Assembly (NCBI GenBank): GCA_040225955.1
Contig: JBECUL010000006.1
Coordinates: forward strand, 1-64,000
Direction of reading: 5' to 3'
Origin: Candidatus Asgardarchaeum abyssi
GTDB taxonomy: Archaea; Asgardarchaeota; Asgardarchaeia; Asgardarchaeales; Asgardarchaeaceae
DNA: 64,000 bases
Positions 1 to 64,000 of this stretch are shown here, one piece after another. How positions within the stretch are numbered: position 1 is the first letter of the stretch; each line of letters starts with the position of its first letter. Position numbers and translations under genes: made by a program. The notes beneath the pieces are model-generated. The model was not told the origin of the DNA and did no database searches. It was given only the letters and a program-made list of their open reading frames with translations.

Positions 1-335
1 CCAGAAAAGTTGCTTTCTAAATATGAATCAATGACATCATAAAGAACTCTAAGATATGTTTCTGGTTTTAACCAAATTACCCCTTCCCCGACATGTTCTG
101 CGGAGTATCCTATAGGCAAAATAGGGCCTATTAATAAGTTTAGTTCATCAGCAATTCTTTCAGACACTCTTTCAGCAAGTATTGTGTCGAAACCCATGCT
201 AATATACTCATGTATCTCAAGTGAACCTAGAGGTATAATAACTATTGGATGTATAGATTTCTTTAGATACTCCTTTACATCAAAAATTGATGTATATTTA
301 TGAAGATATCTTTGATTTTTGTATGTCTCGCTCAT
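1..335 (-). CDS. Creatininase/creatinine amidohydrolase family protein (5' part; runs off window edge)
   Basis: Manual translation from ATG at 335: MSETYKNQRYLHKYTSIFDVKEYLKKSIHPIVIIPLGSLEIHEYISMGFDTILAERVSERIADELNLLIGPILPIGYSAEH...; PLGSLExH, D and GYSxEH metal-ligand motifs of the creatininase family. Not in the ORF track. Confidence 0.8.
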   Translation of the reverse strand, partial: MSETYKNQRYLHKYTSIFDVKEYLKKSIHPIVIIPLGSLEIHEYISMGFDTILAERVSERIADELNLLIGPILPIGYSAEHVGEGVIWLKPETYLRVLYDVIDSYLESNFS

Positions 336-451
336 GTATATCAACCATCTTTTTTTAGCACAAAAATTCTTATGTTAAACGATTATTTATAAGTTATTGC
401 ACAATATTAGTAAGAGACGAAATCATGATAAATAATAATTGGTGAGTTAGT

Positions 452-1432
452 ATGATAAACCTTGAACTCAATAAAAAGAGCTTTAAGCTTTGTAACAAGC
501 TTATTAAAGAATCAAGAAAATTAAACATTGGAACACTCTCTCTAAGGAATGATGCGAAAATAATAGACTGTGGGATAAATCATATTGGTGGCTTCGAAGC
601 TGCTAAAATTGTAACTGAAATAGCACTTGGTGGTCTGGCTGAAGCAGAAATTCATACTAAAATGTATGATAGTGTAAAATTAAAAGAAATTACAGTTAAA
701 ATCAAATACCCCGCTATAGCTACACTTTGCTCACAAGCAGCATTTCCAATATACTCAGATCAAAAAACTCAATTTTATATCTGCGGACCCGGGAGAGCCC
801 TCTTTCGCTTGCCAAGGGAGATATTTGATTTTTTAAACTATTATGAAGACTCGGATGTTGCAGTTTTCATAATTCAAGATAATGAATTCCCTTCTCTGCA
901 ATTTGTTGAAAGAATCGTGAGAGATATAAAAGTGAATCCGGAAAATCTTTGTTTTATTATAACGCCAGTACCCAGTATTTGTGGTAATACACAAGTATGT
1001 GCTAAAGCTGTAGAATCCGTAATTTTCACTCTGTACCAAGCTTTTAAATGGGATATCCGTAAAATATCCTATGCTGAGGGAGTAACACCTATAGTTCCTT
1101 CTTATCAAAGTGAAAGAGGATCACAAGGAGGCTCAACACCAGACGATTTTATATTCTATGGGAGCTCCGTTAAGCTTCTCGTTGATGACATCTCTGAAAT
1201 TGAGGATATCGCACCAAGTCTCACTTTTAAGTCAACAAAGGTGTATGGTAAGACATTCCTTGAAATACTAAAAGAGGCAAATGGCGATGTAAGAAATATT
1301 GACGGCTACCCTCATGTATTCCTCCCCGCAGAAATAATAATCACGGATAAAAATGGAAATACCATAAAATACGGTAGTGTAGAAGTTAAACGAATTGCCT
1401 CAATGGCAAAAACATTAATTAAATCAATATAA
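452..1432 (+). CDS. Divergent methenyltetrahydromethanopterin cyclohydrolase (Mch)-like protein
   Basis: IIDCGI..GGFEA, EIALGGL, GPGRAL, YGKTF and length fit the Mch family; several conserved motifs are altered (see findings). RBS GGTGAG upstream. Confidence 0.75.
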   Translation: MINLELNKKSFKLCNKLIKESRKLNIGTLSLRNDAKIIDCGINHIGGFEAAKIVTEIALGGLAEAEIHTKMYDSVKLKEITVKIKYPAIATLCSQAAFPIYSDQKTQFYICGPGRALFRLPREIFDFLNYYEDSDVAVFIIQDNEFPSLQFVERIVRDIKVNPENLCFIITPVPSICGNTQVCAKAVESVIFTLYQAFKWDIRKISYAEGVTPIVPSYQSERGSQGGSTPDDFIFYGSSVKLLVDDISEIEDIAPSLTFKSTKVYGKTFLEILKEANGDVRNIDGYPHVFLPAEIIITDKNGNTIKYGSVEVKRIASMAKTLIKSI

Positions 1433-2788
1433 GAAAAGGTTCTTAGGGACATCCCATCTTTGTTTTCTCTCATTCCAAAATGGTACAGTTTCGAGCAATC
1501 CCTTACTTCCAATATTGTAGTATCGCATAATTATTTTAATATTATCACAAATTCCATCTAAGAGGGCTTTTATTCGAAAAACGGTTTCATCTAATTTATC
1601 TGGTGGTACTTCGAGAAAAGCAATAATTCCACTATTGGTTAGTGTCATGAAATAAAGTGGGAAGAAATTACCGAAAAATCTACTTATTATGTTGCTTAGA
1701 GAGTCAATTTCATCTTCTGGAAAATCTAAAATTATCAATATTGAGCTTGTGAGACCTATATTATTGAGCCGTGCATATGGTTTTAAAGCAGTGTTAAAGA
1801 AAATCTTACGCTTTCTTGAAATTTCTTGAATGGTCACATCATAACCTAATCTTAACATAGTCTCTCTGATTTCACTTAAGGTCATCCTAGCTTTATTCAT
1901 CAAAAGAAATAACAATGTTAAATCCTTTTGCTTAAGTGCGAAATTGAATGAGCAATGCTTATAGTAAAGGAAATCTGGAGGAGAATACAAATTGTAATTC
2001 TCCTTCAAAAAATTAAATGAATAGACCATTTTAAGGGAATCAAAATACCAATTAGTGCCATCATAAAAATCTAAATTGACTCCATAAGTTATTGCCTTTT
2101 GTTCGTATAGGTCAAAATATGAAATAATATGTTTTTGATAGAGAGAGATTATGAACTTCTTAAATTTATTAATTACACTTTTATTGTTCGGAATATAAAA
2201 AACAGCCCAGCCACTAATAAGACCTCTTATCTCTGTAAAAACGTCTGTATTTATATTCATAGTAAAAGGAGTATCTATCTTATTTTTTAAAATCGAGACC
2301 TTATCTTTTTCAACAACAAAATATAAGAAAAAGCGTTTCATCTTTATACAAAAAGGATTTAAGAAGCTTGCGAAGTGAATTTTAAACCATTCAGAAACCT
2401 CTGTAAATTTTCTTTTTGCTGTAGGTTTGCTAATTTTCATTTTAAAAGCAAGATCTTTATATGAGATTAATGGATTTGACACTATAATTTTTAGAATATT
2501 CATATGTTCAAGTGTTACTTTTGGTTTTTCTCTAAAAAGGTCTGAAAATAAATTGATTATTAGATTAGCATCTCTTATTTTGTACCTTTTAATCCCTTTT
2601 AATCTTTGAATGATTTCAAATGCTCTCGATGAAGAGTAAGAAAAACTATCTGGTGTTATATATTTTATGTATTTGGGAACTGTTACTATTTTTCGTTGAA
2701 AAATATATTGCTTGAGAAGGCTATATAGCTCCTTAACAGCAGGATCGTCCACCGGTGGTATAAATATAGAGTCATTAACATGATGCAT
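1424..2788 (-). CDS. Transcriptional regulator with two wHTH/Lrp-AsnC-like modules (paralogue of 16180..17613)
   Basis: HTH-like NPLISYKDLAFKMKISKPTAKRKF and second KARMTLSEIRETMLRLGYDVTIQEISRK, each followed by an alpha/beta domain; shares IKRY, GWA.F.IP, N.DFYDG..W.FD and FW.E.KQRW with 16180..17613. Confidence 0.7.
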   Translation of the reverse strand: MHHVNDSIFIPPVDDPAVKELYSLLKQYIFQRKIVTVPKYIKYITPDSFSYSSSRAFEIIQRLKGIKRYKIRDANLIINLFSDLFREKPKVTLEHMNILKIIVSNPLISYKDLAFKMKISKPTAKRKFTEVSEWFKIHFASFLNPFCIKMKRFFLYFVVEKDKVSILKNKIDTPFTMNINTDVFTEIRGLISGWAVFYIPNNKSVINKFKKFIISLYQKHIISYFDLYEQKAITYGVNLDFYDGTNWYFDSLKMVYSFNFLKENYNLYSPPDFLYYKHCSFNFALKQKDLTLLFLLMNKARMTLSEIRETMLRLGYDVTIQEISRKRKIFFNTALKPYARLNNIGLTSSILIILDFPEDEIDSLSNIISRFFGNFFPLYFMTLTNSGIIAFLEVPPDKLDETVFRIKALLDGICDNIKIIMRYYNIGSKGLLETVPFWNERKQRWDVPKNLFLY

Positions 2789-2883
2789 AATATCACTTAT
2801 TTAATTTGTTAAACATTACAACTATTTTTTCTTTACTTTTTAAAAATTTTTCCTATAAATTGTTATAAATACGTTAATATAAT

Positions 2884-2994
2884 CTCTTATTTTTTTTAAT
2901 TGAATATTATTCTTCCTTATTTTTTTAAAATAATTAATCTTCATTTATATTTTTTTAAAAAAAGAAATAACACACCTCCTTATATATTCCTTAA
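2884..2994. promoter_or_regulatory. Four roughly 30-bp-phased pyrimidine-TTAT-T-tract-AA boxes in the divergent regulator/peptide promoter
   Basis: CTCTTATTTTTTTTAA (2884), TTCCTTATTTTTTTAA (2913), TCATTTATATTTTTTTAA (2941), CTCCTTATATATTCCTTAA (2976); box ends spaced 29, 30 and 36 bp. Confidence 0.35.
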
Positions 2995-3030
2995 AAAGTA
3001 TTTGAAAGTAATATATTCATGGTGATAAAA

Positions 3031-3186
3031 ATGAATGAGAAAGTATTGAAGACATTATATTTAGTATATAAATATAGAGTGCTAATAATCCTAGGCATAG
3101 TCCTTGTATTATCAATGCTAGGTATCGTAGCCCCAACTATTGCAGATGAGGGATGTCCTCCAAATCCTGAACCTATCAGTGGTTAA
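3031..3186 (+). CDS. Small secreted peptide precursor, 51 aa (MNEKVLKTLYLVYKYRVLIILGIVLVLSMLGIVAPTIA-DEGCPPNPEPISG)
   Basis: RBS GGTGA at 3021-3025, ATG 3031, TAA 3184-3186; basic n-region, hydrophobic h-region, TIA|D site; paralogue at 15864..16016. Below the ORF-track cutoff. Confidence 0.8.
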   Translation: MNEKVLKTLYLVYKYRVLIILGIVLVLSMLGIVAPTIADEGCPPNPEPISG

Positions 3187-3208
3187 ATAAAATAACGGAG
3201 GTTATTGC

Positions 3209-3430
3209 ATGGTACTCATAGAGAAACCTATAGTGTCTAGTAGGCAGGTAATTGGTCCTGATAGTGAATTGGATGAGCATAGGGCACTCGCCCTATTCTA
3301 TACGCTTCTTGAGAACACGTTGATAAAAATTCTTCCACCTGGGAACTTGGAAATAGCGTACGACACTGGAATTATTAAGGTTCTAATACACAAAAATGAT
3401 AAAGGTGAGGTTGTCCTTGAAGTCTATTGA
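3209..3430 (+). CDS. Small hypothetical protein (73 aa), probable homologue of 15604..15843
   Basis: RBS GGAGG upstream; last 49 aa align without gaps to the 15604 ORF (shared R, L, AY, K, N..G.V). Confidence 0.7.
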   Translation: MVLIEKPIVSSRQVIGPDSELDEHRALALFYTLLENTLIKILPPGNLEIAYDTGIIKVLIHKNDKGEVVLEVY

Positions 3431-3803
3431 TAGGAGGCGAGTATCATCTTCCTCTTTTTATATTTCTGTTCTGGATGTGCCATTTTTTATCGATTTTCTC
3501 ATCGAGAACGGATGGATGATAGAATACATTTGTGTGGAAAAGAGCGATGAATTTGGAAGAGGGCTGATGAAGTACTTTTCAATAAGCGGAAATATTCGTA
3601 AATTTATTGAGAACAATATTTTCTCAATAAGAGAGATTAAATTGATTTTCTTCAATGTAAGTAAAACTTATGAGATAATAATATCTGCAGGGAAAATAAG
3701 AAGTAGCCTCAAGAATGACATTTTGGCAAAGCTACTTAAAGAGTTCGAGGAAATAAAAGAAAATTTGAAGCTTAGAATTAACGCTGATTTTGGAGTATTC
3801 TGA
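3396..3803 (+). CDS. Hypothetical protein (start uncertain, possibly TTG after GGTGAGG)
   Basis: 135-aa ORF overlapping the upstream gene; no motif recognised. Confidence 0.55.
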   Translation: MIKVRLSLKSIDRRRVSSSSFYISVLDVPFFIDFLIENGWMIEYICVEKSDEFGRGLMKYFSISGNIRKFIENNIFSIREIKLIFFNVSKTYEIIISAGKIRSSLKNDILAKLLKEFEEIKENLKLRINADFGVF

Positions 3804-4349
3804 TTAGATCTTTCGCTCCGGTAAAATTGCGTATAGGAATATTAATGAGAGTGGAACTCCAACCAAAATGAGTATGGGTATTCCGTAGTATATCAAAAAC
3901 GTTGCTAGTGCTACAAAGAATACTATAGTCAATGCAACTCCAACGATATACCCCTGTTTTCCTCTTGGTACTATCTCAACGCCGATATGATGTAATAGCT
4001 CAACTAGGATTATCTCTAGAAATGCTATATAGAGGCCTATCACTGGCTGTTCCGCTACGAATATAGTTTCGTAAGTCCATATTATGATAACTATGCTAGC
4101 TGCTCCATATAGTCCCATTGCGATTGAGAACGTATAACGGTTTTCAGTCTTGATAATTATTGGGAATATCAAGGCTAAATAGATTACAAAAACTTTAATT
4201 TTTGTTTCTAGCATCATTGGAATTGGTGAATATTCAAGTGCGAAATAACCAATTAACATGAAAATTACTAATAGAATAATTTGCGTTGAGGTTTTAAATC
4301 TATATTGGGTCTGAAGTCTTTCTATAATTTCTTCCGACGGCTCACCCAT
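3804..4349 (-). CDS. Integral membrane protein (~6 TM)
   Basis: Multiple hydrophobic segments; RBS GGAGGG; co-oriented with 4361..5290. Confidence 0.75.
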   Translation of the reverse strand: MGEPSEEIIERLQTQYRFKTSTQIILLVIFMLIGYFALEYSPIPMMLETKIKVFVIYLALIFPIIIKTENRYTFSIAMGLYGAASIVIIIWTYETIFVAEQPVIGLYIAFLEIILVELLHHIGVEIVPRGKQGYIVGVALTIVFFVALATFLIYYGIPILILVGVPLSLIFLYAILPERKI

Positions 4350-4360
4350 TTTACACCCTC

Positions 4361-5290
4361 CTACTCAGATTTTATAGATGGAACGAGACCTTTAGCCCTC
4401 CAAAGCATAAGGGTTCTTGCATGTCTCTTTCTCCATCCTAGACTTCCAAGCATAAGTGTTCGGATAACAAAGAACATCTCACGTGGATAAGGCATGTTCT
4501 TGAAAACGATAGGTTTTTTGTGTCCTTTAACCTTTACTACAATGTCTCCTATTGGATAGTCGCCAAAGTAGTTGAATAATTTCTGCAGCGGAGAGATTTG
4601 TATATCAACACCTGTAATGTGCCCTCTACTTATCCTTCCGCTAAGTTCATCCGATAGCGACTGGTCGTAACTTATTCCACTAAGCTCACCGATGATTACG
4701 GAATATCTTTCCTTAGCCCAGCCCTTTATAATATTGTCCAGTGCATCGACAAATACTATTCCGAAGGCTATTAAGAATACTAGAAATACTGGTAATGTGT
4801 TTTCACCACCAGGAAGAACTGAGATCAAATATGCTCGGACACTTGGAAGTAAGTTAAAATATACTGCTAGGGTAAAGGCTACAATTGTGAGAAATAGTCC
4901 ATAAATCCCCAAGAAGTATATATGTAGAAAATACGGATGTTGATAGGCACCATAAAGTATATTATCATCCCTAGTTATTCTCAAGGCCCTTATGTAATCT
5001 TTCTCCGTCAGAAAAACAAGAGGATCCTTAAGTCTATACCATCCACCTTTAGATGTAGTAAGGATACCCTTATTGACCAGCTTTTTAAGCTGCTTTTCAA
5101 TTACTGGCTCTGGCAGATCTGAATACTCTTTTAATTTAGCGATCGTGAATCTTCTTTCGTCAATGAAGTGCTCAACGATCACATCTATAACCTTCTCAAG
5201 GTTGCTGCCAACACTAGCAATCTTCCATCCTATAATCACAAATACTGCAAACATGATAATAATAATCGGAATTAAATACTCTACTAGCAT
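4361..5290 (-). CDS. Membrane protein with an N-terminal TM, wHTH-like domain, two further TMs and a soluble C-terminal domain
   Basis: FTIAKLKEYSDLPEPVIEKQLKKLVNKGILTTSKGGWY is wHTH-like; hydrophobic helices flank it. Confidence 0.65.
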   Translation of the reverse strand: MLVEYLIPIIIIMFAVFVIIGWKIASVGSNLEKVIDVIVEHFIDERRFTIAKLKEYSDLPEPVIEKQLKKLVNKGILTTSKGGWYRLKDPLVFLTEKDYIRALRITRDDNILYGAYQHPYFLHIYFLGIYGLFLTIVAFTLAVYFNLLPSVRAYLISVLPGGENTLPVFLVFLIAFGIVFVDALDNIIKGWAKERYSVIIGELSGISYDQSLSDELSGRISRGHITGVDIQISPLQKLFNYFGDYPIGDIVVKVKGHKKPIVFKNMPYPREMFFVIRTLMLGSLGWRKRHARTLMLWRAKGLVPSIKSE

Positions 5291-5501
5291 ATTATTAGTC
5301 CCCTTATTGCTGTTCTATTTTAAAAAATATATACGTTTCACCATTTAAAACGTTTCTCTTATGAAAGGAGTTACTTTCAAAATAATAATATTATAGACCA
5401 ATATAGCAGTTAATATTGATTATCTAATTTTAAAAATATTTTCTAAAGTTTAAATATCTCTGACAGTATACATTTCTAAAAATTATTTGGGATGAGATGA
5501 T

Positions 5502-6245
5502 ATGGAGATAAAAGGGAGAGTTGCTATTGTAACTGGAGCTTCGAGAGGTATAGGTCGTGCTATAGCCCTAGCCCTTGGCAGAGAAGGAGCAAAGGTGACT
5601 GTTAACTATTTAAAAAGCGAAGACAAGGCAAAGGAAGTAGTTAGAACAATAAAAGAGGAATATGGAAGCGATGCTATTGCGATAAAAGCTGATGTTGCTA
5701 AATGGGATGAAGTTCAAAAGATGGTTGAGGAGACTGTAAAACGTTGGGGAACTGTCGATATTTTGGTAAATAATGCTGGTATCTTTGCGAGTCATCCAAT
5801 ATTAGAGCTACCAGTTGAGGAATGGGATAGAGTGATTGCTGTTAATTTAAGTGGACCATTTTATTGTGCAAAGGCCGTTGCAAAATATATGATCGAAAAA
5901 GGAGAAGGACGGATAATTAATATATCATCAATAGGTGGAATTTTTGGTTTTCCGAACGAGCCACATTACTCGGCATCAAAAGCTGGATTAATAGGGCTTA
6001 CAAAAGCTTTGGCAAGAGAGTTAACGCCAAAGGGAATTCTTGTAGCGGCAATTGCACCAGGAAACACTGAAACCGAAATGGTCTTAAATGCTCCATCAGA
6101 CTTAAAGAAACGATTACTAATGCCTCCGATAGGTCGATTTGCTAAGCCAGAAGAGATAGCTGACATCGTAATATTCCTGATAAAACATAATTTCATAAGC
6201 GGAGAAACCATAGCGGTGACTGGTGGTTTAACCACTGGTTTTTAA
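5502..6245 (+). CDS. SDR family oxidoreductase (FabG-like)
   Basis: [17 protein letters not shown] motifs. Confidence 0.92.
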
Positions 6246-6673
6246 TAACTAATCAGCAAGATAATTAAAGTATTACTATATTATTTAAAAAATAACCTAT
6301 ACTATAAAAATAACCTTTTTACTTTTAATTCTTTATTTCTAAATTATTTCTCCTTCATCTTTGTAAGCATCTCATAAAATTTTAAATGAATAAAAAGTTG
6401 ACAAAAAAGCTATTTTCAAGAATTAAAAATTTTAAGACATTATCGAAAAAAATTAGATAATATTTCAACATAAGATATCACGAGAAGATGTATTTTTTAT
6501 GATTTTTTATATTGAAGTCTCAAAAAATTGAGACAAAATTACTGATAAGCTCATCAATATACATTTTACATATTTTTTTCATCTCAAAATATTGACTAAT
6601 ACACTTTCAACCCTTAAATTTAAATATAAGTTTGCACAATTATTATCATAAATAAGGTACTAAGGGGATTATC

Positions 6674-6949
6674 ATGCCAAAGGGTGTAAAAAAGAGAAAG
6701 TCAGCATATATTTATGTGAGTGAATTAAAGAAATACGCCAAAAAGAAGGGTGTAAAGGTTTCTCAGAAATTCATTGATTCACTCAACGAAAGCGTGGTTA
6801 AAATCTTAGACATGTCAGTCGACAAATGTCGTAAGATGAAGAATAAGACACTCCTGCCAAAGCACTTACCCGAGGCTGCCAAGTTCGACGAACTAGTCAA
6901 AGCCTTTGAAGAGTTCAACAAGACAGTTACCAAGGTCTTAAAGAAATAA
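6674..6949 (+). CDS. Atypical archaeal histone-fold protein with basic N-tail and C-terminal helix
   Basis: YIYVSELKKYAKKKGVKVSQKFIDSLNESVVKILDMSVDKCRKMKNKTLLPKHL matches histone-fold alpha1-L1-alpha2-L2 spacing; T-rich terminator follows. Confidence 0.7.
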   Translation: MPKGVKKRKSAYIYVSELKKYAKKKGVKVSQKFIDSLNESVVKILDMSVDKCRKMKNKTLLPKHLPEAAKFDELVKAFEEFNKTVTKVLKK

Positions 6950-7113
6950 ATGTTGTGAAGCTATTTCTTAATTCTTTTTATTTTTTATTTCTTTTCTGCT
7001 GGATTTTTTATGAAAACAACATTATTTATTAGTCTTAGTTAATTTTTAATATTAAGAAAATAGGTTTTTATTTTGCCAATAATAAGTTTTAACCATCTGG
7101 AGGAATCTATATT

Positions 7114-8535
7114 ATGAATTCTCGAATGATTCCGGAAGTGCAGAAATTTTTAGAGACTGATGGAAATACAATTTTACTCATAAGAGGTGAGGCAGGGACT
7201 GGAAAAACAATATTTTCTCTGGAATTGGTAAACTTTTACGCTAGGATGGTGCCTGCGTTTTACTTCACTTCTAGGGTTGATGTGCCTTCTCTTTTTGGTC
7301 AATTTCCATGGATAAGAGAGAACATTGGTGAGGATCTGATATTCGATATCACTAGATCTTCTGCGAGGCGTATTAAAAAACATAAGTTGGAATTTAGTTT
7401 TAGTACAATTCAAGAGTTTCTACAAAATATATATCTACTACTCGAAGAGGTAGGTATGGAAAAGAAAAAGGTAGTGGTAATTGATAGTATTGATGCCCTT
7501 TCAGAGCTTTTTGATTTACCGATGAATAAAATTATAACCGGGCTTCAAGATGTTGCGATAAATGCAAATACGAAATTTATTGTCATCTCTGAAACTGTTG
7601 GAGCGAAAGATATCGAATATCTTTCCGATGGGGTAATTACATTAACCAAAGAATATCACGATAATAGAATCTTAAGATCTCTTATTATAGATAAACTTAG
7701 AGGCGTTGAGGTAAAATCAAGTATATACTTCTTTACTCTAAAAGATGGACGAATTATGTTTCTCGAGAATTATCCCATATTTATCAGTGCTATTGATGTT
7801 AAGGCGAAACATCCAATAATCAACGATCGAGAGGAATCAAGGTTCTTTGAGAGAAATGCTTTTAGCACTGGGAATAGCGATTTTGATAAAATTATTAAAG
7901 GATATCAAAAAGGCAGTTTTGTTGTATTCCAAGTGGATAAGACTGTCATATGGTCAAATATTTTGGATATAGTTTCCCATACCGTAGAGAACTTCTTACT
8001 GCAAAATAGAGGTGTTATCATAGTTCCAACGTCAGGTTTCAGCCCTATTTACTTTAGAAATATGTTCTCCAGGCTTGTAGGTCCTGAAGTGTTTGAAGAA
8101 AATTGTATCGTTTTCATGCCCGGATTGCACGAGTCGACCGAGTATAAATGGCTTAAATCTGTTTCTCCAACACCAGAGGACGTTTATAATGGAATAATGG
8201 ATACATATAGTGACTTTACAAAAAGATTCAAAGAGGTGTTAGTTCTCCTCGGGATGGACTTCTTTGAAACATATTTTGGGTCTCAACAAACAGAGAGAAT
8301 CGTTATGAAAATAATCTCAATTGTGAAAATAGACCAGAATCTTGCAATAGGCCTTGTTAATAATGATTCTCCAATAACCACTAAACTTGTAAGGATGAGT
8401 GACTACATTTTTAATGTCTTTTCGAGAAGTGGGAAACTCTTTATGTACGGCGTTTTACCAGCAACAAATATTCTCAATATAAACTTAGATGTATCCGGCC
8501 CCCATCCAATTACTCGATATATAGAGATACTGTGA
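7114..8535 (+). CDS. KaiC/GvpD-like RecA-superfamily P-loop ATPase (active N-domain, degenerate second domain)
   Basis: Walker A GEAGTGKT, Walker B VVIDS, EYLSDGVITL, IDKLRG; second domain begins FSTGNSDFDKII without a Walker A. Confidence 0.8.
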   Translation: MNSRMIPEVQKFLETDGNTILLIRGEAGTGKTIFSLELVNFYARMVPAFYFTSRVDVPSLFGQFPWIRENIGEDLIFDITRSSARRIKKHKLEFSFSTIQEFLQNIYLLLEEVGMEKKKVVVIDSIDALSELFDLPMNKIITGLQDVAINANTKFIVISETVGAKDIEYLSDGVITLTKEYHDNRILRSLIIDKLRGVEVKSSIYFFTLKDGRIMFLENYPIFISAIDVKAKHPIINDREESRFFERNAFSTGNSDFDKIIKGYQKGSFVVFQVDKTVIWSNILDIVSHTVENFLLQNRGVIIVPTSGFSPIYFRNMFSRLVGPEVFEENCIVFMPGLHESTEYKWLKSVSPTPEDVYNGIMDTYSDFTKRFKEVLVLLGMDFFETYFGSQQTERIVMKIISIVKIDQNLAIGLVNNDSPITTKLVRMSDYIFNVFSRSGKLFMYGVLPATNILNINLDVSGPHPITRYIEIL

Positions 8536-8607
8536 ATATTTTGGTATTAACTGGGGTTAGTGTACTCGTAGGGAATACATTATATTTTAATTAATTAATA
8601 ACTATTT

Positions 8608-9723
8608 ATGCTTGGTGGTTTTATGTCTCTTACAGAATTTTTAGTAAAAACCAAGGAGAATATAGTAAAGCAACCAGAATTTGTTACGGGTACTCTTTTG
8701 ATGGCAGACCGAGATATTCAATCAAAAGTGATTCCCTTACTTGAACGTAGAACTTTTGAAAAGATATTTCTTGTTGGGTGTGGTGATAGCTACTTTGCAG
8801 GGCAGGGGATTCAATTTGTTTTCAACAAGTATGCAAAGCTCCCGACGTTTGCAGAAAACGCATTTGAGTTTAAAGAATATGAGAATATAGTTGATAATGA
8901 ATCCTTAGTAATTGGCATTTCAGCGGGAGGTAGAACATCTGCTACAATATACGCACTAAAAAAAGCTAAAGAAAAAGGTGCAAAAACAGTAAGCATTACC
9001 AATTTTCAAGAATCCCCAATAACAAAAGTTTCCGATGCTACTATAATAACTAGAGTTCCTGAACCAGTTGGCCCACCAACATCTACCACAACAACAGCAC
9101 TTGCTGCTGGCTATTTACTTGCCATTAACATAGGATACTCATATGGAATTATCGATGATGACAAATTCACATGTTTGAGAAACACCCTAATGTCCCTTCC
9201 AATGAAAATGAAGTGGATAATGAGTGATAAAAATAAAGAAACAAATATGACAGCGAGTAAGGCCTTTAGTAAAAGTAACGATGCCTACATAATTGGTGGG
9301 GGACCAGCATTCATCACTGCTGAACTTATAAATGCATTGATGAAGGAGATAGTTCTTATTCATAGCGAAGCCATTGAGATTGAGGAATTCTGCCACTATG
9401 GTTTAATACCTGTTGAAAAAGATACGCCCATAATTTTGTTTGCAAGAAGTGGCAATAGCTATAACAGAGCTAAAGAGGTATCGCAGGTACTTAAAAATAT
9501 AGGAGCTAGAATATACGTTGTTACAGATAAGTACGAAGAGTTTAGAGAGCTTGCAGATTACATAATTATAGCACCAGAAGGTATACCAGAAGAATTCTCA
9601 CCTGTTATTGATATCATTCCGACTCAATTTCTCTCATTACATTGGTCGATTGATAGGGGATTGAAATTAAAAGGGTTCCGCTATGGAGATATGATATCGA
9701 AGCTAATAGGCTATTTGGAATGA
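8608..9723 (+). CDS. Double SIS-domain sugar-phosphate isomerase/deaminase (GlmS C-terminal/FrlB-like); likely start 8623
   Basis: VGCGDS, ISAGGRT, SITN...SPI, EEFCHYG motifs. Confidence 0.85.
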   Translation: MLGGFMSLTEFLVKTKENIVKQPEFVTGTLLMADRDIQSKVIPLLERRTFEKIFLVGCGDSYFAGQGIQFVFNKYAKLPTFAENAFEFKEYENIVDNESLVIGISAGGRTSATIYALKKAKEKGAKTVSITNFQESPITKVSDATIITRVPEPVGPPTSTTTTALAAGYLLAINIGYSYGIIDDDKFTCLRNTLMSLPMKMKWIMSDKNKETNMTASKAFSKSNDAYIIGGGPAFITAELINALMKEIVLIHSEAIEIEEFCHYGLIPVEKDTPIILFARSGNSYNRAKEVSQVLKNIGARIYVVTDKYEEFRELADYIIIAPEGIPEEFSPVIDIIPTQFLSLHWSIDRGLKLKGFRYGDMISKLIGYLE

Positions 9724-9844
9724 GGATTCAGAATTTTCTATTCGTATAGTATTAAAGTCTTAGTATATATAAAAAAGCAAAAAACAGTTAGCGATTTAAA
9801 AAATAAGTATTAACTTTTTTAAATTAGAATCAATATTTTTTTAT

Positions 9845-12031
9845 TTGTTGGTGAGGTCTTTGTTTTTCAAGAAAAAAGTGAGAAAGGACATCGATAAGAT
9901 TATTGGGGCGATTGAAAGCAAGAATCCTTCCGATGAATTAGAGGCCTCTTGGATAGTTTTAGATCTCATTAGAACCGAGAGATATAAGGAAGTTAAAAAG
10001 GAAGTCTTGTTTAAAGTCTTATCAAGAAGTTTATATGAAAGCAGCACTAAGGATTTAAAGAGAATAGTGATGTTTGCGATTTCAGAATTATTTGCTAACG
10101 ATTATTTCTCATTCGATCAAATATCTAATATTGCATTTCGAGCCTTTAGTGATGAGGACCCATATATTCGTCGTTCCTCAATGAAAATATTTCTTGAGGC
10201 AGTACAAAAACTGGCACTTCCAGTTTCCAAGATGAAAATTATTTTAGATAGGGCCTTACGTGATAATGATGCTATCGTAAGGAAAACCGCAATTGATTTG
10301 ATAGATTTTGTTATTTCTAATCCAGTTTATAGCTATTCTGATATACTAGAGTTGATAAAATGGAGTGTTTATGCGGACACAAAAATGTACGATGCTGCCC
10401 TCTCTTATGCTAAAGCCTTATTAGAACAATATATGGAGAACCCGGATGTCGTTCGCGAGGCTATTTTAGATTTACTTGATGACAAAAATAGTGATGTCAT
10501 AAAGATAGGAGAGGGGCTTCTTAATAGCTTAATTAAAACTGGCTATTTCAAAAGTCCATCTGATATTCTGCCATATTTAACTAAATCGTCGAGTATAAAC
10601 TTTCTGCTTTTTAGGGATTTGGTTGATTTATTAATTTCATTTGAAGATTTCAGTAAGGGGGACTTGTTGGATTTTGCTTATGAGTTAATAAATGACTCTG
10701 AAATTGAAAAAGTTAAGTCGGGTCTAATACTACTCTCAAATATTACAATGTTTGATTGGGTTCCCTCAGATTTGCTTGAGTTTTCAATCAATAAAGGACT
10801 TGAAGTGGCTGATACCAGAATTGAGACATTAAGATTAGTTGAGTCTTGCTTTTACAGCAAAAAAATCAAGAGAAGTGTGCTTTTTGAGAAGACCATAAGT
10901 TTACTTTCTTACTCTGATGAAAGTCTAAGGGAAGCAGTCATATATACGCTCACAAATATGGGGAAGACCGAACCTAAATATGCTCAACATATAATTGAAA
11001 CTGTCTATGAGTTATATAAAGAGGAAAAAATATCGAAATACCTTATGCTGCATACCCTTTTTGAATTAAGCTTGCAAGCCCCCCTCTTTGATGAGAAAAT
11101 TGTAATAAAGATAATTAAAGATCTTCTCAACGAAGAGTATGAGCCATATAGACGTGATGAGGTTGCTTCTAATATAGCGCTAATTGCCTGTCGGTTATCC
11201 GCAAAACCAGGATTTAATACAGAAACCATATATGACTTATTCGAAGGCGAAAAATTCACTGACAAGGAGTATGAATATACTGTTTTCAAAATTAATGTCT
11301 TGATTGAAATTGCAAGTTGTCTTATTGAGAGTGGCGTTTTCACACAACGTGATTTAGATAAACTTCTAAATGTTCTTCCAGAGAATGTAGTTGTTTCAGT
11401 TCTTCTTCCCCTTCTTGTAGAAAAAAGCGAAAAAGACGCAACTACTACAGAGAAATATATCTCCCTATTAAATAACGTAATTTTTGGAAGCAAAGATGAA
11501 CGAGCAAGAGAAAAAGCAGTAGATACTTTAATTAGAATGTATGAGAAAGAACTCGTAGATAAAAATAGAATGTTCTCCATAATATATTCTCTCATGGCTC
11601 AACAAAACTCTAAAGAGGTACCACGTCTCGGTTTACTCTTGCTTGAGAACATAATAGACAAAAATATGAAAAACATTCTATACTCCTTTGAAATAAAGAC
11701 ACTCATAGAGCTTGGCTTTAACAATGACTTCGTAGAGATAAAGAATCTAACAGAATACGTGTATAAGAAGTTCTTAGACTCCGAATTACTTCCTTTTGAA
11801 AAGAAAGTGAAAATAATAAATGACTGGATAATTGGTCGTTATACAATCTCAGTAAAGCGGGGTGTTGCAAGGATGTTAAAGCAAATATCTGCATACTCTC
11901 TCTATCATCTGATAATTAACGGCCACGCTTTTCCTATGGACGACTTAAAGGAATACATACAACTACTGGATAGTGAAAGGGATGCCTATATAAACTCGAT
12001 GATTAAAAAGATCAAAGAGCTTCTCACATAA
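9845..12031 (+). CDS. HEAT/ARM-repeat protein with adaptin-N-like segment
   Basis: Repeated D.D..VR..A motifs (DEDPYIRRSS, DNDAIVRKTA, SDESLREAV, KDERAREKAV); helical throughout. Confidence 0.7.
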   Translation: MLVRSLFFKKKVRKDIDKIIGAIESKNPSDELEASWIVLDLIRTERYKEVKKEVLFKVLSRSLYESSTKDLKRIVMFAISELFANDYFSFDQISNIAFRAFSDEDPYIRRSSMKIFLEAVQKLALPVSKMKIILDRALRDNDAIVRKTAIDLIDFVISNPVYSYSDILELIKWSVYADTKMYDAALSYAKALLEQYMENPDVVREAILDLLDDKNSDVIKIGEGLLNSLIKTGYFKSPSDILPYLTKSSSINFLLFRDLVDLLISFEDFSKGDLLDFAYELINDSEIEKVKSGLILLSNITMFDWVPSDLLEFSINKGLEVADTRIETLRLVESCFYSKKIKRSVLFEKTISLLSYSDESLREAVIYTLTNMGKTEPKYAQHIIETVYELYKEEKISKYLMLHTLFELSLQAPLFDEKIVIKIIKDLLNEEYEPYRRDEVASNIALIACRLSAKPGFNTETIYDLFEGEKFTDKEYEYTVFKINVLIEIASCLIESGVFTQRDLDKLLNVLPENVVVSVLLPLLVEKSEKDATTTEKYISLLNNVIFGSKDERAREKAVDTLIRMYEKELVDKNRMFSIIYSLMAQQNSKEVPRLGLLLLENIIDKNMKNILYSFEIKTLIELGFNNDFVEIKNLTEYVYKKFLDSELLPFEKKVKIINDWIIGRYTISVKRGVARMLKQISAYSLYHLIINGHAFPMDDLKEYIQLLDSERDAYINSMIKKIKELLT

Positions 12032-12090
12032 CGAATACCCCAAAATCTTTATTTATTTAACGTAAATTTTATCTTGGTTATAATAGCGAG

Positions 12091-12741
12091 TTGTGGGATA
12101 TGTCATTTAAGAGCCCACTAAAAAATCTAATTGAGATGATAGAAAACTTTTGCAGAACGCATCCTCAATTAAAGCCGTACTTGATATTCCAAAGTATCTA
12201 CGAAATAGGAAGCAAAAGTCGTATTGGTCGATATTCTCTCTCCAAAGAGATAGGTCTCAGTGAAAGCACTGCTAGAACCTTACTTAAATTCTTAAAGCGA
12301 GAAGGATTAATAATTTCGATTCCTAAGAGTGGGCATCGTCTGAGTAATGTTGGGCTCGAGATTTTTGAGCATCTTAAGAAATATATTGGTAGCGTTAAGG
12401 AAATTGAAGAACTTGAAGAATTCAGACCTGCAAAATATGCAATTGGAATTTTAATAAGGGGAGCATCTAAGTATATAAAAAAGGGATTAGAAGAGCGAGA
12501 TGATGCTGTTAGAGCTGGAGCTAAAGGAGCTACAATTATTGTGTATGAGAGAAACACATTCTCAGTACCATCTGTTTATCCTGAGTTGGTGGGGGAAGAA
12601 AAAAATATTTTAATAAAAATTTTTTCACCAAGCGATGGTGACGTAATAGCTATTGTTTTTGCAGACAATCGATCCTCTGTGAAACAAGCTGCGTTTGCTG
12701 TAGCCTATTATTTGCTGAAAAGAAAACTCGGAGTTAAATAG
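12091..12741 (+). CDS. DUF4443-type winged-helix DNA-binding protein
   Basis: IGRYSLSKEIGLSESTARTLLKFLKREGLI...G wHTH plus GLEERDDAVRAGAKGATII C-terminal motif. Confidence 0.75.
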   Translation: MWDMSFKSPLKNLIEMIENFCRTHPQLKPYLIFQSIYEIGSKSRIGRYSLSKEIGLSESTARTLLKFLKREGLIISIPKSGHRLSNVGLEIFEHLKKYIGSVKEIEELEEFRPAKYAIGILIRGASKYIKKGLEERDDAVRAGAKGATIIVYERNTFSVPSVYPELVGEEKNILIKIFSPSDGDVIAIVFADNRSSVKQAAFAVAYYLLKRKLGVK

Positions 12742-12772
12742 ATAAAAAATAGACAAAAAATTCAAATATATA

Positions 12773-12793
12773 ACTAGGATAACTTATCCTAGT
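12773..12793. promoter_or_regulatory. Perfect 21-bp palindromic operator ACTAGGATAA-C-TTATCCTAGT
   Basis: Directly downstream of TATA-like AAATATATAA and 8 bp before ATG 12802; identical arms at 13961-13981. Confidence 0.8.
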
Positions 12794-12801
12794 GATATGT
12801 A

Positions 12802-13407
12802 ATGTTCAGACTGCTTTCGAAAACGAGGTCCATAGAAGTTGCGGCAATTTCTGTCTTCACAGCTTTATCTATTGGTGGTGCTTACGCATTAGCTGTCATC
12901 CCAAATGTTGAATTGATGAGTTTATTTGTCTTCACAGCCGGATTCTTATTTGGAGTACACGTAGGAGCTGTCGTTGGTTTATTCTCCATGCTAATATATA
13001 CGATTTGGAACCCTTGGGGTTCTCCTATCATTGTAATTTCCATTGCTCAAATAATAGGCATGGTGACATTTGGAGTTGCAGGTGGAATTTATGGGAGGCG
13101 ATGGAACGATAAACACGATATAACATTCCTTAATATGCTGGAAATTGGAATTACAGCTGGATTTCTAACCCTCTTTTATGATTGTATCACAAATATAGCT
13201 TATGCTGCAGCTTTTGGCCTATTAGATGCGCTAATTATAGTTTTTATTATGGGATCCATTTTTATGATTGTTCACACGATTTCCAACATAGCATTCTTTA
13301 CAATTTTTATAGGACCGTTGGTGCGAATTGCAGATAATTTTGAAGAGTATTTGAGAAAGAGCGGTGACAAAGCTTTAGGTGATAGTTATGAAAATCGAAA
13401 ATCTTAG
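12802..13407 (+). CDS. ECF transporter S-component (CbrT-like, probable corrinoid uptake)
   Basis: IPNVE motif, GFLFG..VG, about 6 TMs, HTISN; coupled to a DUF4430 gene. Confidence 0.7.
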   Translation: MFRLLSKTRSIEVAAISVFTALSIGGAYALAVIPNVELMSLFVFTAGFLFGVHVGAVVGLFSMLIYTIWNPWGSPIIVISIAQIIGMVTFGVAGGIYGRRWNDKHDITFLNMLEIGITAGFLTLFYDCITNIAYAAAFGLLDALIIVFIMGSIFMIVHTISNIAFFTIFIGPLVRIADNFEEYLRKSGDKALGDSYENRKS

Positions 13408-13843
13408 AATATTATTAGCTGGGTTATTGCTGATTGTTATCATTTCAACATTAGCTTTTGTTTACTTGACATATAAACCATATCCATATACTAATGGGAA
13501 TATAGAGCAAAAACCAAATAGCGAAATCAAGCCAGCCTATAATTTAACTTTGATAATTGACTATGGTAACGGAACAATTGAGGTTCACTACAATCTGAAT
13601 CTTACAAATGTGCCTAATATAACAGCATTTCATATTCTATTCTTGGTAGCCACTGTAAATTATACCTGGTACGGAGATGATGTCTTTGTTGATGCAATAA
13701 ATGGTGTATGGAATAATGAGAATGACAATAACAGATGGTGGCAATATTGGGTTGATGACGAATTGCCGATGATTGCTGCAAACCATTACTACCTCAAGAA
13801 TAATAGTGTAGTGGCGTGGAGATACTGGACACCACAAGTATAG
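13379..13843 (+). CDS. Membrane-anchored DUF4430 (transcobalamin C-terminal-like) protein
   Basis: IDYGNG, FVDAINGV.N, WWQYWV.......AANHY motifs; N-terminal TM. Confidence 0.8.
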   Translation: MIVMKIENLRILLAGLLLIVIISTLAFVYLTYKPYPYTNGNIEQKPNSEIKPAYNLTLIIDYGNGTIEVHYNLNLTNVPNITAFHILFLVATVNYTWYGDDVFVDAINGVWNNENDNNRWWQYWVDDELPMIAANHYYLKNNSVVAWRYWTPQV

Positions 13844-13905
13844 ATGATAATTTGTTGCAAGTCTTTTATAATTCTAGTAAGGAGTTTTCTTTATTAGCAG
13901 ATATT

Positions 13906-13925
13906 AATTGCCTAAGGAGGCAATT
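13906..13925 (+). terminator. Hairpin AATTGCCT-AAGG-AGGCAATT followed by T-rich tract
   Basis: 8-bp perfect stem downstream of the DUF4430 gene. Confidence 0.4.
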
Positions 13926-13958
13926 TCTTTAATTTTTTGTAGATAGATTTTTATTTTA

Positions 13959-13983
13959 AAACTAGGATAATTTATCCTAGTTT
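13959..13983. promoter_or_regulatory. Second copy of the operator: AAACTAGGATAA-T-TTATCCTAGTTT
   Basis: Perfect 12-bp arms between a TATA-like TTTTATTTTAAA and RBS GAGGTGA of the next gene. Confidence 0.8.
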
Positions 13984-13986
13984 GAG

Positions 13987-14694
13987 GTGAAAAATATGAA
14001 ATGTCCCAAAAAAGTATCCGCGATTATAATCATGTTGATAACTTTAAGTTTGCTCACTCAACCTGTAGCTGTATTTGGCAATAATATAGAATGGGGCGTA
14101 AAAGAAGGTGATACGATCACATGGACTGTTGTCATAGCTCCGAATACTACATTTTGGTGGTGGGACCCAGTTACTGGTCTCGTAAAGGTTAAGGTGAACG
14201 AAGGGGACATAATGGAGTATAACATTACAAAAATAGACGATGATACACTATACGGTGATTTTAAGATAGGGAATCTAACAGTAGCGAATGTAACAACAGA
14301 TACTATTGGCATGAATCTCGTCTTTGGATTATGGCCATTTATCACAGGTCCTGTTGTTAAACCAGATTGGCAGAATATAACATCTAAGGCTGAGGACTGT
14401 AATGTTAAGACAATAGAAGAAAGTAACTTTGAATGGTATCTTGGGCTACCAAGAAATGTGATAACATTTGCGAATGAGACAGATAGCGGAGCATTTAGGC
14501 TTGTGTATGAGAAAAGTACAGGAGTTATGCTTTATGGCTATGGAAGATTTGGAAAATATGAATTGGGTGTGGAGATCAAGTCAACAACAGTATCTCTTGG
14601 TATTAGCGAAATCCTCTATATTGTCGTTGGTGTCCCAATAATTGTAATAATAGCTATAGTTATAGCAAGTATGTTTATTAAGAAAAAAGAATAA
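13987..14694 (+). CDS. Secreted/surface protein with signal peptide and C-terminal TM anchor
   Basis: N-terminal signal peptide, WGVKEGD motif, N-x-T sequons, C-terminal TM followed by KKKE. Confidence 0.75.
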   Translation: MKNMKCPKKVSAIIIMLITLSLLTQPVAVFGNNIEWGVKEGDTITWTVVIAPNTTFWWWDPVTGLVKVKVNEGDIMEYNITKIDDDTLYGDFKIGNLTVANVTTDTIGMNLVFGLWPFITGPVVKPDWQNITSKAEDCNVKTIEESNFEWYLGLPRNVITFANETDSGAFRLVYEKSTGVMLYGYGRFGKYELGVEIKSTTVSLGISEILYIVVGVPIIVIIAIVIASMFIKKKE

Positions 14695-15487
14695 CTCCTC
14701 TATTTTTTCTTAAAATAAGAAGAAGCGCAGGAGTTTTTTTATCATGTGAGAATACAGGACCAAAACTTTCTTTTTTTATAAAAGTAAACCCCACTTTTTC
14801 TAAAATTCCCATAAACTCTTCAAAATTTAGTCCAACTTGGGGTTCATAAAAGAGTATTCTTCCGTTTGGCTTTAAAACACGCCAATTTTCTCTTAAAAGC
14901 ACTTCCCATGATTTTCTATCAATATCATGAAACGCCCATACATATGTAACATAATCAAAATACCCATCTGGAAATGGTAGTTTCTTAGATGACCTAATAG
15001 AAACAAGTTTAAATCTATCACCCAGCTTATAAAGCTCTTTAAATTTCAAACCAACATTAATTCTCTGCTCATCAATGTCTACACCTATATAGGTACATTT
15101 CTTCTTATTTACTAATATAACTCCCAGATAGCCATAGCCGCATCCTATATCAAGTACTGTTGTCTTTTCCTTTATGTACTTACTAACGATAGCTTCACGT
15201 TCGCTTAGATAAATTATATGTGATTTAAAGTCATCTATATTACCGCCAAATCTTAACATACCACTAATAATCGCTAGAGAGCCATATAGAAAGCCAAAAT
15301 CACTTAAGAATTTATATAGCTCCTCATCAGTGTTAAAGATTTTCTTTGCAAGATTTATAAAATCTAAAGTTTTCTTCCTTAAGAAATTTGCCTCGCCCAT
15401 TCTTAAACCTCGTATAGTTGTAACTTTATGGGAAGTGGAATCTTCATAATTATTTAGGAGATATACTTCTTCATTACTATTATACAA
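14678..15487 (-). CDS. Class I SAM-dependent methyltransferase (likely start 15400)
   Basis: VLDIGCGYG, GVDID, LPFPDGYFD, RVLKPNG motifs. Confidence 0.88.
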   Translation of the reverse strand: MYNSNEEVYLLNNYEDSTSHKVTTIRGLRMGEANFLRKKTLDFINLAKKIFNTDEELYKFLSDFGFLYGSLAIISGMLRFGGNIDDFKSHIIYLSEREAIVSKYIKEKTTVLDIGCGYGYLGVILVNKKKCTYIGVDIDEQRINVGLKFKELYKLGDRFKLVSIRSSKKLPFPDGYFDYVTYVWAFHDIDRKSWEVLLRENWRVLKPNGRILFYEPQVGLNFEEFMGILEKVGFTFIKKESFGPVFSHDKKTPALLLILRKNRGVILFS

Positions 15488-15603
15488 TACTCTCTCTCAT
15501 AATTATAGTTTCCGATAGTGCTAATTTTGAGAAAATATAATAACATAACATAATAAATTCTAAATTGCACATTAGAGAGATAAAAAAGAAACAGGATGTG
15601 CTT

Positions 15604-15843
15604 TCAGAGTTCATAGATTTTTACTTTTCCCTGCTCATTGAAAACTTCGAACTCTTTATTGTCTATAACTATGTACGCTTTTACTTTTGCGTTTGTCAAT
15701 ATCTTAGACTTTACTATATCGGCAAAGAGTTCAAAAGCAGCACCAATAGTCCTAATATCCTCATCATAAAATTTAGTAACATCTTCTATTTTTATCTTCT
15801 CAGTATAAAATTCTCTATAAAGAGAGGAAAGAAAGGTTCTCAT
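15604..15843 (-). CDS. Small hypothetical protein (79 aa), probable homologue of 3209..3430
   Basis: RBS GGTGA then ATG at 15843 (the track uses GTG 15852); ungapped C-terminal alignment with the 3209 ORF. Confidence 0.7.
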   Translation of the reverse strand: MRTFLSSLYREFYTEKIKIEDVTKFYDEDIRTIGAAFELFADIVKSKILTNAKVKAYIVIDNKEFEVFNEQGKVKIYEL

Positions 15844-15863
15844 CTTTGTCACCTGTTAGTTAT

Positions 15864-16016
15864 TTACCCATCAATAGGAACTGGTATATCACCATTAGGT
15901 GGATCAGCAATGATTATTTGAAGGCCAAAATGCATGAGAATGGCATATAGTAGTAATAAACTCAATACCACAGCAAATTTGTGTTTTGCTATCCAACTTA
16001 AGATTTTCCAAATCAT
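15864..16016 (-). CDS. Small secreted peptide precursor, 50 aa (MIWKILSWIAKHKFAVVLSLLLLYAILMHFGLQIIIA-DPPNGDIPVPIDG)
   Basis: RBS GGTGA (complement of 16023-16027), ATG 16016, TAA 15864-15866; signal-peptide architecture and IA|D...PxPIxG shared with 3031..3186. Not in the ORF track. Confidence 0.8.
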   Translation of the reverse strand: MIWKILSWIAKHKFAVVLSLLLLYAILMHFGLQIIIADPPNGDIPVPIDG

Positions 16017-16179
16017 ACTTAGTCACCACTAGATATATATGGAGAAATCTTTTTTATTGCAAGAAAGATAAGCCTCAAGAGAGCTAATTTTTGATAATTA
16101 AAGAATAAGAAGGAGTATCCACGAGAATAAAATGCTTTTAATGAACATTTTTCAGAAATAAAAAAAGAGAGATTTTTGA

Positions 16180-17613
16180 ATGATAAAATTTATATCCAAT
16201 GATAGGAATATTTCTCCTAAAATGAAAGAGGGAGGAAAAATATCTCTTAGGGATTTATTAACTCCACCGATTAAAGATAAAGAGGTTATTGAATGGTACA
16301 AATTAATAGAGATTTATTTTAAAATCCTTAGTGGTGAGTCTGTGGAATATCCGAAGTTTAAATATGTTACTGTTAATCCAAAATATATTTTAAAAACAAA
16401 AGAGCAAGAGGAAAAGATAATACATAGATTAAGGCTAATAAAGAGGTATCGCCTCACAGATCCAATTGTGATAACAAAAATAATAAAATCCGCTTTTGAT
16501 ACTCCAAAGTATAAGTTAGACAGTGATGAACTCAAATTTTTAAAAACTTTATTAGGCAATCCTAATGATAAAATCAACAAAATTGCGAAAAAGGCGAAGA
16601 TACCAGTTAGTACTGCATATAGAATATATAAAAAGATGAAAAACGTAATTCTTCTGCGGAGATTTGGATATCCCGATCTATCTAGATTTAGACTTAAGCA
16701 TTTCGTAGTAGTTTTCAAGTTCTATGAGGATAAAATGAATCTTCTGAGACGAAAAATGCCACTAAATCCCTTTCTTTTCACTTTTAATGTAGATGCTATT
16801 AATGTCTATGATGGTAAGGCTTTTGGATGGGCTTCATTTAGAATACCTGATTCTAAAAAGGTATTGAGGGAGTTTAATGATTGGCTTGTCTCTTTCAAAA
16901 CGGAGCTTGGTGTGTTCCCGGACGAGGAGAGCTGGGAGGTTATTGAAGCAAAACGGTTTATTTTTTCAGCCAATATCGATTTTTATGACGGAGAAAAATG
17001 GGTGTTTGATGAGACTCTTATGAGTGTGGGTCTCTTAAAATTTGTAGAAAAATTTGACATTTATATAAATAAACCAATAATAAATATTGAATTCAACAGT
17101 AAACCGATAAGATTTGATAAAATAGATTTAATTCTTCTTGAGTTGCTTCAGAAAGACTATTTCTATAAGTTGTCTTCTGCATGTAATATCTTAGAAAAAG
17201 AAGGCTATATAAGAAGCGAAAAAAACATATCTAGGCGTTTTGAAAGGCTGAGAAACTATGTTAAGCCAGGTGTTGTTTTTGCAGGACTTAATCTAGCGGA
17301 CTCACTAAACCTCTTCATATCAACATCAGACAAAGGAACACGTGATCTTATTCATAAATTCTTGCTATACTTGCCTATTGTATATATAGTTGAGTCTAAT
17401 AGCGATATGATTATCTACATTCAGCTACCGAAAGGCACGGCCATAAAATTTCTCTACCAATTTAATGAACTGAAAAACATGGTTAATGAGTTTTTAGGCA
17501 TTGTTGTCGCATATAGTCATGGCGCAAAGATAAGAGTTAAGCTTCACGAGTTTTGGGATGAGAAAAAGCAAAGATGGATAATACCTGATGGAATAATGCA
17601 CGGAATGTATTAA
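16180..17613 (+). CDS. Transcriptional regulator with two wHTH/Lrp-AsnC-like modules (paralogue of 1424..2788)
   Basis: NPNDKINKIAKKAKIPVSTAYRIY HTH; second DKIDLILLELLQ...GYIRSEKNISRRF; shared blocks with 1424..2788. Start uncertain. Confidence 0.72.
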   Translation: MIKFISNDRNISPKMKEGGKISLRDLLTPPIKDKEVIEWYKLIEIYFKILSGESVEYPKFKYVTVNPKYILKTKEQEEKIIHRLRLIKRYRLTDPIVITKIIKSAFDTPKYKLDSDELKFLKTLLGNPNDKINKIAKKAKIPVSTAYRIYKKMKNVILLRRFGYPDLSRFRLKHFVVVFKFYEDKMNLLRRKMPLNPFLFTFNVDAINVYDGKAFGWASFRIPDSKKVLREFNDWLVSFKTELGVFPDEESWEVIEAKRFIFSANIDFYDGEKWVFDETLMSVGLLKFVEKFDIYINKPIINIEFNSKPIRFDKIDLILLELLQKDYFYKLSSACNILEKEGYIRSEKNISRRFERLRNYVKPGVVFAGLNLADSLNLFISTSDKGTRDLIHKFLLYLPIVYIVESNSDMIIYIQLPKGTAIKFLYQFNELKNMVNEFLGIVVAYSHGAKIRVKLHEFWDEKKQRWIIPDGIMHGMY

Positions 17614-17676
17614 TATGTTAGAAAAGTTCAAAAACACATTGACATATTAAATATTGATCTCTATTGAGCCAACTCC

Positions 17677-18165
17677 ATGGGGGTATACCTTGTGGTATTG
17701 CTTCCATGGAGAATGGTTAAAACTTGGGAGTGCTTAATGTGTGGTGTTTGCTGTGAGAAATTTGTTGTTCCTTTAACCCAAGAAGAAGTAATAAGGCTTA
17801 CTATGAAATATGGTCCTTTTGTTGTTTATAAAGGTAGCAGAAGACCTACACTTATGAGAATAAATGGACGATGTGTTTTCTTAAAGAATGGAAAATGTTC
17901 AATTCAAGAAGATAAACCAAAGGCTTGTAAATTATGGCCTTTCCATGTTTATGACAAACCATTAAGAATAGAAGATAGGAATCTTGCAGATTATGAGTTT
18001 CTTGGTGAGACCTACTATATATACTTGGACTCAGATTGCTATGGAATAAACCAAGGTAGTACCCCAGTAGAAAGCATACTGCCGGAGGTTATGAGCATAA
18101 AATTAGGACTATTAAAGGACCAAATATTAACTACTGGAAGACAAAAAATAAGAGTATTGCCTTAA
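17677..18165 (+). CDS. YkgJ-family cysteine-cluster (CxxCxxCC) protein
   Basis: CLMCGVCC, CVFL, CSI..KP..CKLWPF. Confidence 0.85.
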   Translation: MGVYLVVLLPWRMVKTWECLMCGVCCEKFVVPLTQEEVIRLTMKYGPFVVYKGSRRPTLMRINGRCVFLKNGKCSIQEDKPKACKLWPFHVYDKPLRIEDRNLADYEFLGETYYIYLDSDCYGINQGSTPVESILPEVMSIKLGLLKDQILTTGRQKIRVLP

Positions 18166-18185
18166 GAGCAAATATTTGAGATTTA

Positions 18186-19097
18186 TTATTCGTATTCTTC
18201 TTCAATTAGTCTTGTCGCCTCGACCATGACCTTCAATTTGTTAAATGCAACGTCTCTTGTAAGTAGCCTCAATCCACAATCTGGATGAACTATTATGTTT
18301 TCAATACCAACTATATCAACGGCTTTCTTAATGACATTGTAGGAGAAATCTACACTTTCAATTGTTGGGTCATTTGATTTTACACATCCGACACCTAATT
18401 TCTTTCCGTGCTCTTCAAGTTTTTTCCTTGTTATAACGCTAAAGTTTTCAGGAGAAGCTGCAAATTCGTGGCTCAATATATCTATTCCTTCGAACTCTAA
18501 AAGTTTGTCAAAGATTCTTACGATTTTCCCACAAACATGAAGAGCCGTTGGCAACTTTATATCCTCGGTTATTATCTTAATAGCTTTTTTACCCATATCC
18601 AAAGGAGCTCCGATGGAGTACATTGGTTCATCTATTTGAAGAGCATCAACTCCCGCTTTTTGCAATTTCATTGCTTCCTCTTTCAGCGCATAGGCAACAT
18701 CCTCGTATAATTTTTCATCTCGAAATCCATTATATGGTGAACTTTTGTCCATTTTTGAAGAAAAAACTAAAGTGATTGGGCCCGTTACGATACCCTTAAT
18801 TTTCACTTTGTCTCCAACTAAACTTTTCACATAGTGAAAATCTCTTATCAACGTATCATCATTCGTAGGTTCAATTTTTCCCACTATGTAAGTTTCTTTC
18901 TCTCTAACCTCAAATCCAGGAATTCTACCAGAAAAATAAGTTACCATATCGGTTCTTACTTGTCCGTCAGAGATAAGTTGAACTCCCGCCTTTATTTGAT
19001 CTTCCACAGCAATTTTAATAGCACTTCTAATTTCATCCTCTGTTGGATTTTTCCACATGGGGGGATAACTACCTATAACAGTGGTAATTATTTTCAT
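18186..19097 (-). CDS. Core (single-barrel) methionine synthase, MetE catalytic-domain family
   Basis: TTVIGSYP, SDGQ.R.DM, TGPITL, QIDEP, Zn ligands HVC...E...PDCGL. Confidence 0.85.
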   Translation of the reverse strand: MKIITTVIGSYPPMWKNPTEDEIRSAIKIAVEDQIKAGVQLISDGQVRTDMVTYFSGRIPGFEVREKETYIVGKIEPTNDDTLIRDFHYVKSLVGDKVKIKGIVTGPITLVFSSKMDKSSPYNGFRDEKLYEDVAYALKEEAMKLQKAGVDALQIDEPMYSIGAPLDMGKKAIKIITEDIKLPTALHVCGKIVRIFDKLLEFEGIDILSHEFAASPENFSVITRKKLEEHGKKLGVGCVKSNDPTIESVDFSYNVIKKAVDIVGIENIIVHPDCGLRLLTRDVAFNKLKVMVEATRLIEEEYE

Positions 19098-19110
19098 ACA
19101 AGCATGCCTC

Positions 19111-19506
19111 CTATTCTTGAGCCGCTTTATTTTTCTCTTTATTTTCCCTCAATTTTCTTATATCTCCTCTTTTGTCATCATACAAAATCCTCCTTACTTC
19201 ATTTTTAAGCTTTGGTATCTTGTTTTTAACCACATCCCAAACAATAGTTTAATCAACTCCGAAGTATTTATGTATAAGTTTGTCCCTCATGCCCGCTATT
19301 TTCTTCCATTCCACCTCTGGATATTTTTCCTTTACATCTTGAGGAATATTTTTGACAGCCTCACCAATAATTTCAAGACTTCTTATAAATGCCCTTTTCA
19401 GATTTTCATCTTTCATAAACTCATCAAACTCAAGGTTTTTTGATACTTTTTCAAGATATTCGCACTCTTCAAGTATATGCATGAGATAGACTTTATAATC
19501 TTGCAT
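19111..19506 (-). pseudogene. HepT/DUF86 HEPN RNase toxin with in-frame nonsense codon
   Basis: [22 protein letters not shown] then TAA (19249-19251), after which the frame continues TIVWDVVKNKIPKLKNEV as expected for DUF86. Confidence 0.8.
19131..19181 (-). pseudogene. Decayed duplicate of the 5' end of the adjacent MNT gene
   Basis: ATGACAAAAGAGGAGATA-TAAGAAAATTG.G.GAAAA.AAAGAGAA nearly matches 19741-19790 with a 1-bp deletion. Confidence 0.7.
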
Positions 19507-19795
19507 AAATTACCTCCCTTTCAACATAAGGCCTTATATACGGGCTAATGCCCTCTGGAGTAAGTAAATCAACCTTTTTCCCAAAGAGCTCTTCAAGAAA
19601 AAAAGCAAGCTCCATGAAATTATCAAATGTCTTCCTTCCTTCCTCAAATTCAACAATAAAGTCAATATCACTTTTCTCTTTTGCCTCTCCCCTCACATAG
19701 GAGCCAAATATCCCTATCCTTTTAACTCCAAATTTCTTTATCTTCTCTTTGTTTTCTCCCAATTTTCTTAATATCTCCTCTTTTGTCATCGTCAT
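19493..19795 (-). CDS. MntA-type minimal nucleotidyltransferase antitoxin (track start 19855; likely start 19795)
   Basis: [16 protein letters not shown] (GSx10DxD); overlaps the HEPN gene. Confidence 0.9.
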
Positions 19796-20255
19796 TTTTC
19801 CACTCTCCAAAGCCATTTTCCAATATTGAAATATCAAGCTTTCCAAACCACGCAATCACATTTCCTATTTATATTTTTTAAGGTAATAGTATTCATTTCA
19901 CTTAATATGAGTTTCATAAGTTTTTATTCGCATAACCTTTCAAATAAGAGTTAAAAGCGAAATTTTATAAAATTACATTTCCATACAAATCTTTATGACT
20001 CGGATATTAAAAGCTTATGTTGCAACAACGCCATGAGCCGAGATAAGCTCATTAAAGAAATAAAGTTAGTTTAAACATAGTTAATAGATTACACAGGACT
20101 TTGAAGGGCTTCTAATAAGTTTCAGTAAGTTCTCACTTGATTTTTTATTTTACTGACAATAAGTTAATAGAATCTTTTCGAAGAAACATTTTTGAACTTG
20201 AATATATGTAATAGATAATAGTGAATGAGGTATATGTATGTTATTATGACTTCCA

Positions 20256-21029
20256 GTGTCTCAGCAGGTGATCATTATGGTTAAAGTTGTTTATGTTGAT
20301 TTTTGGAAGACTAGCTTGCATGGCGAGGAAATTGGGTTGAAGCAGAAAGAGCAATGGATGGCAAAGTCAAGGCTATTTACAAGAGATATGGATATCTATG
20401 GGAAAATAAAGCGTGATGGTGAGGATTATGGAATCATTGCTTTCCGGACAAAAGCGCTAGAAAAAGATAATAGACTCATAATAAGAGCATTTACAAATAA
20501 AGGCGTATGGATTGGGAGTCTCGAGGAGCTTCTAGCTAGGGAAATTAGGAATACTGCTCTCTGGGAGACTCCCTCTATTTCATATGCTATAATACAACCC
20601 AAATATGATTACGTTACAATAATTGACAAGTTATTAAAAAGAGGGCTCTTCCAGAAAGAATATTATGTTTTTGATCTATTTTCTGAAAAGAGAGAGCTCG
20701 AGACATATACAATCGAGAGTGCACGGATGTCATTAGGTAGTGATTTTACAGTTGTCCGTGAAAATGATGAGAAGAAAGTTGCAAGAATAGATTCAAAGGT
20801 TTTGGATATCGGTGGTGCGGTTGAAATAGAACTCTACGACAAAGAGGTTCAAGAGAATGATGCATTTATATCTGTTTTAACGCTGTTTGCTGCAGCGTTA
20901 AGATTCATAGATGATCAAAAGAAGAAGATAGAGAGTATTGTTAAGGATATTAAGAGTAAGAAACTAAAACCTAAGCTTCCTAAAGAAGAATTGGCGTTGT
21001 ATGAAAATCCAAGAAGGATTAAATACTGA
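20256..21029 (+). CDS. Hypothetical protein, possibly Tubby/LURP-one-like beta-barrel
   Basis: Beta-rich pattern ending VARIDSKVLDIGGAVEIEL followed by hydrophobic helix FISVLTLFAAAL. Confidence 0.5.
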   Translation: MSQQVIIMVKVVYVDFWKTSLHGEEIGLKQKEQWMAKSRLFTRDMDIYGKIKRDGEDYGIIAFRTKALEKDNRLIIRAFTNKGVWIGSLEELLAREIRNTALWETPSISYAIIQPKYDYVTIIDKLLKRGLFQKEYYVFDLFSEKRELETYTIESARMSLGSDFTVVRENDEKKVARIDSKVLDIGGAVEIELYDKEVQENDAFISVLTLFAAALRFIDDQKKKIESIVKDIKSKKLKPKLPKEELALYENPRRIKY

Positions 21030-21292
21030 AGTCTATAGATAAATTGATAATAAGTCTTATAGCGAGCACGTTATCAACAAAATGAGACCTCGTAAGATAA
21101 TTTTCTATTTTTCTTTTTTGTGTCTTGGATCTTGTGCTACAGTAGAAAATAAAAATGTGCATGTGCGTTATACTGACGCCTATATGGAAAAATATCTACA
21201 GATGATGGTCTTTAAATCGGAAAATATAAATATGATTACGAGAAATGAGTTATCAAGATCAATAAGTCCTTCTTTTAAAAAGAGATTTGTAG

Positions 21293-21637
21293 GTGAATGA
21301 TGTGGGGAACTCCCAAGGAAATAGAGAATTGGTATTAGAAAATGATGGTTACTACTTTGAGCTAAAGCCGTCAAGGAATAATCGTGTCAAATTGAAATTT
21401 GGATCAGAGAGAAAAACAAAGAAAGTTGAACTTGATGTTGACAGTCTTAGAAAAATTATAAAGCTGATATCTATAAGTAAGGGTACCAATAGAAGCTTTT
21501 CTTTTGTTGCTGGCAATTCTTTAAGAGTTACAATAAAGCCCGACGGTGTTATAATTTCAGATTTACAGGGTAAAGTATCGGTGTTTCTAAGATATTCTGA
21601 TGTTGAAAACATTGAGGAGTACTTCAAACTAAATTAA
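21293..21637 (+). CDS. Hypothetical protein
   Basis: 114-aa ORF with T-rich terminator; no motif recognised. Confidence 0.55.
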   Translation: MNDVGNSQGNRELVLENDGYYFELKPSRNNRVKLKFGSERKTKKVELDVDSLRKIIKLISISKGTNRSFSFVAGNSLRVTIKPDGVIISDLQGKVSVFLRYSDVENIEEYFKLN

Positions 21638-21671
21638 ATACCTCTTTTTTATTTATATACAAAGCTAATTC

Positions 21672-21926
21672 TTACTTGTTAGACGATATTAGTTGTACAA
21701 GGATTGGTGGATTTCTAGAAAGGTATGTTATAGCTAAAAATAATATAATTCCTCCTACAATCATTTTCTTTCCGCCACGCGTATCATATCCAGTTGCCCA
21801 AAATATAAACCCCAATGCGATGCTAAATATGGATGCAAAGTTTCCTATCAGCATTGTAATATTCCAAAGTAATGCCAAATTCCGCTGAAGTTCCTCAAGA
21901 ATCTCAATTATCATGACTAACACCAA
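21672..21926 (-). CDS. Small 2-TM membrane protein
   Basis: Two hydrophobic helices separated by GYDTRGGKK. Confidence 0.6.
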   Translation of the reverse strand: MVLVMIIEILEELQRNLALLWNITMLIGNFASIFSIALGFIFWATGYDTRGGKKMIVGGIILFLAITYLSRNPPILVQLISSNK

Positions 21927-21960
21927 ATAAAAAACTCAGAACTTTATTTAAAATACGATA

Positions 21961-22214
21961 TTATATTTTCCTCTTACAGAAAACGTACATAGTAGCCACT
22001 GTTACAACTACTACCATTATTATCAATAAAATCCATAAAATCAAAAATTCTATGAATAACATCCATTCCTCTGAGGTCCAAATAAGATGATTGCTATGAA
22101 TAGAAGCACTAACAATAAAATGAACTTATATAAGATTTTCCTTCTATTGACTCTTCTCTCCTTTCTTTCTTCTTCCCTTTTTTCTTTTTTCGGAAAAGTA
22201 GGTATGCCACTCAT
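21961..22214 (-). pseudogene. Small 2-TM membrane protein with 1-bp deletion frameshift
   Basis: MSGIPTFPKKEK...FILLLVLLFIAIIL then, after adding one T near 22080, FWTSEEWMLFIEFLILWILLIIMVVVVTVATMYVFCKRKI*; length 254 nt (3n+2). Confidence 0.55.
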
Positions 22215-22321
22215 ATTGATCACTATATTGCGGTTATATACAGATAATAAACAAGTAGTAGTTAAAGATATATTTTGCTTTTTTACTAGAAGAGCCATTA
22301 ACCTCAAAATGAAGCTAAGCA

Positions 22322-23158
22322 TCATATTCTCTGTTCAATATATCGTATATCCTCCTCTGAAAGTCTCCACCCCATAGCACCTGCATTCTCCTCAATGTGC
22401 TCGATTCTAATGGCTTTAGGAATCGCTATAACCATATCTTTTGAGATCAACCAGTTTAACGCCACTTGAGCTGCCGTTTTACTATATTTTCTACCTATTT
22501 CAATTAGTGTTTTATCTGTAGAAACGCTACCTTTAGCAAGAGGCGTATAAGCCATAAGCGTAATTCCCTCTTTTTGGCAATATGGTAAGATATCTCTTTC
22601 AATGCTTCTATCGTATACATTATATTTAACTTGATTGACAACGATATCTTCCTTTGAGAGATAACTTCTTGCTTCCTCCATCAGCTCTACGCTAAAATTG
22701 CTTACTCCAATATATCTGACTAACCCATCACTAACAAGCTTCTCCATAGCTTTCATTGTCTCGCTCAGTGGAATCCTTGGATTTGGCCAATGAATCAAGT
22801 ATAAGTCAATATAATTTGTTTTTAAACGCTTAAGACTTCTTTTTGCTGCTTTTAAAACATCATCATATCTCAAATTCGTCTCCCAAACTTTAGTGACTAT
22901 AAATATTTTCTCTCGATTAAAAATCTTTATAGCCTCGCCTACGAGCTCCTCTGCATGTCCTCCTCCATATATCTCCGCTGTATCAACCAGCCACATACCC
23001 AAGCTTATTCCATGTCTTAAGGCCTTTATTGCCAAATCATCTTGAGAATGATCGGGAGTCATAGAGCCACCGATTTTCCACGTCCCTAATCCTATAGCAG
23101 GTACCTTACATCCAGTTCTATTTAATTCTTTAAGATCTTTATAGCTCAAGAGTTTCAC
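22322..23158 (-). CDS. Aldo/keto reductase
   Basis: GLGTW, DTAEIY, IVTK, DLYLIHWP, IGVSNF, IPKA motifs. Confidence 0.93.
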   Translation of the reverse strand: MKLLSYKDLKELNRTGCKVPAIGLGTWKIGGSMTPDHSQDDLAIKALRHGISLGMWLVDTAEIYGGGHAEELVGEAIKIFNREKIFIVTKVWETNLRYDDVLKAAKRSLKRLKTNYIDLYLIHWPNPRIPLSETMKAMEKLVSDGLVRYIGVSNFSVELMEEARSYLSKEDIVVNQVKYNVYDRSIERDILPYCQKEGITLMAYTPLAKGSVSTDKTLIEIGRKYSKTAAQVALNWLISKDMVIAIPKAIRIEHIEENAGAMGWRLSEEDIRYIEQRI

Positions 23159-23320
23159 CTTTAGCGTATTTCTGAATCAAAGATACATATAACTAAATTA
23201 ATAACTTAAAGATTTAGGTATGCAAACGTTTTCTCTGATCCTAAAAAATATTTATTAGTCTATAGAGTTATATATAATTCATAATTCAATTATAATTAAA
23301 ATTAGAGAGTGTATTTAAAA

Positions 23321-24176
23321 ATGAATATCACTCTTAAAAATATTCTACTATATTCTACTAGTTGCTTTAATGCTGTTCTTGTTGCTATCATTAGTCTCAG
23401 TTAGTGAGAACATCAAAGCAGTGGAAGTTGGTGATACCTACATATATGATTATATCTATATGGCAGAAACATCATTTAATGATACAGAGCCAGTTACATC
23501 TAGTATGTCTGCTAGGATATTGATCAACGTAACTGCAATAAATGAAACATCAGGAATTATTAACTATACGGTTGTCTCAACTATGTTTCTCCCTTCCATA
23601 ACAAAGGACTCCTTTAATATGTCAGAATCTTATACAAAGATAGTAGGTTATGGATATGACTATGATAATGATAACTACTATGACTCTATTTATGTAGATG
23701 TGCACTCTATAGGTTTTATATGTAAAAACATGACTAAGAACATTGAAGAGATGAATAAAACATTAGATGACTTCCTAGGTAATTATACATTGTTCACATT
23801 ACTTGATAAAGATTTTAATCCTGACAATAGAACATTTATAGTAAAGCTAAAAGCACCAGTTGAGACAGACGTAGTTATAGATTCATCGCTTGAAAACTAT
23901 CAAGGATTCGCATATATAACATTGAAAGTCATTTTAACAGAGGATTATATTATTGACACACAGCTTGTATACACTAAGATGGATTTAGTAAGTCCAACTC
24001 ATGGAACTATGCAATATAAGAAAATTGAGCAAGTTCAATTATATAAGGAAGCCCCTCCGACAATATTTAGCATTGAAGACTTGGAGGAGCTACTTAAGGG
24101 AACATCACTTATAATACTAGGTGGCGTAGCTATAGTTTCACTAATTATTGGTGTACTAATCGGTAAGAAGCTATGA
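23321..24176 (+). CDS. Surface glycoprotein-like protein with C-terminal TM; signal peptide split by a 10-bp duplication (track ORF 23370..24176)
   Basis: Many N-x-S/T sequons and a C-terminal TM; deleting one TATTCTACTA restores MNITLKNILLVALMLFLLLSLVSVSENIKA. Confidence 0.65.
23341..23360. repeat. 10-bp tandem duplication TATTCTACTA x2
   Basis: Exact direct repeat at 23341-23350 and 23351-23360. Confidence 0.9.
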
Positions 24177-24340
24177 ATATAATAGTTTTCCCTCATGTCT
24201 TTATTATTTGCAGTATATTCATAGGAGCTCGTTATATAAGTATTAAAGTAAAAAAATAACACTGTTATACAGCTTACAAAATGAATTACTTTTATCTTCC
24301 CTATCTTTTTATAATATATATTGAAATGAGGTATATGTAA

Positions 24341-25029
24341 ATGCCCGCATATAAATATACAGGAGCATTAGGATTTTTATTATCGGCAGTCATGATATCT
24401 CTATGGTTTACCCTAGTTGGTACTATATATAATATTCTCATATACCCGATTAGTATCATATTAAGGACAGTGGCTTGGATTTCGGTTGCCAGAACTTTTA
24501 AGAAGGCCTTTTGCTATGCAACAGCATTTTTTGTATTGGTTCTTGGCGGTCTTTTCTTTTTCCTAATACTTGGTGGTCTTAGTGAAGGAGGGGCGAGTGG
24601 TTCTGAGGTTATAAGGTTAGCCATTATGATATGGGCAGCATATTCATTCTTCGAATTTTTAACCTATTTTATGTTAACGAAGTACACAAAAGTCTTCTTC
24701 CCAGCTATGATTAGCATTATTGGAATAGCAATTATACTTAATGGTGCTTTCACAATAACAGATGTTTTTGAAGAGTTGGCGTCCTACATAATTACTGGAT
24801 GTGCATTCCTTCTAATATTCTCACTCTCGGCCATGATAAGTTTCTTAAAGTTAAAGCCACCCGAAGAAGCTTTCCTTCAGTTCGGATATCCTCCAGCTCC
24901 GCCAGCAGTTCCACCAACACTAGCTCAACCGACTCCTTCTCTCATGATTTGTCCCTCCTGTGGTGCGAGAATTCCAGTAGGATCTAAGTTTTGTCCTATT
25001 GCGGTGCACGACTTGCGACTACTTATTAA
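24341..25029 (+). CDS. Membrane protein with Pro-rich linker and C-terminal zinc ribbon, frameshifted near 24997
   Basis: About 6 TMs, PPAPPAVPP, CPSCG..IP..SKFC then +1 base restores PYCGARLATTY* (TAA 25027-25029); the track ORF reads on to 25093. Confidence 0.7.
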
Positions 25030-25222
25030 TTTCTTCTTTTTATTTTGCTACAATGTTCGGTTATGTTTTAGGGACCGGTTGGTAACGATATAAGGAGCGA
25101 GGAGGTGGCGAATCATGTATTTGGCGCATCACCCATTCTCTGATGTTACCATAATTCAAAAAATTTTAATTCATCGCAGACATAATTATTTATGTACAAA
25201 GTTCAGCGGTAGTTGAAGTCTT

Positions 25223-26644
25223 TTGAAGGAAGAAAAATACAACTATTTAAAGGAGGAGATAGAGAACCTTAAAGCGTACGTTTTCCCACGGACTGTCGAT
25301 AATCTTATACTCGTAGGATCTAGTAGGGTTTATAAGGCAAATGATTTTGTTGTTGAGTTTTTGGAGCCATTTTGGATTGTTAAGGATTTTGATGTGGCAT
25401 TTGAACTTGTTAAGAAACATTTTAAGATGTCGGATGACGAAGTTATTAACACATTAAATATGCTCTTAGAAGATTTAATTCACTTGGCAAAGAACGAGTT
25501 ACATTTGGTTAAGCATGCAAAAGTGGAGAATTTTAATATTACGACAGTATATTTGAAATATCCTGTGATGGCCGAAATTGCACTGACAGATAGATGCAAT
25601 AATAGATGTAAATTTTGCTTTTGGGGTGTAGGTCAAATAAGAAAAGCTCGTGATGAACTTTCAACAGAGCAAGTAAAGACGCTAATTAGGAAGGTACGAC
25701 TGCAGGCAAGAGTTGCTAGTTTACACTTTACTGGAGGTGAGCCCACACTCAGAGAAGACCTTCCAGAGTTGATATCCTATGCAAGGAGTCTAGGACTTAG
25801 AGCTATTCTTCTCACAAATGGGCGTCTTTTTTCTTCATTAGAGTATGCCAAGAGGATAGTTGAAGCTGGTATTAATGGTATTCAAATATCGTTGGAAGCT
25901 GATAATGCAAATTTGCATGATAAAATAGTAGGTGTGAAGGGAGCCTTTGAAGAAACAGTACAGGGTATTCAGAATCTATTATCACTACCAGGAGCATATA
26001 AAGAGTTTTGGGTACACACAAATACAACTATAAATCGTTGGAATGTGGAGAATGTTATTAATCTTCCATATTTCTTGAAAGAGATAGGCGTTAAAGCGTT
26101 TTCGATGAATATGGTAATTTGGAGCGGAAACGCAACAATATACAAGGAACTTGGTATTTCATACACGGAAATAGGTGACATTATAGTAGAAATCAAGCGA
26201 AGAGCCAAAGAGGTTGGATTAAAGTTTGATTGGTACTCCCCTACACCAGTTTGTCTATTCAATCCTGTAGTCGAAGGTTTTGGCATTAAAGGATGTGCTG
26301 CTGCAAATGGCTTGCTAAGTATTGATGCTCAAGGTTATGTTCTCCCGTGCTCATCATTTCCTCCAGAGTATAGGATAGGTAATTTACTTGAGCAAGAGTT
26401 TGAAGAGATTTGGTTTTCAGAAGCCGCTAAAAAATGGAGATACCGAAAGCATAAGTTCATACCAGATGTTTGTAAGACGTGTAGAGATTTTGATGTTTGT
26501 GGAGGAGCTTGTCCTCTTTACTGGATTAATAACCCGTTTAAGGAGAAAGATCTTAGGATGATGGAAATTTTAAGACCAGAAAAGAATATTGTTTCAATAA
26601 ATAAATATGAGGAGGGAAAAGAAGAATATGAGGAAATCCCTTAA
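25223..26644 (+). CDS. Radical SAM/SPASM enzyme with N-terminal PqqD/RRE-like domain
   Basis: CNNRCKFC, TGGEP, LTNG; SPASM C(AAANG)...PC...CKTC....VCGGAC; N-terminal ~90 aa with three-strand/three-helix RRE-like pattern. Confidence 0.88.
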   Translation: MKEEKYNYLKEEIENLKAYVFPRTVDNLILVGSSRVYKANDFVVEFLEPFWIVKDFDVAFELVKKHFKMSDDEVINTLNMLLEDLIHLAKNELHLVKHAKVENFNITTVYLKYPVMAEIALTDRCNNRCKFCFWGVGQIRKARDELSTEQVKTLIRKVRLQARVASLHFTGGEPTLREDLPELISYARSLGLRAILLTNGRLFSSLEYAKRIVEAGINGIQISLEADNANLHDKIVGVKGAFEETVQGIQNLLSLPGAYKEFWVHTNTTINRWNVENVINLPYFLKEIGVKAFSMNMVIWSGNATIYKELGISYTEIGDIIVEIKRRAKEVGLKFDWYSPTPVCLFNPVVEGFGIKGCAAANGLLSIDAQGYVLPCSSFPPEYRIGNLLEQEFEEIWFSEAAKKWRYRKHKFIPDVCKTCRDFDVCGGACPLYWINNPFKEKDLRMMEILRPEKNIVSINKYEEGKEEYEEIP

Positions 26645-36940: not shown

Positions 36941-39217
36941 TTGCTCTCCATGCTCAATATACCAAGGATAAGAAAAATAGCACTTGTGCTTGTTATAATT
37001 TCAATAATTATTACCTTTAGCGTTTTACTAGGAATATTAAACGCTAGAAATCAACCATCAGAGACTATATGGACTACTAGAAATGAACATATAGCCTTCC
37101 TGCAGACACCAGATTGGGCCATTTTAGGTTCAAATACAAGTTTCAGTATCGTAGAGAGAGAACTTACTTATGGGATATTACCATTTTCATTTATTAATAA
37201 GGAGATTGATGTGATTGTGGGAAATTGCTCACAATATCAACTTCCATTAGATCTCATGTCAATATCGAACTTCTTGATTGTTAAAGACAAAATAAGCTTA
37301 TCCAATGAAGCATTAAGGCTATTACGGGGTAATGGCTTCGTCGTGATAAGAAGAAGTTATGATAATTTTGAAGACGCGTATATAAATATCCCTAAAGGGA
37401 TTCCAAGGCTGGTAACTGTAGACTTTATTCTCCACGAGTATCACACTTTCTATCAGTATCTGCTATTCGACTTTGAAATCAGATACTTTATTCCGTGGCT
37501 GAACATATCCCTTAAAACCTTGTTAAATAAATCAATTTCTTTGTATGTGGAATACAAAAATGTGACATCAGCCATACTGAAAGAAGCTCTACTTCGCAAT
37601 ATTGCATATTTTGGGGTTCTTACAAAACTTATGGATCCGCATTATAATGTTTCCCTTAATGGATTGCCAAATATTGTTCAGATTCTAATCAATGCGGAAC
37701 TTGAATATATTGAAAATTGTAGGGGCATTGTAGATAGCCCATTATTTGGTCATTTGGAAGACTACTCTCAGTATAAGCCTCGTGGGTACTATACATTCAA
37801 TGAGACTATGAAGCGATATTTCAAGACAATGATGTATATGGGCCGTATGTTTTTCGAGCTAGAGGACCCCTATAACGACACAAGAGCCATGGTTCAAACA
37901 ATTCAAGCATCAGCCATAACGAAAATGGTATATGAGACAATGATAGGCATAAATGGCCAAGAGATTCCATTTTTTGAAATCTGGAGCAAGATATACAACA
38001 TAACATCATTTTTTGTAGGTACAGCAGATGATTTAACACCAATTCACTATAATAAAGCCTTAGAAATAATATTTGGAGAGTCTTGGGAAATTCAAGACCT
38101 AATAGACACTAACAGAATAGAGAGTTTAATTAACTTGCTATTAGAAATGAACCCAGCCAAGATATCCTCTGTGGGCTATAGTAAAACGTTTAACGCTGGT
38201 ATGAGGCTAATGGGCCAAAGATTTGTAATAGACTCGTACATCTTCCAAAATTTGGTACACTCTGCTGTTAAGTGGAGATTCATGCCAACGGCATTAGACA
38301 TTTTAAACGTTTTTGGATACTCTAAGGCGAGATATTTAATGAAAGAGTGCGCTACGCAATATCCCGAATACTCTGAAATTGTAGAAAGCCTAAGCAAGCA
38401 AATAGAACGGATGAACGTGACCGAATGGACTAAAAATCTTTACAATGGATGGCTTTATGTACTTAAAGCTCTCCTAAAAGAGGACTACACGGGTTATCCA
38501 ACATTTATGCAGACCGACGCATGGAAATACGAGAAAATGAATAGCTTCTTAGGTTCTTGGACAGAGCTAAGACACGATACAATACTATATGCCAAACAGT
38601 CATATACACTTGTAATCGCAGAGCCTCCATACTCTCAAGTTTTACATAGAGTTACCTACCCTATTTCAGGATATGTTGAGCCCTTACCTCTTGTTTGGTC
38701 AAGATTATTAGGACTTATAAACATGACCATTAAAGGATTAGACAGCTTAGGAGTTCTAAGTGAGTATCGTCGCTTCTCACTTAGCAAACTATATGAGAAG
38801 ATAGACTTCCTTCTAGATGTTTCAATAAAAATTCTGAAAAATGAAAAACTTACAGAATCAGAAATTAGAAGAATATACTACTTCGGAAACGAACTGAAAA
38901 GCCTGGTTAGTAGCTTATTCCCAAAAACCCAGCAGCAAGATTTCTTTAAGAGATTTACAAGGTCAATACTTGTTGCGGATGTACACACAGATCCGAATGA
39001 AGGAAATGTCCTTGAGGAAGCTGTTGGATATGTATTCTGGATTCTAGCAGTTTTTATAAATCAAAATAACGAGCTTGAAATTGCTATAGGCCCTGTCTTC
39101 TCATATTACGAATTTATCCAGCCTATGAATAATAGATTAACGGATGAGGAATGGGAACAAATGCTTAACACAAATCCACCAGATCTGCCAGAATGGACTC
39201 AAGCATTCATACCTTAA
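36941..39217 (+). CDS. DUF3160 family secreted/membrane-anchored protein
   Basis: EDYSQYKPRGYYT, MGQRF..DS, LGSWTELRHDTILYAKQSY, GYVEP, VADVHT, RLTDEEW. Confidence 0.85.
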   Translation: MLSMLNIPRIRKIALVLVIISIIITFSVLLGILNARNQPSETIWTTRNEHIAFLQTPDWAILGSNTSFSIVERELTYGILPFSFINKEIDVIVGNCSQYQLPLDLMSISNFLIVKDKISLSNEALRLLRGNGFVVIRRSYDNFEDAYINIPKGIPRLVTVDFILHEYHTFYQYLLFDFEIRYFIPWLNISLKTLLNKSISLYVEYKNVTSAILKEALLRNIAYFGVLTKLMDPHYNVSLNGLPNIVQILINAELEYIENCRGIVDSPLFGHLEDYSQYKPRGYYTFNETMKRYFKTMMYMGRMFFELEDPYNDTRAMVQTIQASAITKMVYETMIGINGQEIPFFEIWSKIYNITSFFVGTADDLTPIHYNKALEIIFGESWEIQDLIDTNRIESLINLLLEMNPAKISSVGYSKTFNAGMRLMGQRFVIDSYIFQNLVHSAVKWRFMPTALDILNVFGYSKARYLMKECATQYPEYSEIVESLSKQIERMNVTEWTKNLYNGWLYVLKALLKEDYTGYPTFMQTDAWKYEKMNSFLGSWTELRHDTILYAKQSYTLVIAEPPYSQVLHRVTYPISGYVEPLPLVWSRLLGLINMTIKGLDSLGVLSEYRRFSLSKLYEKIDFLLDVSIKILKNEKLTESEIRRIYYFGNELKSLVSSLFPKTQQQDFFKRFTRSILVADVHTDPNEGNVLEEAVGYVFWILAVFINQNNELEIAIGPVFSYYEFIQPMNNRLTDEEWEQMLNTNPPDLPEWTQAFIP

Positions 39218-39420
39218 AAGTTATTATTTTTTATTTTTGCCTACTTACTTACTATAAATTATCATTCAGAGCTAATTTTTAGAAATACTTTTTAAGTAAA
39301 TATCAACTATCGGTTTCTTAGTTTTACTCATACAGGTGGTTATTATGGGAGTAAGCAGCTCATTAAAATTAGAAGGGTTGTAACTTTTGTTTTGCTGATA
39401 CTAACTGTTTTTATGAGCAT

Positions 39421-40635
39421 TTAGAGAGTTCTATATTTTTTCTTTTTCAATAATACATAATAGACTAAGAAAGATAATACTAGCACGACACTCGCAATGA
39501 ACATTGAAATTTTTACAAATAGGCTCATTGCTACTAAAACGTCTTCAATATTGAACATAAAAACGACTAACGTGGATAAAGTATAACCCACCATTATTCC
39601 GAAATTTTGAAACGAGTCAAAAAGTGCCATTCCACGGCTTCTAATATTCTCATCGGTGTAATCTGATATAAGTGCTGCAGATCCTATAAAAATCCCTGGA
39701 TAGATTGGTAAGGCCCAAGCAACAAGAGCCATAAAGAGATCTTTAGTTGATATTAAGTAAAAAACGATGAGGTAGCCTGTAATAGTAAATAAAATTGCTC
39801 CGAATCTTCCAAACCTTTTCTTCTCTGATAGGTGTCCTAATGCGAGAGCTACAAAAGCTCCAGTTATTGTTGCAATACTAGATGCAAAAGCGTAAGTCAT
39901 TGGGTCTCCGCCTAGTCCATTAACAACATAGACAGGGAATATTGAGAAAACTAAATAAGCAGAAATCATCATCATTAAGCCGATTAGGCAGACTACTAAG
40001 ATTATATGATTTTTTAGTAACTCCAGATAAACTGCCAACTGAGATTTATTACTTTTGCTCGACGATTTTTCACTTTCATAAAGTGTAAATGCGATAACCC
40101 CTGCTGTAGTTACTAATAAACTTGAAAAAAGATAAAGTATAGTGGGCTCAAGATTTTCAAAGATGAATCCCGAGAGAAGACTGCCAAAGAACCAGCCAAG
40201 AGAACCAGCACTCATAACCTTACTAATGGCTTTCCCTTTAGATTTTTCAATCACTGTGATGTAGGCGTTAACACTTGGTATTCTCCCTCCTGCAAAAAAA
40301 TATGATAGTGCAAAGAAGAATAATAAGATGAGGGGATTAGACGAGAACACAAATGCTATTATAAACATTCCGAACATTATGTTTGTAATCCCTAAAACGG
40401 TTTTCCTTTTTAGGTGAACATCCGCTATATATCCCCAAAACATAGAGCCTAAAATCCAAGCGGTTTGAGACACACTATAAAAAAGAGTCACGAGAAGTAG
40501 ATCACTGGTCAGATTAAAGATATAAATCCCAATAAAAAGCCAAGAGAGAGCAAAACCTATATTAAATAATACAAGTACTAGCATGAGTTTTAACAAGTTT
40601 AACTGGTATCGCATCTTACCCAGCTCATTCGTCAT
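39421..40635 (-). CDS. MFS transporter
   Basis: About 12 TMs; GYIADVHLKRK motif A-like and GHLSEKKRFGR. Confidence 0.88.
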   Translation of the reverse strand: MTNELGKMRYQLNLLKLMLVLVLFNIGFALSWLFIGIYIFNLTSDLLLVTLFYSVSQTAWILGSMFWGYIADVHLKRKTVLGITNIMFGMFIIAFVFSSNPLILLFFFALSYFFAGGRIPSVNAYITVIEKSKGKAISKVMSAGSLGWFFGSLLSGFIFENLEPTILYLFSSLLVTTAGVIAFTLYESEKSSSKSNKSQLAVYLELLKNHIILVVCLIGLMMMISAYLVFSIFPVYVVNGLGGDPMTYAFASSIATITGAFVALALGHLSEKKRFGRFGAILFTITGYLIVFYLISTKDLFMALVAWALPIYPGIFIGSAALISDYTDENIRSRGMALFDSFQNFGIMVGYTLSTLVVFMFNIEDVLVAMSLFVKISMFIASVVLVLSFLVYYVLLKKKKYRTL

Positions 40636-41016
40636 CTTGCAAAAATAGATGAAAGCTAACTAAAATAAATGTTACTATTATCTATTGATATTAATTCTGT
40701 TAGTAGTTACTTTACTTTTTGGCTTATACTAAATGGTATTGTCAAGAAATCAAAACTTTTTGATTTATGAGCTATATATCAGATTGATTAAAAGCCATAA
40801 CATAGCTTACCCATATCGGTAAAACTTTAAGATCATACTCTTAACATCGTGAATAATGCATTTCTCATAAGGAAAGTTTCATTATGAAATAATGGTATTA
40901 TTATATCTATGAACCTTTAAAGGTATTTTGCAAATTCAAATTCTAACTTTTGTCATATTATCCTTAATTCTTAGTTTTATTAGGTAAAAGTTATTACATG
41001 AGGGGTCCTAAATTTA

Positions 41017-41772
41017 GTGGTGATCTTCATGGAGATAAGAAATAAGGTAGCTCTAATCACAGGTTCTAGTAGAGGAATAGGAAAGGCCATAGCCTTGCGT
41101 CTGGCGAAAGAAGGAGCAAATATTGCAATTAACTATTTAAAAAATAAAGAATTAGCTGAAGCCGTTGCTAAAGAAGCTGAGAAATTTGGAGTGAAAGCAA
41201 AAACATATCAAGCGGACGTCTCTAACTATTCCGAAGTGGAGAAAATGATTCAAAGAATAGTTGATGATTTCGGCACTATACATATTCTCATAAATAATGC
41301 GGGTATAATTCCAAAGCACTTCTCTACATTCGATATTCCCCTCGAAGAATGGGAAAAAATACTAACCGTAAATCTCACCGGAGCGTTTTATTGCACAAAA
41401 GCTGTTCTCCCAGTAATGATAAAAAACGGGGAAGGAAAAATAATTAACCTGTCTTCCGTTGCTGGGAAGATGGGTGGCACGGTAGGTCCACATTATGCAG
41501 CATCCAAAGCAGGAATAATAGGAATGACCTTCTCTCTTGCCCAAGAACTACTAAAGTATAATATAACAGTCAATGCAATAGCCCCTGGACCAATAGAAAC
41601 AGAAATGATAATAGGACTCCCAGAAGAAAGGAAAAGGAAAATACTGAGCAGAGTACCCATGGGACGGTTTGGGAAACCAGAAGAAATTGCAGAGGCGGTA
41701 GTATTCCTAATAAGGTGTGACTATATAACAGGTGAAGTCATAGATATAAATGGTGGGTACTATATGGACTAA
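41017..41772 (+). CDS. fabG: 3-oxoacyl-ACP reductase-like SDR (likely start 41029)
   Basis: TGSSRGIG, NNAG, YAASK, VNAIAPG, VPMGRFGKPEE. Confidence 0.8.
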   Translation: MVIFMEIRNKVALITGSSRGIGKAIALRLAKEGANIAINYLKNKELAEAVAKEAEKFGVKAKTYQADVSNYSEVEKMIQRIVDDFGTIHILINNAGIIPKHFSTFDIPLEEWEKILTVNLTGAFYCTKAVLPVMIKNGEGKIINLSSVAGKMGGTVGPHYAASKAGIIGMTFSLAQELLKYNITVNAIAPGPIETEMIIGLPEERKRKILSRVPMGRFGKPEEIAEAVVFLIRCDYITGEVIDINGGYYMD

Positions 41773-42047
41773 CTCTACAAATTTTAATATTTATGCTCAT
41801 TCCTCTAATCCTTTTAATGCATGCTTGGAAAATTAGCTATATGACAAACATTACTTGTTGAAGAATAGGAAAATAAAGTTATAAAATTAAAAGTGCAAAG
41901 ACCTATTTTCAATAGTTCTGCTTTCTATCATTTTTAGTTCTTTTTGTTATTGTGCTATTGAAAAAATATTCAATGAATGAATTAGCCTTTTTACAATTAA
42001 TAAAGTTTAAATAGAACTTCAGTACCATAGTACTTAGGTGACATAAA

Positions 42048-42308
42048 ATGGGACAATTGAAAATTAACATCGATGATGAAGTTCTTATGAAGTTCAAACA
42101 GATTGTATTAGCCAAGCGTGGCAAGCTTGAAATAAGTCGTGAAGGTGAAGAAGCAATTAGGCTCTACATAAAAAAATATGAGCATTTATTACAAAGTGGT
42201 GTAGAACCAAAACACGATCCACTTAGTAAGATAATAGGTGCTGCCAAGTCTGATAAGCGCAGCAATGCACTTATTGACCTTAAGAAACTCGAGGCTGGCA
42301 AACTATGA
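42048..42308 (+). CDS. VapB-like antitoxin (RHH-type N-terminus)
   Basis: LKINIDDEV...FK; DPLSKIIG; overlaps the PIN gene. Confidence 0.7.
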   Translation: MGQLKINIDDEVLMKFKQIVLAKRGKLEISREGEEAIRLYIKKYEHLLQSGVEPKHDPLSKIIGAAKSDKRSNALIDLKKLEAGKL

Positions 42309-42715
42309 TATTCATAGATACCACAATATGGGTTGCAGCAATAGATTCTTCTGATGAGCTACATGAAGATGGTAAATCTACTTTAAATGCATTGATTGAG
42401 AGAAAATTGTCAATAGCTCTGACCACTGATTACGTTCTTGATGAAGTCATGACAATTCTCAAAAAACGGAAAATTCCGCCAAAAAAGATTATCAGTGTCA
42501 TAGAATCGATTATTGAATCTCCTTTAGTAGAAGTAATTTTTGTGGATGAACAAATTTTCACAGAAGCTTTAAAGATATTCAAGAAATATGAAAAATTAAG
42601 CTTCACTGATTCTACAACTCTTGCTGTAATGCGCAAGTATAAGATAAAGGAAATATACTCACACGACTCCAATTTCGATCTTCCTGGCATAACAAGAAGA
42701 GAAAGGCCACCATAA
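42305..42715 (+). CDS. vapC: VapC PIN-domain toxin
   Basis: IFIDT, VLDE, LSFTD, IYSHD..FD. Confidence 0.9.
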   Translation: MIFIDTTIWVAAIDSSDELHEDGKSTLNALIERKLSIALTTDYVLDEVMTILKKRKIPPKKIISVIESIIESPLVEVIFVDEQIFTEALKIFKKYEKLSFTDSTTLAVMRKYKIKEIYSHDSNFDLPGITRRERPP

Positions 42716-42794
42716 CCTTAATACTAGACTAGGTTATTTTAAGAGAAAAGAATCTGAGAATTTTTCTCATAGCAAACTTCTGATAAGTAATATT

Positions 42795-43076
42795 TTGAAT
42801 AAAATTATGAAAGTAGAGTATTCTATGGCGGTGGCTGAAACTGAAATCATAGAAAGAATAAGCAACACTTTATCTATTAGTAATGACGAATCGAGTATTT
42901 TGCTTAACGTATTCGGTAGGAATGTTTGTATGAGGCTGCCAAGTGGAAAAATATGTACAAGAAGGTATTATGCGGAATTGCTATACAAAGTATTGTCATA
43001 CAGAGAAAATAGTTTTGAGAGATTATCGGAGGAGCACGCAGATTTGGCTAATGTTGATGCAAAAATTACAGATTAA
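42795..43076 (+). CDS. Hypothetical protein or gene fragment
   Basis: 93-aa ORF; no motif recognised. Confidence 0.3.
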   Translation: MNKIMKVEYSMAVAETEIIERISNTLSISNDESSILLNVFGRNVCMRLPSGKICTRRYYAELLYKVLSYRENSFERLSEEHADLANVDAKITD

Positions 43077-43103
43077 GAAAATTAAATAAGAGTTGCAATA
43101 TTT

Positions 43104-43158
43104 TTTGTCGACTATTTTAGTACAAAATATTGGGTTTTTGTCGAAAAATGTCGACAAA
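43104..43158. promoter_or_regulatory. Cluster of three TGTCGA(C/A) boxes upstream of a TATA-like TTTATAAG
   Basis: TTTGTCGACTAT, TTTTGTCGAAAAA and TGTCGACAAA in an otherwise AT-rich promoter. Confidence 0.4.
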
Positions 43159-43188
43159 TTTATAAGTTAATTTAATTGATGTAATAAC

Positions 43189-44508
43189 ATGTCAGTTGAA
43201 AGTAGCCTGCTAAATTGGAATCCATGGTTTGTAGAGAAAAGAGTAAGTGACGCACTATGTGGCATAACTCGTGAAAAGTTAGAGCGTATATTAAAATTAT
43301 TAAAAACACCCTTAATTAAAGATATTGTTGGCGTTAGAAGATGTGGAAAAACAACACTTTTGTATCAGATAATTGATTATATAATAAGGAATATAGCAAG
43401 GCCGGAGGATGTTTTCTTAATCAATTTTGAAGACCCTATAATATACAATACCTCATTTGATGATATTCTGAGTTCGATAAGAAGGATGAATCCCGAGGCG
43501 AAATACTTATTTTTAGATGAGGTTCAAGAAAAAGAGGGCTGGGAGCGTTGGGTTAGAAGCCTTTTTGATCTTAGGGTTTTCAAGCAAATATTTATTACTG
43601 GGTCATCGTCCTCGTTGCTTAAAACTGAATTTTCTAAATTACTTACTGGTAGGCATATTACGGTTACATTGTTCCCCTTTTCATTTAAAGAGTACTTAAT
43701 TTTCCATAAATGGCCTAGCTTCGAACTGAGATATTTATCACTGCATAAGGATGAGTTACTCTTTTTTCTGAGAAACTATCTGAAGTATGGTGGATTTCCT
43801 GAAGTTCAAAGTGTCGATGACGTCTTAAAGGTTAAGATTCTTAATGATTTATTTGATGACATAGTTGCTCGTGATATAAGCGCAAGATACGGAGCTGATT
43901 ATTATATATCTAAGAGGATAGCCTATTATATTATTTCAAATATTGCGAAGCCGTTAAGTCTTAGGAGCATTGCAAATGCCACACACACCTCTGTAGATAC
44001 TGTATCTAAGTACATAAATTACCTTATAGATTCGTTTCTGATATTGCCTCTTAGAAAATTCTCTTTCAAATTAAAGGAACAAATGAGAGAGATAAATAAG
44101 TACTATTGTATAGATTTAGGGCTTGCTAATGTTGTTGGTTTTCACTTCTCGATAAATATAGGGCGAATCATGGAAAACTTGGTTTATATTGAACTTATAA
44201 AGAGATTTTCTGAGGACAAGTCAATTGAAATTTATTATTACAAAGCAAATAATAACGAAGTTGATTTCATTATAAAAAGAGGGCTGTCTGTAATCAAATT
44301 GATTCAAGTTTGCTATTCTTTTACTTCTGAGAGGACAAAGAAAAGAGAGGTCTCTGCATTATTAAAAGCCATGGACAAATTTAATATTTCCGAGGGATAT
44401 GTGATAACTTGGGATTATGAAAAGATAGAAAACTATAATAATAAGAGGGTCATATTTAGACCGTTATGGAAATTCCTATTACTTGATGAGGGAGTGTCTA
44501 AACAGTAA
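43189..44508 (+). CDS. AAA_14 + DUF4143 ATP-binding protein
   Basis: WNPW, GVRRCGKTT, LDEVQ, TGSS, GGFPE, KYYCIDLG, MENLV, EVDF, LIQV. Confidence 0.9.
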   Translation: MSVESSLLNWNPWFVEKRVSDALCGITREKLERILKLLKTPLIKDIVGVRRCGKTTLLYQIIDYIIRNIARPEDVFLINFEDPIIYNTSFDDILSSIRRMNPEAKYLFLDEVQEKEGWERWVRSLFDLRVFKQIFITGSSSSLLKTEFSKLLTGRHITVTLFPFSFKEYLIFHKWPSFELRYLSLHKDELLFFLRNYLKYGGFPEVQSVDDVLKVKILNDLFDDIVARDISARYGADYYISKRIAYYIISNIAKPLSLRSIANATHTSVDTVSKYINYLIDSFLILPLRKFSFKLKEQMREINKYYCIDLGLANVVGFHFSINIGRIMENLVYIELIKRFSEDKSIEIYYYKANNNEVDFIIKRGLSVIKLIQVCYSFTSERTKKREVSALLKAMDKFNISEGYVITWDYEKIENYNNKRVIFRPLWKFLLLDEGVSKQ

Positions 44509-44542
44509 ATAATAAAAATCACATTCCTATTGAGGCTTAGCC

Positions 44543-45478
44543 TTAAATGAACCATTCCAGAGGTGCAGCTCCCCAATACCAGAATGCTATGCCCTGTATA
44601 CTCGCTTTTGCTAATATCTTGAGCCTGTTTTTTAGGGCGTTGTAATTTTGATAGAAAACTGTATGCCTAATATTGTTATCATCAAAGTACTCGAAATAGT
44701 ATTCCAATGACTCGTTATCCATAGATCTTGATGCTTTGCTTGCTTTCAATAGCTCTTCTGCTTTAAATACTGAAACTCCGACACCAGGTCTATCCTCAGC
44801 CCAGTCATACCCATATAATGGCAATCCGATAACAATTTTTTCGAGAGGCACTCTAAACTTTGCATAGTTTATAACCTGCCTAAGCCAAAATGTCGGAGTC
44901 ACTGGTCCTGGACTTGAGGTTGCATAATGATAGTCATACGCCATAATAACTATAAAATCGACCACTTTTGAAATCTCTGAGTAGTCAAAAGCTCTAAACC
45001 AATCTAAACCCACACTATCTACTCTGGGAGGGACATCAATGGATAGTTCTATATCTGGTAGCTCTGACTTTATCTCTCTTAGAAGGGCGACCAGCTTTGT
45101 TGAAGTGGCAGGGGGTATATTCTCGAAATCAAGATTAAAACCAGAGTACCCAAATTTCCGCTTTAAATACTTGAGCTGGCTGATGAAATTGTCGATAGCA
45201 CTTCTGTTTGATATGAAATCTTGGAACAAGGCTCTTGAAAATCCTACACTCTTCTCATGGTTACTAATGAGGGGAATTAGTCTCAATTTGAATTTCTTGG
45301 CTGTATTGATTATCATCTCATCGGCAGTACCTAGTATGTCACCATCTCTAGAGATAGTATACCAAGTTGGCGATGGATGTGTTAACAACATAGGGTTTTT
45401 CATAAAGAGTGAGTAACTCATTTCGTCCCAAGGTACAAGCCATGCCAGACGAATTTTAAAAGAATCATAGTCAGTCAT
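44543..45478 (-). CDS. Glycoside hydrolase family 18 (YaaH/YdhD-like), no signal peptide
   Basis: SPTWY, GFNLDFE, IMAYDYH, PGP..P, KIVIGLPLYGYDW, GIAFW. Confidence 0.85.
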   Translation of the reverse strand: MTDYDSFKIRLAWLVPWDEMSYSLFMKNPMLLTHPSPTWYTISRDGDILGTADEMIINTAKKFKLRLIPLISNHEKSVGFSRALFQDFISNRSAIDNFISQLKYLKRKFGYSGFNLDFENIPPATSTKLVALLREIKSELPDIELSIDVPPRVDSVGLDWFRAFDYSEISKVVDFIVIMAYDYHYATSSPGPVTPTFWLRQVINYAKFRVPLEKIVIGLPLYGYDWAEDRPGVGVSVFKAEELLKASKASRSMDNESLEYYFEYFDDNNIRHTVFYQNYNALKNRLKILAKASIQGIAFWYWGAAPLEWFI

Positions 45479-45548
45479 GTTATCGACCAGCAGATCTTAA
45501 TATACATGCGATATATTTGTTTTTCTTACCTAAAAACATAAATTAAAT

Positions 45549-45959
45549 TCAAAAAGTAAATATGTCAAAACCTCTCTTTTTACCCTCATCATATAAAATG
45601 CGAATGAGGGTTTCTATATCATCAAGATCATTTTTAATAATATCTATTATTGTGTCCAAATCTAATTCTAAATACATATGTGCAATTACATTTCGAAATT
45701 TAGCCATTGTAATTAATTTATTTGCCAGTGGTTTAGGAATTATTTTCTCTTTCAATAAAATTCTAAATACATCCGAGTATGTATCGGGAGTCTCTATATT
45801 TAGCCTAGAGATAAATTTTAATGCTATATCTAAAGCTCCCTGCACTGCTGTATAGAGATACCATAAGACTTGTGCTTGAAGATCCTCATCTTCTTTCAAT
45901 TTACTGAGATTCGTACTTCTGAGCTTTCTAATAGCCTTAAGAGTTTTGTCTACCAGCAC
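45549..45959 (-). CDS. HepT/DUF86 HEPN RNase toxin
   Basis: FRNVIAHMY (Rx4HxY). Confidence 0.88.
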   Translation of the reverse strand: MLVDKTLKAIRKLRSTNLSKLKEDEDLQAQVLWYLYTAVQGALDIALKFISRLNIETPDTYSDVFRILLKEKIIPKPLANKLITMAKFRNVIAHMYLELDLDTIIDIIKNDLDDIETLIRILYDEGKKRGFDIFTF

Positions 45960-46353
45960 GCAACATATCCCCTTTAGCTTTAATTAGCCAATTATACGTT
46001 TCTCTAAAATCCAATGCTTGGATTAATGTTTTTTCAATAAATCTAATTCTTGCATTTTCATCTCTAGAAAATAAAAGAAAACCCTCTTTGATTACTTTAT
46101 GTCTTAAAAGCGGCGGAGCTTTATTCAAAATAATCAGGTCTATCTCTGTTGGCAAGTTAATTGCCAAATCACTGAAAATTTTCTTATAGATTTTAATATT
46201 GTATTCTTTCAAAAAAACCGCAATATCAATATCACTAAATTTATGAATTCGTCCAGTTGCGAATGAGCCAAATAAATAGGCAAATACAATATCATCGTGC
46301 TTCATTAAAATTTCCCTTAATAATTGTTTTAGTTCATTTACTTTAAGATTCAT
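45937..46353 (-). CDS. MntA nucleotidyltransferase antitoxin
   Basis: YLFGSFATGRIHKFSDIDIAV; DLIILN.APP. Confidence 0.9.
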   Translation of the reverse strand: MNLKVNELKQLLREILMKHDDIVFAYLFGSFATGRIHKFSDIDIAVFLKEYNIKIYKKIFSDLAINLPTEIDLIILNKAPPLLRHKVIKEGFLLFSRDENARIRFIEKTLIQALDFRETYNWLIKAKGDMLRAGRQNS

Positions 46354-46634
46354 TGTCTCTCAAGCTATTGTAATAACTCATCCTATTTTATTTTTCCTAT
46401 TTTCTTTAACCACGACTAAATATCTAAAATGAGACTGAAAAATCGTATTACCGAAATTGAAGTTTATTTTGCAGCAAGCTATAATATAAAATGTTATAAG
46501 TTTATATGACGCTAGATCAACAATATTTTTGAGATAGATAAAATAAATGGAATGACAATAATTTTACATTTATATGCTTCATGCGCAAATTAAATAGATT
46601 TAAGTAATTTACTAAGAAAAGTTGTGATGTAGCG

Positions 46635-47483
46635 ATGAATGGAAAGAATGAAAAACAAAGGGCATTTGATGAAAACATGATACCTTTATGGGTGGATCAA
46701 GGGCGGCATCTGCATGACCTAGGCATGTACAATGAGGCTTTAGAGAGATTTGATAAGGTGTTAAAACTTAGGCCGAATCATTTAGTTGCATTAGTTGGTA
46801 AAGCAAGTTCTCTTGAAAAGCTAGGTAGATATGAAGAGGCTTTAGAGTACTTTGAAAGAGCATTAAGCATTAATAAATATTACAAGGATGCCCTTCACGG
46901 AAAAGGCAGAATATTACTAAATGTCTATGAGAAGTATGAGGAAGCTTTACAAGTCTATAATAGGATAATTGAAATAGATAAAAGCGACGTTAATGCTTGG
47001 ATTGGCAAATGCACTTCGCTACTGTACTCACAAAAATATGATGAGGCACTAAAGTGCTTTGATGAAGCATTAAGGATGAATCCTAAGAGTGTTATTCTAT
47101 GGAACAACAAAGCTGTCGCCTTGGAGCTACTAAAGAGATATGAGAAGGCTTTAGATTGTTATTCTAAGGCTATTGAATTAGATCCTAAAAGTGCAATGCC
47201 TTGGGGGAATAAAGGAAAGCTATTGATAGTACTGAGTAAACACAAAGAGGCTCTGGAATGTTTGAATAAGGCATTAGAGCTGGATCCTGAGAACTTAGAC
47301 TATTTAATTCATAAGGGTATTGCACTAATTGGTTTGGATAAATACAATGAAGCCCTTGAAATATTCAATACTGTGCTTGATAGAGAACCACACAATAAGA
47401 ATGCAATTTTTGGCAAGATCATAGCGTTAAGACAACTTGGAAGAAACAAAGAAGCTGAAAAACTGATTAAACTTTTAGATTAG
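46635..47483 (+). CDS. TPR-repeat protein
   Basis: About 7-8 34-aa repeats W..KG..L..L..Y.EAL..F..AL...P. Confidence 0.92.
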   Translation: MNGKNEKQRAFDENMIPLWVDQGRHLHDLGMYNEALERFDKVLKLRPNHLVALVGKASSLEKLGRYEEALEYFERALSINKYYKDALHGKGRILLNVYEKYEEALQVYNRIIEIDKSDVNAWIGKCTSLLYSQKYDEALKCFDEALRMNPKSVILWNNKAVALELLKRYEKALDCYSKAIELDPKSAMPWGNKGKLLIVLSKHKEALECLNKALELDPENLDYLIHKGIALIGLDKYNEALEIFNTVLDREPHNKNAIFGKIIALRQLGRNKEAEKLIKLLD

Positions 47484-47566
47484 ATGGCTAAATAGGAAAA
47501 ATTTGCAATAACCATGAAAAAATATATTTGACTATTTTTAAAATATTTTATTAGGGGTGGTTATAA

Positions 47567-48049
47567 TTGTCCTTAGATAGGCAATGGGGATATCTAACTG
47601 AAGTACAAAAAAATAGTTTGCGAAAAGCTCTTATCTCACTCTACTTATTCCTCGCATCTATATTTGTCATTGGAGTGCTTATAAGTGTCTTTTCTTACGT
47701 TGGCTATGGCAGATTTTTGTCGCCCAATGAAATATTATTAGGTGCTGTCATTGATGCTACAAAGTTATTAACTGGTTTTCTACTACTGGCAGGATATTAT
47801 AAAATTGAAGTGAGTAAAAAAATCGGTCATGTTGCTAAATTTACGTATTCTCTTCTATTAGGTGCTCTGTATTTCACTTTATTTATCGTTTTAGATGAAT
47901 ACATAGAGGGTGATTTATTTTTATATTTAACATTTCCTTGGTACTCTTACATATCCCTTGCAGTCTTAATATTGATACTCAGCTTCATGGGATATGGTTT
48001 CTGGAGGGTATTCTGCGATTTCGTTGTAAGACCTAAAAAGAATATGTAA
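47567..48049 (+). CDS. 4-TM membrane protein
   Basis: Four hydrophobic segments; TTG start after GGGGTGG. Confidence 0.65.
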   Translation: MSLDRQWGYLTEVQKNSLRKALISLYLFLASIFVIGVLISVFSYVGYGRFLSPNEILLGAVIDATKLLTGFLLLAGYYKIEVSKKIGHVAKFTYSLLLGALYFTLFIVLDEYIEGDLFLYLTFPWYSYISLAVLILILSFMGYGFWRVFCDFVVRPKKNM

Positions 48050-48262
48050 TTATTTTCTATTTTTCTATTAAAATGGACAAGGCATTAGTTTAATGTCCTT
48101 GCCGACGCTATAGGCTTTTTTTAGCAAAGATATACGTTCAGCGAGAAATTGATGTTTATACCTTATTAATTACCTGTTAGGATATTATTCGTCTTTAGAT
48201 TCTACCCGAAAAAGATTAATAGTTGTATACAAAATATTAATTTGTAAAAAAGAGGGATTGTT

Positions 48263-48592
48263 ATGTCTCAGGATGAAAGTATCGTAATTTCAGTGAGATT
48301 GCCAAGAAAAATGGTGACGAAAATTGATGCTCTTGCTGAAAAGAAGAAAGTTGACAGATCAGCGATACTAAGAACTCTACTTGAAAAGGGTTTGCAGCAG
48401 GAAATGATAGACGATATATTAAATGCTTTACGCAAGCGTGAAATGTCAGTTTGGAAAGCTGCAGAGGAACTTGGAATATCATATAGAGAAATGTTGAGAA
48501 TCATGAAAGAAAGCAATGTACTATTTCCACTCGGAGAGGATGAAATTGACCTTGAACTTAGAAGGATTAGTACGCAAAAAGGTAGTAAGTAA
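48263..48592 (+). CDS. UPF0175-family antitoxin with RHH N-terminus
   Basis: ISVRLP...IDALA....DRS and SVWKAAEELGISYREM. Confidence 0.82.
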   Translation: MSQDESIVISVRLPRKMVTKIDALAEKKKVDRSAILRTLLEKGLQQEMIDDILNALRKREMSVWKAAEELGISYREMLRIMKESNVLFPLGEDEIDLELRRISTQKGSK

Positions 48593-49082
48593 TTCTGGAC
48601 CTTTAATACATTTAGCAAAGATAAATTATTTGTGGTTATTAAGAAAATTATTTACTCGAATAATAGTTCCTAAGGAAGTGAAAATTGAAACCGTAGACAA
48701 GGGTTTAAAAATAGGGGCTCCAGATGCTATTATTATCCAAGATGCAATAGACGAAGGCTGGATTGAGGTCATCGATTTTGAATTGCCATCAAAGTTTTTA
48801 ATTTTCGCTGAAAAATTCAAAATACAAGTTGCTGAATTGAAGGTTATTTTATACGCAAAAAATAATAACATTATTGCTCTCTTAGATGATTCAAGTGCTA
48901 GAGCTCTTACATGCAGTCTTTCAGTCGATTTTATGGGATCTTTAGGTATTATAGTACTCGCTACAAAATATAAGATTATTAGTAAATCTGATGCTTTAGA
49001 TGCTCTGGATAAAATTACAAAAGTTATGTATTTAAGCATGCTTGTTTACATGAAAGTTCGGGATGAAATATTAGGATTATAA
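48516..49082 (+). CDS. DUF3368 PIN-domain protein (true start probably near 48570)
   Basis: VVSNSGPLIHL, IIVP.EV..E, AE..VI, LLDD..AR, GSLGI. Confidence 0.82.
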   Translation: MYYFHSERMKLTLNLEGLVRKKVVSNSGPLIHLAKINYLWLLRKLFTRIIVPKEVKIETVDKGLKIGAPDAIIIQDAIDEGWIEVIDFELPSKFLIFAEKFKIQVAELKVILYAKNNNIIALLDDSSARALTCSLSVDFMGSLGIIVLATKYKIISKSDALDALDKITKVMYLSMLVYMKVRDEILGL

Positions 49083-49109
49083 TCATTTTTGTTTTTGAGT
49101 AAATATGAT

Positions 49110-51800
49110 TTACTTTCTGAGTTGAGCAAGCAAATCTACTATACTTCTCTTTGTTATTTGTACTGTGAATAACAATGCACATATAATTATGGTGATGATA
49201 ACGTAGGTGATAATTGTAAGAATAGTTTCCTGAGAGACCACAAATTCTATTGGGAAGATTGGTGTATATGGAATTTTAGAGATTACAAATGCTGTTAGAT
49301 AGTATCCAACAACGAATCCTACTATGGCTCCTTCTATTACCATTATTGTGGTTTCAAGAATGATGAGTTGCACGATATTAGGTTTTGAGAAACCGATACT
49401 TCTCAAAACGCCAATTTCGAATCTTCGTTCATAGATGATATATGCGATACTTGTCACCAGCGACATTGCTGACATTGCTATAAAAGAGACAAGAAGAGTC
49501 ATAAGTATTACGTAAAATGACTTGAAATACTTTAGATTGTCGTCTATTCTTTCCTTTGCTGTTGACACGTAGTCTGGTATAATATCATGAGACCATAATG
49601 TCTTTAAAATTTCTTTTTTCACAATCTCAGTATTTTCTATATCGTCAAGTCGAACAAATATTGAATTAACAATAGGTTCTCCTTTAATAAAATGAGGATA
49701 AACGCTCTGGCTTAGGTTACTCCCGACTATTCCAATAAATAATTTTCTGCTAAGAGAATACTCCAGCCATATTGTTTGCCAGCATCCAGCAACGAGAGAA
49801 ACACTTGCAATAACTGTTAAATTTATAAGACCCCTACTTGTAATCCAAGCAATTTCGTCACCTACATTGATTCCAAAATAATCCATGAGGTGAGATTGCA
49901 AAATTATAGAGTGATTATTCGATATTACTCTTTCTAAAGCCTCTCTGGCAGTCAAATTATCGATTATTTCCTCAAATTTGATAGTATATAGTGTATCCAA
50001 AATATCAGCAGAAATAATGGCATATAACTCAACATGCTCCACAGTCCGATTATTGTACATTATCTTTTGGTTCCATATCTTTCGATAGGCTGTAACTTTT
50101 TCAACATGAGTAATTTTTGCAATTTCATTTGTTATATTTGATGGGAAAATCCCAGTAAGTGTGATATCTGCACCTTGACTTATAAATACATGCTGATTTG
50201 TCGCATAGATGGAGCTATCATAGAGTATTTGACCAGCTACAAGAAAAGACATTGAGAAGGAGATTAGGATCACATTGAAAAATACTTTACTTCTGTCTCT
50301 CATTAGATTTCTCGCGGCTAAGGATAAGATATGACTCCTGCCAGAAAAAATTATAGGAATTGTTAAGATAGGTATTATGGCTGTAGCAGTTAGCGTCGCC
50401 AGCAAGACTATACCTACTAGTGCCGTCAAAAACGGTATTAATAATTGCTCTAATGTTGTCAAATCTATACTTAGTAAGGCTGTTTGTTCAAAAGCGGAAA
50501 GTCCCGCATAAGATAAAAGCAATCCCATGATTAAAGTAAGGACGTACAAAGACTTATGAACCTTAGGAGATATTATATACTCAAACCTTAATAGCCCTAA
50601 TGGCTTTTGTCTCAAAAAAATTAAAAACGGTATCAATGCAGAAAACAGAGCTACTGTTAATCCGAAAAGTAAACTAATAAAGTACTCTTGAAGACCTATT
50701 TCAAAAATGAAACCTGAAACCAAACTTATGCTAAAAATATTTGAGATTATTATAAGTCCTATGTTGATTATTGCAAATGATGCAGCATAGCCTATAATTG
50801 ATGATATTAGAATAAAAAACAAAATCGTAAGCGTAAAGTCTGCCAAAAAATGGGTTATTGAGTAGCCTATAACTTTTAGAAGACCTATATTATATCGCCA
50901 ATCGTTTAAACTCTGATAAGCTATATTTACTATAACGAATAGACTAACTACAAAACCCATAGAATAAATTAGTGAGATTATTCTTACTACTTGTTCTGCG
51001 CTTTTTGTTATCTCCACTGTAAGTCTTATTTTAGGGCTACAAACAGAATAATTAGACCCAAGAGTCTCTCTCAATACTGCAAGAGTATTATTAAGTTCAT
51101 CAACACCAACTTTGGCATGAACATAAACATGTGTGATTATGTCGTCGCCAAAAATTTTTTCCAAGATTTTCTTATTCACGATAATTGATTTTGATACCTC
51201 CCAAAAAATATCAGGGTCGCTAGTAACGAAGTCATATATCTTTTTCGAAAGTTTTACAACCCCTTTAATGGTTAAATTCAAAAAAACCCAGCCAAGTTTC
51301 CTTTCCCATATCCGTAGATAGAGGGTATCATTAATTCCCAAACCCATAATTTCCGATAATGTTTCAGATATTAAGGTTGCATTCTCCTCATTATCCAATA
51401 GGAAATTAGTAGTTCCGTTTTTTAAAATCATCTCCCCAAAGTTTCTATCAGAATGATAGTCTACCCCAACAATATATAGATAAGCATATTGTTCAAAATT
51501 TGGTGTCAAGGATGCTTGAGCCCATATCTGCAATCTCTCTGAGTAAGAATGAATGACATTTCCCATATTCTCTAAAACTTGAGTTATTTCTGTTGAATTC
51601 ATGCACCAGCTAGAATTTGATTTTATTATGAAATCTGTATATCCAAGACTGCTGATAAAAGCATTAGTGTATTGCTCACGGACTGCTTTCGAGCCAACAA
51701 GAACGCTCATAAAGAGGCTCATAGATAAGGCTAATGTTATTATGAAGAGTGATAATCTCAGCTTTTTAAGCTTAAAGAGTCTAAGAAATAATAATAGCAT
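49110..51800 (-). CDS. FtsX/MacB-type ABC transporter permease (duplicated)
   Basis: IGLLKVIGYS and ERRFEIGVLRSIGFS motifs; two TM bundles. Confidence 0.85.
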   Translation of the reverse strand: MLLLFLRLFKLKKLRLSLFIITLALSMSLFMSVLVGSKAVREQYTNAFISSLGYTDFIIKSNSSWCMNSTEITQVLENMGNVIHSYSERLQIWAQASLTPNFEQYAYLYIVGVDYHSDRNFGEMILKNGTTNFLLDNEENATLISETLSEIMGLGINDTLYLRIWERKLGWVFLNLTIKGVVKLSKKIYDFVTSDPDIFWEVSKSIIVNKKILEKIFGDDIITHVYVHAKVGVDELNNTLAVLRETLGSNYSVCSPKIRLTVEITKSAEQVVRIISLIYSMGFVVSLFVIVNIAYQSLNDWRYNIGLLKVIGYSITHFLADFTLTILFFILISSIIGYAASFAIINIGLIIISNIFSISLVSGFIFEIGLQEYFISLLFGLTVALFSALIPFLIFLRQKPLGLLRFEYIISPKVHKSLYVLTLIMGLLLSYAGLSAFEQTALLSIDLTTLEQLLIPFLTALVGIVLLATLTATAIIPILTIPIIFSGRSHILSLAARNLMRDRSKVFFNVILISFSMSFLVAGQILYDSSIYATNQHVFISQGADITLTGIFPSNITNEIAKITHVEKVTAYRKIWNQKIMYNNRTVEHVELYAIISADILDTLYTIKFEEIIDNLTAREALERVISNNHSIILQSHLMDYFGINVGDEIAWITSRGLINLTVIASVSLVAGCWQTIWLEYSLSRKLFIGIVGSNLSQSVYPHFIKGEPIVNSIFVRLDDIENTEIVKKEILKTLWSHDIIPDYVSTAKERIDDNLKYFKSFYVILMTLLVSFIAMSAMSLVTSIAYIIYERRFEIGVLRSIGFSKPNIVQLIILETTIMVIEGAIVGFVVGYYLTAFVISKIPYTPIFPIEFVVSQETILTIITYVIITIIICALLFTVQITKRSIVDLLAQLRK

Positions 51801-52123
51801 ACATCTACTTATCTTCTCTCTGAATTTAAAAATTTTCCAGCATTTTCTGTTTTTTGATTACTGCTCAAGATAACAGATAAACCATTTTATGGACGTATGG
51901 CTGCAGGACATAAAAAGATGGAAAGGTTAGCAGTCTCTCAGTTTTTGTTTCTTCCTTATAATTCCAGCCGAGTGAAAAATCTAAAATCAGTTAATTGTAA
52001 TTCTCTATAAGCTTGGTTTTTGATTTTTTTGAGTAAAATGCAATACTTGTTACTCTAATCTGTACTCCACTTTGTTTGCTTGCTATCTACTTGTAAACAA
52101 ACAAAATATTCTTGTGAACCTTG

Positions 52124-53380
52124 TTAGCATATTAATTTTGCAAGCAATATTGAGATATCGAGTGGCTCTTTTTCATGCTTTAAGAAAACACGAATTCCTT
52201 GACTCCATTGTGTGTAACACTCTGGACACATTGTTAAAATTCTTGTAGCATCTGAGTTTTTTAGCTCTAAAATATGATGCTTCAGAATTTTATTTGATAT
52301 ATCCTTATTTGTAACTGGTATGAAGGCACCTCCGCCACAACACATTGTTTCAGACGGTAAATGTACAATTGTTATGTTCCCTATTTGCTTTAAGAGATAT
52401 TCCGTTAGATGTAAAATCTCAGGATCTGTTTCTCGATAAAGATTGCATGGAGCTTGGAGAGCAACTATCATTTTCTCTTTTTCTCTGATTAATTTCTTAA
52501 CGCTTTCGATGCCGATATCCTCAATAAGATATCTTACAATATATTTTACCTTAATATCTAATCCGGACTTTTCGATCAGCCTTTTAATACTCGAGGTACA
52601 GCCGGGGCATATCGTTACTATAACCTTTATGTTTTTTAACTTCTCTATTTGCTTTAGTAGTTCATTTTGAAGGTACTGTAATTCGTCTAAATCCCCTTTT
52701 TCCTCAGCGGGATATCCGCAACAGATAAAAGTGTCCATTAATGTCCATTTTACACCTACTTTATCCAAGACTATTTTAGCACCTTCTTTCATAGCATATA
52801 GTCTTTCCTCAGCCTTGCATCCTGGATAAAGTAAAACATCTGCATTTGCATCAAATCTATCTTCAATGTATGGAAGTCCTAGTTTTTCTAGTTGACGTCT
52901 AACAATCTTTTTCTTTTTCTCAGAATCTTTAGGCTGATAAAACATCTTTGCTTCAGTAAGGGGTTTAGTTAATTCGATTATATCTTTTGGTATAGCTTTA
53001 GATTCTATTTTTCTGAGTTTATCCTTTAGACGTATAACTATTTGCTTAATAGGAATTTTTTGGGGACATACTTCATTGCACGCATTGCAGCCGGTACATT
53101 CAAAAAGAGTATCTCTCATCTCAATTATGTTTTGAAGAGCACGAGATATACTGATGCCGATACTTCTGGGTCCAGGAAATCTTTCAACCCCAACAACGCG
53201 GACAACTGGACAAACCGATATGCAAAGCCCACAGTTTATGCAATTATCAAAAGCGGAAAGCTCTTCAAAATCATCTGAACTAAACTGAGCAAGCTTATAT
53301 TCATTGTAAAGAAGAGATCGTATATATTCAAAGTTTCTATCGCTTTCCCTAACCAAACTTTCATAGCTCACAGTGATCAT
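52124..53380 (-). CDS. glpC: Anaerobic glycerol-3-phosphate dehydrogenase subunit C-like (2x4Fe-4S plus CCG domains)
   Basis: CINCGLCISVCP, CTGCNACNEVCP, CCG twice; operon with glpA/glpB. Confidence 0.8.
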   Translation of the reverse strand: MITVSYESLVRESDRNFEYIRSLLYNEYKLAQFSSDDFEELSAFDNCINCGLCISVCPVVRVVGVERFPGPRSIGISISRALQNIIEMRDTLFECTGCNACNEVCPQKIPIKQIVIRLKDKLRKIESKAIPKDIIELTKPLTEAKMFYQPKDSEKKKKIVRRQLEKLGLPYIEDRFDANADVLLYPGCKAEERLYAMKEGAKIVLDKVGVKWTLMDTFICCGYPAEEKGDLDELQYLQNELLKQIEKLKNIKVIVTICPGCTSSIKRLIEKSGLDIKVKYIVRYLIEDIGIESVKKLIREKEKMIVALQAPCNLYRETDPEILHLTEYLLKQIGNITIVHLPSETMCCGGGAFIPVTNKDISNKILKHHILELKNSDATRILTMCPECYTQWSQGIRVFLKHEKEPLDISILLAKLIC

Positions 53381-53391
53381 CTCCGCGTATT

Positions 53392-54735
53392 CTAAATCTT
53401 ATTCCCAGCAACATAAGCAGTTGTTAATGCCACCCCAAATCCATTTTTCTCATACGGATAATTGTATCCTCCAATAACAGATCCAGCAGCATAGAGATTT
53501 TCGTATGCAACCTCATTTTCAAGATTTAGTGGTTGCATATCTTGGTTTACTTTGACCCCAATTCGTATAAATCTGTGCATTACTCGATTGAAGAACTTCG
53601 CCTCCGTCAATTTCAATGGCCAATATTCACGTACCCAATTATTTCCATCAAATATCGGAAGCTCAAAAATTCTCTCCCTTATCTTTCTTCCTTCTTGCAC
53701 TATTCCGTCACTAATAAATTTACCAGTTGCCAGAATGACTTTACTAACTTTCACTCTATACTTATTGCCATAATCATTGATCAATAATTCCTCTATGCTT
53801 CCGTTCCTAGCGATAAATGAATAAACATCTCCTCTGTAAATTTTTATATCAGTGTTCTTTCTCAGTATTTCCAAAATTCTTAGCCCTGCAGAAGTTGGGG
53901 GTGGTGAGACAATTTCAAATACTTCTAAGCCTAGGGCATCACCGAGCTCTTGATATCTTTCTCTAAACTTCTTAAATCCAAGAACTGGAGGAAATGCAAT
54001 ATGGGAAACGCCAGATAAATCCAAATTCTCTTCAAGCGTTTTAATAAATTCATTAAATATTAAGTCATCATCAAGAGCCCTCGATATTGTAAACGGATCC
54101 AAATTTGAGGTCATATCTATGTTTGGAACTTTTACTTTTATGCTCGCTTCCGCTGTAAGTGAAATACCATATCTCTTTGCATTATACTCAAGACACTTCG
54201 CAACATAATATGGATGAAAGTCTCCATATCCCTTAATACCGACAAAAAATACCTTTTTGTCATTTAAATCATCCAGTACTCCTTTCTTCATAGATGGTGA
54301 GTAAAACGCTGTTGCTGTATAAGTACCCAATGTTGTTGGCATTAGGGCATTTTTGTTAATGTCACCAAATAGAATATTTTCCGTAAGCTTTTGAAACTCA
54401 CTCAATGCTGAGTTTAAATAGCTTAGTGTTCTTTCAGCCACTGGTTTACCCAAGTCATTACCATTCCTCTTTCCAACTATGGTATAAGGATGATTAGGAA
54501 GGAAATCTGCAGCAATCCTAATGCCCTCCTCACCAGAAAATAAAAGTTCTCCATTGATTGGGTTATATCCAAAAATGTCAAAAGTTCCTGCCATGAGTGC
54601 AGTAGCACCTTCTGCCTTTGAAAAAATTGCAACGTTCTCTTTACCAACTTTTTTACTTGCAAAATAAGCTGCTAGTATTCCAGCTAGTCCTCCTCCTATT
54701 ACTGCAACCTCAATTCTATTAGGAATCATTCTCAC
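53392..54735 (-). CDS. glpB: Anaerobic glycerol-3-phosphate dehydrogenase subunit B
   Basis: VIGGGLAG, PT.LG, PP...G.R, LATG.F...G, NLYAAG...GG, GVA..T. Confidence 0.85.
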   Translation of the reverse strand: MRMIPNRIEVAVIGGGLAGILAAYFASKKVGKENVAIFSKAEGATALMAGTFDIFGYNPINGELLFSGEEGIRIAADFLPNHPYTIVGKRNGNDLGKPVAERTLSYLNSALSEFQKLTENILFGDINKNALMPTTLGTYTATAFYSPSMKKGVLDDLNDKKVFFVGIKGYGDFHPYYVAKCLEYNAKRYGISLTAEASIKVKVPNIDMTSNLDPFTISRALDDDLIFNEFIKTLEENLDLSGVSHIAFPPVLGFKKFRERYQELGDALGLEVFEIVSPPPTSAGLRILEILRKNTDIKIYRGDVYSFIARNGSIEELLINDYGNKYRVKVSKVILATGKFISDGIVQEGRKIRERIFELPIFDGNNWVREYWPLKLTEAKFFNRVMHRFIRIGVKVNQDMQPLNLENEVAYENLYAAGSVIGGYNYPYEKNGFGVALTTAYVAGNKI

Positions 54736-56347
54736 AATCCTCCCTTATATCAGTATATCCTATATAAAACGCTTGAGCAATTTCTTCCTCTGGTAGCTGT
54801 AATGAACGCAAAATAGGACGTTTCCCTTTCCATCTCTCTTGGATGAACTCTTTCATTTGTTTTTGAGCAGATTCTGCATCCAAATTCAGTTCTTCCATAA
54901 GGATTCCCGCTGCCTTATATGTGCAAAACGTACCTTGACATGGTCCCATTCCCAATCTGGTTCTTCTCCTTATGTCATCTATTGTTCTAACCCATTCATG
55001 CTTGATAACATATCTAATTTCAGCTTCGATAACTGGCTCGCAAACACAAATAGTATTTTTTAACGATGGATCTTCAATAGTTAAGTCAAGAATATCAATG
55101 GCCTTTCTTCCGTGTCTCATAACTAGATTTTTCACAGTTACCGCTGAAACTTTATATTTATCCGCTAGTTTTTGTATGTTCTCTGGAGCTGGTTCGGTGG
55201 GAAGAAGTTCTACATGCGCTTTGCACTCAGTTTCCTTACCAAATAACTCTGAGATATAGTCCACAGTTTTTTCTGCCATCAATCTATAAATTGTCATATT
55301 TCCTCCTACAACCGAAATAAAACCTTCTGCACCATCCTTACTATGGTCAATTATTTCGAAACGTCGTGAAACCTTTGCGGCAGGAACACCCCAATGGAAT
55401 AGTAATGGCCTGAGTCCAGCCATAGCTCTGATATAACGCATTTGTCTGATTGCTGGAAAAACTCTTTCAAGGCCCGTAATTATTAATTCGACATCAGTCT
55501 CGGTTATAGGAATATTATCAATATCTCCAAAATAATCATCATTCGTTGGTCCTATTAAAGTTGTATTCTCATGAGGAACTATTTCCTTAAAAGTTAAGTC
55601 CATTCCCATAGTCTGAATACCAACGTTTGATATCCGACGATCGAGAATAAGTATAACACCCTTTGTAGGTCTCATTTTTAAAGATACTCCAGCAAGCTCA
55701 GCCAACTTGGGAGCCCAAGCTCCTGTTGCATTAACAATTACATCTCCGAAAAACTCCTTTTCAACACCAGTCAGAACATCCCTTACCCTAACACCAATAA
55801 CTCTTTCACCATCTCTTAAAATCTTAATGACTTCATTATAGTTCAAGATATCAGCACCATGTTCTGATGCCGAAATAACATTTGCTATCGTCAGTCTAAA
55901 TACGTCAATAGACCATTCCTCATGATAAAACGCACCAACTATCTCTTTATTCAATCTGGGCTCAATCTCAAGTGCTTGTTCTCTCCTAATAAACATAGGC
56001 TTCTTTTCGCCATACTCTTTCGCAATCTCATAATAAATCTCAAAGAACTTATTCTGATTCTCAGCTTCTGATTCAGAGAAAACTGGTGTTAAAAAAGGTA
56101 CAATATGCATTAAGCTCTTAGCTATTCTACGCAGGATTGCATTCTCAGAGCAGTTCATCCTTGTGAAATCAAGCTCTTTTGGTACACCTACAGGTCCCCC
56201 AATCATCCCCATACAAGCTCCAGTTGCTCCACTTGCAAAATCCTTTCTCTCTATTAGCAAAGTTTTGAATCCTCTCATAGAAGCGTCTCTTGCAATTCCT
56301 GCTCCAGTAATCCCTCCACCTATGACGATTAAATCATATTTTTTCAA
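54719..56347 (-). CDS. glpA: Anaerobic glycerol-3-phosphate dehydrogenase subunit A
   Basis: IGGGITGAGIARD, VNATGAWA, AGLRPL, CVCE...RRRTRLGMGPCQGTFC (BFD-like 2Fe-2S). Confidence 0.9.
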   Translation of the reverse strand: MKKYDLIVIGGGITGAGIARDASMRGFKTLLIERKDFASGATGACMGMIGGPVGVPKELDFTRMNCSENAILRRIAKSLMHIVPFLTPVFSESEAENQNKFFEIYYEIAKEYGEKKPMFIRREQALEIEPRLNKEIVGAFYHEEWSIDVFRLTIANVISASEHGADILNYNEVIKILRDGERVIGVRVRDVLTGVEKEFFGDVIVNATGAWAPKLAELAGVSLKMRPTKGVILILDRRISNVGIQTMGMDLTFKEIVPHENTTLIGPTNDDYFGDIDNIPITETDVELIITGLERVFPAIRQMRYIRAMAGLRPLLFHWGVPAAKVSRRFEIIDHSKDGAEGFISVVGGNMTIYRLMAEKTVDYISELFGKETECKAHVELLPTEPAPENIQKLADKYKVSAVTVKNLVMRHGRKAIDILDLTIEDPSLKNTICVCEPVIEAEIRYVIKHEWVRTIDDIRRRTRLGMGPCQGTFCTYKAAGILMEELNLDAESAQKQMKEFIQERWKGKRPILRSLQLPEEEIAQAFYIGYTDIREDCENDS

Positions 56348-56517
56348 ATGAAAACACCCGCTATTTATAATTATGTGCTTTTGGTAATAAAGAAAGTTAG
56401 ATTGCTATAAGGTACTCGATCAAAAGTTAGTGAATTATCCTTAAATTGAGTTTTTGTTTAATAATCTTTAAATATTCTTCTGCGTCAATTAATAATGTGC
56501 TTGTGTGTGGCATGTGC

Positions 56518-56581
56518 TGGAAAGTAGTGGGACGATGCTATAAACCTTGCGGTGATGCAGATGACTCCCGCTACTTTTCCA
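56518..56581. other. GC-rich 64-nt stem-loop in the intergenic region upstream of glpA
   Basis: TGGAAAGTAGTGGGA ... TCCCGCTACTTTTCCA outer stem with an inner ACC-GCAA-GGT (minus strand) hairpin. Confidence 0.5.
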
Positions 56582-56651
56582 CTAACTCTTTTTCAAGTGC
56601 CAAATAATGATATATTATAATTTATAAATAATCTAAAATTTTAATTAATAT

Positions 56652-57197
56652 TTACAACAAATCTATAAACTCAGCTGGGTTTACAACCTCGATTTCCGTA
56701 TATTTTTTGATTATTACTCTTTTATTTAAAATGTCCTTATCGCTGGTTACAAAATAGTCTAGTTCTATATATTCCTCCTTCAATCTTTTTGCTGTTGCAA
56801 TATGCATATTGTCTAAAGTTTTAAGTTGGATAAAGGGGGCTAAAGTCGCAGCTAAGAAAGTCTCTTTCTTCATTACAATTCTAAAATCTTTTAGAACGAG
56901 TACAAGATTTTCATTTTCCAGGAAGGGGACAGCTAAATTCCAGTCAAGCAAAATATATGAAACTATAGCCGTTATGATCTCGTTTCTAGAAGCTTTGTTC
57001 AGTATATCGCTATTATCGATTTGAACTTTTAACTTCTGATAAATCCTACTTATTGTTGAAAAGAGCTCAACTATTGTAATAGGTGAGCCTATTTTCTTAA
57101 TGTTATTCATTTTAGATATTTTCTCACATTCTTTGTGAAATGGGTCATTTGGAACATATTTCGCGATAAGAATATTTGTATCAGCGTAAATGTTCAA
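56652..57197 (-). CDS. VapC-like PIN-domain protein
   Basis: IYADTN, TIVEL, LKTLD.MHIA, FVTSD. Confidence 0.85.
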   Translation of the reverse strand: MNIYADTNILIAKYVPNDPFHKECEKISKMNNIKKIGSPITIVELFSTISRIYQKLKVQIDNSDILNKASRNEIITAIVSYILLDWNLAVPFLENENLVLVLKDFRIVMKKETFLAATLAPFIQLKTLDNMHIATAKRLKEEYIELDYFVTSDKDILNKRVIIKKYTEIEVVNPAEFIDLL

Positions 57198-57462
57198 GTC
57201 TATCCCTTCCCTCAGATATTATTTCCTCAGCTGTTTTATCCGTAACTATGATAATTGGACATTGTCCGTTATCCCTCTTCTCTAATAGTCCCTTAACAAT
57301 TTTTGATATATTGTTCGTATTTAAATTAATAATTTTTCGCCTTAAACTTTCAGCTATAAGTTTTCTAATAGCCTCGTTTCTACTCTTATAGATGCCTTGT
57401 TTAACTAGATTATCGATTTCCTTTATTGTTTCTTTATCAAGCTTAACTGGAATTACTGACAC
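57181..57462 (-). CDS. RHH (CopG-like) antitoxin (track start 57492; likely GTG 57462)
   Basis: VIPVKL...IDNLVKQGIYKSRNEAIR; overlaps the PIN gene. Confidence 0.82.
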   Translation of the reverse strand: MSVIPVKLDKETIKEIDNLVKQGIYKSRNEAIRKLIAESLRRKIINLNTNNISKIVKGLLEKRDNGQCPIIIVTDKTAEEIISEGRDRLEHLR

Positions 57463-57671
57463 ACAAAACCACCAGAATTTTACTATAATCAATCAGTATA
57501 TTAATGTTATAAATTATAAACCTTTTTATACTACTTCTATCTGCAAGAGAACTCTTTTATGCATTATTAGCGTAGAGTTATTATATTGATGCTGAATCTA
57601 AAATCTATATCCAAAATTATTTCTATATACTTCAGTTTAAAATAATAGTAGTCTGCGGTTGGTGCTTAAAC

Positions 57672-64000: not shown

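Follow-up and report, generated by a model that had tools for sequence, protein, structure and literature searches.

The window analysed here, that is, the whole 64,000-nucleotide stretch of the Candidatus Asgardarchaeum abyssi contig shown above, contains two copies of a small gene cassette, termed A and B, with a common layout: a very short gene (pepA or pepB) is divergent from a 454-477-aa gene, the regulator, and is followed about 20 nt on by a 73-79-aa gene, the companion (Table 1). In cassette A the two divergent genes lie 242 nt apart, an arrangement that recurs in other genomes, and pepA would head a small operon encoding the peptide, the companion of about 70 aa and a 135-aa protein, opposite a protein with a tandem Lrp/AsnC fold. 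A further cassette, termed C12 after its contig, is found elsewhere in the same genome (G000).

Table 1. Features of cassettes A and B in the window and of related peptide genes.
Feature	Location	Strand	Description
Regulator A, tandem Lrp/AsnC-fold	1424..2788	-	454 aa; divergent from pepA; Pfam HTH_24; AF2 model pLDDT 89.8
Shared intergenic region	2789..3030	.	block at about 2800-2850, next to the regulator start, conserved with orthologous locus L106
Shine-Dalgarno GGTGA	3021..3025	+	read directly; separated by 5 nt from the ATG at 3031; 16 times as frequent at long-ORF starts as at all ATGs
pepA	3031..3186	+	51 codons plus stop; seen as ORF, in a strain variant, in orthologue L106 and in public gene calls
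pepA leader	3031..3144	+	38 codons; basic n-region followed by 22 uncharged residues that end in Pro (-4) and T-I-A (-3 to -1); 55% identical in L106
pepA conserved core D1-I11 (DEGCPPNPEPI)	3145..3177	+	11 residues; 9/11 identical in L106; in register with pepB and the leaderless C12 peptide
pepA extra C-terminal Ser-Gly	3178..3183	+	x-Gly common to pepB and the C27 peptide; pair missing from orthologue L106
Companion A	3209..3430	+	73 aa; 22 nt after pepA; own GGAGG; model pLDDT 89
Overlapping 135-aa ORF	3396..3803	+	fourth gene of cassette A; homologues in the C12 cassette and L106
Companion B	15604..15843	-	79 aa
pepB	15864..16016	-	paralogous leader-bearing peptide, tail DPPNGDIPVPIDG
Regulator B	16180..17613	+	477 aa; divergent from pepB; shares 25% identity with regulator A and groups with A and C12 in one clade
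Leaderless C12 peptide M-R-DDADPIDPTPF	G000 contig C12, 34766-34807 (= L014, about 3137-3178)	+	13 codons
Leader-bearing members			pepA, pepB, L106, L105, L104, L109, the G028 and G041 peptides, and an S-P-A subgroup in G011, G022 and G041

A 51-aa open reading frame with a GGTGA ribosome-binding site had been proposed at the pepA position from the letters alone, and both elements are indeed present. A second in-frame ATG at 3019 would lengthen the product from 51 to 55 aa and overlaps the GGTGA sequence. Taking all ATGs of this genome together, 0.84% have GGTGA 4-14 nt upstream, versus 13% of long-ORF starts, so that the motif can be regarded as an informative Shine-Dalgarno sequence, favouring 3031 as the start of pepA. 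The Shine-Dalgarno sequence, the spacer and the start codon are moreover base-for-base identical in L106, a more distant syntenic orthologous locus from another organism. When the pepA tail was compared to a strain variant (L024), two synonymous changes and no non-synonymous change were observed, and the 22-nt spacer following the pepA stop codon carried several changes. Between pepA and L106, the 11 core codons comprise 4 identical, 5 synonymous and 2 non-synonymous positions, and the leader codons 10 identical, 11 synonymous and 17 non-synonymous ones. These substitution patterns indicate that pepA is a genuine gene under purifying selection. It had been described as unannotated, which holds only for the gene track available to that first reading: both the 51-aa and the 55-aa forms are already called, without a name, in public protein sets (NCBI, JGI/IMG, ENA, Logan), and the same four sources also contain pepB as a nameless gene.

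The combination of features seen in pepA is rare in its genome. Only seven stop-to-stop frames in the 2.6 Mb end in the pattern P-x-P-[ITVL]-x(0,1)-G, and the three that lie beside regulator homologues are pepA, pepB and a 23-codon ORF on contig C27. A looser architecture, consisting of a hydrophobic leader and a Pro-rich tail, was detected in 18 of 12,462 ORFs of 30-80 aa, among which pepA and pepB alone sit at most 250 nt from a regulator. A word-index search of 5.8 billion proteins with pepA alone as query returned nothing beyond its own cluster.

The L106 locus allowed us to compare conservation part by part. It consists of a 455-aa HTH gene, a called 51-aa gene, a 73-aa companion and genes of 127, 183 and 307 aa, and its peptide reads ...A-T-I-A/DDGAPPNPEPI, the slash marking the proposed junction between leader and core. 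Identity between locus A and L106 reaches 82% in the core, compared to 55% in the leader, 51% in the regulator, 45% in the companion and 44% in the 135-aa ORF; judged by these alignments, the core is the most conserved part of cassette A. The cassette is flanked by two reverse-strand genes encoding a multi-pass membrane protein (3804-4349) and a wHTH protein with membrane segments (4361-5290), which are respectively 77% and 73% identical in L106 versus 44-55% for the cassette. Cassette A thus appears, at the level of sequence, as a fast-evolving island amid slow-evolving neighbours.

The pepA product can be read as two modules, a probable Sec-type N-terminal leader and an acidic, proline-rich core of 11-13 residues. 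The n-region carries a net charge of +3 (K4, K7, K14, R16, E3) and is followed by 22 uncharged residues up to Ala38, Asp at +1 and a tail, DEGCPPNPEPISG, of 13 residues with a net charge of -4, in which the core follows the pattern D-x3-P-x2-P-x-P-I(-S-G). The K/R-rich n-region and the hydrophobic region of about 20 aa that had been proposed are therefore both recognizable, and so is the proposed fit of T-I-A/D to the (-3,-1) rule, with Pro at -4. Across the 12 leader-bearing members of the family, position -1 is occupied by Ala (ten members), Gly (one) or Met (one) and position -3 by Thr, Ile, Val or Ala, the n-regions range in net charge from 0 to +5 and the tails from -1 to -4. T-I-A/D is retained in L106, the T-I-A codons differing from those of pepA by synonymous changes only, and positions -4 to -6 vary. 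Several features expected of a type I signal peptide are found in pepA (a positively charged n-region preceding a hydrophobic span, and a c-region with a helix breaker and with small residues at both -1 and -3), and among the genes of the genome is one for an archaeal type I signal peptidase (114 bits). A class III (prepilin-type) signal was considered and discarded, since the residues preceding the hydrophobic span are K-Y-R-V, with no Gly, Ala or Ser at that place.

According to the positive-inside rule, pepA would insert with its N-terminus inside and its C-terminus outside, carrying the latter across the membrane. The archaeal type I signal peptidase would most likely cut after Ala38 and free a 13-mer, which may then be trimmed to the conserved 11-mer. 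We infer this export topology and this cleavage site from the features of the leader and of its junction. A product of 13 residues, equal in length to that of the paralogue, had been put forward; 13 residues do follow the junction in both pepA and pepB, whose own junction reads I-I-A/D and whose Shine-Dalgarno spacing falls in the same class, and strain variants of pepB change two leader residues only. The conserved unit is however the 11-mer D1-I11, the terminal Ser-Gly being absent from L106.

The main rival, and a serious one, is an uncleaved single-pass micro-membrane protein, in which a type II (N-in/C-out) anchor would tether the acidic tail on the cell surface, possibly as a displayed ligand or as the partner of a membrane protein. 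In all 12 leader-bearing members the stretch of uncharged residues ending at -1 is 21-24 long, uniformly the length of a transmembrane helix, and the charge distribution sets the same N-in/C-out topology whether the protein is cut or uncut. The large proteins of this genome that possess a single N-terminal hydrophobic segment have a median span of 23.5 residues (n = 30), so that the length of the span favours neither a cleaved signal nor an anchor. Two members offer poor contexts to a type I signal peptidase, namely L109, with Met in place of a small residue at -1, before Asp, and L057, with Pro at +1; the first of these speaks for an anchor, as does the presence in both species of the two conserved membrane-protein genes flanking cassette A. 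On the other hand, these flanking genes are missing from cassettes B, C12 and G028, the residue at -1 is small in 11 of the 12 members, and T-I-A has been kept through synonymous changes while the positions just before it drifted. We regard the anchor as rather unlikely, also in view of the relatives of pepA that have no leader at all.

These relatives belong to a family of Pro-rich micropeptides. With the companion used as an independent anchor, 21 of 22 related Asgard loci were found to have a Pro-rich micro-ORF directly upstream of it; the companion loci are situated close to a gene for a tandem Lrp/AsnC-fold protein, and divergent from it wherever the layout was read. With the regulator as anchor, many loci were found to carry ORFs of 9-14 codons close to the regulator gene (for example MEPHATNPFPF, MTPYRPNPAPIV and MYPQDPFPV), divergent from it in the cassettes that were read gene by gene. 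Most members of the family are leaderless. In the genome of the window, a leaderless peptide on contig C27 ends in PWPIDG, and the C12 peptide gene, which has a GGGTGG Shine-Dalgarno sequence and lies between the C12 regulator and companion, had been missed by a 25-aa ORF filter. pepA, pepB and the C12 peptide align without gaps as D1...P8-x-P10-hydrophobic11. Cassette A shows the layout of the family, with an acidic Pro-rich core ending in P-x-P-hydrophobic, upstream of a companion of about 70 aa and divergent from a tandem-Lrp gene. The sequence-only reading had staked its proposal on whether any homologues conserve IAD or PxPIxG; what is found is the small residue at -1 described above and a P-x-P-hydrophobic end kept family-wide. 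Our literature search found no paper describing a family of micropeptide, companion and tandem-Lrp protein. A subgroup of leader-bearing members ending in S-P-A (L003 1178-1312, L004 1162-1320, L057 1220-1372) is convergent with the 3' end of the regulator gene instead of divergent from its start, and no companion-like gene is evident after the peptide at L003 and L057.

Among sister cassettes, forms with a leader alternate with forms that have none. The cassettes of G028 and G006 correspond to each other in every gene, and their peptides read respectively leader plus DPQDPWPTG and M-YPQDPFPV. Similarly, the leaderless C12 peptide has a leader-bearing orthologue, L105, reading ...N-T-I-A/DDANPIDPTPF; of the 11 core codons, 6 are identical between the two, 4 synonymous and 1 non-synonymous. 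When the regulators were placed in a maximum-likelihood tree, A (leader) came out as sister to C12 (leaderless) with support of 100/99 and B (leader) next to both, and G006 (leaderless) as sister to G028 and G041 (leader) with support of 100/100. From these comparisons the leader appears to be a modular add-on, gained or lost between sister cassettes. The loss of the leader in C12 as compared to L105 kept the sequence from the residue following the proposed cut onward, and the fact that the C12 core starts at the residue after the T-I-A of L105 supports a cut after Ala38. The same core thus occurs in sister cassettes as a free peptide of 9-13 residues, which, together with the retention of the post-junction sequence upon leader loss, argues against the anchor since a tether is unnecessary for function. 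By the same token, the leaderless relatives within one genome imply that export is not essential to the function of the core.

The division into a leader and a short core, together with the single Cys of pepA, also recalls a RiPP-type precursor, in which the leader would serve for recognition and a Cys/Pro-rich core would be modified (thioether, disulfide, thiolactone or methylation) before export; cysteine chemistry of the first three kinds had been suggested for pepA. Enzymes that could be invoked are a SAM-dependent methyltransferase downstream of cassette B and a radical SAM-SPASM gene in the window about 22 kb off. The Cys is however replaced by Ala in the pepA orthologue and missing from the other 11 leader-bearing tails, no gene for a modifying enzyme was seen in common among cassettes A, B, C12, G028, G006 and L106, and the leader has the character of a hydrophobic export signal, dispensable in sister cassettes, and not of a conserved recognition sequence. 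As the Cys is not conserved and no shared modifying enzyme was seen, we reject the RiPP reading and the cysteine chemistry with it, and consider them very improbable. The methyltransferase gene (14678-15487, reverse strand) immediately follows cassette B, also in the strain contigs L020 and L021; because it is missing from cassettes A, C12, G028 and L106, it is probably no part of the module. A G-C-P motif like that of pepA was seen in only one other family member, a leaderless peptide of 19 codons at L096 (G015:C65), upstream of a companion match at 1501-1674 (reverse strand), whose core ends in ...EPGCPDPMPF.

The model of regulator A comprises an N-terminal helical region followed by two wHTH and RAM units (pLDDT 89.8). 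Its best match in the PDB is NirDL (E 2.6e-8), followed by many single Lrp/AsnC regulators, the structural matches including PH0061, ST1022, AsnC and NirDL. The order of elements that defines the Lrp/AsnC fold, an N-terminal wHTH and then a beta-alpha-beta-beta-alpha-beta RAM, occurs twice in the model, and at the sequence level Pfam HTH_24 is matched, the RAM domain giving no match. Both the presence of two HTH and RAM units in a single chain of 454 aa, as in the fused NirDL/AhbAB siroheme decarboxylases (4CH7), and the similarity of each unit to archaeal Lrp/AsnC (FFRP) proteins relate regulator A to these known groups, from which it differs by its additional N-terminal helical region of about 85 residues and by the missing Pfam RAM match. 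Of 400 genomes belonging to the same GTDB phylum, 120 contain the regulator family, which is concentrated in a small number of taxonomic families; two of the genomes that carry it are named Candidatus Baldrarchaeota (Promethearchaeati, the Asgard archaea).

The companion (3209-3430 and 15604-15843 in the window, L002 884-1078 and L005 3161-3364) has the fold beta-alpha-beta-beta-beta (model pLDDT 89). The structures most similar to it are consistently Roadblock/LC7/LAMTOR/MglB proteins, those of Asgard archaea among them, with Z scores of 5-6 only and a Foldseek E of about 0.09, for which reason the resemblance is treated as a lead. The companion may be a minimal Roadblock-like module tied to the peptide cassette. 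Its position behind the peptide gene is conserved in G000 (three copies), G028, G041, G006, G317, f12 and f11, and an exhaustive profile search retrieved only nine representatives of the companion family among 1.84 billion proteins.

In the region shared by pepA and regulator A, the sequence TTATATAT (2980-2987) could serve as a TATA-like element. Repeat scans of four AT-rich intergenic regions revealed no clear palindromic operator, and the alignment of the locus A intergenic region with that of L106 displays conserved blocks and no palindrome. A perfect 12-nt inverted pair, ATCACGGAAAAT and ATTTTCCGTGAT, was observed in a Baldrarchaeota cassette (L002 1273-1284 and 1406-1417), where it sits symmetrically before the divergent peptide and regulator genes; this candidate operator has no counterpart in the window loci. 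A prediction of the complex between regulator A (alignment A2) and residues 22-51 of pepA scored 0.01 against a mark of 0.32, a value that we weighed neither for nor against binding.

Taken together, these observations lead us to favour, with a probability of roughly 55%, the reading that pepA is an exported pro-peptide cut after Ala38, whose functional unit is the 11-mer D1-I11 and which acts as the cassette's own signal or ligand. The peptide would accumulate outside and act back on the cytoplasmic proteins of the cassette. We would go further only tentatively: it is possible, though on balance doubtful, that pepA and pepB are secreted pheromone-type pro-peptides, that each 11-13-mer is sensed by its own tandem-Lrp regulator, possibly with the Roadblock-like companion, and that they represent the first peptide-based cell-to-cell signalling in Archaea. 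The receptor and the signalling loop are speculative. Since all the cassette proteins look cytoplasmic, an exported peptide could reach them only by returning into the cell. No Opp/Dpp-type binding protein (SBP_bac_5) and no CstA importer were found in this 93%-complete genome, in which PTR2 remained below the cut-off and the OPT family is represented by only two transporters, unlinked to the cassettes.

Alternatively, the peptide would stay at work inside the cell, binding the companion or the tandem-Lrp protein as a partner or ligand, the leader serving only to drain or tether it as a sink, with no signalling between cells. The preponderance of leaderless members, one of which (C12) coexists here with A and B, the cytoplasmic appearance of the other cassette proteins and the failure to find an Opp-type importer are all in keeping with such a role. 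Against it, the leader is under selection in several lineages (A and B in G000, L106, L105, G028, G041 and L104), which would be costly if the site of action were cytoplasmic, and we consider this alternative improbable. Leaderless communication peptides that are still secreted are known in Firmicutes (PMC10518010), so that a missing leader is no proof of an intracellular role.

As an exported signal or ligand, pepA invites comparison with the RRNPP(A) systems of Bacillota and their phages (Rap/Phr, PlcR/PapR, Rgg/SHP, AimR/AimP). As in these systems, a tiny pro-peptide gene adjoins the gene of a cytoplasmic DNA-binding protein, an export leader precedes a C-terminal mature peptide (about 5-13 residues), and each paralogous cassette, itself fast-evolving, has its own conserved core. 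In contrast to them, the host is an Asgard archaeon, the cassette includes a companion of about 70 aa, no Opp importer was found, and binding, export and signalling are putative. The receptor candidate moreover has a tandem Lrp/AsnC fold instead of a TPR fold, and membership in RRNPP(A) therefore fails on the defining fold of the receptor. To our knowledge, the ligands of the Lrp/AsnC fold are amino acids or tetrapyrroles, not peptides. A closer parallel to the alternation between sister cassettes is provided by RopB/LCP, in whose Rgg clan leaderless and leader-bearing peptides are found within one clan of receptors (PMC10518010). Neither peptide nor receptor is homologous to those described here, and secretion and re-import, shown experimentally in Firmicutes, are putative in the present system.

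Cell-to-cell signalling in archaea is little known, as is also stated in a 2025 study in Haloferax, which described a small-molecule signal resisting proteinase K (PMC12240190). Our literature search found no paper on peptide signals in archaea, for which pepA is a concrete, albeit unproven, candidate. The locus lends itself to testing: it offers a defined peptide of 11-13 residues, a candidate receptor whose model is of high confidence and, within one genome, paralogous cassettes that differ in their cores, and the natural leader-plus/leader-minus pairs predict where the mature peptide starts. If the signalling reading is correct, communication between a peptide and its regulator would have evolved separately in the Asgard archaea, which form the lineage closest to eukaryotes, with an Lrp-type receptor of a class unrelated to the TPR receptors of Bacillota. 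Should signalling fail, the family would still reveal very short genes as a conserved, overlooked layer of Asgard gene cassettes.

Two further observations concern the remainder of the window. Three ORFs of about 454 aa at 57.6-63.1 kb, first taken as possible additional copies of the regulator, encode a UbiD protein, an amidohydrolase and an M20 peptidase. Finally, a forward-strand gene at 7114-8535, near which no gas-vesicle genes were seen, encodes a KaiC/GvpD-like P-loop ATPase with a GvpD basic-region domain.

What the first reader, a model, noticed from the sequence alone, without database searches (positions are those of the whole stretch)
12091..14694. Candidate protein-based corrinoid-uptake regulon: DUF4443 wHTH plus twin perfect operators
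Seen: ACTAGGATAA-N-TTATCCTAGT occurs with identical 10-bp arms at 12773-12793 and 13961-13981. Each copy lies between a TATA-like box and a start codon, a repressor position. The genes are an ECF S-component with DUF4430, and an uncharacterised surface protein. A DUF4443 wHTH gene is immediately upstream. Known: CbrT-type ECF and DUF4430 proteins are linked to B12 uptake and in bacteria are usually riboswitch-controlled. There is no room for a riboswitch here (8-bp leader). Inference: a transcription factor, possibly the DUF4443 protein, replaces the riboswitch, and 13987..14694 is a new corrinoid-related surface protein.
Basis: partly seen in the sequence, partly recalled or inferred. Interest (0 to 1): 0.7.

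Follow-up and report, generated by a model that had tools for sequence, protein, structure and literature searches.

The report
Asgard vitamin B12 uptake operator pair
Two identical DNA palindromes sit on the promoters of a vitamin B12 capture-and-import gene set in an Asgard archaeon; they are most likely docking sites for the neighbouring DUF4443 DNA-binding protein, which would do the job that B12 riboswitches do in bacteria.

Summary
ACTAGGATAA-N-TTATCCTAGT occurs at 12773-12793 and 13961-13981, and nowhere else in the 2.6-Mb genome. Each copy lies between a TATA-like box and a start codon.

The core TAGGATA-N3-TATCCTA recurs across Asgard archaea in front of the same genes: an ECF S-component, a DUF4430 protein and an anchored surface protein. 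It also precedes btuFCD-cobD-cbiB-cbiZ-cobS-cobY, cobT and corrinoid-protein operons. It is therefore the operator of a corrinoid (B12) regulon. No cobalamin riboswitch was found in 41 genomes of the phylum.

The DUF4443 winged-helix gene lies beside the S-component gene in 31 of 31 archaeal loci found independently, and within 2.5 kb of the operator in at least 24 genomes. It is the probable regulator.

One genus is an exception. It keeps the operator and B12 genes, but no DUF4443 gene was found.

The membrane protein's family profile matches CbrT, the B12 S-component (PDB 6FNP). The unnamed surface protein is fused to DUF4430 in five of ten long relatives tested, so it belongs to the capture system.

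DNA binding and the ligand are untested. This scan has met related DUF4443/B12 operators in other archaeal genomes. The closest published idea is the 2003 'CBL-box' prediction, which I could not check here.

The parts
12100..12741 (+). Gene for the DUF4443 / PH0730-like winged-helix protein (213 aa), the probable regulator. The open frame could also start at TTG 12091.
   Evidence: PF14544 at 7.8e-21, plus CggR_N and PH0730-like_N. PDB 2P8T matches at E 2e-11. The AF2 model has pLDDT 95 and matches 2P8T at TM 0.72/0.83. It is the only DUF4443 gene in the genome.
12764..12772 (+). TATA-like box of the S-component/DUF4430 transcription unit.
   Evidence: AAATATATA lies directly upstream of operator 1. 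Orthologous promoters show the same arrangement of TATA-like box, operator and start codon. No transcript data are available.
12773..12793 (.). Operator 1: a perfect palindrome with 10-bp arms, core TAGGATAAcTTATCCTA.
   Evidence: Conserved half-sites occur at the orthologous position in other families. It is unchanged in metagenome contigs L176 and L177.
12802..13407 (+). ECF-type S-component (201 aa), CbrT-like; the probable corrinoid-translocating subunit.
   Evidence: The family profile A2 finds 6FNP_A (CbrT) best, at E 8.9e-5, then RibU. All 11 of 11 family members hit PF12822, best 5.2e-10; the window's own protein scores 0.011, below threshold. The genome holds nine EcfT/CbiQ genes elsewhere.
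13388..13843 (+). Membrane-anchored DUF4430 protein (151 aa) with a transcobalamin-like C-terminal domain. It overlaps the S-component gene by 20 nt, so the two are probably co-transcribed.
   Evidence: PF14478 at 2.2e-11. It is the only DUF4430 gene in the genome. DUF4430 is the C-terminal domain of vertebrate transcobalamins (PMC4350170).
13948..13960 (+). TATA-like box of the surface-protein gene.
   Evidence: TTTTTATTTTAAA abuts operator 2.
13961..13981 (.). Operator 2: a perfect palindrome with arms identical to operator 1.
   Evidence: It is unchanged in metagenome contigs L177 and L179.
13996..14694 (+). Surface protein (232 aa): signal peptide, about 170-aa open beta-barrel domain, and a C-terminal membrane anchor. 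It belongs to an unnamed family and is the probable corrinoid-capture partner of DUF4430. GTG 13987 is an alternative start.
   Evidence: No Pfam hit. It is conserved in the cluster in several families. There are 281 representatives at 50% identity. The AF2 model has pLDDT 91.5. Five of ten long relatives tested carry 2-3 copies of this domain plus a C-terminal DUF4430.

Best explanation
The locus is a self-contained corrinoid (vitamin B12-type cofactor) capture and import module under protein control.

Proposed mechanism (inferred): a dimer of the DUF4443 winged-helix protein (12100-12741) binds the two 21-bp palindromes. Each palindrome lies between a TATA-like box and the start of its transcription unit, so a bound protein would block recruitment of RNA polymerase. 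When the cell has enough corrinoid, the cofactor or a close derivative is proposed to bind the C-terminal DUF4443 domain and favour DNA binding. This would shut off unit 1 (S-component plus membrane-anchored DUF4430 protein) and unit 2 (the anchored open-barrel surface protein). When corrinoid is scarce the genes are transcribed. The two surface proteins would then capture corrinoid outside the cell and pass it to the CbrT-like S-component, which would use one of the genome's shared ECF energising modules.

Shown here: the sites and their positions; their conservation in front of corrinoid genes across the phylum; the tight linkage with DUF4443; the S-component and DUF4430 family assignments; and the fusion link of the surface protein to DUF4430.

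Inferred, not shown: that DUF4443 binds these sites, that it represses, that a corrinoid is the effector, and the substrate of the transporter.
For: **Sites.** They are exact and unique in the genome.

**Regulon content.** The core motif sits in front of:
- S-component/DUF4430/surface-protein clusters in other families;
- btuF-btuC-btuD-cobD-cbiB-cbiZ-cobS-cobY with divergent cobT;
- corrinoid protein plus URO-D-like methyltransferase operons.

**Enrichment.** The strict pattern TWGGATAWNWTATCCWA occurs in 62/201 genomes of the phylum, against 8 for the reversed control. The half-site pattern occurs in 82/201.

**Position.** The order TATA-like box, site, start codon recurs in orthologous promoters, with the site 2-41 nt before the start for transport and salvage genes.

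**Link to the regulator.**
- A DUF4443 gene is adjacent in 31/31 archaeal loci found through the S-component.
- It lies within 2.5 kb of the motif in at least 24 genomes of four families.
- 55/62 motif-positive genomes have DUF4443. Families f4 (0/21), f19 (0/7) and f16 (0/5) have neither DUF4443 nor the strict 17-bp motif.
- Two f4 genomes have an S-component/DUF4430 pair with no palindrome.
- The Atabeyarchaeia regulators change the recognition helix (R to K, GRY to SRT/SRS), and their operator changes TAGG to TTGG.

**No riboswitch.** RF00174 was absent from 41 genomes while ringing in 7 bacterial controls; the window has no Rfam hit.

**Transporter.** The family profile hits CbrT 6FNP, and the genome has nine EcfT genes.

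**Surface protein.** It is fused with DUF4430 in relatives.

**Physiology.** tblastn finds no btuF, btuC, cbiB, cbiZ, cobS or cobT in this genome, but does find a corrinoid protein gene. Uptake of complete cofactor therefore looks necessary.
Against: - Three genomes of genus g15 in family f14 (82-91% complete, one in 20 contigs) carry perfect operators in front of the same genes. They have no DUF4443, no PH0730-like N domain and no profile hit other than DtxR-type repressors and ribosomal protein S19e.
- Co-occurrence is imperfect. 91 of 139 motif-negative genomes still have DUF4443. This may reflect operator variants such as the 22-bp Thorarchaeota form.
- The looser half-site pattern also hits 3 of 5 f16 and 1 of 7 f19 genomes, which lack DUF4443. 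Most of these sites have spacers other than 3 nt.
- The C-terminal domain resembles the GAD insertion of AspRS, not any known B12-binding fold. No conserved His or Cys that could bind cobalt stands out.
- The regulator gene in the window has no operator of its own upstream.
- Corrinoid-using methyltransferase operons also carry the site, which a simple 'B12-bound repressor' model does not explain.
- There are no transcript, binding or transport data.
Confidence: 0.68

Rival explanations
1. The palindromes are operators of a corrinoid regulon, but they are read by another protein, for example a DtxR-type winged-helix repressor. DUF4443 would then be a co-located factor with a different role.
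For: Genus g15 of f14 has the operator and target genes without DUF4443; the only related winged-helix proteins found there are DtxR-type. The N domain of the DUF4443 protein weakly resembles the DtxR DNA-binding domain (PF01325 at E 0.007; PDB 8pvt at E 0.046). From memory, the site resembles the TAGG...CCTA frame of DtxR/IdeR boxes. The window's genome has one DtxR-type gene on contig C13.
Against: DtxR-type genes are never next to the operator in the loci examined. In f14 the full-length one sits beside feoB, which marks it as an iron regulator. DUF4443 is adjacent in 31/31 archaeal loci. Families lacking DUF4443 lack the strict 17-bp motif. The regulator's recognition helix and the operator change together in Atabeyarchaeia. 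The targets are corrinoid genes, not metal transporters.
Confidence: 0.15
2. DUF4443 binds the sites but senses something other than a corrinoid, such as cobalt, a lower-ligand precursor or a general metabolic signal. Alternatively it acts as an activator rather than a repressor at these promoters.
For: The C-terminal domain has no similarity to known B12-binding folds. At corrinoid-protein operons the site lies 72-109 nt upstream of the start codon, a position compatible with activation.
Against: The regulon is made of corrinoid uptake, salvage and use genes rather than cobalt transporters. At transporter promoters the site sits between the TATA-like box and the start codon, which is the usual repressor position in archaea (general knowledge of archaeal repressors such as MDR1, Phr and TrmB).
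Confidence: 0.2
3. The palindromes act in RNA, as hairpins for termination, processing or translation control, or they are remnants of a mobile element. On this reading they are not protein-binding DNA sites.
For: A 10-bp-arm palindrome could fold as a hairpin. Site 2 lies in the 152-nt spacer after the DUF4430 gene.
Against: Across families the arm sequence itself is kept (TAGGATA/TATCCTA), with no compensatory changes. A 1-nt loop is sterically poor. The sites lie downstream of TATA-like boxes and 2-41 nt before start codons, so most would be at or before the transcript start. There are only two copies in the genome and no flanking repeats or transposase. No Rfam family matches.
Confidence: 0.03

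Closest known systems
'CBL-box', the predicted binding signal of a hypothetical B12 regulator in some archaea (Rodionov, Vitreschak, Mironov, Gelfand, J Biol Chem 2003). Cited from memory and from earlier notes of this scan; the paper is not held in the library.
   Same: Both are palindromic DNA signals in front of archaeal cobalamin synthesis and transport genes that take the place of the bacterial B12 riboswitch.
   Different: I could not compare the consensus, because the paper could not be read. To my knowledge no regulator was named there. Here a specific candidate (DUF4443) is supported by linkage, the lineage is Asgard, and the regulated genes include an ECF-type module and a new surface protein.
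Cobalamin riboswitch (Rfam RF00174) control of btuFCD and cbrT-type uptake genes in bacteria
   Same: The same classes of genes are controlled (uptake and salvage), presumably by feedback from the cofactor.
   Different: The mechanism is a DNA operator plus a protein rather than an RNA leader. The leaders here are 8 and 14 nt long. RF00174 was not found in 41 genomes of the phylum.
ECF-CbrT, the vitamin B12 ECF transporter of Lactobacillus delbrueckii (PDB 6FNP; Santos et al. 2018, PMC5997447)
   Same: Both have a small S-component of about 180-200 aa. CbrT is the best PDB match of the family profile, sharing the IPNV and H..N motifs. Both depend on a shared ECF module.
   Different: The relationship is distant (E 8.9e-5 for the profile only). 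The archaeal genes are always accompanied by two extracytoplasmic proteins (DUF4430 and the open-barrel protein). Transport was not tested.
PH0730 of Pyrococcus horikoshii (PDB 2P8T), a structural-genomics protein of unknown function
   Same: The two-domain fold is the same: a winged helix plus the DUF4443 domain (TM 0.72/0.83, 26% identity).
   Different: PH0730 has no assigned function, operator or ligand. The only paper found lists the family among winged-helix families (PMC6316755).
Vitamin-responsive winged-helix repressors with a small ligand domain (NiaR/TM1602, BirA), and archaeal repressors that bind between the TATA box and the transcription start (MDR1, Phr, TrmB family)
   Same: The architecture is a winged helix plus a C-terminal effector domain. 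Foldseek lists NiaR and BirA weakly. The operator lies downstream of the TATA box.
   Different: The effector domain is different (GAD-like) and there is no shown homology beyond the winged helix.
Surface B12-capture proteins of Bacteroides (BtuG, BtuH) and vertebrate transcobalamin/intrinsic factor (from memory, apart from the DUF4430 link in PMC4350170)
   Same: All are extracellular high-affinity capture proteins that feed a membrane transporter. DUF4430 is the transcobalamin C-terminal domain.
   Different: The partner protein here has an open beta-barrel of the LolA-like class (Z up to 8.4, inconclusive), not a beta-propeller. It is anchored by a C-terminal helix in an archaeal membrane.

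Membership tests
DUF4443 / PH0730-like winged-helix proteins (Pfam PF14544 with PF22167) | Match to the DUF4443 domain model above the curated cut-off | tested here: met
   74.4 bits against a cut-off of 27, residues 112-205.
DUF4443 / PH0730-like winged-helix proteins (Pfam PF14544 with PF22167) | Two-domain fold of PDB 2P8T | tested here: met
   phmmer E 2e-11 over residues 39-209. The AF2 model (pLDDT 95.1) matches 2P8T at TM 0.72/0.83, rmsd 2.7 Å.
DUF4443 / PH0730-like winged-helix proteins (Pfam PF14544 with PF22167) | Sequence-specific DNA binding to the palindrome | not testable with these tools
   There is only indirect support: adjacency in 31/31 loci and one lineage in which helix and operator change together.
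ECF transporter S-component, CbrT type | Homology to S-component models and to CbrT | tested here: met
   Profile A2 matches 6FNP_A at E 8.9e-5 and RibU at 0.005. PF12822 is hit by 11/11 family members, best 5.2e-10; the window's own protein scores only E 0.011, below the cut-off.
ECF transporter S-component, CbrT type | An ECF energising module (EcfT with ATPases) is present in the genome | tested here: met
   Nine CbiQ/EcfT matches above the cut-off on other contigs. None is adjacent to the locus.
ECF transporter S-component, CbrT type | Transports cobalamin or cobinamide | not testable with these tools
   The substrate is inferred from the regulon context and DUF4430 only.
DUF4430 (transcobalamin-like C-terminal domain, PF14478) | Match above the curated cut-off | tested here: met
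   44.4 bits against 23.8, residues 79-146.
Archaeal B12-regulon operator ('CBL-box' kind) | A palindromic DNA signal shared by promoters of cobalamin transport, salvage or synthesis genes | tested here: met
   Enrichment is 62/201 genomes against 8 for the control.
Archaeal B12-regulon operator ('CBL-box' kind) | Same consensus as the published CBL-box | not tested
   The paper is not held in the library.
Cobalamin riboswitch (RF00174) | Covariance-model match upstream of the regulated genes | tested here: not met
   No Rfam match in the window. No RF00174 match in 41 genomes, including this one. The leaders are 8 and 14 nt long.
DtxR-type metalloregulator and its box | Regulator with Fe_dep_repress and Fe_dep_repr_C domains, with metal-transport targets | tested here: not met
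   The adjacent protein scores 17 bits on PF01325 (cut-off 26) and has no Fe_dep_repr_C domain. The targets are corrinoid genes. The genome's DtxR gene is on another contig.
LolA/LolB/LppX-like open beta-barrel fold (surface protein 13996-14694) | Structural match that clearly exceeds background | tested here: inconclusive
   The best Foldseek E-value is 1.2e-3 with TM below 0.35. VIA gives Z 8.4 for 4fvs and 5-7 for LolA, LolB, MucB and VioE, within the range the tool calls common.

The most novel reading that the evidence does not exclude
DUF4443 is the long-missing archaeal B12 regulator, and its GAD-like C-terminal domain is a new kind of corrinoid-sensing domain. The same protein would repress uptake and salvage genes, where the site lies between the TATA box and the start. 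It would activate corrinoid-dependent methyltransferase operons, where the site lies 70-110 nt upstream. The unnamed open-barrel surface protein, together with DUF4430, would form a new archaeal extracellular B12-capture system feeding an ECF transporter.
Probability: 0.35. Interest if true: 0.8.

Novelty: new variant of a known kind. Interest (0 to 1): 0.64.

Why it matters
Archaea use B12-type cofactors heavily but lack the riboswitches that control B12 genes in bacteria. As far as the searched literature shows, the protein that does this job has not been identified: no held paper mentions DUF4443.

This locus gives a compact, directly testable system:
- one small regulator from a family with a solved structure (2P8T);
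- two perfect operators;
- a three-gene capture and import module.

If confirmed, it would assign functions to two domains of unknown function (DUF4443 and DUF4430 in archaea) and to an unnamed surface-protein family. It could define a new corrinoid-sensing domain. It would also let B12 auxotrophy and cofactor exchange be read from Asgard and other uncultured archaeal genomes, which bears on their syntrophic lifestyles.

Tried and rejected
- **More sites in this genome.** There are none at 3 mismatches. The one extra core match is inside a tRNA-like sequence. The corrinoid-protein gene on C3 has no intergenic promoter region of its own.
- **A regulator for the f14 genomes.** I searched with the whole protein, its N-terminal half, PF14544, PF22167 and the profile A3. 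Only GntR/FCD, DtxR-type proteins (next to feoB) and ribosomal protein S19e turned up.
- **A DtxR-like box in this genome.** The recalled consensus gave nothing convincing.
- **Close-range footprinting.** The metagenome contigs carrying the locus are about 99% identical in the spacers, so they are uninformative. The other seven metagenome hits of the 19-mer have no related genes and look like chance matches.
- **The neighbouring methyltransferase (14678-15487, minus strand).** It has a weak sub-threshold hit to a 'corrinoid protein-associated methyltransferase', but it is not related to the motif-preceded methyltransferase in L125. I dropped it from the system.
- **The bacterial homologue of the S-component (Eiseniibacteriota, L145).** It has no riboswitch nearby, so it gives no independent substrate clue.
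- **Fold searches.** Those for the surface protein gave only middling matches.
- **Tools and papers not available.** The 2003 CBL-box paper could not be read.
Full report
**1. Observation**

The 21-bp palindrome ACTAGGATAA-N-TTATCCTAGT is present at 12773-12793 and 13961-13981, with identical 10-bp arms. Shuffled sequence gave no match even at three mismatches. In the whole 2.64-Mb assembly (189 contigs, 93% complete) these are the only two sites at up to three mismatches. One further match of the 13-bp core, on contig C8, lies inside a tRNA-like sequence and is a chance match.

Site 1 abuts AAATATATA (12764-12772) and ends 8 nt before the ATG at 12802. Site 2 abuts TTTTTATTTTAAA (13948-13960) and ends 14 nt before the ATG at 13996, with GAGGTGA in between.

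**2. Genes**

| Coordinates | Product | Evidence |
|---|---|---|
| 12100-12741 | Winged helix plus DUF4443 domain | PF14544, 74 bits; CggR_N and PH0730-like_N for the N domain; the only such gene in the genome |
| 12802-13407 | 201-aa polytopic membrane protein | No Pfam hit of its own above threshold |
| 13388-13843 | Anchored DUF4430 protein; overlaps the previous gene by 20 nt | PF14478, 44 bits |
| 13996-14694 | Signal peptide, about 170-aa domain, C-terminal anchor | No Pfam family |

An alignment of eleven homologues of the membrane protein (A2) shows invariant polar residues in the membrane (PNVE, NPWG, YDxxTN, HxxSN). Its profile finds CbrT of the ECF-CbrT vitamin B12 transporter (6FNP_A) as the best solved relative, at E 8.9e-5, followed by RibU. 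The identity of 6FNP was checked in PMC5997447. All eleven members hit the ECF S-component model PF12822. The genome has nine EcfT/CbiQ genes elsewhere, so a shared energising module is available.

**3. The module is conserved**

All relatives held are only 'same phylum'. Titles of matching public records identify them as Asgard archaea: Thorarchaeota, Hermodarchaeota, Atabeyarchaeia and Promethearchaeota.

tblastn on flanks of DUF4443 homologues shows the four genes together, in shuffled order and orientation, in at least five other families: f5, f11, f12 and f17, with f2 keeping only DUF4443 and DUF4430. An independent retrieval through the S-component gave 33 loci. All 31 archaeal ones have a DUF4443 gene next to the S-component gene, and most also have DUF4430 and the surface protein.

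**4. The palindrome is a phylum-wide operator of corrinoid genes**

Palindromes with the same half-sites (TAGGATA-N3-TATCCTA; TTGGATAA-N-TTATCCAA in Atabeyarchaeia) lie upstream of the cluster in other families. Thorarchaeota often carry a 22-bp form, TAGGATAGGTTAACCTATCCTA, which reads as two overlapping 17-mers.

The strict 17-mer pattern occurs in 62 of 201 genomes of the phylum, against 8 for the reversed control. The half-site pattern with a 3-8 nt spacer occurs in 82 of 201.

Away from the cluster, the site precedes:
- btuF (Peripla_BP_2), btuC (FecCD), an ABC ATPase, a CobD-type aminotransferase, CbiB, CbiZ, CobS and CobY, with a divergent CobT (DBI_PRT);
- operons of a B12-binding corrinoid protein with URO-D-like methyltransferases;
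- an Asn-synthase-like gene in two families, and a carboxyltransferase.

This gene content identifies the regulon as corrinoid uptake, salvage and use.

No cobalamin riboswitch was found in 41 genomes of the phylum, while seven bacterial controls rang. None was found in the window.

**5. Position in promoters**

For transport and salvage genes the site lies just downstream of a TATA-like box and 2-41 nt before the start codon in nearly all orthologous promoters. From general knowledge of archaeal transcription this is the repressor position, overlapping the transcription start.

At the corrinoid-protein operons it lies 72-109 nt upstream of the start codon. That would fit activation. This is inference only, because no transcript starts are known.

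**6. Who reads it**

Evidence for DUF4443:
- adjacency to the S-component gene, as above;
- the gene lies within 2.5 kb of the site in at least 24 genomes of four families (coordinates);
- 55 of 62 motif-positive genomes have DUF4443;
- the three larger families without DUF4443 (33 genomes) have no strict 17-bp site;
- two f4 genomes have a divergent S-component/DUF4430 pair with neither regulator nor palindrome;
- in Atabeyarchaeia the recognition helix changes (R to K, GRY to SRT/SRS) where the operator changes TAGG to TTGG, which counts as one event only.

The model of the protein (pLDDT 95) has the fold of PH0730 (2P8T). Its C-terminal domain resembles the GAD insertion of AspRS, not a known B12-binding fold.

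Evidence against:
- Three genomes of one genus (f14) have perfect operators on the same genes but no detectable DUF4443. A fourth genome of that genus, with 9% contamination, does have one.
- The looser half-site scan also hits 3 of 5 f16 genomes and 1 of 7 f19 genomes, all without DUF4443; most of those sites have spacers other than 3 nt.

I therefore put the operator-regulon reading at about 0.9 and DUF4443 as its reader at about 0.7.

**7. The surface protein**

Its family has 281 representatives at 50% identity, many with two or three tandem domains, and no Pfam model. The model (pLDDT 91.5) is an open beta-barrel with two helices. Matches to LolA, LolB, MucB and VioE-type proteins are middling (Z up to 8.4) and do not settle the fold class.

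Five of ten long relatives tested end in a DUF4430 domain. This fusion, together with conserved synteny, ties the family to DUF4430, the transcobalamin-type domain (PMC4350170).

**8. Physiology of this organism**

tblastn with relatives' proteins finds no btuF, btuC, cbiB, cbiZ, cobS or cobT in this genome, but it does find a corrinoid protein gene. Within the limits of a 93%-complete bin, this module may be the organism's only route to the cofactor.

The same locus, with both operators intact, occurs on three metagenome contigs at 88-100% protein identity.

**9. Literature and earlier notes**

No held paper mentions DUF4443. PH0730 appears only in a list of winged-helix families.

Notes of this scan report the same idea, DUF4443 with a B12 operator, from several other archaeal genomes. 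They name the 'CBL-box' of Rodionov et al. 2003 as the closest published concept. I recall that abstract in the same sense but could not read the paper here.

**Verdict**

This is a real feature with ordinary regulatory logic. It is a well-supported instance of an experimentally unproven archaeal B12 control system, with a named candidate regulator and a new capture-protein family.

Noticed in passing
G000 contig C8:47322-47334 (outside the window): The only other GGATAWNWTATCC core match in the genome lies inside a tRNA-like sequence, next to the T-arm motif GGTTCAAATCC. It is a chance palindrome, not an operator.
   Followed up: partly
L077 (G017:C6) 6826-6842 and 15640-15656; L076 7547-7563: Three genomes of one genus in family f14 keep perfect operators on a full btuFCD-cobD-cbiB-cbiZ-cobS-cobY / cobT block and on the S-component cluster. 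No DUF4443 gene was found in them; only DtxR-type winged-helix proteins turned up.
   Followed up: yes
Proteins P0040, P0062, P0063, P0088, P0091 (relatives of window 13996-14694): These 585-628-aa proteins consist of two or three copies of the unnamed surface domain followed by a C-terminal DUF4430 domain.
   Followed up: partly
L132, L134-L138, L156, L160 (Thorarchaeota), upstream of the DUF4430 gene: The operator is a 22-bp form, TAGGATAGGTTAACCTATCCTA, which reads as two overlapping 17-bp sites offset by 5 bp. This might mean two dimers bind on opposite faces of the DNA.
   Followed up: partly
L085, L115, L118, L128: At corrinoid-protein/URO-D-like methyltransferase operons the operator sits 72-109 nt upstream of the start codon, not next to it. 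This suggests a different mode of action there, possibly activation.
   Followed up: no
L122 6375-6391; L124 6086-6102; L077 15640-15656: The same site also precedes a carboxyltransferase (propionyl-/methylmalonyl-CoA type) and a short Asn-synthase-like gene. These are possible further regulon members of unknown role.
   Followed up: no
window 14678-15487 (-): A class I SAM methyltransferase lies convergent with the surface-protein gene. Its best NCBIfam hit is 'corrinoid protein-associated methyltransferase CpaM', but far below the cut-off (53 against 180 bits). It is not related to the motif-preceded methyltransferase of L125.
   Followed up: partly
window 9845-12031 (+): A 728-aa HEAT-repeat protein lies directly upstream of the regulator gene. 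It showed no link to the corrinoid module in the relatives examined.
   Followed up: no

What the first reader, a model, noticed from the sequence alone, without database searches (positions are those of the whole stretch)
15864..16016. Unannotated pro-peptide B releasing DPPNGDIPVPIDG
Seen: 50-aa minus-strand ORF with a GGTGA RBS. The N-terminal sequence differs almost entirely from peptide A, but IA|D, 13-aa length and C-terminal P-x-P-I-x-G are shared, and PPN occurs in both cores at different positions. A constant frame with a variable centre is what allele-specific signals look like (inference).
Basis: partly seen in the sequence, partly recalled or inferred. Interest (0 to 1): 0.8.

Follow-up and report, generated by a model that had tools for sequence, protein, structure and literature searches.

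The report
Export-tagged proline-rich Asgard peptide gene
This 50-codon gene of an Asgard archaeon is real and encodes a membrane-export leader fused to a 13-residue proline-rich peptide, one member of an undescribed family of tiny peptide genes that Asgard archaea keep next to, and let co-diverge with, a double Lrp-type DNA-binding protein, which makes it a concrete but untested candidate for peptide signalling in archaea.

Summary
A six-frame scan of the whole 2.6-Mb genome with a leader-plus-PxP-tail filter returns only peptides A and B, each facing a paralogous 454-477-aa protein.

The reading needs widening. Elsewhere in Asgard archaea the homologous position mostly carries leaderless 9-16-codon ORFs with a ribosome-binding site and a C-terminal P-x-P tail (17 of 39 loci against 0.65 expected). 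The third paralogue in this genome has one too. The predicted mature core of B is therefore the family unit, and the leader is an add-on gained or lost at least three times.

The neighbour folds as two wHTH+RAM (Lrp/AsnC) modules. In two related genomes that are 90-99% identical over 9 kb, only the block of mini-ORF, promoter region and regulator drops to 61-80%, and regulator alleles group with peptide types. This pherotype-like pattern supports a cognate peptide-protein pair.

Export, cleavage at IIA|D, release and sensing are all inferred. This scan has already reported the same cassette on other genomes and for peptide A. I found no paper describing it.

The parts
15864..16016 (-). Peptide B gene, 50 codons plus stop
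   Evidence: ORF list and sequence. It is one of only two hits of the genome-wide leader+PxP-tail scan. The identical protein is present in the public protein collection.
16023..16027 (-). Shine-Dalgarno-like GGTGA, 6 nt before the ATG
   Evidence: Sequence. The same kind of SD (GGTG/GGAGG) precedes the homologous mini-ORFs in other genomes.
15906..16016 (-). Leader, residues 1-37: basic n-region (3 Lys, 1 His), hydrophobic h-region, c-region ending I-I-A
   Evidence: Read from the sequence. Basic N-terminus and acidic tail predict N-in/C-out topology. The A|D junction is shared with peptide A and with L006. No signal-peptide predictor was available.
15867..15905 (-). Predicted mature core, residues 38-50, DPPNGDIPVPIDG, with the family's C-terminal P-x-P-x(1-3) tail
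   Evidence: Same length class and same D-P start as the leaderless homologues. Core similarity to A has p about 0.03.
15604..15843 (-). Companion B, 79 aa, starting 20 nt after the peptide stop with its own GGTGA
   Evidence: Aligns with the companions of 18 other loci (A4, conserved Arg and an I-T-P-x-T...L-R-E-I-G-A-type helix). AF2 model is beta-alpha-beta3 with pLDDT 62. Weak roadblock/LC7-like matches, Z about 5.
16180..17613 (+). Double Lrp/AsnC-type protein B (477 aa), divergent from the peptide across a 163-nt intergenic region
   Evidence: HTH matches. AF2 pLDDT 87.9 with two wHTH+RAM-like modules. Foldseek best match is NirDL 4ch7, E 2e-9, followed by Lrp/AsnC regulators. Paralogue of 1424-2788.
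16017..16179 (.). Shared divergent promoter region (AT-rich, TATA-like ATAAAAAA and ATATATAT upstream of the peptide gene)
   Evidence: Sequence. No convincing operator palindrome was found. Promoter elements are read by eye and not tested.
3031..3186 (+). Paralogous peptide A gene (51 codons; core DEGCPPNPEPISG)
1424..2788 (-). Double Lrp-type protein A (454 aa), partner of peptide A
   Evidence: On the tree it is sister to the third paralogue on contig 12.
3209..3430 (+). Companion A (73 aa)
   Evidence: Member of companion alignment A4. No direct BLASTP similarity to companion B.

Best explanation
Peptide B is a real gene and an export-tagged member of an Asgard-wide family of proline-rich micro-peptide genes.

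Proposed pathway:
1. Its N-terminal 37 residues act as a Sec-type signal sequence (N-in/C-out).
2. The 13-residue acidic P-x-P-tailed core is placed outside the cell and most likely cut off after I-I-A by the archaeal signal peptidase I.
3. The core is the functional unit. It is the cognate partner, most likely the ligand, of the divergently encoded double Lrp/AsnC-type protein (16180-17613).
4. That protein would control the peptide-companion operon and other targets, after re-uptake of the peptide or by some other route.

Status of each step:
- Shown by computation: gene reality, family membership, the fold of the neighbour, and co-divergence of peptide and neighbour in relatives.
- Inferred: export, the cleavage site, release, binding, and transcriptional output.
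For: 1. Gene and context. A and B are the only two genome-wide hits of the leader+PxP-tail filter, and each faces a paralogue.

2. Family.
- Seventeen of 39 homologous loci carry a strict 9-16-aa P.P.{1,3}-ending ORF on the divergent strand 100-420 nt upstream. Dinucleotide shuffles give 0.65 on average (maximum 5 in 200), and the opposite strand gives 2.
- SD motifs precede these ORFs.
- Within one genus the flanks are conserved. The ORF centre is hypervariable, with in-frame indels and synonymous changes in the conserved tail.

3. The core is the unit.
- Leaderless ORFs are 9-16 aa and often begin M-D-P. The leader-bearing forms read A|D-P or A|D-E.
- The leader state changes 3 times on the regulator tree. 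Leaderless L003 is sister to leader-bearing A.

4. Cognate pair.
- G090 and G095 are 90-99% identical over 9 kb. Identity drops to 61-80% only across the block of mini-ORF, intergenic region and regulator.
- In that pair the companion and the third gene are 98% identical, the regulator 71%, and the peptides are different.
- Regulator alleles are 84-95% identical when the peptides are near-identical and 67-78% otherwise.
- Divergence is strongest in the RAM1 and N-helical domains, while the HTHs are conserved.

5. The neighbour has a ligand-binding regulator fold.

6. Machinery. An archaeal signal peptidase I gene and two OPT-family oligopeptide transporter genes are present.

7. Precedent. Both Sec-led pro-peptides and leaderless peptides serve as signals for cytosolic receptors in Firmicutes (PMC10518010).
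Against: - There is no experimental or expression evidence.
- No signal-peptide predictor could be run. The hydrophobic stretch, at 17 residues or up to 24 if the c-region is counted, is long enough to be an uncleaved signal anchor.
- A cytosolic receptor needs re-import. No Opp-type binding protein (SBP_bac_5) and no CstA were found in this 93%-complete genome.
- It is unexplained how a leaderless cytoplasmic form and a Sec-exported form could do the same job.
- The neighbour's best structural match is an enzyme (siroheme decarboxylase NirDL), so DNA binding is not shown.
- The island evidence rests on one close genome pair in another family, and linkage alone could carry the peptide along with the regulator.
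- The only closer orthologous locus (56% regulator) could not be fetched.
Confidence: 0.5

Rival explanations
1. Uncleaved small membrane protein. The N-terminal segment is a signal anchor, and the 13-residue tail stays tethered on the outer face of the membrane. It could serve as a surface tag, a tethered ligand or a contact-dependent cue. Alternatively it could anchor the companion protein.
For: The hydrophobic stretch is long for a signal peptide, at 17-24 residues. The charge distribution predicts N-in/C-out. No predictor or experiment shows cleavage. The peptide is co-transcribed closely with the companion, with 20-nt spacing.
Against: Three independent leaders share an A|D junction that obeys the -3/-1 rule. 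The functional unit in most relatives is a free 9-16-mer with no anchor. A signal peptidase I gene is present.
Confidence: 0.2
2. Cis-acting regulatory leader ORF. Translation of the proline-rich tail would stall the ribosome (P-x-P or PP motifs, dependent on aIF5A) and so set translation or transcription of the downstream companion gene. The peptide itself would have no function.
For: The mini-ORF is the first ORF of the companion operon. In family f12 its stop overlaps the companion ATG. In genus g11 a conserved hairpin follows the stop. The conserved part is the C-terminal P-x-P just before the stop. B contains D-P-P-N, a motif of the kind known to need EF-P/eIF5A (established knowledge).
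Against: The ORF centre is hypervariable and co-diverges with the regulator rather than with the companion it would control. The stop-to-start spacing ranges from an overlap to 163 nt. Repeated gain of a 31-38-residue export leader makes no sense for a pure stalling element. With only 13 residues after the hydrophobic segment, a SecM/MifM-type force sensor is geometrically excluded. Companion B has its own SD.
Confidence: 0.12
3. Enzyme-substrate pair. The double Lrp-fold protein would be a peptide-modifying or peptide-processing enzyme, as NirDL/AhbAB use this fold for catalysis. The peptide would be its substrate, in a RiPP-like arrangement, and co-divergence would reflect substrate recognition.
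For: The best structural match is siroheme decarboxylase NirDL (E 2e-9, TM 0.60 on the target). In known pherotype loci the co-diverging partner can be the processing enzyme (ComQ, AgrB; established knowledge).
Against: Identity to NirDL is only 9%. A Pfam HTH_24 match lies above the cut-off in paralogue A. Both recognition helices are basic, and the HTH domains are the best-conserved parts between alleles. No other modifying enzyme is conserved in the cassette. Leaderless 10-mers are too short for typical RiPP leader recognition.
Confidence: 0.1
4. Chance ORF in AT-rich intergenic DNA, not a gene.
For: The ORF is short, has no Pfam family, and has no 5-mer-sharing relatives in the protein collection apart from itself.
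Against: It has an SD. Pro- and Gly-rich codons are unexpected in 34% GC DNA. The genome-wide filter finds only A and B. The position is conserved in a cassette across Asgard families, with strong enrichment over shuffles.
Confidence: 0.03

Closest known systems
RRNPP(A) receptor/pro-peptide cassettes of Bacillota and their phages (Rap-Phr, NprR-NprX, PlcR-PapR, Rgg-SHP, AimR-AimP)
   Same: A tiny peptide gene lies next to a cytosolic HTH protein. A Sec-type leader is joined to a short C-terminal active core. Peptide and receptor diversify together into specificity types.
   Different: The receptor fold here is tandem wHTH+RAM (Lrp/AsnC), not TPR. The host is an archaeon. The core is longer (9-16 aa), acidic and proline-rich, with a fixed P-x-P tail. 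Conserved extra genes follow the peptide (a roadblock-like companion and a third gene). No Opp-type importer was found. No function has been tested.
Leaderless communication peptides (LCP; RopB-SIP) of Firmicutes (PMC10518010)
   Same: Most relatives of peptide B are ultra-small ORFs that encode the mature-length peptide directly, beside their putative receptor, and gene callers miss them. This shows that leaderless and leader-bearing peptides can serve one receptor superfamily.
   Different: Peptide B itself has a leader. The receptor family is unrelated. Export and import routes are unknown in both systems.
Pherotype loci such as comQXP of Bacillus and agrBDC of Staphylococcus (established knowledge)
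   Same: A sharply bounded hypervariable block containing the peptide gene and its specificity partner is embedded in conserved flanks (G090 against G095).
   Different: The partner here is a soluble double-Lrp protein, not a membrane kinase or a processing enzyme. Only one close genome pair has been documented so far.
Lrp/AsnC (feast/famine) regulators, and fused tandem Lrp-fold proteins such as NirDL/AhbAB
   Same: The neighbour has two wHTH+RAM modules in one chain. RAM domains are the effector-binding domains of this family.
   Different: Known effectors are amino acids or other small molecules, or tetrapyrroles for NirDL. A gene-encoded peptide effector has not been described for this fold, to my knowledge and in the two literature searches run.
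Ribosome-arrest leader peptides and uORFs (TnaC, SecM, MifM; Pro-rich eukaryotic uORFs)
   Same: A short first ORF of an operon has a conserved proline-containing C-terminal end close to the stop. In some lineages it overlaps the next start codon.
   Different: The centre is hypervariable. The ORF co-diverges with the divergent regulator rather than with the downstream gene. Spacing is variable. Export leaders have been gained repeatedly.

Membership tests
Sec-type (class 1) signal peptide | Positively charged n-region followed by a hydrophobic h-region | tested here: met
   Residues 1-13 carry 3 Lys and 1 His. A hydrophobic stretch of about 17 residues follows (mean Kyte-Doolittle 2.79 over the best 15-mer). 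This was read from the sequence; no dedicated predictor was available.
Sec-type (class 1) signal peptide | c-region with small or neutral residues at -1 and -3, and no Pro at +1 | tested here: met
   B reads I(-3)-I-A(-1)|D(+1). A reads T-I-A|D and L006 reads V-L-A|D. Actual cleavage is not testable here.
Sec-type (class 1) signal peptide | A signal peptidase I is encoded in the genome | tested here: met
   TIGR02228 (archaeal signal peptidase I) matches at G000:C7:19117-19572, 114 bits, above the cut-off.
Asgard Pro-rich micro-peptide / double-Lrp cassette (defined in this scan, not in the literature) | Small SD-led ORF on the divergent strand within about 400 nt of a double Lrp-type gene | tested here: met
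   163 nt lie between the two start codons, and GGTGA is 6 nt upstream. The homologous arrangement is seen.
Asgard Pro-rich micro-peptide / double-Lrp cassette (defined in this scan, not in the literature) | C-terminal P-x-P-x(1-3)-stop tail | tested here: met
   B ends P-V-P-I-D-G. The motif is enriched: 17 of 39 loci against 0.65 expected.
Asgard Pro-rich micro-peptide / double-Lrp cassette (defined in this scan, not in the literature) | Companion gene of the ITP-x-T...LREIGA family directly downstream | tested here: met
   Companion B (15604-15843) aligns in A4, including the nearly invariant Arg. Pairwise identities are low (7-27%).
RRNPP(A) quorum-sensing systems | Receptor with a TPR-type peptide-binding domain | tested here: not met
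   The AF2 model has two wHTH+RAM-like modules. Foldseek returns the Lrp/AsnC fold and no TPR proteins. The cassette therefore resembles RRNPP(A) in layout but is not a member.
RRNPP(A) quorum-sensing systems | Re-import of the peptide by an oligopeptide permease (Opp) | tested here: inconclusive
   No SBP_bac_5 and no CstA were found in the 93%-complete genome. Two OPT-family transporters are present.
RRNPP(A) quorum-sensing systems | Direct binding of the mature peptide to the receptor changes its activity | not testable with these tools
   No complex prediction or assay was available. Co-divergence in relatives is indirect support only.
Leaderless communication peptides (LCP) | The ORF encodes the mature peptide without a secretion signal | tested here: not met
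   B has a 37-residue leader. The feature is met by relatives, including the third copy in this genome (L003:3129-3170).
Lrp/AsnC family (for the neighbouring protein) | wHTH DNA-binding domain plus RAM (beta-alpha-beta-beta-alpha-beta) effector domain | tested here: met
   Paralogue A scores 24.9 bits against HTH_24, above the 21.9 cut-off. In protein B the best HTH-type matches are Mga, just above its cut-off (21.6 against 21.1 bits), and TrmB, below cut-off (21.1 against 25.6); there is no Lrp/AsnC-family Pfam match. Structural matches are to PH0061, ST1022 and AsnC, and to tandem NirDL. DNA binding itself was not tested.
Force-sensing arrest peptides (SecM/MifM/VemP type) | Enough residues between the membrane-targeting segment and the arrest site for the segment to leave the ribosome tunnel while stalled | tested here: not met
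   Only 13 residues follow the hydrophobic segment. The exit tunnel holds about 30-40 residues (established knowledge).

The most novel reading that the evidence does not exclude
The cassette is a gene-encoded peptide-plus-receptor communication system native to Asgard archaea. Short P-x-P-tailed peptides, some Sec-exported like B and some leaderless, would be sensed by cognate double Lrp-type regulators through their RAM domains. Peptide and receptor would diversify into pherotype-like specificity classes. One genome, as here, would run three private channels (A, B and the contig-12 copy). This would be the first ribosomal-peptide quorum or kin signalling known in Archaea, and a new ligand class for the Lrp/AsnC fold.
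Probability: 0.3. Interest if true: 0.9.

Novelty: new variant of a known kind. Interest (0 to 1): 0.72.

Why it matters
No ribosomally made peptide signal with a dedicated receptor is known in Archaea, to my knowledge, and two full-text literature searches found nothing relevant.

If this cassette is such a system, it would extend peptide-based cell-cell communication to the closest prokaryotic relatives of eukaryotes. It would add peptides to the ligands of the very large Lrp/AsnC family. It would also explain an expanded set of large 'hypothetical' HTH proteins in Asgard genomes (clusters of hundreds of members).

Peptide B is especially useful because its export leader predicts an extracellular product. 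The 13-mer can be synthesised and tested directly against proteins A and B for binding and cross-specificity.

Even if the signalling reading is wrong, the family shows that 9-16-codon genes under selection are systematically missed in archaeal annotation.

Tried and rejected
The 213-kb contig encoding the only closer homologue of regulator B (P0002, 56% identity) could not be inspected for an orthologous peptide.
- **The search for related loci** with the B+P0002 alignment found nothing in genome contigs or metagenome contigs. The 8-sequence alignment was too divergent for the tool.
- **Class-level genome search.** G000 is the only genome of its class held, so there are no close relatives for a conservation test of B itself.
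- **Protein search with peptide B** found only itself.
- **Pfam and NCBIfam** give nothing for the peptide, the companions or the third genes, and only HTH hits for the regulators.
- **BLASTP** between companions A and B gives no alignment. Their homology appears only in the multiple alignment.
- **Rfam** gives no match in five loci at E up to 1. A known riboswitch or sRNA is therefore rejected.
- **Operator search** in the three intergenic regions of this genome returned only AT-rich low-complexity repeats.
- **Literature.** Two full-text searches found no description of the system.
- **SecM/MifM-type force sensor** was considered and rejected on geometry.
- **Archaeosortase or type IV pilin signals** were rejected because the hydrophobic segment is N-terminal with an A|D junction, not the C-terminal or K/R-G type.
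- **Fourth paralogue.** A candidate 15-codon Pro-rich ORF beside the distant fourth paralogue (L004:18-65) lacks an SD and was left undecided.

Full report
**1. The observation**

Window 15864-16016 on the minus strand is a 50-codon ORF starting at the first ATG after a stop. GGTGA lies at 16023-16027, 6 nt upstream.

Its product has three parts:
- a basic N-terminus
- a hydrophobic stretch
- the junction I-I-A|D, followed by 13 residues, DPPNGDIPVPIDG

Peptide A (3031-3186, plus strand) has the same build. It ends T-I-A|D followed by the 13 residues DEGCPPNPEPISG.

As a bare pairwise similarity this is modest. The core has 5/13 identities, p about 0.03 against shuffles, and the whole-length alignment gives z = 6.1.

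The context is far stronger. I scanned all six frames of the 2.6-Mb genome for 35-70-aa ORFs with an SD, a strongly hydrophobic 15-mer and an 8-22-aa tail ending P.P.{1,3}. Exactly two ORFs qualify, A and B.

**2. The cassette in this genome**

Each peptide gene is divergent from a 454-477-aa protein (1424-2788 minus; 16180-17613 plus). These two proteins are full-length paralogues, 25% identical with E 7e-36. Each peptide gene is followed after 20-22 nt by a 73-79-aa ORF with its own SD.

The genome holds a third paralogue on contig 12 and a distant fourth. The third locus has the companion and a 131-aa third gene like locus A. Between regulator and companion, however, there is only a 13-codon ORF with a GGGTGG ribosome-binding site and no leader: MRDDADPIDPTPF (L003:3129-3170). 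That changed my reading of what the family unit is.

**3. Relatives**

The large protein has homologues in 85 of 301 sampled genomes of the phylum. I examined 39 loci with enough upstream sequence.

| Measure | Result |
|---|---|
| Loci with an ATG/GTG ORF of 9-16 codons ending P.P.{1,3}, divergent strand, 100-420 nt upstream | 17 of 39 |
| Expected from dinucleotide-preserving shuffles | 0.65 (maximum 5 in 200) |
| Same test on the opposite strand | 2 |

The ORFs are preceded by GGTG/GGAGG-type motifs. Examples are MDPRLPPQPDPA (L029), MAPRIPPKPEPW (L023), MEPHATNPFPF (L026) and MTPYRPNPAPIV (L024).

One further relative (L006, family f14) has a leader: 31 residues ending V-L-A|D, then DPQDPWPTG.

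Three conclusions follow:
- The shared element is a C-terminal P-x-P-x(1-3) tail.
- The leaderless ORFs have the length, and often the D-P start, of the predicted mature cores.
- The leader is an accessory.

On a maximum-likelihood tree of the large proteins, the three paralogues of this genome form one clade (SH-aLRT 96). Leader-bearing A is sister to the leaderless contig-12 copy, and L006 is sister to leaderless L007. The leader state needs three changes on the tree.

**4. Evidence that the mini-ORFs are coding and under unusual selection**

I aligned 14 loci of one genus.
- A TATA-like box, about 50 nt of 5'UTR and the SD region are nearly invariant.
- The ORF keeps its ATG, its frame (indels in multiples of three), the Pro codons of the tail and its stop.
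- The ORF centre is replaced almost completely between genomes.
- Near-identical peptide pairs differ mostly by synonymous changes. One example is TCT to TCA in the L043/L044 pair.
- A conserved hairpin follows the stop.
- No Rfam family matches.

**5. Peptide and large protein behave as one specificity unit**

Two species of that genus (G090, G095) are 90-99% identical in DNA over about 9 kb of synteny. Identity falls to 61-80% in one sharply bounded block. The block begins just upstream of the companion's start codon, spans the mini-ORF and the intergenic region, and ends about 90 nt after the stop of the large gene.

| Component (G090 vs G095) | Identity |
|---|---|
| Companion | 98% |
| Third gene | 98% |
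| Large protein | 71% |
| Peptides | MTPYRPNPAPIV vs MDFPQQPSNPMPVT |

Across 14 loci the large proteins are 84-95% identical wherever the peptides are near-identical, and 67-78% otherwise. Between alleles, both wHTH domains and the linker are best conserved (80-85%), while the first RAM-like domain (57-58%) and the N-terminal helical domain diverge most.

This is the pattern of pherotype loci. It argues that the peptide's partner is the large protein, not the downstream companion.

Caveats: this is one close genome pair in another Asgard family, the genomes are related to one another, and physical linkage contributes.

**6. The neighbouring proteins**

Protein B models confidently (pLDDT 87.9, pTM 0.77). 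It has an N-terminal helical region followed by two wHTH+beta-alpha-beta modules.
- Foldseek's best match is the fused tandem Lrp-fold enzyme NirDL (4ch7, E 2e-9), followed by many Lrp/AsnC regulators.
- Pfam finds HTH_24 above the cut-off in paralogue A. In B it finds Mga marginally above its cut-off and other HTH families below theirs.
- The nearest Atlas clusters are large archaeal 'hypothetical protein' groups with HTH_24, mostly Thorarchaeota.

Protein B is therefore a double Lrp-type protein. Its regulator function is inferred.

The companions of 19 loci align as one family. The model of companion B is weak (pLDDT 62) and gives low-Z roadblock/LC7-like matches, including an Odinarchaeota roadblock. 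I treat that as a lead only.

**7. Mechanism**

Most likely, B is inserted N-in/C-out by the Sec pathway, cut after I-I-A, and releases the 13-mer.
- The genome encodes an archaeal signal peptidase I.
- It encodes two OPT-family oligopeptide transporters that could bring a peptide back.
- No Opp-type binding protein and no CstA were found.

The peptide would then act on its cognate double-Lrp protein. Firmicute RRNPP(A) systems give a precedent for both leader-bearing and leaderless peptides serving cytosolic receptors (PMC10518010).

Every step after 'the gene is real and belongs to this family' is inference. The rivals are an uncleaved membrane-tethered tail, a cis-acting proline-stalling leader ORF, and an enzyme-substrate pair. 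The stalling reading is supported by stop/start overlap in family f12. It is contradicted by the hypervariable centre, the co-divergence with the regulator, the variable spacing and the repeated gain of export leaders.

**8. Relation to earlier notes of this scan**

After forming this picture I found that the scan has reported the same cassette on other genomes and for peptide A of this window. My independent results agree on three points:
- most family members are leaderless mini-ORFs
- the neighbour is a double-Lrp protein
- the companion is roadblock-like

I believe three items are additions:
- the whole-genome exclusivity test
- the leader gain/loss count
- the sharply bounded peptide+regulator island with domain-resolved divergence

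I did not test the earlier claims of predicted docking.

**9. Verdict**

The gene is an export-tagged variant of an undescribed Asgard micro-peptide family paired with double-Lrp proteins. In layout it resembles RRNPP(A)/LCP systems, but it is not a member of those families. Function is unproven.

Noticed in passing
L003:3129-3170 (+) = G000:C12:34766-34807: A leaderless 13-codon ORF (MRDDADPIDPTPF) with a GGGTGG ribosome-binding site lies beside the third regulator paralogue of this genome. It is followed by a 75-aa companion and a 131-aa third gene like locus A.
   Followed up: yes
L060:3343-5279 (G090:C27) against L059 (G095:C42): A sharply bounded divergent island (61-80% DNA identity within 90-99% flanks) covers exactly the mini-ORF, the intergenic region and the double-Lrp gene. 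G095 also carries an extra insertion of about 1.16 kb (L059:1984-3144) nearby, which I did not examine.
   Followed up: partly
window 15885-15902 (-), inside the core of peptide B: The codons for P-P-N-G-D-I read CCACCTAATGGTGATATA. This is 16/18 identical to the SD-plus-spacer directly upstream of the mini-ORF in L055 (genus g11), and it resembles the SD context of locus A. It could be coincidence, or a trace of how an upstream leader was fused in frame. It remains unexplained.
   Followed up: no
L010:3150-3190, L011:3165-3200, L009:1067-1125: In family f12 the 11-codon Pro/Gly-rich mini-ORF ends inside or at the start codon of the companion gene (for example CCATGGTAG). This suggests translational coupling.
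   Followed up: partly
g11 loci, e.g. L050:1760-1840 (-), alignment: A conserved hairpin (ACTGAG-loop-CTCAGT) lies directly after the mini-ORF stop. An invariant 5'UTR block (AGATTCCAGCAAACACACTCGC) lies between a TATA-like box and the SD. There is no Rfam match.
   Followed up: partly
window 14678-15487 (-): A 269-aa SAM-dependent methyltransferase with an N-terminal extension of about 100 residues follows companion B. Loci A and contig 12 have a third gene of about 130 aa in that position, and locus B lacks it.
   Followed up: no
L004:18-65 (-) = G000:C37: A possible 15-codon Pro-rich ORF ending Y-P-I-P-P-Y-Y lies about 480 nt upstream of the distant fourth paralogue (540 aa). It has no SD, and the contig ends there.
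   Followed up: partly
window 15604-15843 (-) and alignment A4: The companion proteins of 19 loci form one family with no Pfam model. The low-confidence model of companion B gives weak roadblock/LC7-like matches (Z about 5), including roadblock proteins solved from Odinarchaeota and Prometheoarchaeum.
   Followed up: partly
L012, L018, L020, L022, L036; G042:C23:36535-50477: In genus g11 and family f12 the double-Lrp genes also occur as same-strand tandem pairs and in clusters of four or more paralogues within about 10-14 kb. Some have no detectable mini-ORF under my criteria.
   Followed up: no
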